DNA of 64,000 nucleotides from the NCBI RefSeq assembly GCF_018350175.1, contig NC_058368.1, forward strand, positions 108,316,001 through 108,380,000. The letters are read 5' to 3'. Position numbers and translations under genes: made by a program. The notes beneath the pieces are model-generated. The model saw only the letters and a program-made list of their open reading frames with translations, had not been told where the DNA came from and did no database searches. This DNA comes from Felis catus. Taxonomy: Eukaryota. Positions 1-64,000 of this stretch are shown piece by piece (within the stretch, counting starts at the first letter, position 1; every line of letters begins with the position of its first letter).

Positions 1-1436
1 GGAGTCCTAAATGTTCTGGGTCTACTGCCAAGTTGGAAGCAGAAAGCTTCATATATTCAGTCAAATCTCTTTTATAAGATAGATGCAACAAACTGCCTTT
101 CTTGATGTATGCAAATATATGAGTCACCAAAAGCCTCTTGTTCATTATTTCTTTGCAATAAGACAATCCTTCAGGTGTTGCTGACATCGGGTTTGTAAAC
201 CTACAAGGCTTAAGGTTAGAGTGTTTTATGATCCACCCAAATTGAGATGCTTCTCTACCCGTGGCTAGAAAATATTTTCAAGTAGATGGAAACTGCAGTT
301 TGCTAAGAGAAAGACAGTGAACAAAAGGGTTTCATTATCCCCATTCCTATCCTCTTCACAAAAGTAGGCCTCAGTTGTCTGGGGCTCTAGAATTGGATCA
401 GCTTACTAGGTCTTTGGAGACTGAGCTTTCAGCCCGCAGGACTGGCTAACCCTGAGGTAAGGGGGAGATGCTCTGATCACTTTAATTTCTCTAGGGAAAT
501 TTATTCACAAAGAGAGGGTGGGAATTTGCACACATTTCATTTTCTCTTCTTTTGTTTCCAACATATTATTAACATCTTCTGGGAAGGAACTCAGAGTTGT
601 GTATCTTGCTAAACAGTTAAAAAAAAAAAAAAAGTCATACTCTCTTAAAAGTGATTTGTTTCCCATGTGAAGGCCAAACTGTGACATAATCACATAAAAG
701 GGATCTGGCATTATGAATGGGTACCTCTAGAATAGAACCATAAAAGGGATTATCCAGAGGGCAGCCCATTACCCAAACCCTGATAAATTTGCCAAGGTAG
801 TAAATGCCAACCTAGAAAGTTACCTGGAAAAGGATTAGAGGAAGACATTTCTTTGCATTGCTATCATTGTCAGAGTAAACCTATTTTTCTCTTTTAGAGT
901 TGTTACAGATATAAAATATCCATATTCTTCATCAACATGTTTGCTGTCAGCGGGACATCATAGATGTCAAACCTAATACTTAAACATGGCAGATATTCCA
1001 ATGTTAATGATCAGATGAATGGCAGACATGAGGTCAGAATAAATTTCAATCAAGAAAAATGATCTAATTATTTCAAATTTTAGGCATGAAATTAGAATGC
1101 ATATAAAAATATAACCCCATAAGGAGAAAACACATTTAAAAAGACTCTTGGTGGATGACAGCATTTATTAGTCTTAGGATTCATAATTCATTTAAAAAAA
1201 AAATCTTACATAATAGGTAAATAAATTTAAGAAAAGCAATCTCCAATACCTGGCCTTTCAACCCAAAGGCAAAATTTCTAGAATGCTAACTATAATCTTG
1301 CTGAATAAAATAAAAAAAATAAGATACTTGAGGGAAGCATATATTGACCCTGATGTTACAGTAAAAATGGGAGACCTTTTTAGGTAAGATGATGATAAAA
1401 TAAAACCAAAAGGCTGCCTCTTGATTCTATCTTATG

Positions 1437-1475
1437 TTTTTAATGTTTACTTATTTATTTTTGACTTAGAGTGAG

Positions 1476-1543
<68 letters not shown>

Positions 1544-1700
1544 TGCACGCAGAGCAGAAAGGGAGACCAAGAATCTGAAGCAGGCTCCAGACTCTGAGCT
1601 ATGTGCAGAGAGTGTGACAAGGGGCTTGAACTCACCAAATGCAAGATCATGACCTGAGCTGCAGCTGGAACCTTAACCGACTGAGCCACCCAGGTGTCCC
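1437..1700 (-). mobile_element. CanSINE with long (GA)n tract
   Basis: tRNA-derived head ...ctgagccacccaggtgtccc, (GA)n 1482-1539, poly-T tail. Confidence 0.92.
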
Positions 1701-1924
1701 ATTTTGATTTTACTTTAAGTTGCTAAATGGTGAATAAATATTTAGGGAGTGCCTGTTATGTGTCAACCGTGTTCCATATGATGAAGATACAATAATAAAT
1801 AAGATGGGACAAAGTCTCTGCTCATACTTGAGAGAATAAGTAGTGGTTCAAGGAAAGAAAATCTATATAGTGAAGAGTTTCACTACGAAAACACAAGATA
1901 GTTGTATAATGGTATAGATCAAGA

Positions 1925-2026
1925 ATTGGCACTTTTATTCTATGAAGGGCAAGGCAGTAAACATTTTAAGTTTTGCTGGACAGGAGGCAAAGTAGATGAT
2001 ATTTTGTACACACACACACAGAATAT

Positions 2027-2071
<45 letters not shown>

Positions 2072-2110
2072 ACAGAGAAAACAAATCTCCACAAAACATG
2101 ACAAAAATTT
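1925..2110 (+). mobile_element. MER58-like hAT fragment containing (CA)n/(TA)n microsatellite
   Basis: aagggcaaggcagtaaacattttaagttttgc...gaggcaaa; AT repeat 2023-2064. Confidence 0.45.
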
Positions 2111-2937
2111 GAAATATAATAATAATGCAAACATAAAATGTAAAGATACATAAACACAGAGACTTAGTCACCACTGTAAATGTCCACCAAAAGGGGACTG
2201 GTTAAATGAAATGCCAACAGCTGTTAAAAAAACTGTGGTAAAACAACACATTCTGAAACAGGAAAGTATTCAAGGTATATTGCCAGGTGAGATGGGTAAG
2301 TAGAAGAAAAGTACAGTGTATCATTTGGGGTGCAGAGAATGTGAACACATTTTATGTGCACTCAAATTTCTGGAAGGATATATGAATCAATGAACAATTG
2401 TTAATTCTGGGGAGTGGAGACTTATATTCTATCCTTTCTCTGCAATTTGATTTTTCAAAAACTTTATGTTCCTTTAAAATAAAAAATTAGTTAAAATAAC
2501 TCAGACGTGTAATGCTGAATCTGAAAGTTTACTAAGTATTAAAGAAATCAAATAAAAGGTTTGTGCTATTAAATGAAAAAGAAGTAAGCAAAAAGTTCCA
2601 TATGCACACTCGAGAAAAAAAGAAAAATTCCAGTTTTACAATCCTTGGCCACACTCTTGAGTTGTTTTAGGTCTCATCGAACATTAGGTCAAAAATTCCC
2701 CCTACAAGTTTCCAAGTTATAGAGCAGCATATATACTGATTCTATAACCAAAAATATATGTATTCAAAGAAAATGATGAAAAGAATACACACCAGTCTAC
2801 ACTGGCAAGCTTATCAGTGGGTAGAAAAGTTCTGGTTCCTACTTCATTCAATTCTGTATCATGGGACTTTTTAAAAATAATAAAACACTACACAGAAACA
2901 TTAAGTAATGGAATACCACAGTTTTCAAGATACTTAC

Positions 2938-2952
2938 AGTAAAAACCAACAG
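2938..2952 (-). CDS. RAPGEF6: RAPGEF6 alternative 15-nt microexon (adds AVGFY after ...DFSNPS)
   Basis: Minus strand: tgtttttgctgcctacag|CTGTTGGTTTTTACT|gtaagt; multiple of 3, no stop in phase 1, consensus donor, TGCTGC just upstream of the AG. Confidence 0.85.
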
Positions 2953-3322
2953 CTGTAGGCAGCAAAAACAAAGCAAAATCACAGAACAGTCAGCAATCAA
3001 AAGCAAACTATTAACAGTTCTGTAGCTTTCACCCAACTTGCTAAAAACAATTAAACAAGCAGCATAAACACACTGAAATCAACAGTAAGTTAATCAGACT
3101 TGGCCAATGTCACACATGTACTACAATACACACATGTGATGTACACAGCTAACCTAAAATTCAGTGCTGTCATGCAGAACTTAAGGAACTGAATTTGAAA
3201 ATTAATTGCTAAGGAGTATTTTATTCAACAAATATAAACAACACCATAAAAGCGTTTTCATAAAGTTATACATTTTGGGGTTTAAAAAATACAACTTATA
3301 AGTTAAATACCTATATGTATTC

Positions 3323-3369
3323 TTTTTTTTTGTAATTAAAAAAATTTTTTTGAGAGAGAGTGGCGGAGG

Positions 3370-3409
<40 letters not shown>

Positions 3410-3534
3410 CCTAAGTAGGCTCTGCGAGGTCAGCGAGGAGCCCTACGTGGGGCTGGATCTCATGACAGTGAGATCATGACCTGAGCTGAAATCATGAAGC
3501 AGATGCTTAACTGAGTGAGCCACCAAGGTGCCCC
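3323..3534 (-). mobile_element. CanSINE
   Basis: gagatcatgacctgagctgaaatc...gagccaccaaggtgcccc; flanking atatgt(a/g)ttc. Confidence 0.9.
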
Positions 3535-4337
3535 ATATGTGTTCATTTATATTGCTGGTATGGACACAGACTGCAGACTGAGTTTTGCAGACTGACCTCT
3601 CAATATAGATTTTATCAAAGCATCTTTGGCTCTTTCAACATGTTTTCAATGAGTGAACTATGCAATCAAACCAAGTAGCACCTTCTCTTCAAATTTCAGT
3701 GCAATGAGGGGCTTACAGTTTCTAAATTTTAGTAATTTCAACCTCTTCTTTTGGTTCCCCCAGCTAACTCCCCAGCTGACTGCTCTCTTAGTCCTCTCCC
3801 TACAACCATCCCTTATGTTCCTCACCCCCACCTCTAGATATGCCAATGACAAAAAACAAAGCAATAAAAATCACTTAATTTAGAAATCATCTGTCCTTAA
3901 AAACGCAGCTTATGAAAGTATGCATACTTAGTTTGTGTTTTGGTAGTTTAAAAATATTTTATTTGTGAATGTAGTATAAGTAAGAGGCATTGCTGTGGGA
4001 CACACATAGAGACGTGAAAATAAATTCCCATGCTCCTACTTGAAAGAAATGTAAGAACAGACAATGAAAATGCATTAAAGATTTCTCAGAAAGGAGGGAT
4101 GGCCTTCCCAGAGAATGTAACATTTGAGCTCAGCATCATGGAATAAGAGAAAGTTCACCGGATATGCAGGGAGAGAACTTGACAGGTGGCAAAACAGCAC
4201 GGGCAAAGAAACCACACTTGTGAAGATATGTGGCAAAGAGAGAGAATGTCAGAGTAGGGAGACTGGCAGGACAGAAGGCTAAAAAGGGGGTTTACAATCA
4301 TGCTGTGTAAAGTGAACACTGACAGTTACTATGTTAT

Positions 4338-4729
4338 TGTTGCAAGGTTACAGACTCACTCTGCCTTGTCACGATGGGGCTGAGATTCTGCGAACCACAT
4401 TCTTGCCAACTGGTCCCTTCTTAGGTTATGCCAAAAAGGGCACCAAAAGCAACTGTAAGGTTAGAGGAAGAAAACACTTCCTGCTTTATGTTTTTTCTTG
4501 TGGGATTTTTCTTCCTGTACTACCCCAGCAACACGTCTTCACCCTGTGGTGGCATTTCTTTCATGTACCAGAAGATGAATCCACTTTGCAGTTTTCCTGC
4601 CTCTGTGATACCTTAGTGCTTACTTCTTTACCATTTTAGGAACAGTTAATTGGCAACAATTTCTTATATTAAATTCTGATTAAATATCTGGAGTGGTTTC
4701 TATCTCATGACTGAACCTTCACTAATTCA
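4338..4729. mobile_element. LTR33-like (ERVL) solo LTR
   Basis: Terminal tatattaaattct...tggagtggtttctatctcatgactgaaccttcactaattca and internal gccaactgg...ttaggttatgccaa resemble LTR33. Confidence 0.6.
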
Positions 4730-5849
4730 GAAATCATTAAGAATTCCTAAGCAGAGTAACAACTCATTAAAATTTGTGATCTAGAAAGAACACTGGTAGA
4801 CAGGTAGAGAGGAGGATGTGTTGAAGACAGATTAGTGAGTTTTGTACCCTCCAACAGTTAAGAGGCAAATGAAATTTTTAAAGACCCAAATAACAATGTA
4901 CAGAATGAATGTCACTAAACTGTGGTACGTTGAGTTTTTATTCAAGTTGCTATAATAAAACAGAAACTTTACTACTACACTTACTATATATTCCCTCCTT
5001 TCTAATAATGAGATTCATGTAATCAAGCTTCCTTCCTTTCTTATACTAGCTGTTAGGGCCTTCAGCATTAAAACTGAAGTTGAATCACAACTACACCAAT
5101 CTTTGTAGATCTATTTATTTTTTTTTTCTTTCTTCTCCTTGGACCTAATTATACATCTTGGTTTTAACTGTATGTGTCTTTTATTGAAAGCCATCCCAAA
5201 TCCTTTCAAGTGATGGATACATAAGTAATTTTTCAAGTTTTTCTTCCCTGTAATGAAATTTTACATTATACAGTTAAATAACAATTTTTGTCTTTGGGCA
5301 CGAACTGATGCATAAAAATAAACTTGATGTCCCACATGATGTTTAAACCCAAAACCAAAATATAAGCACTAATGAAAAGATGCTATAGTATATCTAATTA
5401 ACAATACATGACAATAAAACAATTTTAGCTTCAGGTGCTGGGGAAAAAAGTTTCCAGAAAATTACTAACACATTTCAGTACCTCACAAAGGAAGAGAAGT
5501 GAGGCCACCAAGGCTGAAAAAATCTCCCTTATCCTTTTCCACACCACGGATAACTTATTTCTTGGCTGAGAAGCAGCATCCTTGCTTTCTTTCCACTGTT
5601 CTGATAAGGGTTACCAAAAGATACCTAAATGTAATCTCTTTCCTATGTACTATTTTATATTGGAGCAAGTACTGCTCAAGCTTACGCAAAAAGACAAAAT
5701 GAATGTTGTGTTTGGAGTTCTGCAGTGAGTCATAACCTCGAGATAAGAGAAGAGGGAAGCAAGCAAGTCTATTTGATACACAAGTCTCAACCATCTAATT
5801 TGTCACTTTGGAATCAATATGGCTATATAAAATCACAAACAAAAATTAC

Positions 5850-6007
5850 CTGAAGGATTAGAAAAATCCAGCATGCTGGTGGTAGGCTGCAGGAGATCAG
5901 GGCTGCTGGAAGAGAGTGTTCCAGGAATAGGCATTATAGCCAGACTGTGCCTGCAGTGTCTTGTTCCCACAATGCTGTCATCTTGCGACTGGCTCAGGCC
6001 TCCATCA
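5850..6007 (-). CDS. RAPGEF6: RAPGEF6 coding exon (~exon 17), 158 nt, phase 2-1
   Basis: Acceptor ttcaag, donor CAG|gtaatt; (S)[52 protein letters not shown]. Confidence 0.96.
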
Positions 6008-9000
6008 CTTGAAAAAAATGTCATACATCACTTTAAAGTAATTGAGAATTCTGAATGGTAAACGTTTCTGCTGTCTGTACACTAAGGCATAATGGAACCA
6101 ATTGAGAGTGGTGATTTAAAAAATTATATATTACAGCAATTTAAAAATAGGACAACTATAATAATGAATACACTTATAGGTTAAATTTTTAGGATAAATA
6201 AATTTTAAGCAAGTTAAACCTAAGAAATTCTACTATATCATAAAGGTGTACTTCATAATGCATCATAAAGAAATAGTCACATTGAGTTTCTGTTAGTTTG
6301 GTAAAGAAATTAAATCTGGGTGTGTTGGGAGCCTTTAAGATTGGCCAGTTTCAGTAGACACTAATATATGTATCCAACAAGGCACAACCACACCCCAACA
6401 AGGTTCACACTCACAACATAGTGGATGGTGACCTTTTAGGCAAAGGATGCAGCTGGGTCTAAACCCAAACCAAAAAATGGCAGGCTGCAGAAAACAAAGG
6501 GACCATATCCGAGTGACAAAGTAAGAGAGGTCTTTAAACATAGGAACAACCGGAGAACTGCCCAAACCAGTGATAACTGGGAAAAGATAAGAGGAAGATG
6601 GCAAACAGAAAACAATGGGTCTATGTGACAAGTACAAAGAAGAAAGAAGAGGGCCAGAAATCAATATAAAGGAAAAAGAATTTTATAGTCTCTGAAGTTT
6701 ATTCGAGGACACATTATTTCTTGTGTGATGTCTCAAGTCTAATTACTTGGCTACTCCCTAGATGAGAACATCAAAACTACAAAAGAAAGCAAACCATCTA
6801 AAGTTAACTCCCTTTAAAGTTTTAAAAAATATCAATCAAATGGCCATATGTAAGCAAATAAAGCACTCTTAAAATACTTTAAAGGTGTTACAGAGGCAAC
6901 TCTAAATCCACTGAAGAGAAAAAAATCAAAAGAAATATAACTCTGTTACTTAAGTTTTAGATACCCCCAAAAGTTCTATAAAACAAAGGATAAATGAAAC
7001 AGTCCTATGTAAAGGACAGCAATGAAAAAGATTTCCATTAGCATCAATGATCAAAACACCACTTGTTTCTAAGAGTTAAACCAATTCTTAGGTTAACATT
7101 AATTCTTATCTGTGTTTTACTCAATGTAGTATGCTACCCAATACTTGTTACACATATAGAGGTATCACAGAATACTTACCTATTATCATGGAATGCATTA
7201 AATGAATGGTATGGGATACATCCAGAATGTTAGAGGGGTCAAACACAGGACTTAGGCAGATAAGGCAACTATGCAAGATGAAGTGTGGAGGATGGTTAAA
7301 TAAACAGCTAAAGAGCTGCTGCTAGTAGCCAGACAAGGAAGACAGAGCTAGGACAAGCAAGACTGCGGAGGAGTTAGGGAAAAGCATGAAGACACGGGAG
7401 AGAGCAAAAGTGTTTCAAGAGCCAGCTAAGCATAACCTGGATAATTAGCTACATGACCTCAGGGAAATTTGTTTCTGGACCTTGGTTTCCCCATCTAAAA
7501 ATATAACTCTCTCTCCCCCAGGACTACTATAAAGATTAAATGAGGTAATGTGGATGAACATTTTGGCTCAGAGGAAAAAACAATTCCAATTTTTAAGAAG
7601 ACAGTGAATTACTTTTATTGAAATTAAAACAGAACAGTACAAAACTAGAAAGTACATTTTAAAATTTTAACAGGCTTTCTAATTTAATTGATTTTTGAAA
7701 ACATATCTGCCAATTTTTGGACACAGACAGTCAAGTAATTAAATCCAAAGAAACAAACTGTTAAAAGAAGTTAGCTGGTCCCATTAATAATCACAGTAGA
7801 ATCAAATGTAATTGTGTTAAAAAGTTATAATATTCTACTAAAGGGAACTGGCTGCCGTAAGTTACAGTAAGATGGAATTCACTATAAGACTAAGGAAAGT
7901 GTATGAAACACTAAAAGTCCTTATCTCTTTTACTGATGTTATTTAACATTACCTCTGCTTTTTAATAATCAAAGACAGGACACTGTAGAGATATATTAAT
8001 GTAAAGCTGGTTACAAATTCATGGTAATTAAGGTGTGAGCATGTATAAATGAAAACTATACTAATGTTATTATGTACAACCCATGCTATGACACGAATGA
8101 AACAGTATCTAATTGGCAAAATATCCATGCTTGTTTGGAAGCTGAATTGATAAAGCCCGTTTGCAAATATAGTAATTACATCATTTCTTACCAAAACAGT
8201 CTCCTGAGAAGATGATGCAGTAACAGAAACAACATACTTTTAAAAAATTCCTCAGTAACTCCCCAACACTAACTTTACTTAGAATAAAAGTATATTTTAG
8301 TTTCACATTATGAAACTAAGAAGGCTACATAAATACCTGTATGCTAATAAAAAATAATCCCAATGTTAAAAGCAAACAAAGTATGCTGACAAAAAAAAAA
8401 AAAAAAAAAGAAGGTAAGAAAAAATAATTTCTGATAAGCAAACAAGACAGTCTACTTCTGGGACTATGTTACAAAGAATAATATTAAGCTGTTATATAAG
8501 CAATTTGTGATTAAAAAACAAAATAAAAGCTGAATGATTTTAAAAAATAGGACATCAGATTTGCTTTTTTTCCACTGATGTCATTGGAAATTAGTAACTA
8601 TTTTTCTACTTCTAATGTTCAGGAGAATTCTTTCATTTTAAAATTATGTCATGGTTAGGGATTTGGGGAATTATCTATTCTTAATCTCAACTATTTGTTC
8701 CTTCCTTATTTTAATATTCTTTGTCTCACAGATACACATACTCTTTCTTGTAGTATTTCGAGGACAATTCTTAGAGAAGTGAGTGCTACAAAGGCAGAGA
8801 CCAAGAGCCTTTTTCAAAGAGCCTTGACACACATATGTTCAGAATTGTGGAATTAGACTCATTAAAATTTTTTCTCACTTAAAAAATATTCAAAGTAGAA
8901 AATTAAAAAATATATAGTGAACAAACAAGGAAGAAAACAATTACCTATAAAACCACACCCTACACAAAACCACAACCAACAGTTTTCCTTTTTAGTTATT

Positions 9001-9193
9001 TTTACAGTATACATTACAATCTAATTAACCAATCCCCTGTAGCTGGACTTCTAGGGTATTTCCAATTTTGTTTCATTATAGGTAATACTACTAAGAATAT
9101 CTGTATATAAATCTTCATCAATTTATTACTAGAAATGGAATTGTTGAATCAAAGGTATAAACATTTTTAAAACTCTTAATCAAAAAATGCCCA

Positions 9194-9486
9194 GGGAAAC
9201 CTGGGTGGCTCAGCTGGTTAAGCCTCCAACTCTTGATTTTGGTTCAGGTCATGATTGTCAGTTCGTGGAATAAGCCCCAGATCCAGCTCCAAGCTGACAG
9301 CCAGGAGCCAGTCTGGGATTCTCTCTCGGCCCCTTCCCCAGCTTGCACATACTCTTTCTCACTCAAAATAAATAAATAAAACATTTTTAAAAAATGCCCG
9401 AATACTTGATAGAAAGGTTGTCATTTCCTATTTCTTTTTTTTTTTTTAATGGTTATTTTTGAGAGAGAGAGAGGGAGCAGGGGAGG

Positions 9487-9549
<63 letters not shown>

Positions 9550-9678
9550 GATCTCAAGCAGGCTCCACACTGTCAGCACAGTGCCCAACATGGGGCTCGA
9601 ACTCAAGAACCATGAAGTAGTGACCTGAGCTGAAATCAAGAGTCAGACGCTCAACTGACTGAGCCACTCACGTACCCC
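9194..9678. mobile_element. Two CanSINEs tail to tail (+ 9194-9393; - 9435-9678)
   Basis: cctgggtggctcag head at 9200 with TSD aaaaaatgccc; reverse copy with TSD atttc(c/a)tatttct. Confidence 0.9.
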
Positions 9679-12068
9679 ATAATTTCATATTTCTACAGCA
9701 GTTTGAGCTTATTATTTGTCTTATGTTATCAATTCAGGCCCTGATTATTCTCCTGTCAATCTGTGATAAAACAAATGATACACCGTTTTTAAAATAAATT
9801 GTGTGTCCTTGATTATTATGGATGTAGAGTATGTGACTCAACGTTCTTTGCCTATTTTTCTATTGAAGTTTCAGTGATTTTATTGTGTACCTATTAAAAA
9901 TCACCTGAATTCATTTGTAATGATTAAGTGCCAAGAAACAGGACACACATTCATTCTCAAAACTGCAAAGTGACCAGTCTGACAAATCAGTTCTCTGCAA
10001 AAAAAAAAAAAAAAAAAAAAAAAAGGCTCCAATGAAAACCTTTATGATTTCTACTAAAATAACGTATTTTTTCTGGTATTTATATGGCTGAAATTATTGG
10101 CATTTTACTTCACTGAAACGTGTTTAGAAGAGAGAGCCAGAGAGAGCCAGTTTAATATTAACACCTGATGTACAGTATTTTACTAATGTTAGCATTCACA
10201 GCGAACAGCCTCCAACTGGCAAAACAGACTCAATAAATACTTGCTAACTACTAAAAGAAAAAACAATTCCCTTCTGAGTTAACTACTTCTACAAGATATT
10301 TCATTTTGAGACGTACCAATACAAAGAAATAAGGCTTGAAAACACTCAAACGATTGTTCCTGGCCACCTTCCTTTCCATGCCTACTATAAGCAAAGATAG
10401 AATCCAAGAGGTGAAACCAATTCCCACTCCCTGAAGGATACACTATGGAGATGACAGACTGATTTAGCTGCCTGAAACTTGAACAAAGCTACTTGGAATC
10501 TGACACTAACAAGCTAAAGTCCAATACAATCACTGTCCTATAGTTCTAGACGACACATGTCACAATTATGCCTCTGTTCAAAATAAAAAACAGTTAAAGG
10601 ATACATTTATTCTAGATCAAATCCACCAGGGTTTCTAGAAATGGAACTCGGGGTAATACCTCCTAAGAATTCCCTTTACAAACTCTTTTCTTTTTGGTCC
10701 TCCATTCATTTCCCTTTTCCCCAGTGCTGTCATGCACAATAACCGGTCATCCAAAACTGTCTCCCATCTTTACAATGTAGGCTAGTCCCTCTCATATTCT
10801 CCTTACCTCCCATTTATGAGAATAAGACTTCTCTTACAGTGTTTGCTGCCCTGCTGTCATATGACAGTATGCTCAATATTAAAAGAATTTTGCTACTTTA
10901 AAGTTAGGATTTTTACAATCTGCTTGCCTCTAGGAGAGCAGTCATTAAGAAAGAAATGAGTGACAATAAACACAGAGCTCAAGATGCTTTAATTCTCTGT
11001 GAGCCCCAAATTAAATGAAGAACAAATGTGTTACCTGATTGGAAGTAAGAACTCAAGAAGAAAAGCATGTTGAGATCAGGCAATCTCTGAGATCTTGAAC
11101 ACTATAAAAGCTGAGAGTTGACATTTACCTACTTCCAAGTTGTCCCCTAATTAGTGTCATTATTACAATGACAATGTGCTATACTGTCAACCCCAATACA
11201 CCAAATACAACTAACAGAGCTTCTATCACTTCCTACTATGACACGATGCAGTCCATCACTTTAGTATAATATTCAAAGTCTTTCATAACTCAGCTCTTCC
11301 CTATCTCTCCTGCTTCATCTCTACATGTACACCCAGTCTATATAACCTACCAAACTTGTTCCTGTCTTTGTGCACATCAAAACATTTATCACCCTGTAAT
11401 GCACCATTTGTCTGCTTTCCCTTTTTAGATTACCAACTCTTAGAGGACAAGAAACTTGCTCTATTAATCTTCCTACATTTCTATATTTGAACATTGTCTG
11501 TGCCTTGTGTATAAGCATGTGGAGAATAAAGGGTTCCTGATACCAATTCCTTAAAAGTAGTAACTACCTCTTTTCAGCTCTCAAAACCACAGAGCATAGT
11601 GCTGGGAACTATAAGGAACTAAACAAATATTTGATTATGTTTTGCTTAAATGTTTTCTTCCTTTTATTTTTTTTCTTCTCTTTCTTTTACTTAATTCACT
11701 GTGTTAATTTATTCAACAAATACTGAGTGCCTACTGATGTGCTAGGTACTGAGCTGGATTAACACTTCTGTGATTGCTTTATGAAGTAGATAATGTAAAA
11801 TATACAGATATAATATATACTACACCCATTCCCATCCACTTCAGTGAAATGATTTTCTTAAGTACTTTACAGACCTCAAATTACATTTCAAATCACAAAG
11901 TTTCCTTCAGTTTTGGTGACATCTCATTTTAGAAACAAGTAGATTTGACTAAAAAGGTCAGCTTTAGAATTCAGGAAGGAATAAATAGTGCAATAAGAGA
12001 AAGATGATTTAGAAGACAAAAAAACTAGCATCCGCAAATTTATCCTCAAGTTTTAAGATGTTCAAATT

Positions 12069-12278
12069 TGGGAGCACTTTGGGTGGCTCAGTCGGTTAAG
12101 CATCTGACTCTTGGTTTTGGCTCTGATCATGATCTCACAGTTCAGTGAGTTCGAGCCCCACTGCCAAGGCAGAGCCTGCTTAGGGTTCTCTCCCTCCCTC
12201 TCTCTGCCCTCCCCCACTCACACTGTCGCTGTCTCTCTCAAAATAAATAAACTGAAAAAAAAAAAAAAAAAGAAAAAA
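12069..12278 (+). mobile_element. CanSINE
   Basis: gggtggctcagtcggttaagcatctgactctt; TSD aagatgt(t/c)caaa. Confidence 0.9.
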
Positions 12279-12573
12279 GATGTCCAAAGGACTTAAATTA
12301 GATAAAAAGTACACAAGAAAAGATTTTGTAAAATAAAATGGTCAGTCTTTCCTAAAATTCAAAACAAAGCTACTAGAAGAATATATACTCCAGTAGTGGT
12401 AATTTCATGGAAATGATGGAAAGATACTAAGATTTTCTTATTTATGGTTTACTTGAAGGTTTTATAATGCGTTAGTTGTCTAAAAAACAAATTGACCCCA
12501 AATTCCCTTCCCCCAAATAAAAACTTTAGAGTCAACAGGAAAATGTCTACATTACTGAGATGATTGTACCTAC

Positions 12574-12814
12574 CTGAACAGTTTTGGAGGCAGGATACTA
12601 AACCGTGTTTTATCCAAAATTTTCCTGATTTTGTTTCTTCCACCTGAAACAGTATTTGCTTTTATTTTCTTATTTCCTTTCTCCTGTGATGTCTGTTCGA
12701 TATCTCCTGGTACATCCTGGATTGAATGGCGATTACTTTTTTTTTCAGCAATTTTAGGAATATGAGGAACTCCATATTTTTCTTGTTCAGTCCTACTAAG
12801 TAACTCTTTGAACA
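12574..12814 (-). CDS. RAPGEF6: RAPGEF6 coding exon (~exon 16), 241 nt, phase 1-2
   Basis: Acceptor acacag, donor CAG|gtaggt; (V)[79 protein letters not shown]. Confidence 0.96.
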
Positions 12815-13018
12815 CTGTGTAAATAAATAAAGTTGTCATTTGTTTTATTCTCATTAGCAAGTTTTTACAAAAACAACAAATTTTAAACATCAATACAGTC
12901 ACTTTCTATTATTTGGCCTTTCACAGTCTCATCCACTAAACATTATGAAATCTACACCATGCTTCATCAGCTATACCAACTTATCTCTTCATTTTTTTTT
13001 TTACGATTTTATTTTTAA

Positions 13019-13443
13019 TTTTTTTTTTAACATTTTTATTTATTTTTGAGACAGGGAGAGACAGAGCATGAACAGGGGAGGGTCAGAGAGAGGGAGACAC
13101 AGAATCTGAAACAGGCTTCAGGCTCTGAGCTGTCAGCACAGAGCCCGACAAGGGGCTTGAACTCCCGGACCGCGAGATCATGACCTGAGCCGAAGTCGGC
13201 TGCTTAACTGACTGAGCCACCCAGGCGCCCCTAAGATTTTATTTTTAAGTAATCTCTACACCCAATGTAGGGGCTCAAACTTACAACCCTGAGATCAAGA
13301 GTCACATGTGCTACTGACTGAGCCAACGAGATGTCCTTTAAAAAATTTTTTAAGGCAATTTCTACACCCAACATGGGTTTTGAACCCAGGACCCTGGAAT
13401 CAACAGTCACATGCTCTACCAACTGAGCCAGCCAGATGCCCCT
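13019..13443 (-). mobile_element. Young SINEC_Fc-type SINE (13019-13231) plus two short CanSINEs
   Basis: CpG-rich copy ending ccacccaggcgcccc with TSD gattttatttttaa, then two short taatctctacacccaa-type copies. Confidence 0.9.
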
Positions 13444-15394
13444 GTCTTTAGTTTTTATAAATGCCTATACTTCTGATATAGGCCAAAAGGGAAAAAACAA
13501 AGTCATTGGCAGAAATGAAAAGGAAGTAGGCAGGCAGCATGTTTGAAAAGTTCAAGGCTTCCTATTTAGCAATATTTGCTATGTAATAATAATAAGCAAT
13601 ATTAACTGCTAATCCTCTCAGATTTTATAAAACCAGATATTTAGATTCTATTATTTATGTTATTTCATATCATAATATATATCACTTGATATGAGATAGA
13701 AGTACTGTAGTCATGTTGTTTTGTAAAATTTAGCCATTTAAAAAAGAAAAAAAAAAGAGTTTTGATGGACCTATTTTTGCCAGAAATAAACAGTACTAAA
13801 TTTAATAATAAATCACCATTTCCTCAAGGTCACATTTATGAGATCCTGTCACTGAGTAAAGCAGCTAATAAACTTTCACTACAGTGGTCTGAAGTAACAA
13901 CCAATCATTCTTAGGTAACTTCAGGTCGACCGTAAGTCTAAGGAGTTATTTCATTCTTAAGAACAGTACAAGTGCACTCGAAGATTTGCCTATCTAGCGA
14001 TCTCTTTGCCTAGATCAGATTTTTTTACCTTGTGAGAGGGGCTATACCTCCTTGGGATCAAGTGAAAAAAAGAAAAATCCATAGAAGACTATGTATCTAG
14101 TAACTATTAGTGTCATCTTTTCCAATTAGGATAACCTATATTACTTAGGTTTCATTAATGTCATGAAAGTATTTTTCAGTTGTTTTAAATATGTGTTCTT
14201 AAATAAGACCTATCAACTACTAGAGGGGGAAAAAAAACCCACTAAAAAGATAAATGCTAAGGCAGAAGGTAATTTCCTAAGAATTCATGGTGTCTGGGAG
14301 GGTCTGAATAAAAGAAAAATGAAGCTACATATTATTGAATATGAAGGTCTTCAGAAGGTGCAGGTTTCAGTAGTGTTACTTGGAACCTTCATAAAAGAAA
14401 AATAAATTTTATAAATGTGCCCACTGAAAAACAGAGAATTGTGATCTTTTTTGTTTTGGGGACAAATCAATCATATCCTTCAATATCAAACGAGTTACAA
14501 GTAAGATCCAATAGACAAAGACTTAAAAGCTGATGCATTACAACACAAAATGGCTTGGTATTCAGTTGTAAAAGTAGATCATCTTGAAAGTTTCAACCAG
14601 GATGTTATCACATTACCAAAGCATACTGAAAGTTTATGAAAAGCACATTTTCTGCCTTCAAAATAATAAACATCTTTGGAGTCACCTTTTAAAGATAATT
14701 TGCTTGATTAAAAAGCAACAAATTCCTTTGAGTTTGTTTACAAAATTTTGTTTTATTTTAAGCCATGTGGTAAAGGTGAAAATGCCTTTTTGAGGCAAAA
14801 CTGATACACATCCATGCAAAAAAACACTTACTGACCTACAAACACGAAGGCACTACACTATGCACTCGTAGATAACCCCTATTGCAGAAGAGTAAGTGTA
14901 CAAAATATGGTACAGAAAGATCATAACCAGAGGAATTAAGAAAGCAGGAAAGGGAAAGTCTTCCCTAATTAAGTTGCTGTAAGGTGAGTAGATTTTAACT
15001 AGGCAAAGTGAGGGGAAGGAGGAATGACTCTAGGTAGAAGAAATCTCAAATTCCAAGTCCCTGTGGTAAAAAGAAACAAAGAAAATTAAGATGACTGGAG
15101 AAGAAGGCAAAGAAAGGGCCTAAAAATGCTACAGTGAAGAGCAATAGGAAATCTTTAAATGGGCAGCAGATATCCCTGCCTGTGGTATGTACATAAGACA
15201 ACTCAAGGGTGTACACAGTAGCTTACATCTTCACTGGACTTGTGTATATAGTTATAAATAAAACTGTAGAAATTTTGATTTATAGATGAAGAGAAAATAA
15301 TAAATTTTAAAAAATCAGTCAAGGTTCAAGACAAAAATTAATAGGTGAGCAAGTGTAATTACAATGCTATTAAAAAGCAATACTAAATATATGA

Positions 15395-16390
15395 ATCAGA
15401 AATGAAGGTGCCCAAGAATCAAGAAAAGTAACAAATTGGACTACATGAAGATTAAAAATTTCTCAGTCTCTACAATTACGTACATATGTATACACACACA
15501 CAACAAGCAAAGTCAAAAGACAACTTGGGAAAATATTTGCAACCCTTTGACTAAAAGATACTGGGAGTGCCTGGGTGGCCCAGTAGGGTAAGTGTCTGAC
15601 TCTTGATTTTGGCTCAGGTCATGATCTCATGGTTCATGAGATCAAGCGCCACATCGGGCTGTGCTGACAGTGCAGAGCCTGCTTGGGATTCTCTCCTGCC
15701 CCTTTCCTGCTCACACTCTCTCCCAAAATAAATAAATATTAAAAAACAAACAAACAAAAAAGACTACAAGATATTGTCCTTTCTTATAACACATTCAAAT
15801 ACATCAATAAAACAGGAGTACCTCAAAATAAAAATGGACAAATGACTTTGTAAAAAATAAATGTTAACCTTTGAAAAAAAAAAGGTGCTCAATCTCCCTC
15901 ATTATTAAATAATGTATATCAATAAAAATAAAGCTGATTATACCTGTTGCAGAGGCATTCTTATATACTGATAAAGAAAGTGTATGTAGACTGGGGTAAA
16001 CTTTTGGAAAGTGAAACTGCAGCACTGTTAAAAATTAATTCCACTATGAGAAATTTACCTTCTAGGTCTATCTACATAAGCATAAAAGTATACAGGATTT
16101 TTATTTCAACACTGTAAATAGCAAAAACTGAAAACAACCAAAAACACCCATCAATACATTAGCTCAACAGATTATAATGATATTGCAGTGGATTTCTCTG
16201 CAATAACAATTATACAAGAATTAAATCTGTATCAACTCCTAAGCAAAGATCCAGAATGCTATACACAGTATGGCTCTACTGTATACCTTTTTTAAATGTT
16301 TTCATTTTCAAAACATACACATATAATACTTTTATGAAAACTTTAAAATGCTAATAATAAATTATCTGAGTGGTGAGATTTTCAAATGTT
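15395..16390 (+). mobile_element. Old L1ME-type LINE-1 3' fragment
   Basis: aaattggactacatgaagattaaaaatttct, gggaaaatatttgcaa, aatagcaaaaactgaaaacaacc. Confidence 0.6.
15563..15760 (+). mobile_element. CanSINE
   Basis: gggagtgcctgggtggcccag...aaaataaataaa. Confidence 0.9.
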
Positions 16391-18305
16391 AGAAAGTTAT
16401 GAAAGCCAGGAGGAACAGATGAGCTAAAATACCAGGGCAAAAAGATGGTAAACGGAGATTGCCTGATGTTTTCTTCTCTCAACATGAAGTCTAAACATGA
16501 AACGGGCATCAGGTAGAGAGACTCTGCTAGAGGAAAAAGGATTTTTGATGGCTTCAAGTACTGGCATAAAAACTGGAATACACACAAGGCCCAAAGCAGT
16601 GATGCCTTCCTCCATGGGACATATCTACTCCTAAGACAAGGTAGAAGAGCTGGCGACAGGTTCGAAATTTCTTAGTCTCATGGTACTTAGGAGACAAAGT
16701 CACACAACAAGGAAGGGTGTGCAACCAATACATGACATATTTCTCTGCCTGGGGTGAGAGGCTCAAGAGCTAAGTTAAAAAATCTCTCAAGGGCCAAATT
16801 TCTACAAAAAATAAGACAAAAAGCTACCAGACTCTGAATCAAAAGCCACGCCTTAGGTAAAAACTGGGAGTGAGGGTAGGAGGACAAGGCTGACAAAACA
16901 AAGTATAATTTCCCACAATCTCTCTGTGCTCAGAGACAAAGTTCCATTAGAGAAGGGCCTGCATCAAACACATGACAAATCTCACTCTCAGTTTGAAACT
17001 TGGGTATCATCTAAGTAATTTTGTAACCTAGCCTGACCCAGCTCAATTCCCCTTACCTTATATGCTTAAACAGAGGAAATGGCAAATCCTTTCTATGAGA
17101 AAATACTAATCTGCCTATTTGCTAAGGTTCCTTAGTATACAAAGTACAGCATACAATAAAAAATTGTAAGACACACAAAATAAGACACTTTGATAATAGG
17201 GGGGATCAGAGAATAAAAGATAACACCCATTTTGGAATTAACACACAAGATTTTTGTAATAACCGTTATAAATATATTAAATAAAATAGAGATAAAATGG
17301 ATGAAAATATGGTTTTGAGAATTGAGTATAAGAGAATTGAGTTTATAAGAGAGATTCAAACAGATATTCTAGAACTAAAAATTATCTAAAATGAAATTCT
17401 CTGGCTGTGTTCAAGGGCAGGACGGATACAGAAGAAAAGAGCAAAACTTTGCTTAAACCCAGGTCATTAGAAAATATCCAAACGGAAGCACAAAGAGGGA
17501 AAAGGTCAAGAACACAACAGTCTGTAAAAGATGCATGGAACTCAGTCTTTTAATATGTAAGTGAACTCTCACACAAAAAGGAGGCAGAATGGCAAAGGCA
17601 ATGCCTCAGTTGATGACTGCGACAAAGTTTTGCTATCTTTGTTTATCCTTCTGTGGGCTGTGGTACAGTTTCCAAAGCTCTGCAGTGTTATCTCCACCTG
17701 TTTGCTCTGCACCACCACTCAGTCTGCCTGGGACCCGAGCAGAGGTCCACTGGCATGCCAGTTCTCCAAGTCTCTGGTGTGCTGAATAGGATCACATCCG
17801 TGCACACACACAGGATGGAGGTGAGCTCGGGATCTCATAAACAACTTTAAGGAGTCGTCTTCTCTACCTCAGTTATCAACCTACCAACTTCCACAGTTCC
17901 TTAGGCTACCCTTTTCAGTCCTTTAGAAAGAAATTGCTGACTCTGGCTCTGTAGGGGCCAATGAGGAGGAAGAGAGAGTGTGTGTGTGGGGGGAGAAACA
18001 ATGAAGGAGCCACAGCTCCAGTGAACGGTGAAGAACATTCCCCTCCCTCAGAAGCCTAGCTTGTGCAGCTGTATTGCTGCTTGGAGGCTGAGGCCTGACA
18101 GAATGGGAAAAAAAAGAGGGGGGAAAAACTGTGGGGATTCCTTTTCCCACTCCTCAAGCCAGGCTTCTCCATTTGAACCTTTACCAGTATGTACTCAACC
18201 AGGTTTCAGCTTGCCTTGACTCCAGTCCAGTGTTATTGGAGTAAAAAAAAAAAAATTAATTAATTAATTTACTCCTGGTAGTGGGACTTTAAATTTTCCA
18301 AGTCC

Positions 18306-18525
18306 TTTTTTTTTTTTTTTTCCGACGTTTATTTATTTTTGGGACAGAGAGAGACAGAGCATGAACGGGCGAGGGGCAGATAGAGAGGGAGACACAGAAT
18401 CGGAAACAGGCTCCAGGCTCTGAGCCATCAGCCCAGAGCCTGACGCGGGGCTTGAACTCACGGACCGCGAGATCGTGACCTGGCTGAAGTCGGACGCTTA
18501 ACCGACTGCGCCACCCAGGCGCCCC
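18306..18525 (-). mobile_element. Very young SINEC_Fc-type SINE
   Basis: CpG-intact gagatcgtgacctggctgaagtcggacgcttaaccgactgcgccacccaggcgcccc; TSD taaattttccaagt. Confidence 0.95.
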
Positions 18526-18751
18526 TAAATTTTCCAAGTTCTTAAATGATTCTGCCCACGTTTTACTGTTGAGCTGATTGGGAAACAAAGGGTGGCATGT
18601 GTTTACTCCATCTTACCTAGAAATGGAACCCTCAATTTGATTTTTAACTTCACAGATACAAGACAGTTACCTAACAGACTGTGTTTGATACTCTGGAACT
18701 CCTCTGGTTCTGTTTCTGTTGGTTCTGGATTACACTGACTTGAAAAAAAGA

Positions 18752-19253
18752 TTTTTTTAAAAATGTTTATTTCTGAGCAAAGGAGAAACACAGAGTGTGA
18801 GAGGGGAAGGGGCAGAGAGCGAGGGAGATACGGAATCCGAAGCAGGCTCCAGGCTCTGAGCTGTCAGCATAGCGCCCAATGTGGGGCTCGAACTCACAGA
18901 CTGTGAGATCATGACCTCAGCTGAAGTCAGACACTTAACTGACTGAGCCACCTAGGTGCCAGGGGATTACACTGACTTTTAAGAGAGCCTCACAATCTTT
19001 GATTGTTTGCTTAACTCTGTATTTGAAAAATTATTTTTACAAATAATAGGTTATTGGGCGCCTGGGTAGCTCACTTGGTTAAGCGTCCTACTCTTCGTTT
19101 CAGCTGAGGTCATGATATCGCGGTTTGTGGGTCTGAGCCCCACATCGGGCTCCAGAGTGAGTGCAGAGCCTGCTAGGCATTTTCTTTCTCTTTCTCTCTC
19201 TCTCTCAAAATAAATAAATAAACTAAAAAAAAAAAAAAAAAACTTATTAAAAA
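18752..19253. mobile_element. Two CanSINEs head to head (- 18752-18960; + 19056-19253)
   Basis: TSDs ggattacactgactt and caaataataggtta. Confidence 0.9.
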
Positions 19254-20235
19254 AGACACAAATAATAGGTTACTGCTGGAATCCTCAAAAGATTTTTATG
19301 TTCTTTTGCCAGGCACCTGAGGTCCCAGGGCTAGAGCCAGGGCCAAAATTTGAGGTCTTTCCGAGTTGCTTAGAGTACAACCCACATCCACTTCAGAGTA
19401 AGCCATTCAAGGTCCCAATCTTCAACAAAGGTTATTATGCTTGAGCGTTCTGGCCTTGGTGGGTTCTAACACTAGAAACCTGTGATTTTATCCTGCAGTT
19501 CTTCCTCTCAGCTACATTCTATGGATTGATAATGTCCCTGGAAAAAAAAAGACATCCTTTTGGGGTATGGTTTCAGGAGGTGGGAAGGGATGTAACACAT
19601 CCAGTTTTGTGTTCCTAGCAAGTGCAGGATTCCAAAGCTTTAGACTTTTGCTAGGAGTCTACTGCCCAACGAGGCTGTCTTTCAAGAGCTTTCCTGTACT
19701 GGTGAATGTCTCAGCAGATATGGCTCCAGTTCACGTCTTTCCAGTCCGATTCTCTCTCTGTTCTATGTCAGGTAGTTGTTAGCTCTCTTTTTGGATTGTT
19801 GCACTTGTTTGTAACTACTTTTTATATTTTAGTCTACCTTTTCTGGTTATTCTCCAATACTGGAAACAGAAAGTTAAAAGAAGTTTAATTCATTTTGCTC
19901 AGATTTCAGGTGCCCTTTGAATTAGAAGATTCGCATCCTTCTTTCCCTCTGGGAAAGTCTTGGCTATTAGTTGCATCGACATTACATTTTGTTTTTGTCA
20001 TTGCTATCATACTGTAAGTCACTCTGAGTTACTTCTTTTTCAATGACTGTTTCTTTTTTCCTAATATCCTGTTCTTATTTTAAGGGATAACTCTTTAAAT
20101 CCGAGCACGGTTCTAGAAATGTTTTTCTTCTCTTCTTTAAATTAACTACTTTCCTCAGATTCCGTAAGCTCAGTTATTATGTTTCCCACCATGCCTCAAT
20201 GATTCTTGTTCTCCTACACCTAGCTGTCAGTTTTA

Positions 20236-20451
20236 GGGGCGTCTAGGCGGCTCAGTCAGTTGAGCATCTGACTTTGGCTCAGGTCATGATCTCACAGTTT
20301 GTGCGTTTGAGCCCCGCGTTGGGCTCTGTGCTGACAGCTCAGAGCATGAAGCCTATTTCAGATTCTGTGTCTCCCTCTCTCTCTGCCTCTCCTCCACTCA
20401 CACTCTTCGTGTCTCTCTCTCTCAGAAATAAACAAACATAAAAAAAAAAAA
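20236..20451 (+). mobile_element. CanSINE
   Basis: ggggcgtctaggcggctcagtcagttgagc...aaataaacaaac and poly-A. Confidence 0.9.
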
Positions 20452-22229
20452 TCTGTGTTCTGGTCACAGTTTTCCTGTCTGTAAGTGTTCTGACTGCGAG
20501 CTCCATATAGGACAACCTAAGTGCTCATCTCTGCTTCACTGTAATGTCAAAATTACCAGAGCTTCATTCCAGGTACCACATCCATACTAAAATGCTCCAT
20601 TTTTAAAAATGCTTTATTACTATTACTTTGAGATACTCTCTGGTGTTTTGCTTGGGGTAAAGTTGGCTGACCATTCTCTGCCAAGGGTAAGGAAGGAGGT
20701 ATTGAGGACATGGGCCCTCTTTTGCAGTACCACAACCTACCCTCTACCACATCCCATCTAGAGTTCTATTGGGCAAATGTCTCTCACCACTCAAGGAGTC
20801 CTGAAGTGGTGGCTTCCCTGCCTTTTGTACCTTTCAGATCTATTTTTTCTATTTCCCATGGGCCATGTTATTAATCACCAAATAGTACTATCTTTATATT
20901 TTTATACATAATAGTATGTGATACCAGGTAATAATTATTACGTTCGGGCACAAAAAGTTCAAGGTCTTTGATCCTTGTAAGACCCCTATGAAATACATCT
21001 AAACAAAGTCAAGCTTGGAGACACTAAATCAGATGCTCTAAGACACAGAGCAAGCTCTGCTTTCTTACTTTTCAAAATCAGAATCTTTTTTATTTAACCC
21101 AAAAGTTGATGTTTCTAGATACTAGTCCAAACTCCAGGAAACCCAGGAACTGTGAAGGCTCACTTATTTGACGCTAAACTAATATAATATTAGGAAATTG
21201 CCAAAGGAGTTATATATCAGACTTAATAGGACATAATTCAGTAAAAAGGACTCCACTGAAAAGAGGAAAAATACCAAATGTTTCATTTTTCATTATGACT
21301 AAGCGCAGTATGAGGAGCAGTGAAAGTGAAAAAATAAAACATACTTCCTTTTCCATAGGCACAGTTTTTAAATTCAACTCCTAGCTTTCAAAATGCAACC
21401 CAGATGACCTGAAGAAATTTTCCCCAACTTCGTTTAGACTCTTAAATTTTCTTTGATAATTTTCAAACTATTATGCTGTTTTTATTATCACCCTTCTCAG
21501 AATTTCATTGAATACCCTATGGTATCTAAGGAAACCCAGTTACAATGAGTCTTCCCTAAAAAGCAGGGGGGCGGGGAGGGGGAACCAACAATGAAAAAAA
21601 AAAAATGCAAGCGCAAGCTTTAGTCTTTGCTTCAAATAGAAACATGATCAAAATACTCTGCAGACACAGTAATCAACATTTTTAGAGAGAAAGGCAGAGT
21701 ACACTGTTATTAAAAATCTGGAATTCAGTGATTAATTCTCTTACTCAATTTAGTTTCATGAAACAGCCAATCTAGCATTCGTATTATTATTTCAGAAAGC
21801 TAGCTAAAACATTAGCAATAGTCTGAGTTGCCCATTAGCAGGGGGAATAAAAGCCTGATTATGATTTTTATGCTTCATACAGGTCATTCTAAGTTTCACT
21901 CAGTATCTCCCAGCAAAGTACAGTACATAATACCTCTTCAGTAGACATTTCACACGTCTAACCAAATGTACGTGCACACCTCTTTTAAAACTTATTTTTG
22001 TAAGATACCAAAATAATGCAAACGATGAAAAATGAAAATTCTAGAATACACAGTACTTACTGTACCTCAACACTGAAGTTCCTAAAAATGATCAAGGAGC
22101 TCAAAAAGAAACATGTTTATATTTTATTATTTTCCTTTTCATTGATGACTTTTGCTTTTAATTAACAAAACAAAAACAATAAACAAAAAGCAGAAGAAAA
22201 AACCTTTCAGTTTTTACAACAAAACTCAC

Positions 22230-22338
22230 CAAAAATGTTGGTCTTCACAGTAAGTGCAAGGTGAGTATTATTCCTTAAAATTTCAACGGCCTTCGCAAAT
22301 GTAATGTTCTCAAAGTTTTGTCCGTTTACTTCCATTAT
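22230..22338 (-). CDS. RAPGEF6: RAPGEF6 coding exon (~exon 15), 109 nt, phase 0-1, second part of PDZ domain
   Basis: Acceptor ttcaag, donor TTG|gtgagt; [36 protein letters not shown]. Confidence 0.96.
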
Positions 22339-22611
22339 CTTGAAGAAAAATACAAATTATGACAGAAACAATATTAGCTACTTCTGCAACCTTAGGTGTA
22401 ATGGTGAAAAAAATGACACTTGAACAAAATGCACCCATATGTGAACAATGTTCATCTCTACGAGAAGTGGAATTACCACTTAATTTTTTTCTCTATATTC
22501 TATTTCCCCAAATCACTACTAAAAACATTTTTTGAAAGTTCATTCCCTCTGAGATCAAAGAAAAAATTTTTAAAAAACAGGATGGTTTATATATGAAACA
22601 AAAATAAAAAA

Positions 22612-22802
22612 AAATTTTAATGTCTATTTATTTTTGAGAGAGAGCACGAGTAGGGGAGGGACAGAGGGAGAGGGAGACACAGAGTCTGAAGCAGGCTCCA
22701 GCTCAGCACAAAGCCCGATGCAGAGCTCCAACTCACGAAGCAAAAGATCATGACCTGAGCTGAAGTTGTACACTTAACCAACTGAGCCACCCAGATGCCC
22801 CT
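22612..22802 (-). mobile_element. CanSINE
   Basis: ...ctgagccacccagatgcccc; flanking tatatatgaa repeat. Confidence 0.9.
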
Positions 22803-24171
22803 ATATATGAAGGAGAATTTTAAATCAAGACATGTCAGCTCATAAAAATTAGTGCTTGTGTATGTATGTGTAAATTTTACTGCAATATTCTAAATGCAAA
22901 CTTAATGCTTTTAAAAGACAGAATTCATTCAAAAGTGATACTTTAAATATATCTACTATCCTTTGTTGATGCTGAATCAGGAAGTCGAAAAGTAGCAAGT
23001 ACAACTGTGATGGATTCTTGCATGTGATGTGCTGGCCCTTCACAGAAGGCTTCCCAAACTTGGCTGTACCTCCAAATCGTACAGAAAGCTTATTTAAAAA
23101 ATACTAAATCTAACAAAAAAGGATAAAGAGATAAACATAATGAGGAAAAAAACCACAAAAAACAGATAATCAGCACAGAGGACAGATGTCAGGACTCACA
23201 CAATGATTCCAACATGGTAAAAAAAAGACTGAGAAACAAAATATGAAAAGAAAGAGAAACCACAGAAGTAAAATGCGGAGTTGAAAGAAGTCTTGAGTCT
23301 ACACATTGAAATGGCTCGAGTATCGTGCAAAGATAATAAAGAGATCTATTTTTTAACATATCCCAAAGAAAAATTTGAATTCCACGGACACTGAACAAAG
23401 AATCTTTAAGCACCACTGTGGAGTTGGGGGGGGGGGGGGGAGTTGGGGATGGGTAGGAGGACAAAAGAAGCTAGAAAAGAAAAAATAAAGGTTGGTTTGG
23501 ACTTCTCTTGGGCCATACTAAAATGATGTGATACTTTTCTATAACATCAATGCTCTGAGGGATAAATAACTGTGAACAAAGAATTTTATACCCCACTGAA
23601 CAAAAGCATTATCAAACATGCAGGGACACAAAAAACTATAGTATTTATAGGCCCTATATAAGACAAGAACTAGAAGAGATTCGAAAAGTACTAGAAGACA
23701 CTGGTGAAATGAATCTTAATCATGGGGGTATGTGGCACAGATGAAATGGAGGTGATCAATGACATCAGTAAGGAAGGTGTAAATGTGTACATGGTTATTA
23801 GTGATAAACCTCCGAAACTTAACGCCAATGTCAAAAGTATTCTCAAAAGATAAATAATGTTAAAAATGACTTAATAATCTAGATCTAACATTTCAGATAA
23901 TTTTAACAATAACTGAGAAGACCTGAAGGAAGAGGTAAAAAGCAGATAAATTTTCTCTCAAAAATGAAATAATCTGATTTCATTGTTTTTTTCCTTCCCT
24001 GTGAAGAATGAGATGCTCAAATGAGTTTAAAATAAAATACTAGAACATTAAATACACTGATTCTGGAATTCTAGCTACTAGAAATTGTTAATGAATGGTG
24101 TGGGGTTAGGCCCAGAAATCTGTTTTTAAAAAGTTCCCTTAGTGGAAGAAGGGGATCATTAAAATTTTAAA

Positions 24172-24389
24172 CCAGCTTCTTAACCCTTGCACTCTTGGTA
24201 TTTGGGCCGGGTAAAAGTCTCTGTTGTGCGGGTGTCCTGCTGTGGGGTGCTGGAGGCTGCTTAGCAGCATCCCTGGCCTCTAACCACTTCATGCTAAGAG
24301 TAACTTCTGGATCATGAGAATCAAAATTATCTCTAGACACGCCAAATGTCTCCTGGGGGGAGAAAATCACTCCCAGTTGAGAAGCACTG
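24172..24389 (-). mobile_element. MER20 (hAT-Charlie) DNA transposon
   Basis: ttagcagcatccctggcctcta, tctctagacacgccaaatgtctcctgggggg, cccagttgagaagcactg match the MER20 reverse complement. Confidence 0.88.
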
Positions 24390-24569
24390 CTCTGCAGTGT
24401 GGAAGTTTTTACAATGTTGAATGCATTCATAATTTAAAAAGAAAAGCGCTAGTACAGTTTAGTTAAAAGTCAAATAAAGCCACACTCTAAATGAAAAAAT
24501 GAACAAACAAAACTTTAAAATGGGGAAACATAACCTTCCCAAGTGATTTAGCTAAATTTGAAAAATGAC

Positions 24570-24742
24570 TCTTTGGTGTGCATGCGAATCACCTAAAGAG
24601 AGCACTCTGTTAAAAATACAGATTCCTGGACCTCATCATGGCAGAATGTCACTAGTGCAATTAGTAGAACGGAGGTAGGCTTAGGAATTGCATTTTTTAG
24701 TAACAAGGTTCTCAGGAATCACATTTTGGAATACACTGCTCT
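24570..24742. mobile_element. MER5A/5B-like hAT-Charlie MITE
   Basis: gaatcacct...gttaaaaatacagattcctggacc...aggaattgcatttt...aacaag...cactgctcta. Confidence 0.6.
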
Positions 24743-25042
24743 ACAGTTATCAAATGCGTATACAGAGATAATAAATCCCCTCCAACTTCCTCCCGGGGTC
24801 TCCTTCATTTTCGTAGTCCCTTGCCCAGCTTCCTCTCCTTATGGATGTAGTTCTGTTACCATAGGACCACTACTTAAGCTAAACCATTATTTATGGCAAT
24901 CTTTGGCCACTTACCTTTTAATGTTAATTAAATTTCCTTACATTGGTCATGCTTACTTGAAGAAATATCACATGAGAAAAAAAGTAGCAGACATTTTAGT
25001 TATAAGAAGGCTTTTAATTCAAGTGGTTGTGTATTTATTTAC

Positions 25043-25246
25043 CTGATCACCACGTTTCAGTCCCGCATCAGCAGCTTTGCTACTGGGTTCTACTCCTTCA
25101 ACAAAAATACCAAATCCCTTCTCACTTCCTCCATTAAGGCTGAAATGCAGAGGGGACTCCCGGGAAGCCTTTTGCAGCACAACCTGCCTCCACTTGGCCT
25201 TTGCAGCACAGGCGATATTCAATAACCGGAGATGACCATTCATTTT
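25043..25246 (-). CDS. RAPGEF6: RAPGEF6 coding exon (~exon 14), 204 nt, first part of PDZ domain
   Basis: Acceptor ttttag, donor CAG|gtaaat; [68 protein letters not shown]. Confidence 0.97.
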
Positions 25247-25445
25247 CTAAAAAGCAAAAAAGGGTAGAATGTATATAAATGTATGGATTTATTCCTATAG
25301 GCTTTTAAAAATCACCTAAAATCATCAGAGTTAGAGTTACATTTAAATACAGAGTAAAACACATACGAGTCAGGGTAAATAAAACTGAAAGAGGGAAAGC
25401 TTCCACCGGAGAGCACTCTCAAGATTTCTCAATAGTTATTTTTTT

Positions 25446-25674
25446 AATTTTTTTTTTTAATTTTTTTTTTTCAACGTTTATTTATTTTCGGGACAGAGAG
25501 AGACAGAGCATGAACGGGGGAGGGGCAGAGAGAGAGGGAGACACAGAATCCGAAACAGGCTCCAGGCTCTGAGCCATCAGCCCAGAGCCTGACGCGGGGC
25601 TCAAACTCACGGACCGCGAGATCGTGACCTGGCTGAAGTCGGACGCTTAACCGACTGCGCCACCCAGGCGCCCC
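25446..25674 (-). mobile_element. Very young SINEC_Fc-type SINE
   Basis: Near-identical to 18306-18525; TSD tcaatagttattttttt. Confidence 0.95.
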
Positions 25675-27571
25675 ATCAATAGTTATTTTTTAAAACGTCT
25701 AGATAGTCACAGGTCAGAAGAGATTTCAAAATGATGTCCCACTTAGAAAGGGAAGACAAAAAAATTACTTCCCTAATACATATTCTAGTGCTATCTTGCT
25801 TATCTCCTGGCTGTTATATCAATCCAGAATCTTGCAGGACCTGAATCATCCTTCTGAATAATGTCTAACAGTCAAAGACACATTCAAGTCTCTGCCTCTT
25901 CGAGGTACATTAGTCCTGTATTATTTTAGGTCTTTTTTATGCCTGATAACATTCTAACTTTCAGGTTTTAACACCAATTTAATATTCAGCTATTCTCCAA
26001 TAGCATAGTATGTGTATATCTCATGTCCATAAAAAGCAGCTAAAGTTTTTTCAAGGCAGGGACCTAACCTTACACCTGTTCTTATCCTATGCAACACTTT
26101 GGAGTACAATGTAGAATTTAATAAATATCTGATGACTGAATGATTACCAAAAAAGAAATCCCACAACTGTAAGGCAATTTCTGTTTTCCATCAGCCCACG
26201 AATATCTACACAGTGAGCACTGGAAAACCCATATGATGGTGGTGAGCTCCTATGGCCTCTTAAGTTCCCCAGCCTCTGTTCATTCTTCCCATTCTTCACA
26301 GAGCTGGAGTGCTGCTGGGAAAGCTACAGAACTAAAAGATATGGGAACAGACGAAAATCTGCTGCTCTGTCCCTTTGTTCAACTCCATCCACTTATACTC
26401 TTGAGTAAAATCAATGGTTCTTGGGCATTTGCTATGTGACAGGTTTTCCTTTCAGATGGTTACTTTCATTATAGCTCATTATAATCCTCATAACAGAAAC
26501 TACGGACTACTATACATAAAACAACTGAGGCATAAAAAGGTTAAGCAACTTGTCCAAGTTCACATATCTAACATGTGGTATAGTTTGAATGCTATTTCAG
26601 GCAATCTAACTCCTGAGCTGCATTATTAATTTACTTCCTAAAATCTCAAGGTGCCTGGAGCAGACAATTCAGTTCCAGTTCATAGTTTTATATTTGACAC
26701 AGAGTAAATTAATTATAAATAGCCACTGTCAAAGTTAACAGGACCTTGAGGAGATTATCTTAGGTGTTATATATTTAGAACAAGAGAAATCACATGCAGA
26801 AGGGAAACTCATAAAGTCTAATGTAGATCTGATATATAAAGCAGGCCTTAAAGGTTGCACAGAGTTCAAATAGCAAGAGGAGAAGCAAAGACTTTAAGTT
26901 TGAGAGAATTAGTGAAGAATATAAAATAATCCTGTTGGCTAAAATCAAGGGTACCCAGAAAAAATACTGAAGATGTAGGTGAGGTACCTGGATATATAGA
27001 CAAGGAATTACTTTGGTAGGAAGTACCTTAGCTTATTTACAAAGAGAGATATATTCATCTTACTTGTGGCCTAAAAACAATCTCTGGCCATACAAAATCG
27101 CTAGAACAAAGAAATACTAGAACTAAAATTAGCCATTATAAAAGATTAGGCATAATCAAATGAGCCCCTCAATGCGGAGTGAAAAAGAAATGGCTGAGAG
27201 GGGCTATAGGAAATAGGTGTACGCTAAAATTAGTGACGCAGGTGACTACAGCAAATGAATGGACATCTTGGCCAGGGAATTCAAGGCAGAGAAAGAAGTA
27301 GCCCACATATACACTAGAGATCATAAGACTGGCTGACTGGCTGGAGACAGCAATATCATCAGCCTTAAAACGAACACAGAAGAGTCAGGAAGAAGCCTGA
27401 TTTCTGTTTGGGTTAATGGCAGAGAATGAGCAGAATCTAAAATATAAATTTCAAAGTTCTTAGAGCAGACATTCAAGACACAAGAGAGAATGGAAGTGTT
27501 CTGAGGTGCTGTTATTTGAGGATCAGGGAAATCCCTAAATCCTGAAGAAAATAAATTCTTTGGAGTCTTAC

Positions 27572-27679
27572 TGTATCTTCCAGATTTTTTTCAAATTCCT
27601 CCAGAAATCGAGTCATAGCAGGATCACCTTCAAAATCATTAAAGTGATTGTTTACCCATAATAACACAATCCGTGTTAC
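27572..27679 (-). CDS. RAPGEF6: RAPGEF6 coding exon (~exon 13), 108 nt, REM domain
   Basis: Acceptor ctacag, donor ACA|gtaaga; [36 protein letters not shown]. Confidence 0.97.
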
Positions 27680-28199
27680 CTGTAGAAACATGAAGGAGAC
27701 AGTATAGTTATGAGAGGCATTCTTTCTGTAGAAGTATATTACAAAAGCATGTCCAAAACTGAGGGGGAACTGAGCTATATGACTAACTCCTTCGCCCTCT
27801 ATCCTGCACACAAAGGGTTCATTCTAATATGCAGGCATGGTTTGGTCTGAGTTTTTGCTTCCTTGGGTGCACAAGCAACATAGAGAGCCAAGACTGGACC
27901 CACAGTGAGAAAACACAAGCCTGTTTACTAAGCTATAAGAAGTACACAGGATGTATACCTCAGACAGTATCCTAAAATACAAGCTTCTAAAGGTCAGGCA
28001 ATCATATCAAGAGCCTTTACATAGTCAAGAACATGTTTAATCAAAATTATTAACAAACCACATCTGAAACCTACTTTGTTAGAAATACTGTGAGTCTTCA
28101 AAATTGTAAAGTGGTTTGATTACTTTGTACCACAGATTAACAGAAAAATTAATGAAGTTGAACCGAATAATGTACCTAACAATGGCAATAATTTAAGTC

Positions 28200-28900
28200 A
28201 TTTTTTTTTTTAAACTCTGGTAGGATACACACAAAAGCCACCATTTAAACCACTGTAAGGTATACAATTCAGTGGGATTTTGTAGTTATAGGTGTGCAAC
28301 TATCACCATTACCTAGTTCCAGAACATTTTTATCACCCATTAAGGAGTCAGTCACCTCACATTCTGCCCTCTCTTCTATGTGGAATATTTCATACAAACT
28401 GTGACCTTTTGTGTCTGGCTTCTTTCACTTAGCATTACGTTTTCAAGATTGATCCATGTTGTGGCATGTACTACATTCCTTTTTATGGCTGAATTAATAC
28501 TTCATTATGGCTATACCACATTGTGTTTATCCATCCATCAGTTAATAGACATTCGGGTTGTTTCCCCCTTTTGGCTATAGTCAGTAGTGCTATGAACGTT
28601 GGTATATAAATTTTTGTTTGCATACCTACTTTCAGTTCTTCTGAAAAAATACTAAAAGTAAATGCCAGGTTATATGGTAATTCTGTTTTACTCTCTGAAG
28701 AAATGCCAAACTGTTTTCCAGAGTAGCTATAACATTTTACATTACTATCAACAATGTCTGAGAATTTCATTTTCTCCAGTCACATCCTTGGCAGTGCTTG
28801 TTACTTCCTTTCCTTTTTGAAAAGCCATCCTAGGGGGTGTGAAGCAGGATCTCACTGTGGTTTTTTAAAGCTTTTTTTTTTTTTTTTAACGTTTATTTTT

Positions 28901-28931
<31 letters not shown>

Positions 28932-29359
28932 CGTGCACGCACATGGAGGAGGACAGAGAGAGGAAACACAGAATCCCCAGAAGGCTCCGCAATGTCAGCG
29001 CAGATCCCAACACACAGGGCTCAAACTCATGAAATGAGAGATCATGGCCTGAGCCGAAAGTGAGTCGGACGCCTAACAGAATGAGCCACCCAGGTGCCCC
29101 TATGTCTGTGGTTTTAATTTGCATTTCCTTATAATGAATGATGTTAAATGTTTTTTTAAGATTCTAGTTTTTTATTTAATCTCTACCCCTAACGTGGGGA
29201 TGGAACTCCTGAACCGAGATCAAGAGTTGCATGCTCCACCATCTGAGCCAGCTAGGTGCTCCTTAAACATCTTTTTCATTTGTTTGCTAGCTATTTAAGT
29301 ATCTGCTTTGGAAAAATCTCTATTCAAGCCCTTTATTTCTTTTTTCTTTTAAAAGATTC

Positions 29360-29390
<31 letters not shown>

Positions 29391-30075
29391 TTTATTTGTT
29401 TTTGAGAGACACAGCACAAGCAGGGGGAGGAGCAGAGAGAGAATGAGACACAGAATCTGAAGCAGGTTTCAGGATCTGAGATGTCAGCACAGAGCCTGAT
29501 GCGGGACTCGAACTTATGCACCGTGAGATCATGACCTGAGTGGAACTCGGACACTTTAACCTACTGAGTCACCCAGACTCCCCAAAGCCCTTTGTCTGTT
29601 TCTAAGTTGTGTTGTATCTTTGTTGTTGGACTATAAGGGTACTTTACACATTCTGGATACTAGACCCTTATCAGATAGAAGATTTGCAAATATATTCTCC
29701 CATTCCATGTGTTTCCTTTTAATTTACTGTTTTAATTTTGATGAAGTTCAATCTATGTTTTTTTTCCTTCATTGTTTATGCTCTGAATATCATATCTAAG
29801 AAACGACTGCCAAATCCAAGGTCATTTTTCTTTTAAGTTTTAAATGAAAAAAAGTTTTATTTTTGTAAAAATAGCACGTGATCACTGCAAAAGATTTAAA
29901 CAATACATAAGGATACAAAAAAGTTTAATACAGTCAATGATTTTAAATCTCTTAAGAGTTTTATAGTGTTAGCTCTCGTATTTAGGTCACTAATCTACTT
30001 TGAGTTAATTCTGTATATAATGTAAGGTAAAGGTCCAATTTCATTCTTTTGCATGTAAATATCTAGTTGTCTCTC
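28200..30075 (-). mobile_element. L1MB-type LINE-1 3' region, interrupted by three SINEs
   Basis: tatacaattcagtgg, ttccagaacatttttatcaccc, ttttgtgtctggcttctttcacttagcat, attctggatactagacccttatcagata, ccaatttcattcttttgcatgt. Confidence 0.85.
28872..29583 (-). mobile_element. Three CanSINEs inside L1MB (28872-29100, 29155-29262, 29360-29583)
   Basis: Each ends in a gagcca/gtcacccag-type head with a poly-T tail on the + strand. Confidence 0.88.
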
Positions 30076-30908
30076 ACTTATATTTTTGCTCATTCTTTAT
30101 TTAGCATGCATTTACTTCTTCAGCAACTGAAGTACCTACACATAACTCCAAAGGGCATTGGGGGGGTGGGGATGGGGGGGCAAGCCTGTAGTTCTGAACA
30201 CCTTAGTTTCCTAAACAAGAGAATTCTACAGTCTAGCCACATCTAATTGTTTCATTTAAAATATAACTCAGAAAGATACACCAAGCAATTATGGCCCTTC
30301 TTTTATTTTTCTTAAAATAACTAACTTCCTACCAATTTGCTGAGGTATTGCAAGTCTTCCCATTAAATGTACAAACACTCCATGAAATAAGCTAAGATTA
30401 TCTACAACAGCAAACAGTGTTTAATGACAAGAAAAAAATACTCAAAGGTAGATTTAAAATAAGTCACTGCAGGGATACATTAAGGACAAAGAGATTATTT
30501 TAAAATGATAAAAGTGTAAACCCCCCAAATCAACATATTGCTATTTGGGGCTTACAATCAATCTAAGGTCACTTGAAAATAATTTACTTGGTGAATAGTC
30601 TTTCTAACTATTAATCACCTTTTAAGTGTTTTATTGATCTTCATGAACAAACATTTTGATAGAGTTCAAAACACTCTCATGCAGCTATCATGTTTTTTGA
30701 GTTTATAGCTTTATCACAGCCTATTTCAATTTTTAACTTTTAAGGCTCATTTCCACTTTTAACATGCTGTTTTGTCACAAAACTAAGTAGAGAAATGTTG
30801 TTTAGGTTAAGTGAGTCCTGTTATCAAAATAAATATTTATCAATTGCAAAAGATTTTATAAATAGAATTTAAAGGTTAAAATCACTTTTTCATATTTATA
30901 AAACCAAC

Positions 30909-31073
30909 CTTATCCCTTAAGCTGTCAATTTTAAACCATTCCAACAGTTTGATCCCAACATCCAAAGGACTCTGAAGAAATGTTCTGTAAGTTAGTAGGA
31001 AATCTTCTATATAAGTTGGGTCCACGATGGAATGCTCTTCTATTAAATGCATGATGAGACGTTCAGGTGTTGC
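30909..31073 (-). CDS. RAPGEF6: RAPGEF6 coding exon (~exon 12), 165 nt, REM (RasGEF_N) domain
   Basis: Acceptor ttttag, donor AAG|gttggt; [55 protein letters not shown]. Confidence 0.97.
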
Positions 31074-32185
31074 CTAAAAATCCAAGGATACAAAAGATTA
31101 TTAAATAAATCAATAGCTCAGGAAACATAGAACTCTACTGAGTTCCCTTTGTAGAGTGACTTCCCTTTGTAGTCACTCTATTACACAAGTTCTCAAAGTA
31201 GAGTTTTACCCTTAAAACACTTAATACTGGGAGACGGTAGTCTTTATAGCTTGTAATCCACCAGCACCCAGAGGCTGGAAGACAGAAAAGGCAGAGGAAT
31301 GAAAATATCCAAAAGCATTTACTCAGTTATAGCTGTTTTTCCTGGCATTTTACCATAGGAGGGCTTTTGAATTTCAGTGATTTACCCCTGATGTGGCCTG
31401 GGGTAAAAAAATGACAATAATGTCATTTTTCTACAACTGGTAGAAATGGGAAGATGACTGTCTTAAGGCACCAGAGAGAAGTAGTACAAGTTAAACTTGA
31501 ATTAAGTAAGAAAAAAAAGAAAAAAAAAGCTTTCCTCCAAATTTAATTATCCTTAAATCTCTTCTGCCCAGGATATAGAAACAATACACTAATTCAAGAC
31601 CGTGTGTTTCACTGTTTTAACTTCCTAGAAAAGAAGTTTCTTCTTCAATGGTTTCTCCATACTAGTTCACCATCTTGAGAGGAAACACAAGTTCTATATA
31701 TAGTTTTTACATTAATTCAGAGTTTTAACCACTTGCCTGTCTCCAAGTTTATAAAAAGGAATGTAAACATTTATCTGCTGCTCTGCTTTGAGCTTCTGAA
31801 TCAATGTTAAAATTTATTACCTTTGCAGCCTTTTCCTAACTGTATACAGAGAACAAATATAAAAATAAATCAGATGTTAAACCAAATATAGAAAATATTG
31901 TCCATAATCCCCAATTTCAATTTGTTGCATTCATCCAATGTCATTGGTCAGAATAACTGTATGGTAAACATACATCCATACTAACAATGTTATCTAAGAA
32001 TTTATTGAAAAAAAAAGGTATGCAAATCACTTCTCTAGAACAAAGTCAAACTAAGCATCTTCATATAACCTATTTAAGGGACAAGGCAACCACAGGTCAT
32101 TCCTATTCTTCTACCCTTCACAACACTCTAAGTCAAAGAGTACCAAGTTGGGTTTATCATTCGCAGGCCACTCTTGAGGTCTTTA

Positions 32186-32408
32186 TTTTTTCTTAAAGTT
32201 TCTTTCTTTATTTTGAAAGATAGCGCATGCGCGTGCACTCAAGAGGGGGAGGGGCAGAGAAAGAGAGAGGCAGAGAGAGAATCCCAAGCTGGATCCATGC
32301 TGTCAGTGCAGAGTCTGCCACAGGACTGGATCTCATGAAGCATGAGATCATGACCTGAGCCAAAATCAAGAATCAGACACTTAACCTACTGAGCTACCCA
32401 GGCACCCC
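32186..32408 (-). mobile_element. CanSINE
   Basis: catgagatcatgacctgagccaaaatcaagaatc...ccaggcacccc. Confidence 0.9.
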
Positions 32409-32991
32409 TCGATTTGAAGCCTTTAAATCTGGAGGAACTGATGAACATGTTAAAGAAAGGCCATTATTCTGACTGGCTAAACACTGGGGCAGGATGCCTG
32501 CAGGGACTAAGATGTATATCAAGAACTGTTTTTTAAAGGTGAGCCCCCATAGGCATGCAGAGTCACATCACCGAAGGGCTCACTAGTATTCAACAAGGTG
32601 GGATTCTGGGAGACATGGTGAGCAGAGTTGGCAGGCCAAGGAAATGACTGCCATGGTTACTCCAGCAGGACAGAGGCTGGTTATGATAAATAAGTAAATA
32701 CAAAAAACGTACAAGAGCCACTGACCGGAGAAGGTATTTACAAACATAAGAAGGGAAAGGATAAGCAAAACTGTGGTATCAAAACTGGGAGTACTGTTAT
32801 GAACTTATGATTGTTACAAACAGAGACACATACAATGTTACAGATGTGAATGCAATATAGTAAATACATACATATATTTCCTAGCTCTGTCTGATCAGAG
32901 GCTCTAGAAGCAATGACACCTAAGTAGCAATGAACACAGTAGGCGCCCGTATCTTGGATTTAAAAAAAAAAAACAAAAACAAAAAAAAACA

Positions 32992-33305
32992 TTTTTAAGT
33001 AATCTCTACACCCAATGCAGGCTTGAACTCACAACCCAGAGCCACATGCTTCAACTGACTGAGCCAGACAGGCACCCGAGACACGGTAGCTTTTAAAAGC
33101 TAATCTCGGGGCACCTGGGTGGCTCAATCAGTTAAGTATCTGACTCTTGATCTCAGCTCATGTCATGATCTCGCAGTTCGTGGGATCGAGCCCTGTGTCG
33201 GGCTCTACAGTGACAGCATGAAACTTGCTGCTTGGGATTCTCTCTCTCCCTCTGCTGCTCCCCTGCTTGCACTCCCTCTCTCAAAATAAATAAACTTTTA
33301 AAAAA
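32992..33305. mobile_element. Short CanSINE (- 32992-33077) and CanSINE (+ 33108-33305), head to head
   Basis: taatctctacacccaa...gacaggcaccc; ggggcacctgggtggctcaatc. Confidence 0.88.
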
Positions 33306-33666
33306 TGCTATTCTCGACTAGTAAGATCTAGAGCTCTCCAGAGAAATGGCTGATTCCAAAGCTGGAAAAGGAAAAGCACAGTATGACACTGGAGCATCTT
33401 GTTTTGCAGAGAATAAAAAAGCTGTTAAAAACCAATGGGGACATATCAGAAGAATAAATACAGAGTCAGCCTTATGAAGTTCCCACCAAATCTGGGACAA
33501 CCTGATCAATGGGTCAACAATGATGGTAACAGTACAACACACAAATCCATGGTAGTAGAAATGAATTAATTAACGGGGAAGAGGAGAAGGTTCATCCTTA
33601 CAGAAAAAATGACAATAAATGTAGGAAAAAAAGGAAATAGAAGATCACCATTTTATTAAAAAAAAA

Positions 33667-33892
33667 TTTTATAACATGTTTATTTATGTGCTTAATATTT
33701 ATTTATTTTTGAGAGACAGTCAGAGCAAGAGCCGGGAAGGGGGAGAGAGAAAGAGGAAGACACAGAATCCAAAGCAGGCTCCAGGCTCTGAGCTGTGAGC
33801 ACAGAGCCCAACGCTGGGCTCAAACTCATAGGCTGTGAGATCATGACCTGAGCCAAAGTTGGACTCTTAACAGACTGAACCACCCAGAGCCC
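33667..33892 (-). mobile_element. CanSINE
   Basis: caggctccaggctctgagctgtgagcacagagccc; flanking agaa(gat)caccatttta-like repeat. Confidence 0.9.
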
Positions 33893-35592
33893 TAAAAGAA
33901 CACCACTTTAGGCATGAGTCAATGCAAGACCGGTAAACAGAGGTTTGCAGGACATACTGACACTATTCCAGAACATCTCCCATCTAAACACTTATCAATT
34001 ACAAAGAACACAGTGGTGACTTTATAGTTAGGAAACTTCGCAGACAGACATCAATATGACCAGGTGATTAATGTAAACTTCACCAATGGTGGGACAGGTT
34101 GACATTACATGCTCCCTGACATGGTGCACAGAGAAGAATACATCATTTCTGTGGGATTCCTGCCAGAAAATTACGACTTGAGTCTGGGCATGAGGAAACA
34201 CTGGAAAGATCCACAATGAGGGTGACCCTAAGGAATAAAAGGTCTGTATTCTTTAAAACTGCCGAGAATATGAACAGAGAAAGACTGTTCCTGGGGTGGA
34301 AAGAAGTGACATGACAACTAAATGCAACTGTGTTCCGGGATAAGATCCTGGATGAGGAAGGAAAGAGAGCCACTGTTGGGATAGTTGGTGAAAATCTAAA
34401 CAGGGTCTGTAGGCTAAATGGTTGTACTTTATCAATTTTCATTTCTCAACTTGAAGGTTCTATGGTGTTTATGTAGGAGAGTATTCTTGCTTTTAGGAAA
34501 TATACAAGAGAATATTCAGAGGGACGAGGCATCACATATGCAGACTGCTCTCAAATGGTTCAGAGAAAGACTGGTGAAAATGGAGAAAATGCAGTGAAAT
34601 AAATGCTAATAGGTGGGGAATCTGAGGGAAGGAGCTCTCTATACTGTCTTTGCAACTGTTCTCTAAGTTTGTAATTATTTAAAAATAAAGAATTAAAAAA
34701 CATGAGCCCCCATAAAAAGATAGCCTATGGCAATCCACCCATATGTTCATCTTTTCTACAATAGAAAGCTTAGATTTATCAGTTTAGAAAATGAAAACGC
34801 GTTCTAGAATAGCCTGACTCCTGGGGAAAAATGTACCTGACATCAGTCCTTCATAATATTAAATAATAAGCTCAACCATTTGTAATGAATAATAACACAT
34901 TTACTAATTTTGCAACCAGGACTAGCTTGGAAAGAGAAATGGTTATACGTTTTTATTTCCTCTTTCAATTACAATTTCTCTATTTTACATGTGGAGGTCT
35001 TAAAAGAGACAGGGTAGTGAAGAGGATGGGGAGGAAGGGAGGCAAGGGGCAAATGGACAAAGGGTAGGGGAGAAAGGGAACTAGAGAAAACAATATGGGG
35101 ATCAACATTCAGACTCTACAATGTACTAAGGCTTTTGATTTACCTCATTTAGCCCCAATAAAACCCTGCCATAACATTCCTGTTTTCAGATAAGAAAAAT
35201 GAGTGTCAGAGAAGATAATGTCTACTTTAAAGCCATAAATAACCAGTAAGCACTCTGCATTTTCATCTACTACTTTAATTTTCTGTTTTGTTTCTAATTA
35301 TTGCTGTCTTTGGTGAAATTAACTCCCCTTATCAATTGATCATAAAATAAATTTGAAAAACTGTGACTGGTATATTCTAAAATAATATCCTATCCATACT
35401 GATATTAAATGGCAATGCCATTCTTCATTATTAAAATGTGTAAAAACCAATGGAGAAGCAAAAGAACCAACACATTTGCTTAAATTAGATTCTAATGTTA
35501 ATTATCTTGCACTACTGAAAAAGTGGTTCAAAGCCTTTTAAGCAAAATGAAAGCTTCTGTCAGCGACTAATATAATAAATAAAAACACCCAC

Positions 35593-35745
35593 CTTGATTA
35601 CAATGTGTCCTTTCCTGGTTCCGCTCCGATCTAGTTCACGGTGTTCATGCACCATAACAATTTCTCCCTCTTCCTCAACTTTATGGGTGTTTTTCTCCAC
35701 ATGATTTAAAATTCTCCAATAATCCTGCTGGGCTATGCAGACAAA
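35593..35745 (-). CDS. RAPGEF6: RAPGEF6 coding exon (~exon 11), 153 nt
   Basis: Acceptor ggacag, donor AAG|gtgggt; [51 protein letters not shown]. Confidence 0.97.
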
Positions 35746-36341
35746 CTGTCCGAGAATAACATGGGGACAGTCAATGAAACTGTAGTACATAAATATATCA
35801 CTATGCACCAAGGTAGAGCACAAAGGTAAGAAATCGAGTGGCATCAGTTCTTTTTTATTCAGTCCCTTTAACTCTTAATAAAAATCAAGGTGAAATAATT
35901 CATATACAACAAGACCAAAGAAGTCAAATCCATCTGAATTGTGCTCTCAAAGAAGAAGTGAACATCTACTCTCAAAACTGACACTAGGCAAAGAAAACAT
36001 GAAGCAGTAGTAAGTTAGAAACAAGCAACTCAGAAGTTCCTATTTCTTTCCTTTATTTAAAAAAAAAAAAAAAAGAGAAGAACAGAAAAAGGAATAAGCT
36101 GGCTAATGCCAGATATAAATTTAACAAACCAAAATTTCGAATGTTCTCTTCTAAAAATTTATGCTTTGTTCAAATCCACAAATATTTGAGTCACACACAA
36201 AATCTAGTTTCCTTTATTAACTGTGAGCTTTTGACAACTCTCAATTCTCAAGTCAACCTATTTTATTTTGAGGAAGAAAAAACAGGCTCAGCCTCTTTAA
36301 ATCAACAAACAAGAGTTACAAGACTCAACAGATAACCTTAC

Positions 36342-36500
36342 CTGACAATCATCTACTTTAGTCCTAACAACTCCATGCATATACTGCTTATCCAGAGTGG
36401 GAGTAATTCCAAAACTATTTCCCATAAAGAGATTTTCAACTTTTCCATCTGGATGAGTGATTTCTACAGTGCCGTTTAAAATAACATACCATGAGTCAAG
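36342..36500 (-). CDS. RAPGEF6: RAPGEF6 coding exon (~exon 10), 159 nt, cNMP-binding-like domain
   Basis: Acceptor ttgtag, donor CAG|gtaagg; [53 protein letters not shown]. Confidence 0.97.
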
Positions 36501-36747
36501 CTACAAAGAAAAAGACAGGTTTTAAGAATCTTTTTAAAAATATAGTTACAGTTAACTTTGAAAAATAATCAACATATTGAATTTATATAATTTAAAAAAG
36601 AAAAATAGAGATCTGATTACATATTACTTTATACTCTGTCAGAGAACAGTCTACGCCCATCTACACAAACTAATAAAAGCTCATTTTAGTCTTTCTTCTT
36701 TTAGTCACCAAACGACATCAGGGGACTTTCATAATTGACTAAACACT

Positions 36748-36980
36748 CAGAGAAAAATTATGTAATGGTTAAAACCACAAACCTTGAAATCTAAATCCAG
36801 ACCATGCCACTAACTGGGTGAGCGACTATGGGCAAGTTATTTAACCTCTCAGAATTCCAGTTTCTCTACTTCTAAAATGGGCTTAACAACAGACCTATTA
36901 GGGCCTTTCTGTTAATTACATGAATTTATGCATACCAAATGCTTAGTACAGTGCCTGGCACATAGCAAGCACTCAAAAGA
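36748..36980. mobile_element. MIR/L2 fragment
   Basis: gggcaagttatttaacctctc...cagtttctctacttctaaaatggg; gcttagtacagtgcctggcacatagcaagcactcaa. Confidence 0.75.
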
Positions 36981-38594
36981 AAAAAAAAAAGTAGCTGGTA
37001 ATTAATTCAGAAATTCTGATTTTCAAGGCAGAGATGACAAAACATTCAAAATTTCTCCTAATGTTAAGAAAATACTGCCTTCATTTATACAGCAACGTAT
37101 AATGCTCCTAGAAGACAACTCAATATGTAGTCATCAAAGAACACTTTTCTTCTTCAGTATGGCTCTTACCAGCCTAAACTTTAAGTGTGATTTATGGGAA
37201 ATCTGGATTATTAGTTCTAAAGGAGAATCAGTAGCAATAAGAAATTTTTTTTAAGTGTGTTTCGGTTATTTCAAATATAAAATTCACTCACTATGGAATT
37301 TATAGATAACATAAATTACTTGAGGACAGGGACTGTGTCAAATTTTTCACAACACTTCCTGTATCTAGAACAGTACCCAACACAAACTAGGCATACACCA
37401 AAGTTTTGCTGACAAACTGTGAAAAATTAAGAGAATACAAAAATTTGTGGAAAAGAAGAGTTCTTCAAAACTCCACTGTTTACAAAGTTGCTGCTAACAG
37501 TTTAGTTTCTCTATTTATATTACTTTATACTGTTGAAATACTTGTCTTGTTTTTTAGGAAAATTTAATAGTATATTCATGAAAGTTCTTTTCTTGAGCAT
37601 ATCCTATGAGCCAGATGTTTAGAATACGGGGAGAAAGCACGTAAATGAAGCTAGAGACATAGCCTCTGCCTTCAAAGAGCTTCTATCAAATTTTACAATA
37701 ACCTGAATACCACCTACATAATATTAGACCCTGTGTGAGTATAACAATTATTTAAGCATTGCTTATTATCGAATTATAGTTTAGTCATTTCTAATTTTTA
37801 CTATTAGAAATATGCTGCAATGAACATCTTTTGGCATAACTCTGAGTTTTACCTTATGTACTGAGCAAAGACACTCATAATGAGTGAAATAGGATAGAAC
37901 CTGTTAATTCTTCAAGGCCCGTGTTAAAAATTTCTAAACGATTTTCCAGAAATATTGTTTATATTCCTATTAGCAGGATATGACAATTTTCATCAGTTGA
38001 CATGTCAGCATTTTTATCAGTTTGATAAGAAAAACAGTGAAGTGATTCCTAGCAGCAGTAATACCTTTCAAGTGCTCTGCATCCTTCCTCCACCCACCCA
38101 AAGTTACCAGCCAAGCATTTCTTAACAACAACCTGCTACCACATAAATGCCTCACCTGATAGCAGCCCACCAGGAGCCATAAGTATCAATACATTTTCCT
38201 CACCTTTTTTTTGAAGTATAACACAGAAAATGGATACGGAGAGTAATACTCAATAAATATTTTAAATAATGATATACAAATAGAATGATTAAAAACTTTT
38301 CTTAATGTCTTACAACTTAATTTGAGAAGAGCAAATATGGTTCAATAAATGTTCTTTATTGAACATCTATTCTATGCTAGGTAAGTCTATGGCTGGGAAG
38401 TAAAAATTAAAACAAAGTAAAGCAAAATCAAAAGTAAAAACTGTATCTTCACAAATCGTAACTAAGCCAAACTCAATATTCATGTAAAAAATTGTATACA
38501 TTTCAAAACTCAGGATTTACAAAAGACTAAGGAAATTAAATCATTCTAAAAATTACCTCCCACACTAAAAAATAGGTAACATTTGCTAGCCTAC

Positions 38595-38731
38595 CTCTTG
38601 CCCATCTTCCAGAATAACAGCTCCGGCCTGCTCTACCACTTCAAAAATCATTACTGAGCAGAGTTCTCTCCTTACAGACATGGTCATGTTTGCAAAAGCA
38701 GGGAGCTGGTGCATAAACTCCAGTAATTGTT
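38595..38731 (-). CDS. RAPGEF6: RAPGEF6 coding exon (~exon 9), 137 nt, phase 1-0, start of cNMP-binding-like domain
   Basis: Acceptor taatag, donor GAG|gtaggc; (E)[45 protein letters not shown]. Confidence 0.97.
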
Positions 38732-39685
38732 CTATTAAAAAAAACAACAACAGAAATTTTGGTATAGAGACCATCAAAGACTAAACTTTACAAATTCAGT
38801 AAAATCTAGAATTGAATACTCAATTTTCTTATCAACTTAAGAATTTATGCTGCCAATGTACAGGAACCAAGGTACAGATGAATGCTGGCTAAAAAAAAAA
38901 AAAAAAAAAATCAATGATTTGTTTAATAGATAGATTCAAACTCACACAAAAATATAGGCAAATTGGAAGATAACCAGGATTCACAACCTCACAGAAAACC
39001 ACAGATTCAAATGCAGTAATTTTCCTAGCCTGAGATGTCACTCCATGGTAGTTAAGTTAGTGATGTCCTTCAATCTAACTCATCAGTGAAAAAGTCTTTG
39101 ATCTAGTTCTTATCAGGCCAGAATTAGAGAAATGTTATTAATAAATGTCAACAATTAAGTAATTAAGGATAACAAATGTGAATTCTAGTTCCAAACTGTC
39201 AAACCAACTTCAAGATAACTCTCTTTATAACCAACAAATGCTAATGAGCCAACATTCTCTGGCACAGATATGAGAGTAATAAACATAAATATAAGGGAGA
39301 AACAAACATACAGTCAGCTAAGTGATGAAACAGAAATAACTATAAAGTGGTATCTGCCCAGATAATTAGGAGTTGATTATATTTCAATTTTTAAAAAAAC
39401 TTTGCAAATAGCACAGTATACAATTCTTTATCATTAAAAATGCATTTTCAGTTTCTGCCCAGACAATGTTCATAACATGAGTCTAAACTGCAAGTTAATT
39501 AACTATATTATGTCATTAGAATGGCAAGGAATATTCAAATGTAGTGATCTTTACTCACAAAGATTATGATTATTTAGTAGCAGCATCTTCTGATTTGAAT
39601 TAGTAATATGACTGTTATAGAAGGGAAATCTAGGATAAAATCTTAGTTGAATCATAACAATATATAATGACACACTAAGTGAGTC

Positions 39686-39761
39686 TAGGAGAGGATGGTT
39701 TCGATCCATCGACCTCTGGATGATGGGCCCAGCATGCTTCCATCCACCGCACCACTCTGTT
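39686..39761 (-). pseudogene. Initiator tRNA-Met (CAT) retropseudogene
   Basis: Reverse complement AACAGAGTGGTGCGGTGGATGGAAGCATGCTGGGCCCATCATCCAGAGGTCGATGGATCGAAACCATCCTCTCCTA aligns end to end to vertebrate tRNAi-Met with 8 substitutions and a TGGA duplication; flanked by direct repeats tataatgaca(ca)ctaagt. Confidence 0.92.
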
Positions 39762-40062
39762 TGCACTATAATGACACTAAGTAATCTTTGCTCTTAAAGG
39801 TAACATTAGCATCTTTAGTATTATTTAATCTCCCAAAGTAATTAGTTCTGTAAGAAATTACAAAAGGGAAAATTCATAAACTTTTATCTACAAATAACAT
39901 ATAAACATTTTTTTCAAGCTAGAAGTAAAAACATGACTTTTGCTAACATTTGAAATTTTAAAAAAGCTAGACATCACTGATGTACTGTATTTGAAATATC
40001 TCATGGACATGAAGGAGGAAATTACTTTAAGGCAGTCAAGCTTTTATCAACTGGAGCAGCCA

Positions 40063-40301
40063 CAAGGTGAGGGCTACATGGCTGTGAAATCTATCACCCC
40101 AATACTCACCAGAGTTGATTCAGATGATCTGGCTGGCTAGGCAGGTGTCCCCTTCCTCCCTGACTGCTCCATGGGCATCCCTCTGCAAGCAGTGTGCTCA
40201 GTGGAAGGATCAACTTCCCAGATAAGGGATAACTGACTGTTCTTTAGTCAAGGGTATACCAAAAGCTGTACTCTCCTGCTGGAAACTCCAAACAAACTCT
40301 C
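40063..40301 (+). pseudogene. 7SK snRNA retropseudogene, 3'-truncated, old
   Basis: Colinear 7SK motifs: gtgagggc, tcacccca, gttgattcagatgatctggctggctaggcaggtgtccccttcctccct, gtcaagggtatac, ctccaaacaaactctc; 7SK 3' ~90 nt absent; CpG decay. Confidence 0.92.
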
Positions 40302-40304
40302 CAG

Positions 40305-40770
40305 TTGGGGCAGCTAGACTCAAAGACAGCTCTAAACCTCTTGTTATTCACAATCTTGTGCAGTCCCCTCCCATATTGTATTAGGATTGCTTTCTGTGAC
40401 ACTCCTGAGGCCAAATCACAATGTGGCATCTGCCTTACTCTTCCCCTTGATTACCTGCTTTGGGGGAGCCAAATGCCATGTTGTGGACCTCTCTATGGAG
40501 AGGCCCACCTGACAGGGAACTGAGGTCTTGTACTAAAAGCCATGCTAGCAGCCACCTTGGAAGTATATCCTCTAGCTCAGCCCAGTGAAGCCTCAGAGAA
40601 CTGCAACCCTGCTGATATTCTGACTACAACTTCATGAGACACTGAGCCAGAACCACTCAGCTAGGCTGCTCCCGAATTGCTGACCCACAAAAATTATGAG
40701 AAAATGAATGTGTGTTCTTTTAAACCACTAAGCTCCAGGTAATTTGTTACGCCACAAGAGGTTAACTACA
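40305..40770 (+). mobile_element. MLT1 (ERVL-MaLR) solo LTR, MLT1F/H-like
   Basis: Motifs gccatgttgtg...ggagaggcccac, ctgagccagaaccactcagctaggctgctccc, ttttaaaccactaag...taatttgttac...aactaca. Confidence 0.8.
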
Positions 40771-40818
40771 TATGAATTAAAATATAAAATTCTTATTGTG
40801 AATAGATATATTTCTTAC

Positions 40819-40996
40819 CAATGTCATCATCAGTTTTGTCTGCAGGTTCTTTCTCAAGACATTCTCGAACAAGATCTCGCCCCTGTAGTGGATCTGTTCG
40901 ATCAATCTCTTCATCTTCCTCTTCCTCATCTTCAGAATCAACAGGTCCTTCTGGAAGACGTGTTAAATCTACATCTCCTACCTCACTTTCTGTAGC
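40819..40996 (-). CDS. RAPGEF6: RAPGEF6 coding exon (~exon 8), 178 nt, phase 0-1
   Basis: Acceptor ctttag, donor TTG|gtaaga; [59 protein letters not shown]. Confidence 0.97.
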
Positions 40997-41284
40997 CTAA
41001 AGAAAGAAATCTTGATCACTTATTCATGTTGTAAAAATTTTGTCACAGCCTGAATTAATCACAACTACCCCTCCTAACAATATAAACAACCAGGCAATAC
41101 TGTGTTCTATCAAAAACAAAATGATACTTATTTGTAAAAGGTTTCACTCTTCAAAAATATGGGCTGAATGTTACACAGTATAACATCCAGGGCTCAAATC
41201 TGAGCCAGCAAGTATAAAATGGTCAGGAGATGTAAACACCACTAAATGCATTCATCACTATTTTCTAACCAACATGTGTATTTC

Positions 41285-41498
41285 TTTTTTAATTTTTTTT
41301 TTTTTAACGTTTTTGAGAGAGAGGGAGACAGAGCATGAACGGGGGAGGGTCAGAGAGAGGGAGACACAGAATCTGAAACAGGCTCCAGGCTCTGAGCTGT
41401 CAGCACAGAGCCCGACGCGGGGCTCAAACTCATGGACCGCGAGATCATGACCTGAGCTGAAGTCGGCCGCCCAACCGACCTAGCCACCCAGGCACCCC
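41285..41498 (-). mobile_element. Young SINEC_Fc-type SINE
   Basis: CpG-rich gagcccgacgcggggctc...gaccgcgagatc; TSD caaca(t/c)gt(g/t)tatttctt. Confidence 0.93.
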
Positions 41499-43242
41499 TC
41501 AACACGTTTATTTCTTAAAAGTAAAACATTTCAGGAAGTGCAGGAAGGAGTTTACTAACAATCATTTCATGAGTATCTATTCGTCTATGCTGGGCGTTGT
41601 AAATAAGATATTCTTTTACCACAAAGATTCAGAGTACAGTAAATAGGCAACCATGTAAATTAAGAACAGAAGTGTAAAACTGAAAAGTGCTAAAATAGAC
41701 CAACTGTGAAGTACTGAACACATACTTACAATGTCCCAATACCCTTTTGGTGAACCTAACAGTATGCAAAGATGAGTTGAGATTATTCCAACCAATGTTT
41801 GAAGTAAACTTATATTTACAACCTCAACTTTGGAAATATATTTGTAAATATAATGTCTCAGATATCTGTGAAGTAACTAGCAGATTTCTAAAAAAACTAA
41901 ATTTAAATGTCATTCAGAGGAAACAATGATAATGTTTTACAGAAAATAAAATTATCCTGAAATGATTATGTAATACTCCTAAACATTATATTCACTTGAT
42001 TCATATTAAAAATGAAAAAGCATGAATACTGAAGCAGTTACAGAAACAATGGGTTGAACATACAGGAATTTCATAATAATAAGCATACAACAGGTGTGAG
42101 TGAAGAGTATGGCATCTTCATTCAAATATTTAAGTGTCATCACCTATACTAAACATTTACTGTTTTGACTGCTCAGAAGAGCCCCTTTCTTCTGTTAGGG
42201 ACTTACTGTTCCTCTCTAATTTAACCAAGAGATTCCAGTGAAGAACACTGTTCTGCCCCTGACTATGGAAGCTAAGGCAGAAAGAACTCTTGTCTTCATT
42301 TTTATAACTGGAGCTACAGGGCAGAGCATTCTTTTGTTTCTGGTTACTGCTTGGGAAGAATGTGATAACAGCTACATGGGAATGCCATTCTGTGATGAGA
42401 GAATGGAACCAATTGGCACGGAAAGGGGCAAGGGAATGAGAAGGAAGGACACTGAACAAGAGACAGACATGGAAAGATACAGAGCAACAAACCAATACAA
42501 ATAGAACATGCATGATAGAGATAACAAGAGCAAAGCAAGTGAAGCAAAGAGCACCTGTGACAAAGTGCTGGGGGCGGAGGAGGAGGAGCAAAGGCAAGCA
42601 AGCTGCAGGGAGCCACAGAACTAGATAGACAAGGCAGGGGCACACACCTGCAAGCAACCAGGTTCCCTGAGGCCAAAGCTGCCTCTGCTTTCTGGCTACG
42701 GAACTTTAGAGTTTAAGGGGAGATATTTCTGAATAAAATACCCTTGGAACCATTAGAACTTGCAAGCAAGTTCTAATTTCAAAAAATAAGATATAAAATG
42801 TGTACATGCTAACATGACTTTCAAAAACCTTATTTACATGTAATGATTTTAATCCAAGAAACTAGTGTGAAAAAATACTAAAGCAGTATTTTTCATACAA
42901 GTTTATTTAATTTTTCAGACTATAGAAGCTCACCCCCAGAATAGCCTTTTTCCATTTTATCAAATTTTAAGAACAATCTACCTTTGGGTTCTTAAACCAC
43001 TATCTTCATCATAATTTCAAGTTTTCATCCTATGATGCTTAGTCAAAGAATTAGATCCTATGATCCTATTTCATCCTATGATCCTATTTCAACAGTCTCC
43101 TAACCTTTTATATTATATCTGATAAAAACATAGCTCATAGCAAAAATAAGCAAGATTCAATTCATGTATGTGGATAAGAGGCAAGGTCTATGGTCATCTG
43201 TGTAAAAAGTGAAGATACCTAAAAAGAAAATTCTTTAAAAAA

Positions 43243-43997
43243 ATTTTTTTTAATGTTCATTTTTGAAAGAGAGAAAGAGAGACAGCGAGCACGAGTGCAG
43301 GAGGGGTTGAGAGAGAGGGACACAGAGAATCTGAAGCAGGCTCCAGGCACTGAGCTGTCAGCACAGAGCCTGACGCATGGCTCAAACTCACAAACTGTGA
43401 GATCATGACCTGAGCCAAAGACAGATGCTTACATGACTGAGCCACCCAGGCGCCCCTTAAAAAGAAAATTCTTAAGGGAGAATGGAAGTCAAGGGTACAG
43501 TTTGTGAGAAGGGTGCTTTTAAGGATATCTGCAAAGTAAAGAATATAACCTATATTTACAATTGTCTTAACTGTACTTTTTCCAAAGTAGAATAAAAAGA
43601 AAAAGAATGAATAATATCATTTAACAGAGATTAAACTGATAAAATGTTACAAGTATACCAGAAGGATGAGGCAAAGTAAGAATTAAAAATAAAAAAGGAA
43701 GTCAAAAACATGCTAGAATCTTACAAAAGAATTTTCTTCTTCTTACAAAAGAATCTTGTAATTTATTTATTTTTTAATTATTATTATTTTTTTTAACGTT
43801 TATTTATTTTTGAGACAGAGAGAGACAGAGCATGAACGGGGGAGGGGCAGAGAGAGAGGGAGACACAGAATCGGAAGCAGGCTCCAGGCTCTGAGCCATC
43901 AGCCCAGAGCCCGACGTGGGGCTCAAACTCACGGACTGCGAGATCATGACTTGAGCTGAAGTTGGACGCTTAACCGACTGAGCCACCCAGGCGCCCC
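43243..43997 (-). mobile_element. Two CanSINEs (43243-43456; young copy 43762-43997)
   Basis: Heads gccacccaggcgcccc; TSDs taaaaagaaaattctt and aagaatc(t/g)tgtaattta. Confidence 0.92.
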
Positions 43998-44468
43998 AAG
44001 AATCGTGTAATTTAAAAATAAGTACATAAAACAAGCTATGTAGAATCCAAGGTCTAATTCTTTGACTAAGCAAAGGGAAGTTAGGTTTTTTAAGTTAGGT
44101 CATTTTAGATAAAATGACCATCAGGAGTGGAAGTCATTGCATGATACTTCTGAGGATGCAGGCCTTGGAAACAGTTTAATTCTCTAATAACTAGGTGAGA
44201 ATTTTAAATATGTATTACTCAAAATGTCCAACATATAACAAAAACTTACAAGAGAGAAGGAGGAGGAGGGAAATGTAATACATAACGAAGAGAAAAATCA
44301 GTATAAAGAGACCCAGGAATGAGAGAGATGGAATTAGGAGACATCAACTTCCAACATTGTAAGTAAGTTTTAAGATATAAAAGGAAATATAAATGTAAGT
44401 AGGGTGAAAATGGGAAATCTAAATAAATGTAAATTCTAAGAAGAGTAAACTTGAAAAGAGGCAATAAA

Positions 44469-45163
44469 GGGCACCTGGTTGGCTCAGTTGGTTGAGCAGC
44501 TCAGGTTGTGGTCTCACGGTTCCTGAGTTCAAGCCCTACATTGGGCTTGCTGCTGTCTGGGCAGAACCTGCTTTGGGATCCTTCGTCTCCCTCTCTCTTT
44601 GTCCCTCCCCTGTTTGCACTCTTTCTCTCTCAAAAATAAACATTTATTTAAAAAAGGGGGGGGGCAATAAAAACTACCCCAACTGAAGCAAAGAACAGAG
44701 CCATAAAGAAAATTTACCAGAGTCCAAGAGACTAATAAAATCATTATCAAAAGTTGTTATAAAAAATGTAGGTCAACAGATATGCCAAATTTGTTAAGGC
44801 AAGGTACCCAGAAAATCAGAGCCCTGGCCTTTCAACTACTTTATCCTAGAACCTGGAATACAGCAGAACCTCAAGAAGATAATGACAAGTAAGTTATGTG
44901 TAGCGGGAAAAAAGTATATTGGTAAAAGAGCTAAGAGAACAAGTTTAGGGGCGCCTGGGTGGCTTAGCTGGGTAAGCCTCTGACTTTTGATTTCAGCTGA
45001 GGTCATGATCTCAAGGTTCCTGAGTTAGAGCCCTGCAGCAGGCTCTGTACTAACAGTGTAGAGCCTGATTGGGATTATCTCTCACTCCCTTGCACTCTCT
45101 CTGTCCCTCCCCTGCTCATGTATGCACTCTCTCTCAAAATAAATAAACATTAAAAAAAAAAAA
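44469..45163 (+). mobile_element. Two CanSINEs (44469-44655; 44948-45163)
   Basis: gggcacctggttggctcag and ggggcgcctgggtggcttag heads with A tails. Confidence 0.9.
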
Positions 45164-46125
45164 GTTCATTAAACTTCTGTTTTTCCGTTCCTGCAGTGTA
45201 AATGTGTCTCTGTGTATATGTGTAAATAGAATTTGGTGAGGCTAACAGTCTGAGGAGATTTTCTGATGACTTTGCCTTCCCCAAATAAACCACCAGAGGA
45301 TATCCTTTTCCTGTTTGCATCTAGACAAAGAATGAGGGGAACTATAGGTTGGAACGAAAAGTTATACACACTTAACAAAAACCGCGTTTTCAATTTCAGA
45401 GCCAATATTAAGCCAGAACCTTAAATTTTCAGCGCTTCTCTTTGCTGCATTCTCATTGTGAGTACTCCATTCTATCTTTTTCATGGACCACTCAGGCCTT
45501 GTTTCCTGTCTCTCTGGTTAGCGGAAGAAGCCTGTGAAATTGATCCTTCACAGTAACGCTGTCTGGAAGAGCCCATTCCATAATCTCTACAATAGGTCAG
45601 GCAGGTCAAGGAAAGACTCCTTTGCCCTAGATAATCAAGCTTTAGTCAGTAGTGATCCTCTGCATTTTCCCTGGAAACAATATTGGTTTCTACTTTCAAG
45701 TGTAATTCAACTAAAAAAAAAAAAAAAAATCTAGATTACTTCCTAAGTGCCAAAAGTGTGCTTAACTCATCAGGGAATACACACGAAATAAACTCTGCCT
45801 CCACAAATTTTCCACTCATGACCCACAGAAAAACTGCTGTGGGGTTCCAAGATCTGAGAGACCAAGTGAAAATGTCATTTAGGTGAAGTGGCAGGTAGAA
45901 GAGCATAACCAAAACACAGGGCTAGGAAAAAACAAACATGTTCAGGGAATAACATATGTATTTTGTTGTGAACCAGAATCTAGAATGTTCAAGTGGGGAA
46001 TAGTGGAACATAAAGCCAGAATTGCAGACTGCGGTTAGAAGTCAAAGACTAAGACTGTGAATACAAATCTGAAATGAAATGAAGAGTATAAATCAGATAA
46101 TGGTGAAACACTTAAGCTTTTATTG

Positions 46126-46889
46126 TTTTTTAAATTTTTTTTAATGTTTATTTATTTTTGAGCAAAAGAGACAGAACATGAGTGGGAGAGGGGCAGAGAG
46201 AGAGGGTGAGACGAATTGGAACCAGGTTTCAGGTTCTGAGCTATCAACACAGAGCCTGACGCAGGGCTTGAACTTTTGAGTCGTGAGATCATGACCTGAG
46301 TTGAAGTCGGACGCTTAACCGACTGAGCCACCCAGGCACCCTGAAGCACTGAAGCTTTTAAAATATACAAGTAGGGGCGCCTGGGTGGCTCAGTCGGGAA
46401 GCATCTAACTTCGGCTCAGGACATGATCTCATTGTTCGTGGGTTTGAGCCTTGTGTCATGCTCTGCAATAACAGTGTGCAGCCTTCCTGGGGTTCTCTCT
46501 CTCTGCCCTTCCCTAACTCTCGCTTTCTCTTTCTCAAAATAAATAAACTTAAAAAAAACTAAATAAAATAGAGGAGTAAAGTCATACTATTTTTAGAATT
46601 TATTTCACGTGGGAGTTTATAAAATGTGAGTAGTCAAAGATAAATGAGATTATGACTAGGACACACATTTTTATTATTATTTTTTTTTAACGTTTATTTA
46701 TTTTTGAGACAGAGAGAGACAGAGCACGAATGGGGGAGGGTGAGAGAGAGGGAGACACAGAATCCAAAACAGGCTCCAGGCTCTGAGCTGTCAGCACAGA
46801 GCCCGACGCGGGGCTCGAACCCACGGACTGCGAGATCATGACCTGAGCCGAGGTCGGCCGCTCAACCGACTGAGCCACCCAGGCGCCCC
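46126..46889. mobile_element. Three CanSINEs (- 46126-46341; + 46374-46560; young - 46668-46889)
   Basis: Heads and tails visible; TSD aggacacacattttta on the third copy. Confidence 0.92.
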
Positions 46890-47632
46890 AGGACACACAT
46901 TTTTAACGGGAATATTAAAGCAAAAGAAAGCATGTGGTATGGCAAAGCTAGGTCAATGTCCAATGACCATCCCAGTGGCAATGGGGTGCCCCAGTTCTGG
47001 AGAGACTGGCAGTAGACTTATGAAATAAGGACTCACGCTACCATAGAGAGAGTAATTGAAGCACTGGGATTTTTAGGACCACGTTGACTTCCTGCAGAAA
47101 AACTAAGAAAGATAGACAGGTGATGAATGTGTGCCTGAGGTTTCTAAAAAAGAAGTTAACGAAAAGACAAGTGCTTTATTTCACAATATTCCAGCTCTTG
47201 CTGGTATAAACAGACTGAAATAAATAGAAAAAGGAAATCTAGAAAGGAGCATTCCTTATTTGAGTATTCTATGAAGATACATAAAATATTTATTCCAAGA
47301 ACAATTTAACATCTTAATGTATAAGCTTACCTACATTTTAAGCTTATCTGATTAGAAACATATTCATATCAAAATGGTAACTTGCATTTTCCCCAGACTG
47401 TGGTAAATGCTTTATTTTAAAGTTTCCTTGAGAGCCAAGGACTGTTATATTTAAACCAGAAAACATGAAAATTCTCAAGAAGGAAATGCATAGGAGCACA
47501 GCCACATATGTGGCCATATAAAATGGTGTTAACAATGATCTTGTTAAGAAGTGCTGTTCAAATGTCTCTCTTCTCTCTTCTCCTCAAATCTCCAAATTAA
47601 AAATACGTGCATTAAAAAAAAAAAAAATACCT

Positions 47633-47845
47633 GGGGCACCTGGATGGCTCAGTCAGTTGTTCGTCGGTCTTAAGCTCAGGTCATGATCTCAAGGTCCCTG
47701 AGTTCAAGCCCCACTTCGGGCTCTGTGCTGACAGCTCAGAGCCTGGAGCCTGCTTCAGATTCTGGGTCTCCCTCTCTCTCTACCCCTCCGCCTCTCACAC
47801 TCTGTCTCTCTCTCACTCTCAAAAATAAACGTTAAAAAAAAAAAA
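47633..47845 (+). mobile_element. CanSINE
   Basis: ggggcacctggatggctcag...gctgacagctcagagcctggagcctgc. Confidence 0.9.
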
Positions 47846-49145
47846 ACCTTGCATTACGTCACAACGCTTTGCTTATACTGTTAGAAGCCATGACTAGGTT
47901 AAGTGTTCACTTTTAAAATCTTTCAAGTGCCAAAATTTGGATAACCAGACTACCTCAATTATTGCTGGCCAATGTATACATACACAGACAACATAGCCTG
48001 TAACTTAACGGTGTATTCACAGCTTGAATGGTACTCCAAACAAGGACTGAGGTCAAGAAAAGACTAAGGTTCACTACTGAATTTAACTCTAAGCACTCTT
48101 CTTCCCTTTGTTTTAGTCTGAGGATCTGATTGGATACACACACACAAATTGGTTGTTATTTACCTTATCTGTGTTTTAACTGCAGGTCTAGAAATTCTGC
48201 ATTTGGGGGTAACATTTTATCAATCTATTATTCTGTACTTATTCCTTTTATTCTCTAGTATTTAACTTTAATCTTTCTCAAAATTTTATTCAACTTTTTA
48301 AAAACTGTACACTCTATTTACATCCTTCATAAAGTGTGTTAGAGAAATACTAATGTTCACAGAGAAAAAAGGTAAGAAAAGCCTAGCTAACATAATAAAA
48401 ACTACTCACAAACCTACCACTAATAGAAAACATTATTACCATTTGGTCCTCTTTCATTCAGATTTACATTGCAATGTATAACATATACACAACATATGTA
48501 ATTATGTATTTAAGTATATTTATTTTAACATAGTGGTTTCTTCTGTTTTTATCTTTGTTTTTAACATAAACTGTTTCTATCCACTGGCTATTCTCTTAAA
48601 GGAAGTCCAAATTTGAGGATGTTTACCTTCTTTGGCCACTCTTAAAAAGATTTTATCTTAACTTTTTACATATTTGACTTTGGTATTATAATTTTCTCCT
48701 TTCTATATCTGAATTCCTGTTTTGGTTCTAGATTTCATTGTTTTTTTGTTTTTGTCTGTTTACTCTTCCTAAATTCATTAAAACCTACTTTTATCTTACT
48801 GTTTACTATGTTTAATTGCATCATCTTTTAAACTGTACATCTCCGAAAAAAAATAAACTATGACTCCATTCATGTGACCTTCTAGAAGATGTGTATAGGC
48901 AGAAAACAGACTGGTGGTTGCCAGTGGCTGGGGATCAGAAGGGAATGACTACAAAGGGGCAAAGACTACTGTCTGAGGTGATGGAAACGTTCTATGTCTT
49001 CACGTAGGCTCTACTATGGGGGTTAAATTTTATTATATATAAACATATAACATCAAACATACATGTCAGTTAACATCAAACATATACAAACACAATTAAC
49101 GATGTAGGAAACAGAATGAATATGACTTGGTGCTGAAAGTTATGA

Positions 49146-49357
49146 TTTTTTTTTTAAATGCCTATTTATTTATTCTTGAGAGAGAGGTAGAGAACAAGCA
49201 GGGGAGGGGCAGAGGGAAAGGGAGACAGAAGCCCAAGTAGACTCCACAACCTCAGCATGAAGCCTGACGTGGAGCTTGAACTCACAAACTGTGAGATCAT
49301 GACCTGAGCGGAAACCAACAGTCAGATGCTTAACTGACTGAGCCACCCAGGTGCCCC
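49146..49357 (-). mobile_element. CanSINE
   Basis: ...gagccacccaggtgcccc; TSD gttatgat. Confidence 0.9.
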
Positions 49358-49907
49358 TAAATGTTATGATCAAGGGACAAGAACCAATGATAACTTTCAG
49401 GTTTCAGGGATGGTGTCTTCCTCACTTTGTAATGGAGGGAGTCCTTTCACATGCAGGACAGCTGGCAAGGATACTTGCCCACAGTTTATCCACATTAAAA
49501 TTAATCTTATAAAAGGTAGAATGAGCTGTATAGAGTGCCACTGAGCAAGGAAAACATACAGGAGGGTGGAGCAGGGCAGCCACATACAAGGGCCTAACAG
49601 TACAGCAGAAGACCTCCAACTACACAAGTAGGGTGCTCCAGTCTCAGCCTCAGGTAGGGAAACCAGTAGGCAGACATTCTGTAGATACAAGTGCAATGTT
49701 TCAGGAGCTCCTCCAGGATCCTGCCAAAGATATAGGACTCTGCTGTGTATAGCTCATCTTCTAGTGTGTAGTAAAGCATGGACCTCTCCAAAAGACCCTG
49801 ATCTCTATCTGGGCACTATCCTTTTGTCCTTTCTCTCACAACCATCTAGGGCTCTGTTCCTTGCTCCAAAAAGTTGGTTAATATCTGGTTTAGAAATGGA
49901 TATACTT

Positions 49908-50338
49908 GGGTTGCCTGGGTGGCTAGTTGGTTCAGCATCCGACTCTTGATTTGGGCTCAGGTCATAATCTCACAGGTTGATCAGTTCGAGTCCCACATCG
50001 GGATCCTCACACTGACAGTGCAGGGCTTGCTTGGAATTCTCCCTCTCTCCCTCCCTCTCAGCCCCTCTTGCACATGCTCTTTCTCTCAAAATGAATGCAT
50101 AAACTTAAAAAAAAAAAACAAAAAACGGATACATTAGTGAGATCAGGTACCTATAGTTTGACAACATCACATGTCTGCTATATGATTTCTCTTAGCAAGG
50201 TCCAGACATTCTCACTTATCCTATAAAAAATCTATAGCCACATCCTTGAAATTCATTAATCCATGGTAAGTCTTCTCTGGGAAAAACAAAGAAGCCATAG
50301 AAGCTGTACAGCTCTACTTTGACTTTTAGGTGTGCAAC

Positions 50339-50372
<34 letters not shown>

Positions 50373-51085
50373 AGAGCGAGTGAGCAGGCAAAGGCAAAAG
50401 GAAGAAGGAGGGAGGGAGGAAGGAGAGAAAGAGAGCATGTGCATGAGAGAGACAGAGAGAGAAAATCTCAACCATGCTCAGCACAGAGCTCAATGTGGGG
50501 CTTGAACCCACGATCATGGGATCATAACCTTAGCCAAAATCTAGAGTCTTGGATGTTCAACTGACCGAGCCACCCAGGCACCCCTAGGTGTGCAAGACCT
50601 CTTATTTCTTTCACATGATACTTCCTTTGGGGAAAGCCAGAATCCATGGAGCACACTATGAGTGTCTCCAGAGCCACTGCATTTTTTAAATGGACTTTTT
50701 AAAAATCCCTTGTTCTGTGTACTACACAATGGTAATGAGAGAGAATTCCTTGTTCTGTCTACTATAAAATTGTAAACAGGGACAATATACATGGCTAAAG
50801 CAATGACCTTTGTGGAGAAAAGCTATGCATAATCCAAAAATAGAGCTTCTTTTCCATTTTGTCTCTGCCTATAACCTTCCCATAAAAGAGAAATGTTGGG
50901 GCACCTGGATGGCTCAATCAGTTAAGTGTCTGACTTTGACTCAGGTCATGATCTCATGGTCTGTGAGTTCTAGCCCTACGTCGGACTCTGTGCTGACAGT
51001 TCAGAGCCTGGAGCCTGCTTCATATTCTGTGTCTCCCTCTCTCTCTTGCTCAAAAATAAACAAACATGTAAAAAAATTTTTTTAA
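49908..51085. mobile_element. Three CanSINEs (+ 49908-50125; - 50342-50584; + 50898-51085)
   Basis: Heads and tails visible; TSDs taggtgtgcaa and agagaaatg. Confidence 0.9.
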
Positions 51086-51311
51086 AAAAGAGAGAGAAAT
51101 GCTGATTTCCCTAAAATATCTGAATCTGCGTAACTCAGTAGAACTATAATGTCTATAACGTTTTCCTCAGACAACGATTTCATTTCAAAAGACCAGTAAT
51201 ACATGGTAGCCACTTGCCATATGTGAAGGTCAATTGAACAGTGGCCAGTCTGAACTGAGATGCACAGTAAGGTTATATTAAAGGTTATATTAAATTCTGG
51301 CTTTGAAAGAC

Positions 51312-52131
51312 TGTCACATCCCCATGCTGCGCATGCACCCTATGCTCTGCTGCGTGGTACCTTGGAGCCAGCGGCACCAGAGCCTGGGCTGGCAGACCCT
51401 TGCTGCTCCATCTTGCACCCTGTCTGGCCTGTTGCAGGATTGGCAATGCAGGCAGTAAGAATGTTGCAGCCCAAGAGGCTCTAGAAAGTTGGTTGTGGAT
51501 TCAGGTCACTGGGCAGCAAATGCACCACTTCAACCAGCTTCCCAACAATCAGCTCAAAGCCAAGCTCCACAGAAAATCACAACTCTTCTGTGGCACTGCC
51601 CGGTTACCATGGAACCACCAGCCACAACAAACCTAGGAGAACCCCCCCCCCACCCCCCAAAACTCCACCTGGAACTCCACTAGTAACTGACAGCCCAGAA
51701 AGGTGAGTTTCTGTGTGATGGAGCAAGCCTCTAACATTCAGCGAGGTAGTTGACAACCCTACCTTAGCCTTCACTTCCTGCTTGACTGAATAAAGCCTGA
51801 TGGTCAGCCAAAGTTTGTTTATTTTTGGAAGGACAGATTATTTACAGTTCTCTACTCTGCCATTTTTGCTGATATCCTATCCTTATTGTTTAAACAAGTG
51901 GCGTTTACCTCTTCAATTACTTGTGCTAGAAGCATCCTAAATAACCCAGAATCACATTTGTGAAGTCATCTTGAAAAGTCCACTATTTTTCTAAAATCCA
52001 ACACTAAACAACCTCTAAGTTGTATATCAAATACTATCACTGTTAATAAAAATCACCTAGTAAATTAACTTTATCATATTAATTTTTACATGTACAGGTT
52101 TACTTTAAATTTATATTAAAATAAATTTAAG
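51312..52131 (+). pseudogene. Probable processed retrocopy of an unidentified mRNA or lncRNA
   Basis: GC-rich CpG-decayed 5' part, AT-rich 3' part ending in ATTAAA/AATAAA, interrupts a MER33-like element, degenerate flanking duplication aattctggctttgaaagac / aattcaggctactgaagac. Confidence 0.55.
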
Positions 52132-52176
52132 AATTCAGGCTACTGAAGACAGGATAAAAAATTAAGTAACCCCTAA

Positions 52177-52410
52177 TTTTTATTTATTTTTTATTTTTTT
52201 ATTTTTTCAATGTTTATTTATTTTTGGGACAGAGAGAGACAGAGCATGAACGGGGGAGGGGCAAAGAGAGAGGGAGACACAGAATTGGAAACAGGCTCCA
52301 GGCTCTGAGCCATCAGCCCAGAGCCTGACGCGGGGCTCGAACTCACGGACCGCGAGAACGTGACCTGGCTGAAGTCGGACGCTTAACCGACTGCGCCACC
52401 CAGGCGCCCC
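52177..52410 (-). mobile_element. Very young SINEC_Fc-type SINE inside MER33
   Basis: Near-identical to 18306 and 25446 copies; TSD aacccctaa(t/c)tttta. Confidence 0.95.
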
Positions 52411-52775
52411 AAAACCCCTAACTTTTAAACACTGATTATGTGTGAAATGACAATACTTGGATATATTGTGCTAAATGAAATATATTATTCAAATTAATTT
52501 TACCTGTTTCCTTTTACATTTTTAATGGGGCTACTAAAAATTTAAGAAAGCCTTTACAATAAAAAGCAACTCTACACCTAGAACTTAAAAAAAAAAAAAA
52601 TAGCAACTCTTATTTTCTTCAAGACTACTTATAAAAAACTTAGTCAATTACAGTAAAATTCAGCCTTTTTATAAATTTAAGTTCAGCTGTTTCAAGAACT
52701 ATTTTTTAACAAAGCAAGGATTATATATTATTATGAATTCCCCTGGATAAAAGTAATGAAAAAGAACATTACATT

Positions 52776-52995
52776 GGGGCACCTGGGTGGCTCGGTGAGT
52801 TAAGCACCAAACTCTTGATTTCAGATCAGGTCATGGTCTTACAGTTTGTGAGACTGAGCCCCACATCACGGCCTTGTGCTGACAGTGAAGAGCCTGCTTG
52901 GCAGCTTGGGATTCTTGGTCCCCCTTTCTCTCTGCCCCTCCCTCACTTGTGCTCTCCCTCTCTCTCAAAATAAATGTATAAAAACTTAAAAAAAA
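52776..52995 (+). mobile_element. CanSINE
   Basis: ggggcacctgggtggctcgg...aaaataaa. Confidence 0.9.
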
Positions 52996-53222
52996 CCATT
53001 ATATCCATACACTGCTGAACCGTATTTAATCACTCTCAAATGATAGATCACTTCTTTAATTAGGCTTACAATTTTGAAACAATATAGCAGATTTTCCCAA
53101 AGACCTTCTACCTGAATTTCATACCCTACTTAAAAGATAAGTGATCACCCAAAGCACAACCATGGGATATTTGGCAAAATAAAAAAGCCGTATGTACAGC
53201 ACACAAACTCCTAAGATATTAC

Positions 53223-53354
53223 CTGGTAGATATCAGATAAACTGCTGCTCCCAGAGTCACTGGCGATACTACAACCAGACTGACTAGAAGACACGTGAGT
53301 CACCTGTGGATGAGGGTTGTCTGTGATGTGCATCTTGGTAAGATCGGCTGGAAG
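53223..53354 (-). CDS. RAPGEF6: RAPGEF6 coding exon (~exon 7), 132 nt, phase 0-0
   Basis: Acceptor cttcag, donor CAG|gtaata; translates [44 protein letters not shown], recognised as RAPGEF6. Not in the ORF track. Confidence 0.96.
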
Positions 53355-53397
53355 CTGAAGAAGAAAAATAATTTAATATATTCTGAACATATATAAC

Positions 53398-53498
53398 CAT
53401 AGAATTGTTCAATCACTATACTGTACATCTGAAACTAATATAACACTGTTAACTATATTGGAATTAAATTAAGAAACAATAAAAAAATTAAATAAAAA
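53398..53498 (+). mobile_element. Carnivore L1 extreme 3'-end fragment
   Basis: aatcactatactgtacatctgaaactaatataacactgttaactatattggaattaaa followed by an A-rich tail. Confidence 0.75.
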
Positions 53499-53785
53499 CT
53501 TGTCAAGAGTTTTTGACATATTTTAATTTCTGCAACAAAGTTTGGTTTTATGTACATTACTGTGCAACCGCATTTCTAACCCAAATTCCCCACTTTTAGG
53601 AAAAATCTTCGGAAACAATAAGAACCAAATTAGTACTATGACACTGTTAGTCAAGCCTAGACAGGAATTCACTGTGTAGATTCCGGAAGAGATTACCATT
53701 AGTAATGGTATTTCAGAGGAAAAACTTTGCCCCTCTTTTGTTTCAAATAAAACTATCAGCTACTGCCACCCTAAAGTGTTAACAA

Positions 53786-53786
53786 T

Positions 53787-53834
<48 letters not shown>
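53786..53834. repeat. (TG)2(CG)n(CA)n compound microsatellite
   Basis: tgtgcgcgcgcgcacacacac...ac, uninterrupted purine-pyrimidine alternation. Confidence 0.95.
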
Positions 53835-53835
<1 letters not shown>

Positions 53836-54329
53836 ACTAACACAAAATAGTCATTAGTATGAAAAAAAAAAAGGCAGTATCTTGGGTTAAAGTACAGCAT
53901 CTGGCAGCAAGACTTAATAGTTGACTGCATTCCAAATTTCAAAAATTTTATACCCTCTTTTCACATAATATTGTACCAATTTGTAGTTGGTCCCTAAAAA
54001 GTTTGTTAGTAATCATGATTTAATGAATGTCTATGCTAGGTGCAAGGATACAAGAGACTTAAGAAGGAAATTATTCTACATTATCTTTAGTGCGGTTATG
54101 CTTTTATAAAGGATGCAAGTTTGTACAATACCTTTCATACCAAAAAAAAAAAACCAACAACACAACAACACAAACCTCACAAAATAAATGCAATAGGAAT
54201 TAAGATAAACAACAAACCACTATGCTGCAGAGTAGTGAAAGAAAGTATTAGATAGGAGGCATGGTGATCTATTTTCCAAATAATTCCTCTGCAACTGCTA
54301 TTCAGGAACATTAAGAGAAATCTACTTAC

Positions 54330-54548
54330 TTTTTAATTTTTTTTTTTAACGTTTATTTATTTTTGAGACAGAGAGAGACAGAGTATGAACGGGGGAGGGT
54401 CAGAGAGAGGGAGACACAGAATCCAAAACAGGCTCCAGGCTCTGAGCTGTCAGCACAGAGCCCGACGCGGGGCTTGAACTCACGGACTGCAGGATCATGA
54501 CCTGAGCCGAAGTCGGCTGCTTAACCGACTGAGCCACCCAGGCGCCCC
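54330..54548 (-). mobile_element. Young SINEC_Fc-type SINE
   Basis: CpG-rich; TSD tctacttactttttaa. Confidence 0.93.
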
Positions 54549-55251
54549 TCTACTTACTTTTTAAAACAGGGGTTCTCATTGCTTTAGTGCAAAAAAACAT
54601 TAAGGAAACATGCATTTAGTTTTACTAAAAACTAAATAAACCCTAAAGGAAAAACGGCCAAGTCTGAATTCTATTATCTTAACAGTAGTCACTGCAATTA
54701 TCAAAACTACACACAGAAATGGTATCACATATGCCCCTGCTGATAATAGTAGGTAACTAACTCAGATGAATTCTCTAACTATGGTAAACAGAAAAACTGG
54801 AACACACACAATATGACCTTTGAGGTTTTGCTGATTCATAAAGATGAGATCAAGAGATTCAGAAGCACTTCTGAGTCACTGGTTAAAGAGACAAAAGTTA
54901 TATTCCAAGGCCTAGCATGTAAGGGCTGTTCTCTGGAAGGGGACCCTGGAAAAAACATTACACTCAAGTAATGAATGTGATCCAAAAGTAAACTGATGCT
55001 CATTTTAGAATCCATCTCAATCCCTGAAGTTGTATTAAGGTTATACAGGGTTACTAGTGCTTCTAGTTAACTACTGGAAGCAAATGAATCTTTACCATAA
55101 AAATTTTGCATATACAACATACATTGCTCAAATAAATCTAAGCACATTACAAGACAGCATTGATGAAAACAGAATAAACTTCAGACAACAATGAAGAACT
55201 TACAAATAACGCAGTAAACAGATTTTAAAATAACTGTATTTAATATATATA

Positions 55252-55430
55252 GCAGGGGTTGGCAAACATTTTCTTTAAAGGACCAAGGAGTATATATTTT
55301 AGACTTTTGTAGGCAACATATAATCTCTATACATACTTTCCTTTGACTTTTTTTTTTTTAAACAACCCCTTAAAATGTAAAAATCATTCTTAGCTCTCAG
55401 GGGATACAGCTCACTGGCCATACATGTTCT
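55252..55430 (+). mobile_element. MER58-family hAT-Charlie element
   Basis: caggggttggcaaacattttctttaaaggacca...aaaatgtaaaaatcattcttagctc. Confidence 0.7.
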
Positions 55431-55453
55431 AGTATAGCAATCCATGGTAAAGA

Positions 55454-55780
55454 CACCTGCACTTTGAATTAACACAGGTTTGAACTATATGGCTCCACTT
55501 ATGAATGGGTCTACTTACATGTGGATCTTTTCAATACATTGTAGTACTGCAAATGTATTTTCCTTATGATCTTCTTCATAACATTCTTTTTTCTAGCTTA
55601 CATTATTGTAATAATACATATAACAAACAAAATATGTCTTAATTGACTATGTTATTGGTAAGGTTTCCACTCAACAGTAGGCTGTCAGTACTTAAGTTTT
55701 TGTGGACTTAAAAGTTATACATGGATTTCCAACTGCACAGGGGTCAGCGGTGCTTGAACCCCTGTTCAAGGGTCACGTCT
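55454..55780 (+). mobile_element. Tigger2a-like (TcMar-Tigger) element
   Basis: aacacaggtttgaact...ccacttat; caacagtaggct...aaaagttatacatggatttccaactgc...tgttcaagggtca. Confidence 0.78.
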
Positions 55781-55784
55781 ATAG

Positions 55785-56990
55785 AGATAAAGACTTAAGA
55801 AAAATTAACTTTAGCAAATAAGTATTAACCAAAAATAAAATCAAAAATCTAAAATTGGAAATTAAAGTTATGGAAATTAAAAAGTCAAACATGGACTCAA
55901 CAGATTTGACAGAACTAAGATAATTAGAAAAGTAAAGGGGAGGGGCGCCTGGGTGGCTCAGTTAGTTAAGTATCCGAATTCAGCTTCATCTCATGGTTTG
56001 TGAGTTCAAGACCCACGTCACACTCTCTGTTGTCGACACAGAGCCCACTCTGGATCCTCTGTCCCCCTCTCTCTCTGCCCCTCCTATGCCTGCATGGGTG
56101 CATGCACGTGTGCGCATTCTCTCCCTCAAAAATAATCAAAGATTAAAAAAAAGAATAAGTAAAGACTGGCCTGAAAAAATATCCACAATGAAGCATGAAG
56201 GTAAAAAAGAATGAAGTTGGGAGAGAAGGGGCAAAAACCACAGGAGATACAGCGAGAAGTTATCATCTGAATAACCAAAGAGAGGGGAAAAAAAAAAGCT
56301 ATTCAAGGCATAGAAGATAATGGCTGAGCATTTTCCCAAATGACAGAATATATAGTTACAGATCACACAGCTTTAAAAATTACCAACAAGATAAATAATT
56401 ACAAAGCCATAGGTATGCATACTAGGGTAAAACTGGTGGGGGGAAAAAAGAGAGAAAAGTCTTAAAAGCAGTCAGGAAAAAAAGATTACTTTGACAAGAC
56501 CAAAATTAAACTGATGGTTGACTTTTCAACAGAAATCTGGAAGCCAGAAGACAATGGAATAATATCTACAACAGCTAAAATTCTGTACCCAGCAAGAACA
56601 GTCCTCAAAGAAAAGGCAAAAGTAAAGACATTTTCAGAGAACCAAAAATGAAAAGAAATACTCTCCAACAGACCTAGAATGAAGAAAATCCACTGGGAAA
56701 AAGAAAACAATTCCAAACGGAAATTTCTAGATGCAGGAAAGAAGGAAAACCAATGAAAACCAGGAAATGTGTGGGTATCTCCATGAATAGTGACTACATA
56801 AATAGTAACATTAAGTTCCCATAAAGTTTATAATACATACATACAATTAAAATATGTTTTAACAACAGAATGTAAGGTTGGCAAAAAGTAAACAAAGTTA
56901 TAAAAGTACTTTAAGTTCTCTGCAATGTCCATGAAACTGTGGCAACAGACTTGATAGATGAAGGATGCATTGCTGTAACCTCTGATTTAT
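55785..56990 (+). mobile_element. Old L1/HAL1 ORF1-like remnant
   Basis: gataatggctgagcattttcccaaa, gacttttcaacagaaatctggaagccagaagacaatggaataatatct, aaaattctgtacccagcaa. Confidence 0.65.
55943..56151 (+). mobile_element. CanSINE
   Basis: ggggcgcctgggtggctcagttagttaag. Confidence 0.88.
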
Positions 56991-57005
56991 ATTTAGTAAA
57001 AAAGT

Positions 57006-57129
57006 GGGGGTGTCTGGGTGGCTCAGTCCATTAAGCATCTGACTCTTGATTTTAGCTCAGGTCTTGATGTCACAGTCGTGAGATGGAGCCCTGCATCACG
57101 CTCAAAGCCGGGGGTGCAGCCTGCTTGGG

Positions 57130-57183
<54 letters not shown>

Positions 57184-57273
57184 CCTCCCTCCCTCCCTCT
57201 CCCTCTCCCTCTCTCCCTCCCTCCCTCTCAAAAACAACAAACAAAAAACAAAGAAAAAACAAAAACAAATTAA
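57006..57273 (+). mobile_element. CanSINE with long (CT)n/(CCCT)n tract
   Basis: gggtgtctgggtggctcagtcc; (CT)n 57133-57178; accounts for the start of the 222-aa ORF. Confidence 0.9.
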
Positions 57274-57689
57274 AATGCTATGATCAAAAAATGTGGAATA
57301 AACTAAAGCTATGCTCAGAGGCCATTCTGTGGCTCTACTATGTGTATTTTAAAAAGCAGCAGAAAATCAATGAGCTAACTATAACTGGTTATAATAATAC
57401 AAAAATAGTGAGAGGAGAATGTCTCAGGTCAAAGATCTTCCTCCTACTTAGTTTCTACAGAAAAAAAATCTTACACAGGAATGAAGTAGATGAAAAGCCA
57501 AAGAATGAAAATAGTTTTCAAAGGTCAGATGATTGGTTCAGGTGTCAGGAGTGGGAGATAATCTATATTCCAAGATTCCTACAGAGGTTAAGACCAAAGA
57601 GAAGGAGGTCATCCATAAAAGTAACACAAAGAACCAAAGCCAGAAGAGCAAGTCCTGGCTTAGTAGTAATACTTAAAATCTACTAAGCA

Positions 57690-58250
57690 ATCTTTCATCC
57701 TCACTAGACCCTAAAAACAGGCATTATTATCATCCCTGCTTTACAAATGAGGAACTGTGGCGATCTCTAACTCAAGTAAGTAGTGGAGTTAGAATGCAAA
57801 CCCAGGTCTATCTGAGTCTATTAGTCTCCGCTATATTCTACTTTGTACCAGCAACTCTGCTGGTAACATAAAGATGAAAGCAGATAGGTACCACCTTCAA
57901 GGACCACAGTTTAAGAGTGAAGAGTGCACACAGATTTACAAGTACACAGCATCTCCTTTCTACCTCATGAAGAAAATTTAGATCTACATATAGGAATCCT
58001 TTCAACTTTTTTATCTGATGAGAATAATAATGGTCACTGCAGCTAATGTTTGCTCATTACATGTGCCAAATATGTAAGCTAGCAAACATTCCCTTCTACA
58101 TACTTTTTACATAGATCATCTAATTTAATCATCAAAGATTAGAAAACCAAGGCCCAGAGAAGTTACACAAGTTGCCCACAGTCACATAGCTAGGAAGAAG
58201 GGAAACTGGATTTGAAATCCAGACAGCCTGACTATGTATCAGTTGCTCTT
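57690..58250. mobile_element. MIR fragments
   Basis: attattatcatccctgctttacaaatgaggaactg; gaaaaccaaggcccagagaagtt...ttgcccacagtcacatagcta...ggatttgaaatccag. Confidence 0.7.
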
Positions 58251-58901
58251 TCCTAGTAAGTTGTTTCCTGATACTAAGTTGTGAATTCCTAACACCTAAC
58301 AGTTCCTATTTTCTTTCTAACAAAAGAGGCAGAAGGGAAAAAGTTTCCTCCCACAGGAATTCTTAATTTCTTAAACCTTCTCTGACTTTTCTTCCTGATC
58401 CCAGAAGGGACTTAATAGCTGACCTTTCATGAGCAATCTCAATTCACCATGATCCTTGGAGCCTACCAGGTCTTTCAATCTCTCCTAATTTCCACAGTTC
58501 CTTTATCCATTTTTTTATACCTGAACTTCTGGGCTCTGCTGGAGCTCAAATGTCCATGAGGACCAGTATCAAAGTTTTATTTGGAGATTGGAAAGGTTAT
58601 TCAGCTTGAATACAGACAAAGATTATGAAAAAGTACATAGTCTGTTGAAGACTGTGTACATATAAAGGAGAAAGCATGCATTAAAAGAGGCTAGACGTAC
58701 AGCATAATCTTCAATGTCGAACAAAGTATGCATTTTAATTTTGATCCCAAATAGGTAACACAGAGCTTCTGAGAAGGGCAGTGACAGACAGAGCTGCTGT
58801 TATGTCTCAGATAGACTTAACGTACCAAAATGTGTATTTCATGGATTCAAAGTTCTCTGTAGGTCCAGGTAACAATTTGGGGCAAGTGCTTTAAATTTCA
58901 T

Positions 58902-59121
58902 TTTTTTTAATGTTTACTTTTGAGAGAGAGAGACGGGGAGTTGGGGGTGGGGGAGGGAGAGGCAGAGAGAGAGAGAGAGAGAGAGAGAAACAGAATCCTA
59001 AGTAGGCTCCAGGCTCTGAGCTATCTGCATAGAGCCCAATGTGGGGCTCAAACTTCCGGACCATGAGATCATGAACTGATCTTAAGTCTGATGCTTAATC
59101 AACTGAGCCACCCAGGCGTCC
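58902..59121 (-). mobile_element. CanSINE
   Basis: TSD ttggggcaagtgcttta. Confidence 0.9.
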
Positions 59122-61188
59122 TTGGGGCAAGTGCTTTATATGCAGACCCCAATACTGCTTTGCTTTTGGTTCTGCCATATCAATACAGGACCAATTAAGT
59201 CACAGCAGCAGGAGAAGAAGGCTGCTGGAAGAGACTGGTGAACCCTGGCAACAACCAGCGAAATAAAAATTTAAACAAGTAACTTTTTTTCATCAATTGG
59301 CAAAAAGAAAGCTGGATAATACAAAATATGGGCAAGACTATGGAGGAACACAATATTCTCATAAATTACTAATGGGAGTTATGAATTGGGACAGCCACTC
59401 TGGAGAGTGATTTGAAGAGTAGCCACTCTGGAAAATAAACATTAAGAAGTATTACATTTAAAATACATGCACCTATGACTCAACAGGTCCTCTTCCGGTA
59501 TCTATCCTAAAAAAGCATACAGGTGTTTAAGGAGGAATGTACAAGAACATTCATTATGAACAAACTGTAACAGTTTAAAGAAAACCAACCATCCCAAGGA
59601 GAATGGCTAAATTGTTATAGCCTATTATGGAATACTGTGCAACAGTTCAAGGTATGAGGTAGACCTGTATAGTCAAAGTTGAATAGGTCTCCTTGATACA
59701 CTGATTAAAAAAGTAACTATCATTATAAATGTAAGACTCATTTTTTTAAAAGCCTAAAAATACCATTACATATTTTCTGGGTACAAACTTATCTAAGGGT
59801 GGGAGAAAAGATCTGGAGAAATATATACCAAACAATCAAGAGTAGTACTCTCTAGTGAAAGAGGAAGATCAAGGCTGGTAGTCCAAAAGGAATTTCAGCA
59901 TGAAGAAAACATTTCTCTATTATTTCTATGAATAAATTATTTGAAATGTTTTCAAACCTGAAAACAAATATATATAAATCCATCTATGTGAGGGTAATTT
60001 TCTCTTACCTTCCCACTTGAAAAATGGCCACAAACACTGGAATGTGATAAAACTCTATAGCCCTTACTGTGTAAGGGTAGCTATACACATAATAGTATAC
60101 ATTCTGGCATTTTATGATGAAAAAATTAAATAAGGGTCATAAATGAGTTTTACTAGAATCCCTTATGAGAACATGGTAAGTGCTAACATACATGACATAC
60201 AAACCAGAGCTAAGAATGAGCATGTAACTTAAAACCATCAGAAACCAAGTACAAAGTGACATAAATTAGGTAAAAACAAAAACTCTCAACATCAGAGCCT
60301 ATACGGGAAGCTGAAAATGAGCGGAAAGTGAACTTCTATGTTTTCACCCTACTCCTTTGAATGCGGTACTCATGCTCTCTCTATTCCTATTATGTATAAG
60401 TGTGTGTATGTGTATCTATATCTACCTACCTACCTATCTACCCATCTAGATAAGCTTGAGTGAGCATGATGCAATCAGAAAACAGTAAGGAAATCAGGGT
60501 GGCTCAGGTGGGGATATACGTAGAGCCAGAAGTAGTATTTTTAGATTTCCTCTACGAGAAAAAAAGCTATTAAAAAACTCTAAGCAAGAAAATGACTAGA
60601 AGAGATCTGCTTTTTAAAAAGATTACTCTAGCATCATAGAAGATGAAATGGAAGACATACGTATGGAGACATGAAACATTAGTCAAGGCACAAGAAGACA
60701 GAAGCCTTATGAAATTAAAAGCAGATTTATAAAGGAGCTTCCAGGACTAGAGAGAGTGACATGTCCTTGAAATATCTGCTGACAATGAGAGAGAATTAAA
60801 AATAGATTCTAAGGCCCAAAAAGCACAGTTTGGAACCTGTTTTAGAGAGACAGTCTAAAATTTCTCAAAAGCCCTAAAGGAAAAAGCTTTATCTAATCAC
60901 AGTAGCCTTGGGTATGTTACACCAGCACTCTGCCTGAGGCAAGTCAAACTACAGCGGAAGCATGCGTGCCTAATTCAAATTCATTATTTTTACTAAAAGA
61001 TGAAGTTTGAAGGAATACTGTTAAACAACAGTAAGTATTAGAGTTTTTCCATTCTAAGACACATGTATCTCCCCACTTTAACATTTTTAAAAGCAAAGAG
61101 CAGCTTTCATTCAATATTTGCATTTAATAGTAAGTTTATTTAAAGTATTGACAGACTTGTTGAGAAAAAAGGAAATCAGTTTCCTCTT

Positions 61189-61866
61189 TGGGCCTGAGTA
61201 GCCCAGTCAATTGAGCTTCTGACTCTTGATTTTGGCTCAAGTCATGATACCAGGGTTGTGGGATCGAGCCCCGTGTTGGTCTCAGTACTGAGCATGGAAC
61301 CTGGTTAAGTATGTCTCTCTTTCCACCTCCCCCTTCTACTCTTCCCTATTCACACTCACTCTCTCTCTCAAATTAAAAAAAAAAAAAAAAGTTAAAAAGA
61401 GTGGGCAACTTTGAGACAAGCAAGAAAACTAAAACAGATGCAATGAATGAGGAGGAATGTACCAGAAGATAAAGGGAGAAGAGTCATACACTGTCTAGTG
61501 ACTCATGGTGAAGACTTTGGCTTATAGTCTGAACAAAGTCTGTTCAGAAGGGAGTGATCAGTTGTGTCAAAAGCTACAGACAGGATAAGTAAGATAAGGG
61601 CCAAAAACAAAACAAACGAAAAAAACAACCTATAGATTTAGTTGTGTGTAAAAATGAAAATTGGGGTCGCCTGGGTAGCTCAGTCATTTAAGTGACGGAC
61701 TCTGGCTCAGGTCATGATCTCATGGTTTGTGGGTTTGAGCCCGGCATCGGGCTCTGTGCTGACAGCTCAGAGCCTGGAGCCTGCTTCAGATTCTGTGTCT
61801 CCCTCTCCCTCCGCTCCTCCCCAACTTGTGCTCTTTCTCTCTCTCTCAAAAATAACCATTAAAAAA
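61189..61866 (+). mobile_element. Two CanSINEs (61189-61391; 61663-61866)
   Basis: ctgactcttgattttggctcaagtcatgat and ggggtcgcctgggtagctcag heads. Confidence 0.88.
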
Positions 61867-61869
61867 ATT

Positions 61870-63060
61870 TTTTAAGAGAAAAAGAAAGAAAATGGAAGCA
61901 CTTCCTTGACCTGTGACCCAAGAGCACCTAAGAGAAGGCAAATAGAAGCCAAAGAGGTAATGCCACTTCCATCCAGTAAACAGTTCCTTTGGGCAAGCAA
62001 ATTCCACAGACCAGGAAGGTGAATTCTCAGTGACTCAAGGAACATCAACTTCCTGAAAAAAATCCACACACACTCAACTAAGAGAAGAACTGAAACGTGA
62101 AGAAAAAGCTAAGACAACAATGAGGTAAATGAATGGTATCCATAAAAGGAAAACAAGTTATTAAACAAGGGTGGTTGTGAAAAATCATCAGTGGAGATTT
62201 CATAAATGATTACTACAATTAGAAATTTAAAAGATGAAGAGCAGAACAGCAACTGGTCACAAGTGGAGAATCAGTGAGCTAGAAGATCAGACTGAAAATG
62301 CATGGAGTGAAAATAAAGTATGAAACAAATGTTTAGAGATATTTTGGACAGATCCAGAGTTCTAACATCTGGAGCAATAAGACGAGAACTGCAGTTTTCA
62401 AAAAATAAATTTCCCATAAATGAATACCCAGAGGAATCTTCAGCTTGAGAGAGACTTCCAGGTACCAAGAAAACAAAACAAAAATTACAACAATCCATAG
62501 TAAAACTTCACGGCATAAAGGATAAAAATAAAATCCAAAGAAAAACACAACTAACCACAAACAACAAGAAAAACAGATTGCTTGACAAAGGAATAAGAAT
62601 TAAAAGGAGTCCAGACTTCTCATCACTAACACTGGATGCCAAAAGACAAGGCATTAACTTTTTCAAAGTGCTAAAAAGAAAAGACTTTAGATTTATTATT
62701 TTATATAATAAACAATTATTTTATAAATATAAAGTAAGGCATTTTGAACATTTAAGTTCATCTACTCCCCTTTCTCCTTTCTCTTGCTGCTAGAACCACT
62801 TATTCTGTTAAGAACATAAAAGAACTCAGAAGTAATGAAATCCAAGTAGTAGGGTGGGCAAAATACATGAATTAATAAATAAAAATCAGTAGGATGTACT
62901 GGAAAATCAAAAGTACCAAGTATGAAAAATTAATCACAGGTTTAATGTGTTTAATCACAATCCAGAGTTAAAATTCCATCAGGAATAACATGAAAGATGG
63001 GGGAGGGGAAAAGGAGACATGTACTCTTTTATAAATACTTAATTTACATAGTCAAGTACT
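61870..63060 (+). mobile_element. Old L1/HAL1 ORF1-like remnant
   Basis: cagacttctcatcactaacactggatgccaaaagacaa...ttcaaagtgct; gacagatccagagttctaacat. Confidence 0.55.
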
Positions 63061-64000
63061 AATCACAGAATCCTGCTCAGATGGTATTTGCTGGCATCGA
63101 ATCAAACCTTAAAATCTGATTTTTTTTAAATCCCCTTTGGCTCTTCTACACTTGTTAAATCTTAAAAGTTGATTACCAGTACCACCAAGGTCTATTTTTT
63201 GTTGTTATTCTAAAAAAAACAACCCCTATATCTCATTCTTGATTTTCCTTAAAGCTTATTCATTTGGTCTCATCCATTTCCCTTCTGTATGTTTTAAACC
63301 TCAGTAGTGTCGCCATCAAGCATCCACAAAGCATGGACCCCACAGGTGGCATTTGTACTACAGAGGCCACCCTTGTCTTACCAGATAGTACAAATGAAGT
63401 GTATACCTATGTTTCTTTCCATCTCTTTACATTTCAATCAGTTGTTTGATAATGAATGTCAATGTCTTTCCAGAAACTGCATTTAAGAAAGATAGGCAGT
63501 GAGCCATCTTTCAGATAAAACTGTATACTACGACGACGCTATCCTAGTATTTCTCCCTTAGTCACCATCAGTAGGACAACCTTTAAACAAAGACATGATT
63601 TCATCCTAGGAAATGCCTCTATTGTGCCTGTCTCTATTCAACAAAACCATAAGGAAATCTTAACAGAGTCAATTAAAATGTTACTAACACATTTAGTTTT
63701 TATAAGACAAAACTAAAAATTCATACTACTCTGTTTTTGTTTTGAAATTTACATAACAGGAAAGAGAACTTGAGTGGCATCAGATTCCAGATCTATATAA
63801 ACAGCCAATATAAACAATGCAATTTATTAAATTACACTGTATATTTTCCTAAAACCTAGCATGTCCTTTTGTGTAGCATTCTGCTTTACTGTGAGTTAAT
63901 GTTTGCTTTAAAAAAAATGACAAATATAACAGATGCTATCTTAATGTCTCAAGCTACTAATAGTTCACTTACTACTATTTTTAAAATGCTTAAGAACACT

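Follow-up and report, generated by a model that had tools for sequence, protein, structure and literature searches.

We examined a window of 64,000 nucleotides of the Felis catus genome (NC_058368.1, positions 108,316,001 to 108,380,000), in which RAPGEF6 is encoded on the minus strand. Eleven exons in this window matched the felid RAPGEF6 protein P0035, a sequence common to cat, tiger, leopard and lion records, at 96–100%, splice-boundary residues included. The identity of the gene as RAPGEF6 / PDZ-GEF2 was given by the CNB-REM-PDZ-RA-CDC25 order of the Pfam domains together with this sequence identity. The features of the region, in the order of transcription, are the following:

12574..12814, minus strand: coding exon 5' of the 12-nt microexon, residues about 614–693
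8192..8203, minus strand: second microexon, 12 nt, Ser replaced by RRLFC, UGC at -16, donor gtaaga, orthologue of mouse MmuEX0038815
5850..6007, minus strand: 158-nt coding exon, residues about 695–746, with the conserved SSSSPDL motif
2953..3007, minus strand: 3' splice-site region with cag acceptor, UGC motifs and branch-point-like CTGAC, from the sequence
2938..2952, minus strand: 15-nt RAPGEF6 cassette microexon, phase 1-1, Asp replaced by AVGFYY, from splice sites, isoforms and the mouse and human orthologues
2932..2937, minus strand: consensus 5' splice site gtaagt, from the sequence

The 158-nt exon, equal in length to its mouse counterpart, sits between the two microexons, and the three introns that lead from the exon at 12574–12814 to the 15-nt exon measure 4,370, 2,184 and 2,897 nt in the window and 4,146, 2,072 and 2,409 nt in mouse. 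The window ends before the RA-domain exon, which in mouse is 5.5 kb downstream of the microexon, versus the 2.9 kb left here. A run search returned 24 runs without tissue labels, and 20 of them contained at least half of the words of exon 5850–6007. The same exon encodes an S-x-S-[NS]-P-D-L motif (P0035 residues 726–733) that was kept in about 40 of 50 distant PDZ-GEF homologues, within a linker that is otherwise disordered; in some homologues the region reads RSxSNP, which we take to resemble a 14-3-3 site. Elsewhere on the minus strand we observed recurring segments that look like short interspersed repeats, with runs of CT and tails of A/T (about 1450–1720, 19075–19222, 28856–29048 and 43392–44065), presumably similar to carnivore SINEs.

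Upstream of the 15-nt exon we found three UGC motifs, starting at -9, -12 and -23 (2961, 2964 and 2975), a branch-point-like CTGAC at -41 (2993–2989) and an acceptor whose AG is the only one from -57 onward, while no UCUC/CUCU element of the SRSF11 type was present within 100 nt upstream. Spliced to exon 6007–5850, which ends in phase 1, the 15 nt read ...DFSNPS-A-V-G-F-Y plus one base. The next exon is beyond the window and the junction codon was taken from annotated protein isoforms, in which it is Tyr, so that the protein reads AVGFYY-IPDQV if the exon is included and D-IPDQV if it is skipped. The frame is preserved (NPS-D-IPDQV becomes NPS-AVGFYY-IPDQV) and one Asp is replaced by six residues. 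The preliminary description of this DNA had proposed a frame-preserving RAPGEF6 microexon ahead of the RA domain, with UGC near the 3' splice site, a consensus donor and a Tyr codon after A-V-G-F-Y; the splice sites and the annotated inclusion isoforms bear out each of these points, and the 15 nt are confirmed as a real cassette exon of felid RAPGEF6.

We also scanned the window for the same pattern under strict thresholds (YAG, pyrimidine tract, UGC, a length that is a multiple of 3 and at most 27 nt, and GTRAG), which were chosen after the candidate had been seen. Two matches were recovered on the gene strand (the exon at 2952–2938 and the 12 nt at 8203–8192) and none on the opposite strand of the window. 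Markov shuffles (n=40) gave a mean of 0.43 matches per window, and 2 out of 40 gave at least two; given this result and the post hoc thresholds, the pattern of motifs is by itself no more than suggestive, and the case for the exon is carried by its annotation, its conservation and the PSI values in the literature. Six further candidates from a looser microexon search were set aside: five had lengths that were not multiples of 3, and one was 30 nt long and had no UGC.

Among 190 RAPGEF6-like proteins, 145 carried NPS-D-(I/V)PDQV, 37 carried NPS-AVGFYY-IPDQV and one carried AVAFYY, and the remaining 7 were read-through, other or unmatched sequences. The insert had been thought to be missing from felid annotation, a claim that is contradicted by the RefSeq models of four felid species: Panthera pardus (XP_019277636.1), Leopardus geoffroyi (XP_045343894.1 and XP_045343941.1), Puma yagouaroundi (XP_040300329.1) and Neofelis nebulosa (XP_058572188.1 and XP_058572634.1). 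None of the five sequences named Felis catus had it, among the members listed for two felid clusters (15 of 101 and 15 of 22). In the curated mouse sequence NP_001239423.1 we found the inclusion form, and in human NP_057424.3 and P0288 the skipped form; none of the human proteins retrieved carried the insert. A search with the junction peptide gave 1,020 matches; this query favours inclusion forms, and the result speaks for taxonomic range and not for frequency. Among the best 120 matches, all of which had YY before the RA start, 111 read AVGFYY, 4 AAGFYY, 2 AIGFYY, 2 AVGLYY and one AVAFYY. The matches listed included gene models of mammals, among them marsupials, and of lizards, snakes, turtles, alligators, birds, frogs and teleosts. 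The insert is thus conserved at the peptide level across vertebrate gene models, from mammals to teleosts. Short records that combine one RAPGEF6-like exon with intron-like sequence (P0001, P0002 and P0004, and others such as P0367, P0369 and P0371–P0383) are probably gene-caller artefacts and were left out of the acidic-residue count given below.

The mouse counterpart is catalogued in VastDB as MmuEX0038816, a 15-nt exon assigned to the eMICdep group in table S2 of PMC8797185, a group that this paper defines by Srrm3/4 knockdown and Srrm4 knockout data. The same table places a 158-nt exon before it and, before that, a 12-nt microexon. The felid and mouse exons thus agree in length, in the 158-nt upstream exon, in the peptide AVGFYY and in the neighbouring 12-nt microexon, and they differ in the length of the upstream intron (2,897 nt versus 2,409 nt in mouse) and in that regulation was measured in mouse and is extrapolated to the felid copy.

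The human counterpart, HsaEX0052287, is a RAPGEF6 exon of 15 nt that appears among the 314 SRRM4 targets tabulated by Head et al. 2021 (PMC7935315). According to these tables, its PSI in HEK293 cells rose from 0 with GFP to 85.5 with SRRM4, and the dPSI between wild-type and eMIC-deleted SRRM4 was 60–83 at 24 h in 6 out of 6 cancer lines; at 7 days, two lines had values of 19 and 50. The same source gives a PSI of 23.1 in mature neurons versus 1.7 in progenitors, of 27.9 in whole brain, 12.7 in frontal gyrus, 58.9 and 62.2 in cerebellum and 82.7 in retina, and of 0 in non-neural tissues with one exception (3.26). Inclusion in human brain samples is partial. The human exon resembles the felid one in gene and length while being SRRM4-induced, neural and retinal. 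The distance from the 15-nt exon to a downstream 24-nt exon is 19,755 nt in human and 19,892 nt in mouse, and AVGFYY was the sole recurrent five-residue insertion in primate sequences (12 out of 33). Gene, length, distance to the 24-nt exon and this single recurrent primate insertion lead us to identify the felid exon as the orthologue of HsaEX0052287. Separately, 14 out of the 33 primate sequences shared a recurrent four-residue insertion (TNQL/TNPL) relative to human Q8TEU7, at about residue 1429 of human P0288.

These published tables, through the mouse and human orthologues, support the assignment of the exon to the neural SRRM4/SRRM3 class, its presence in human and in VastDB, and the inclusion of the human exon upon SRRM4 expression, all of which had been suggested or proposed as checks from the raw DNA. 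The felid exon shares with the eMIC class a length within 3–27 nt, frame preservation, a consensus donor, UGC near the acceptor, a long AG-free stretch and conservation throughout vertebrates, and it differs from the class in having no UCUC/CUCU in the 100 nt upstream. According to the available part of bioRxiv 10.1101/2024.09.17.613571, UGC between branch point and acceptor is typical and not obligatory, and our reading of this source is that the upstream UCUC-type element is accessory rather than required. The text seen of bioRxiv 10.1101/2022.04.02.486809 counts RAPGEF6 among the host genes of IsletMICs, with the exon not specified. Points against are that, of the rapgef6 exons, the zebrafish tables of neural exons in PMC12626424 contain the 24-nt one alone and not the 15-nt one, and that no match to Rapgef6 was found by gene name in 8 supplementary files of PMC7821500 or in 12 of the 18 supplementary files of PMC9303857.

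The second microexon changes Ser694 to RRLFC in 9 of the 190 RAPGEF6-like proteins, with the variants RRIFG in a marsupial and RGLFG in teleosts. Its mouse orthologue, MmuEX0038815, belongs to the Neural group of PMC8797185 and is not classed there as eMIC-dependent; the 158-nt exon is flanked by two catalogued neural microexons, of 12 and 15 nt. An alternative 5' splice site of exon 12814–12574 was also considered as the source of RRLFC and was rejected, as it yields a stop. Among 509 proteins, 29 had both inserts, 6 only that of the 12-nt exon, 136 only that of the 15-nt exon and 183 neither, while 155 were unscored; we did not use these counts as evidence, because gene models and the query bias them. 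A third RAPGEF6 microexon, exon 21A (24 nt, HsaEX0052288), is a NOVA2 target reported to lower the Rap1 interaction, according to the part of PMC10178952 available. It is, like the 15-nt exon, a frame-preserving microexon that encodes a predicted disordered stretch adjoining a domain, whereas it is located after the RasGEF domain and outside the window, encodes KKRWRSLG and carries the published functional claim.

In the inclusion isoform P0125 the insert comprises residues 747–752 and the Pfam RA match begins at 755, so that the insert ends three residues before the RA domain. We built AlphaFold models of the REM-to-CDC25 region for the inclusion and the skipped form (63-row alignments; mean pLDDT 81 and 79). 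The PDZ-RA linker (226–350, insert included) had pLDDT < 50, and the RA strands and helices were identical in the two models; such low values would be compatible with an insert that folds on a partner. No solved structure matched the RA/linker region, and a fold search, whose matches were Epac2 and SOS1-type GEFs, was silent on the insert. At the position of the replaced Asp, an acidic residue was found in 25 out of 37 aligned distant homologues (18 D and 7 E), with 13 of the 50 rows unaligned; this may partly reflect a split codon beginning with the exon-final G. Crk-type YxxP and LIR-type FxxI, which we considered as candidate motifs of the insert, would presumably fit it only loosely. The part of PMC7325102 available held no site information for the PDZ-RA linker, and in the openly accessible full-text literature we found no experiment on the function of the peptide.

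Taken together, the exon is very probably a RAPGEF6 microexon that is conserved among vertebrates and that SRRM3/SRRM4 cause to be included in the neural tissue of human and mouse, with the felid copy likely behaving alike. The published tables give sufficiency of SRRM4 in human cells, dependence on Srrm3/4 in mouse, and restriction to neural tissue and retina in human; the felid exon is likely regulated in this way, by orthology, and the UGC motifs at -9, -12 and -23 are the putative elements that would be used. The opposite view, that the 15 nt are a chance intronic match or a relic left unspliced in felids, has in its favour that shuffled sequence produces such patterns at 0.43 per window. 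Yet these 15 nt encode the very peptide found in the models of four felid species and of vertebrates at large, and their position and exon spacing match those of the mouse event, and we regard that view as having a negligible probability.

For the peptide itself, the likeliest role, ranked above a direct tuning of the RA domain or little effect, is that of a short hydrophobic, tyrosine-bearing binding or phosphorylation motif at the edge of a disordered linker, a reading to which we give about an even chance. The AVGFYY patch would be placed immediately N-terminal to the RA domain, within a linker predicted to be disordered, and would likely leave the RA fold as it is. The preliminary description had suggested that the insert could tune RA-domain (Rap1/M-Ras) binding; in that case the peptide would pack on the RA domain or on bound M-Ras/Rap1 and shift the affinity for the GTPase. 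The end of the insert, three residues ahead of the first RA strand, and the loss of the frequent acidic residue upon inclusion would agree with such tuning, but the acidic residue may in part be a split-codon effect, the insert falls in a stretch of pLDDT < 50 that the Pfam RA match does not cover, and in AlphaFold it takes no confident structure and the RA elements stay unchanged. Moreover, the Ras-binding edge of RA domains is formed by strand 2 and helix 1, not by the N-terminus, which also speaks against tuning. The RA domains of Rapgef2/6 do bind GTP-bound Rap1 and M-Ras (according to the part of PMC5946393 available), a point in favour of RA tuning, which we nevertheless find unlikely. 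We are similarly doubtful that the exon is real and regulated while its peptide alone has little measurable effect, as one of many small SRRM3/4 tuning events. In the available text of PMC12626420, most of 45 zebrafish microexon mutants had a minimal or no larval phenotype, and the predicted disordered linker that holds the insert varies in length among distant homologues, both of which would suit a small effect; against it, the peptide is near-invariant from teleosts to mammals, with YY in all of the best 120 matches, and in the same screen the strongest behavioural phenotype came from a microexon in the paralogue rapgef2. That rapgef2 microexon is a different exon, of 24 nt (PMC13281805), and the text available of PMC12626420 and PMC13281805 mentions rapgef2 and not rapgef6.

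Returning to the preferred reading, that of a tyrosine-bearing motif, we examined tyrosines in PDZ-GEFs in a post hoc test of the 28 representatives (out of 147) that had a readable S-x-S-N-P-D-L motif as well as a readable RA start. The records are related: by sequence they represent about two lineages, and two rows have an identical stretch. Between motif and RA start, YY or FY occurred in 9 of 24 non-vertebrate-like sequences and any Tyr in 17 of the 24, while the vertebrate-like skipped forms had no Tyr in this stretch (0 out of 4). Shuffles gave a mean of 1.46 for YY/FY and none of 5,000 reached 9, and the Tyr content of the stretch was 6.9% versus 1.8% upstream. The tyrosines of the distant homologues lie farther from the RA start than those of the microexon. 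The carriers of a constitutive YY/FY in the linker were P0414, P0416, P0424, P0441, P0457, P0464, P0476, P0493 and P0494. On these sequences, the tyrosine pair in distant PDZ-GEF linkers would be a lead, not a result. By extension, the microexon could restore to neurons a tyrosine pair that is constitutive in many distant PDZ-GEFs and, with the 12-nt microexon, could build a neuron-only signalling linker, for example a docking site for a tyrosine kinase or SH2 domain, through which RAPGEF6 would be connected with receptor signalling upstream of Rap1; we consider this scenario distinctly improbable.

The 15-nt exon is already known: it is catalogued, appears on published SRRM4 target lists and is present in curated mouse RefSeq. 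As a discovery it is of little weight for this reason, and a genuine neural microexon was nonetheless recognised in the preliminary description from raw DNA. RAPGEF6 is a Rap activator tied, in the sources as far as available, to cortical development, amygdala function and schizophrenia copy-number variants, and given these neural ties an isoform-specific partner, if found, would be of modest but real interest.
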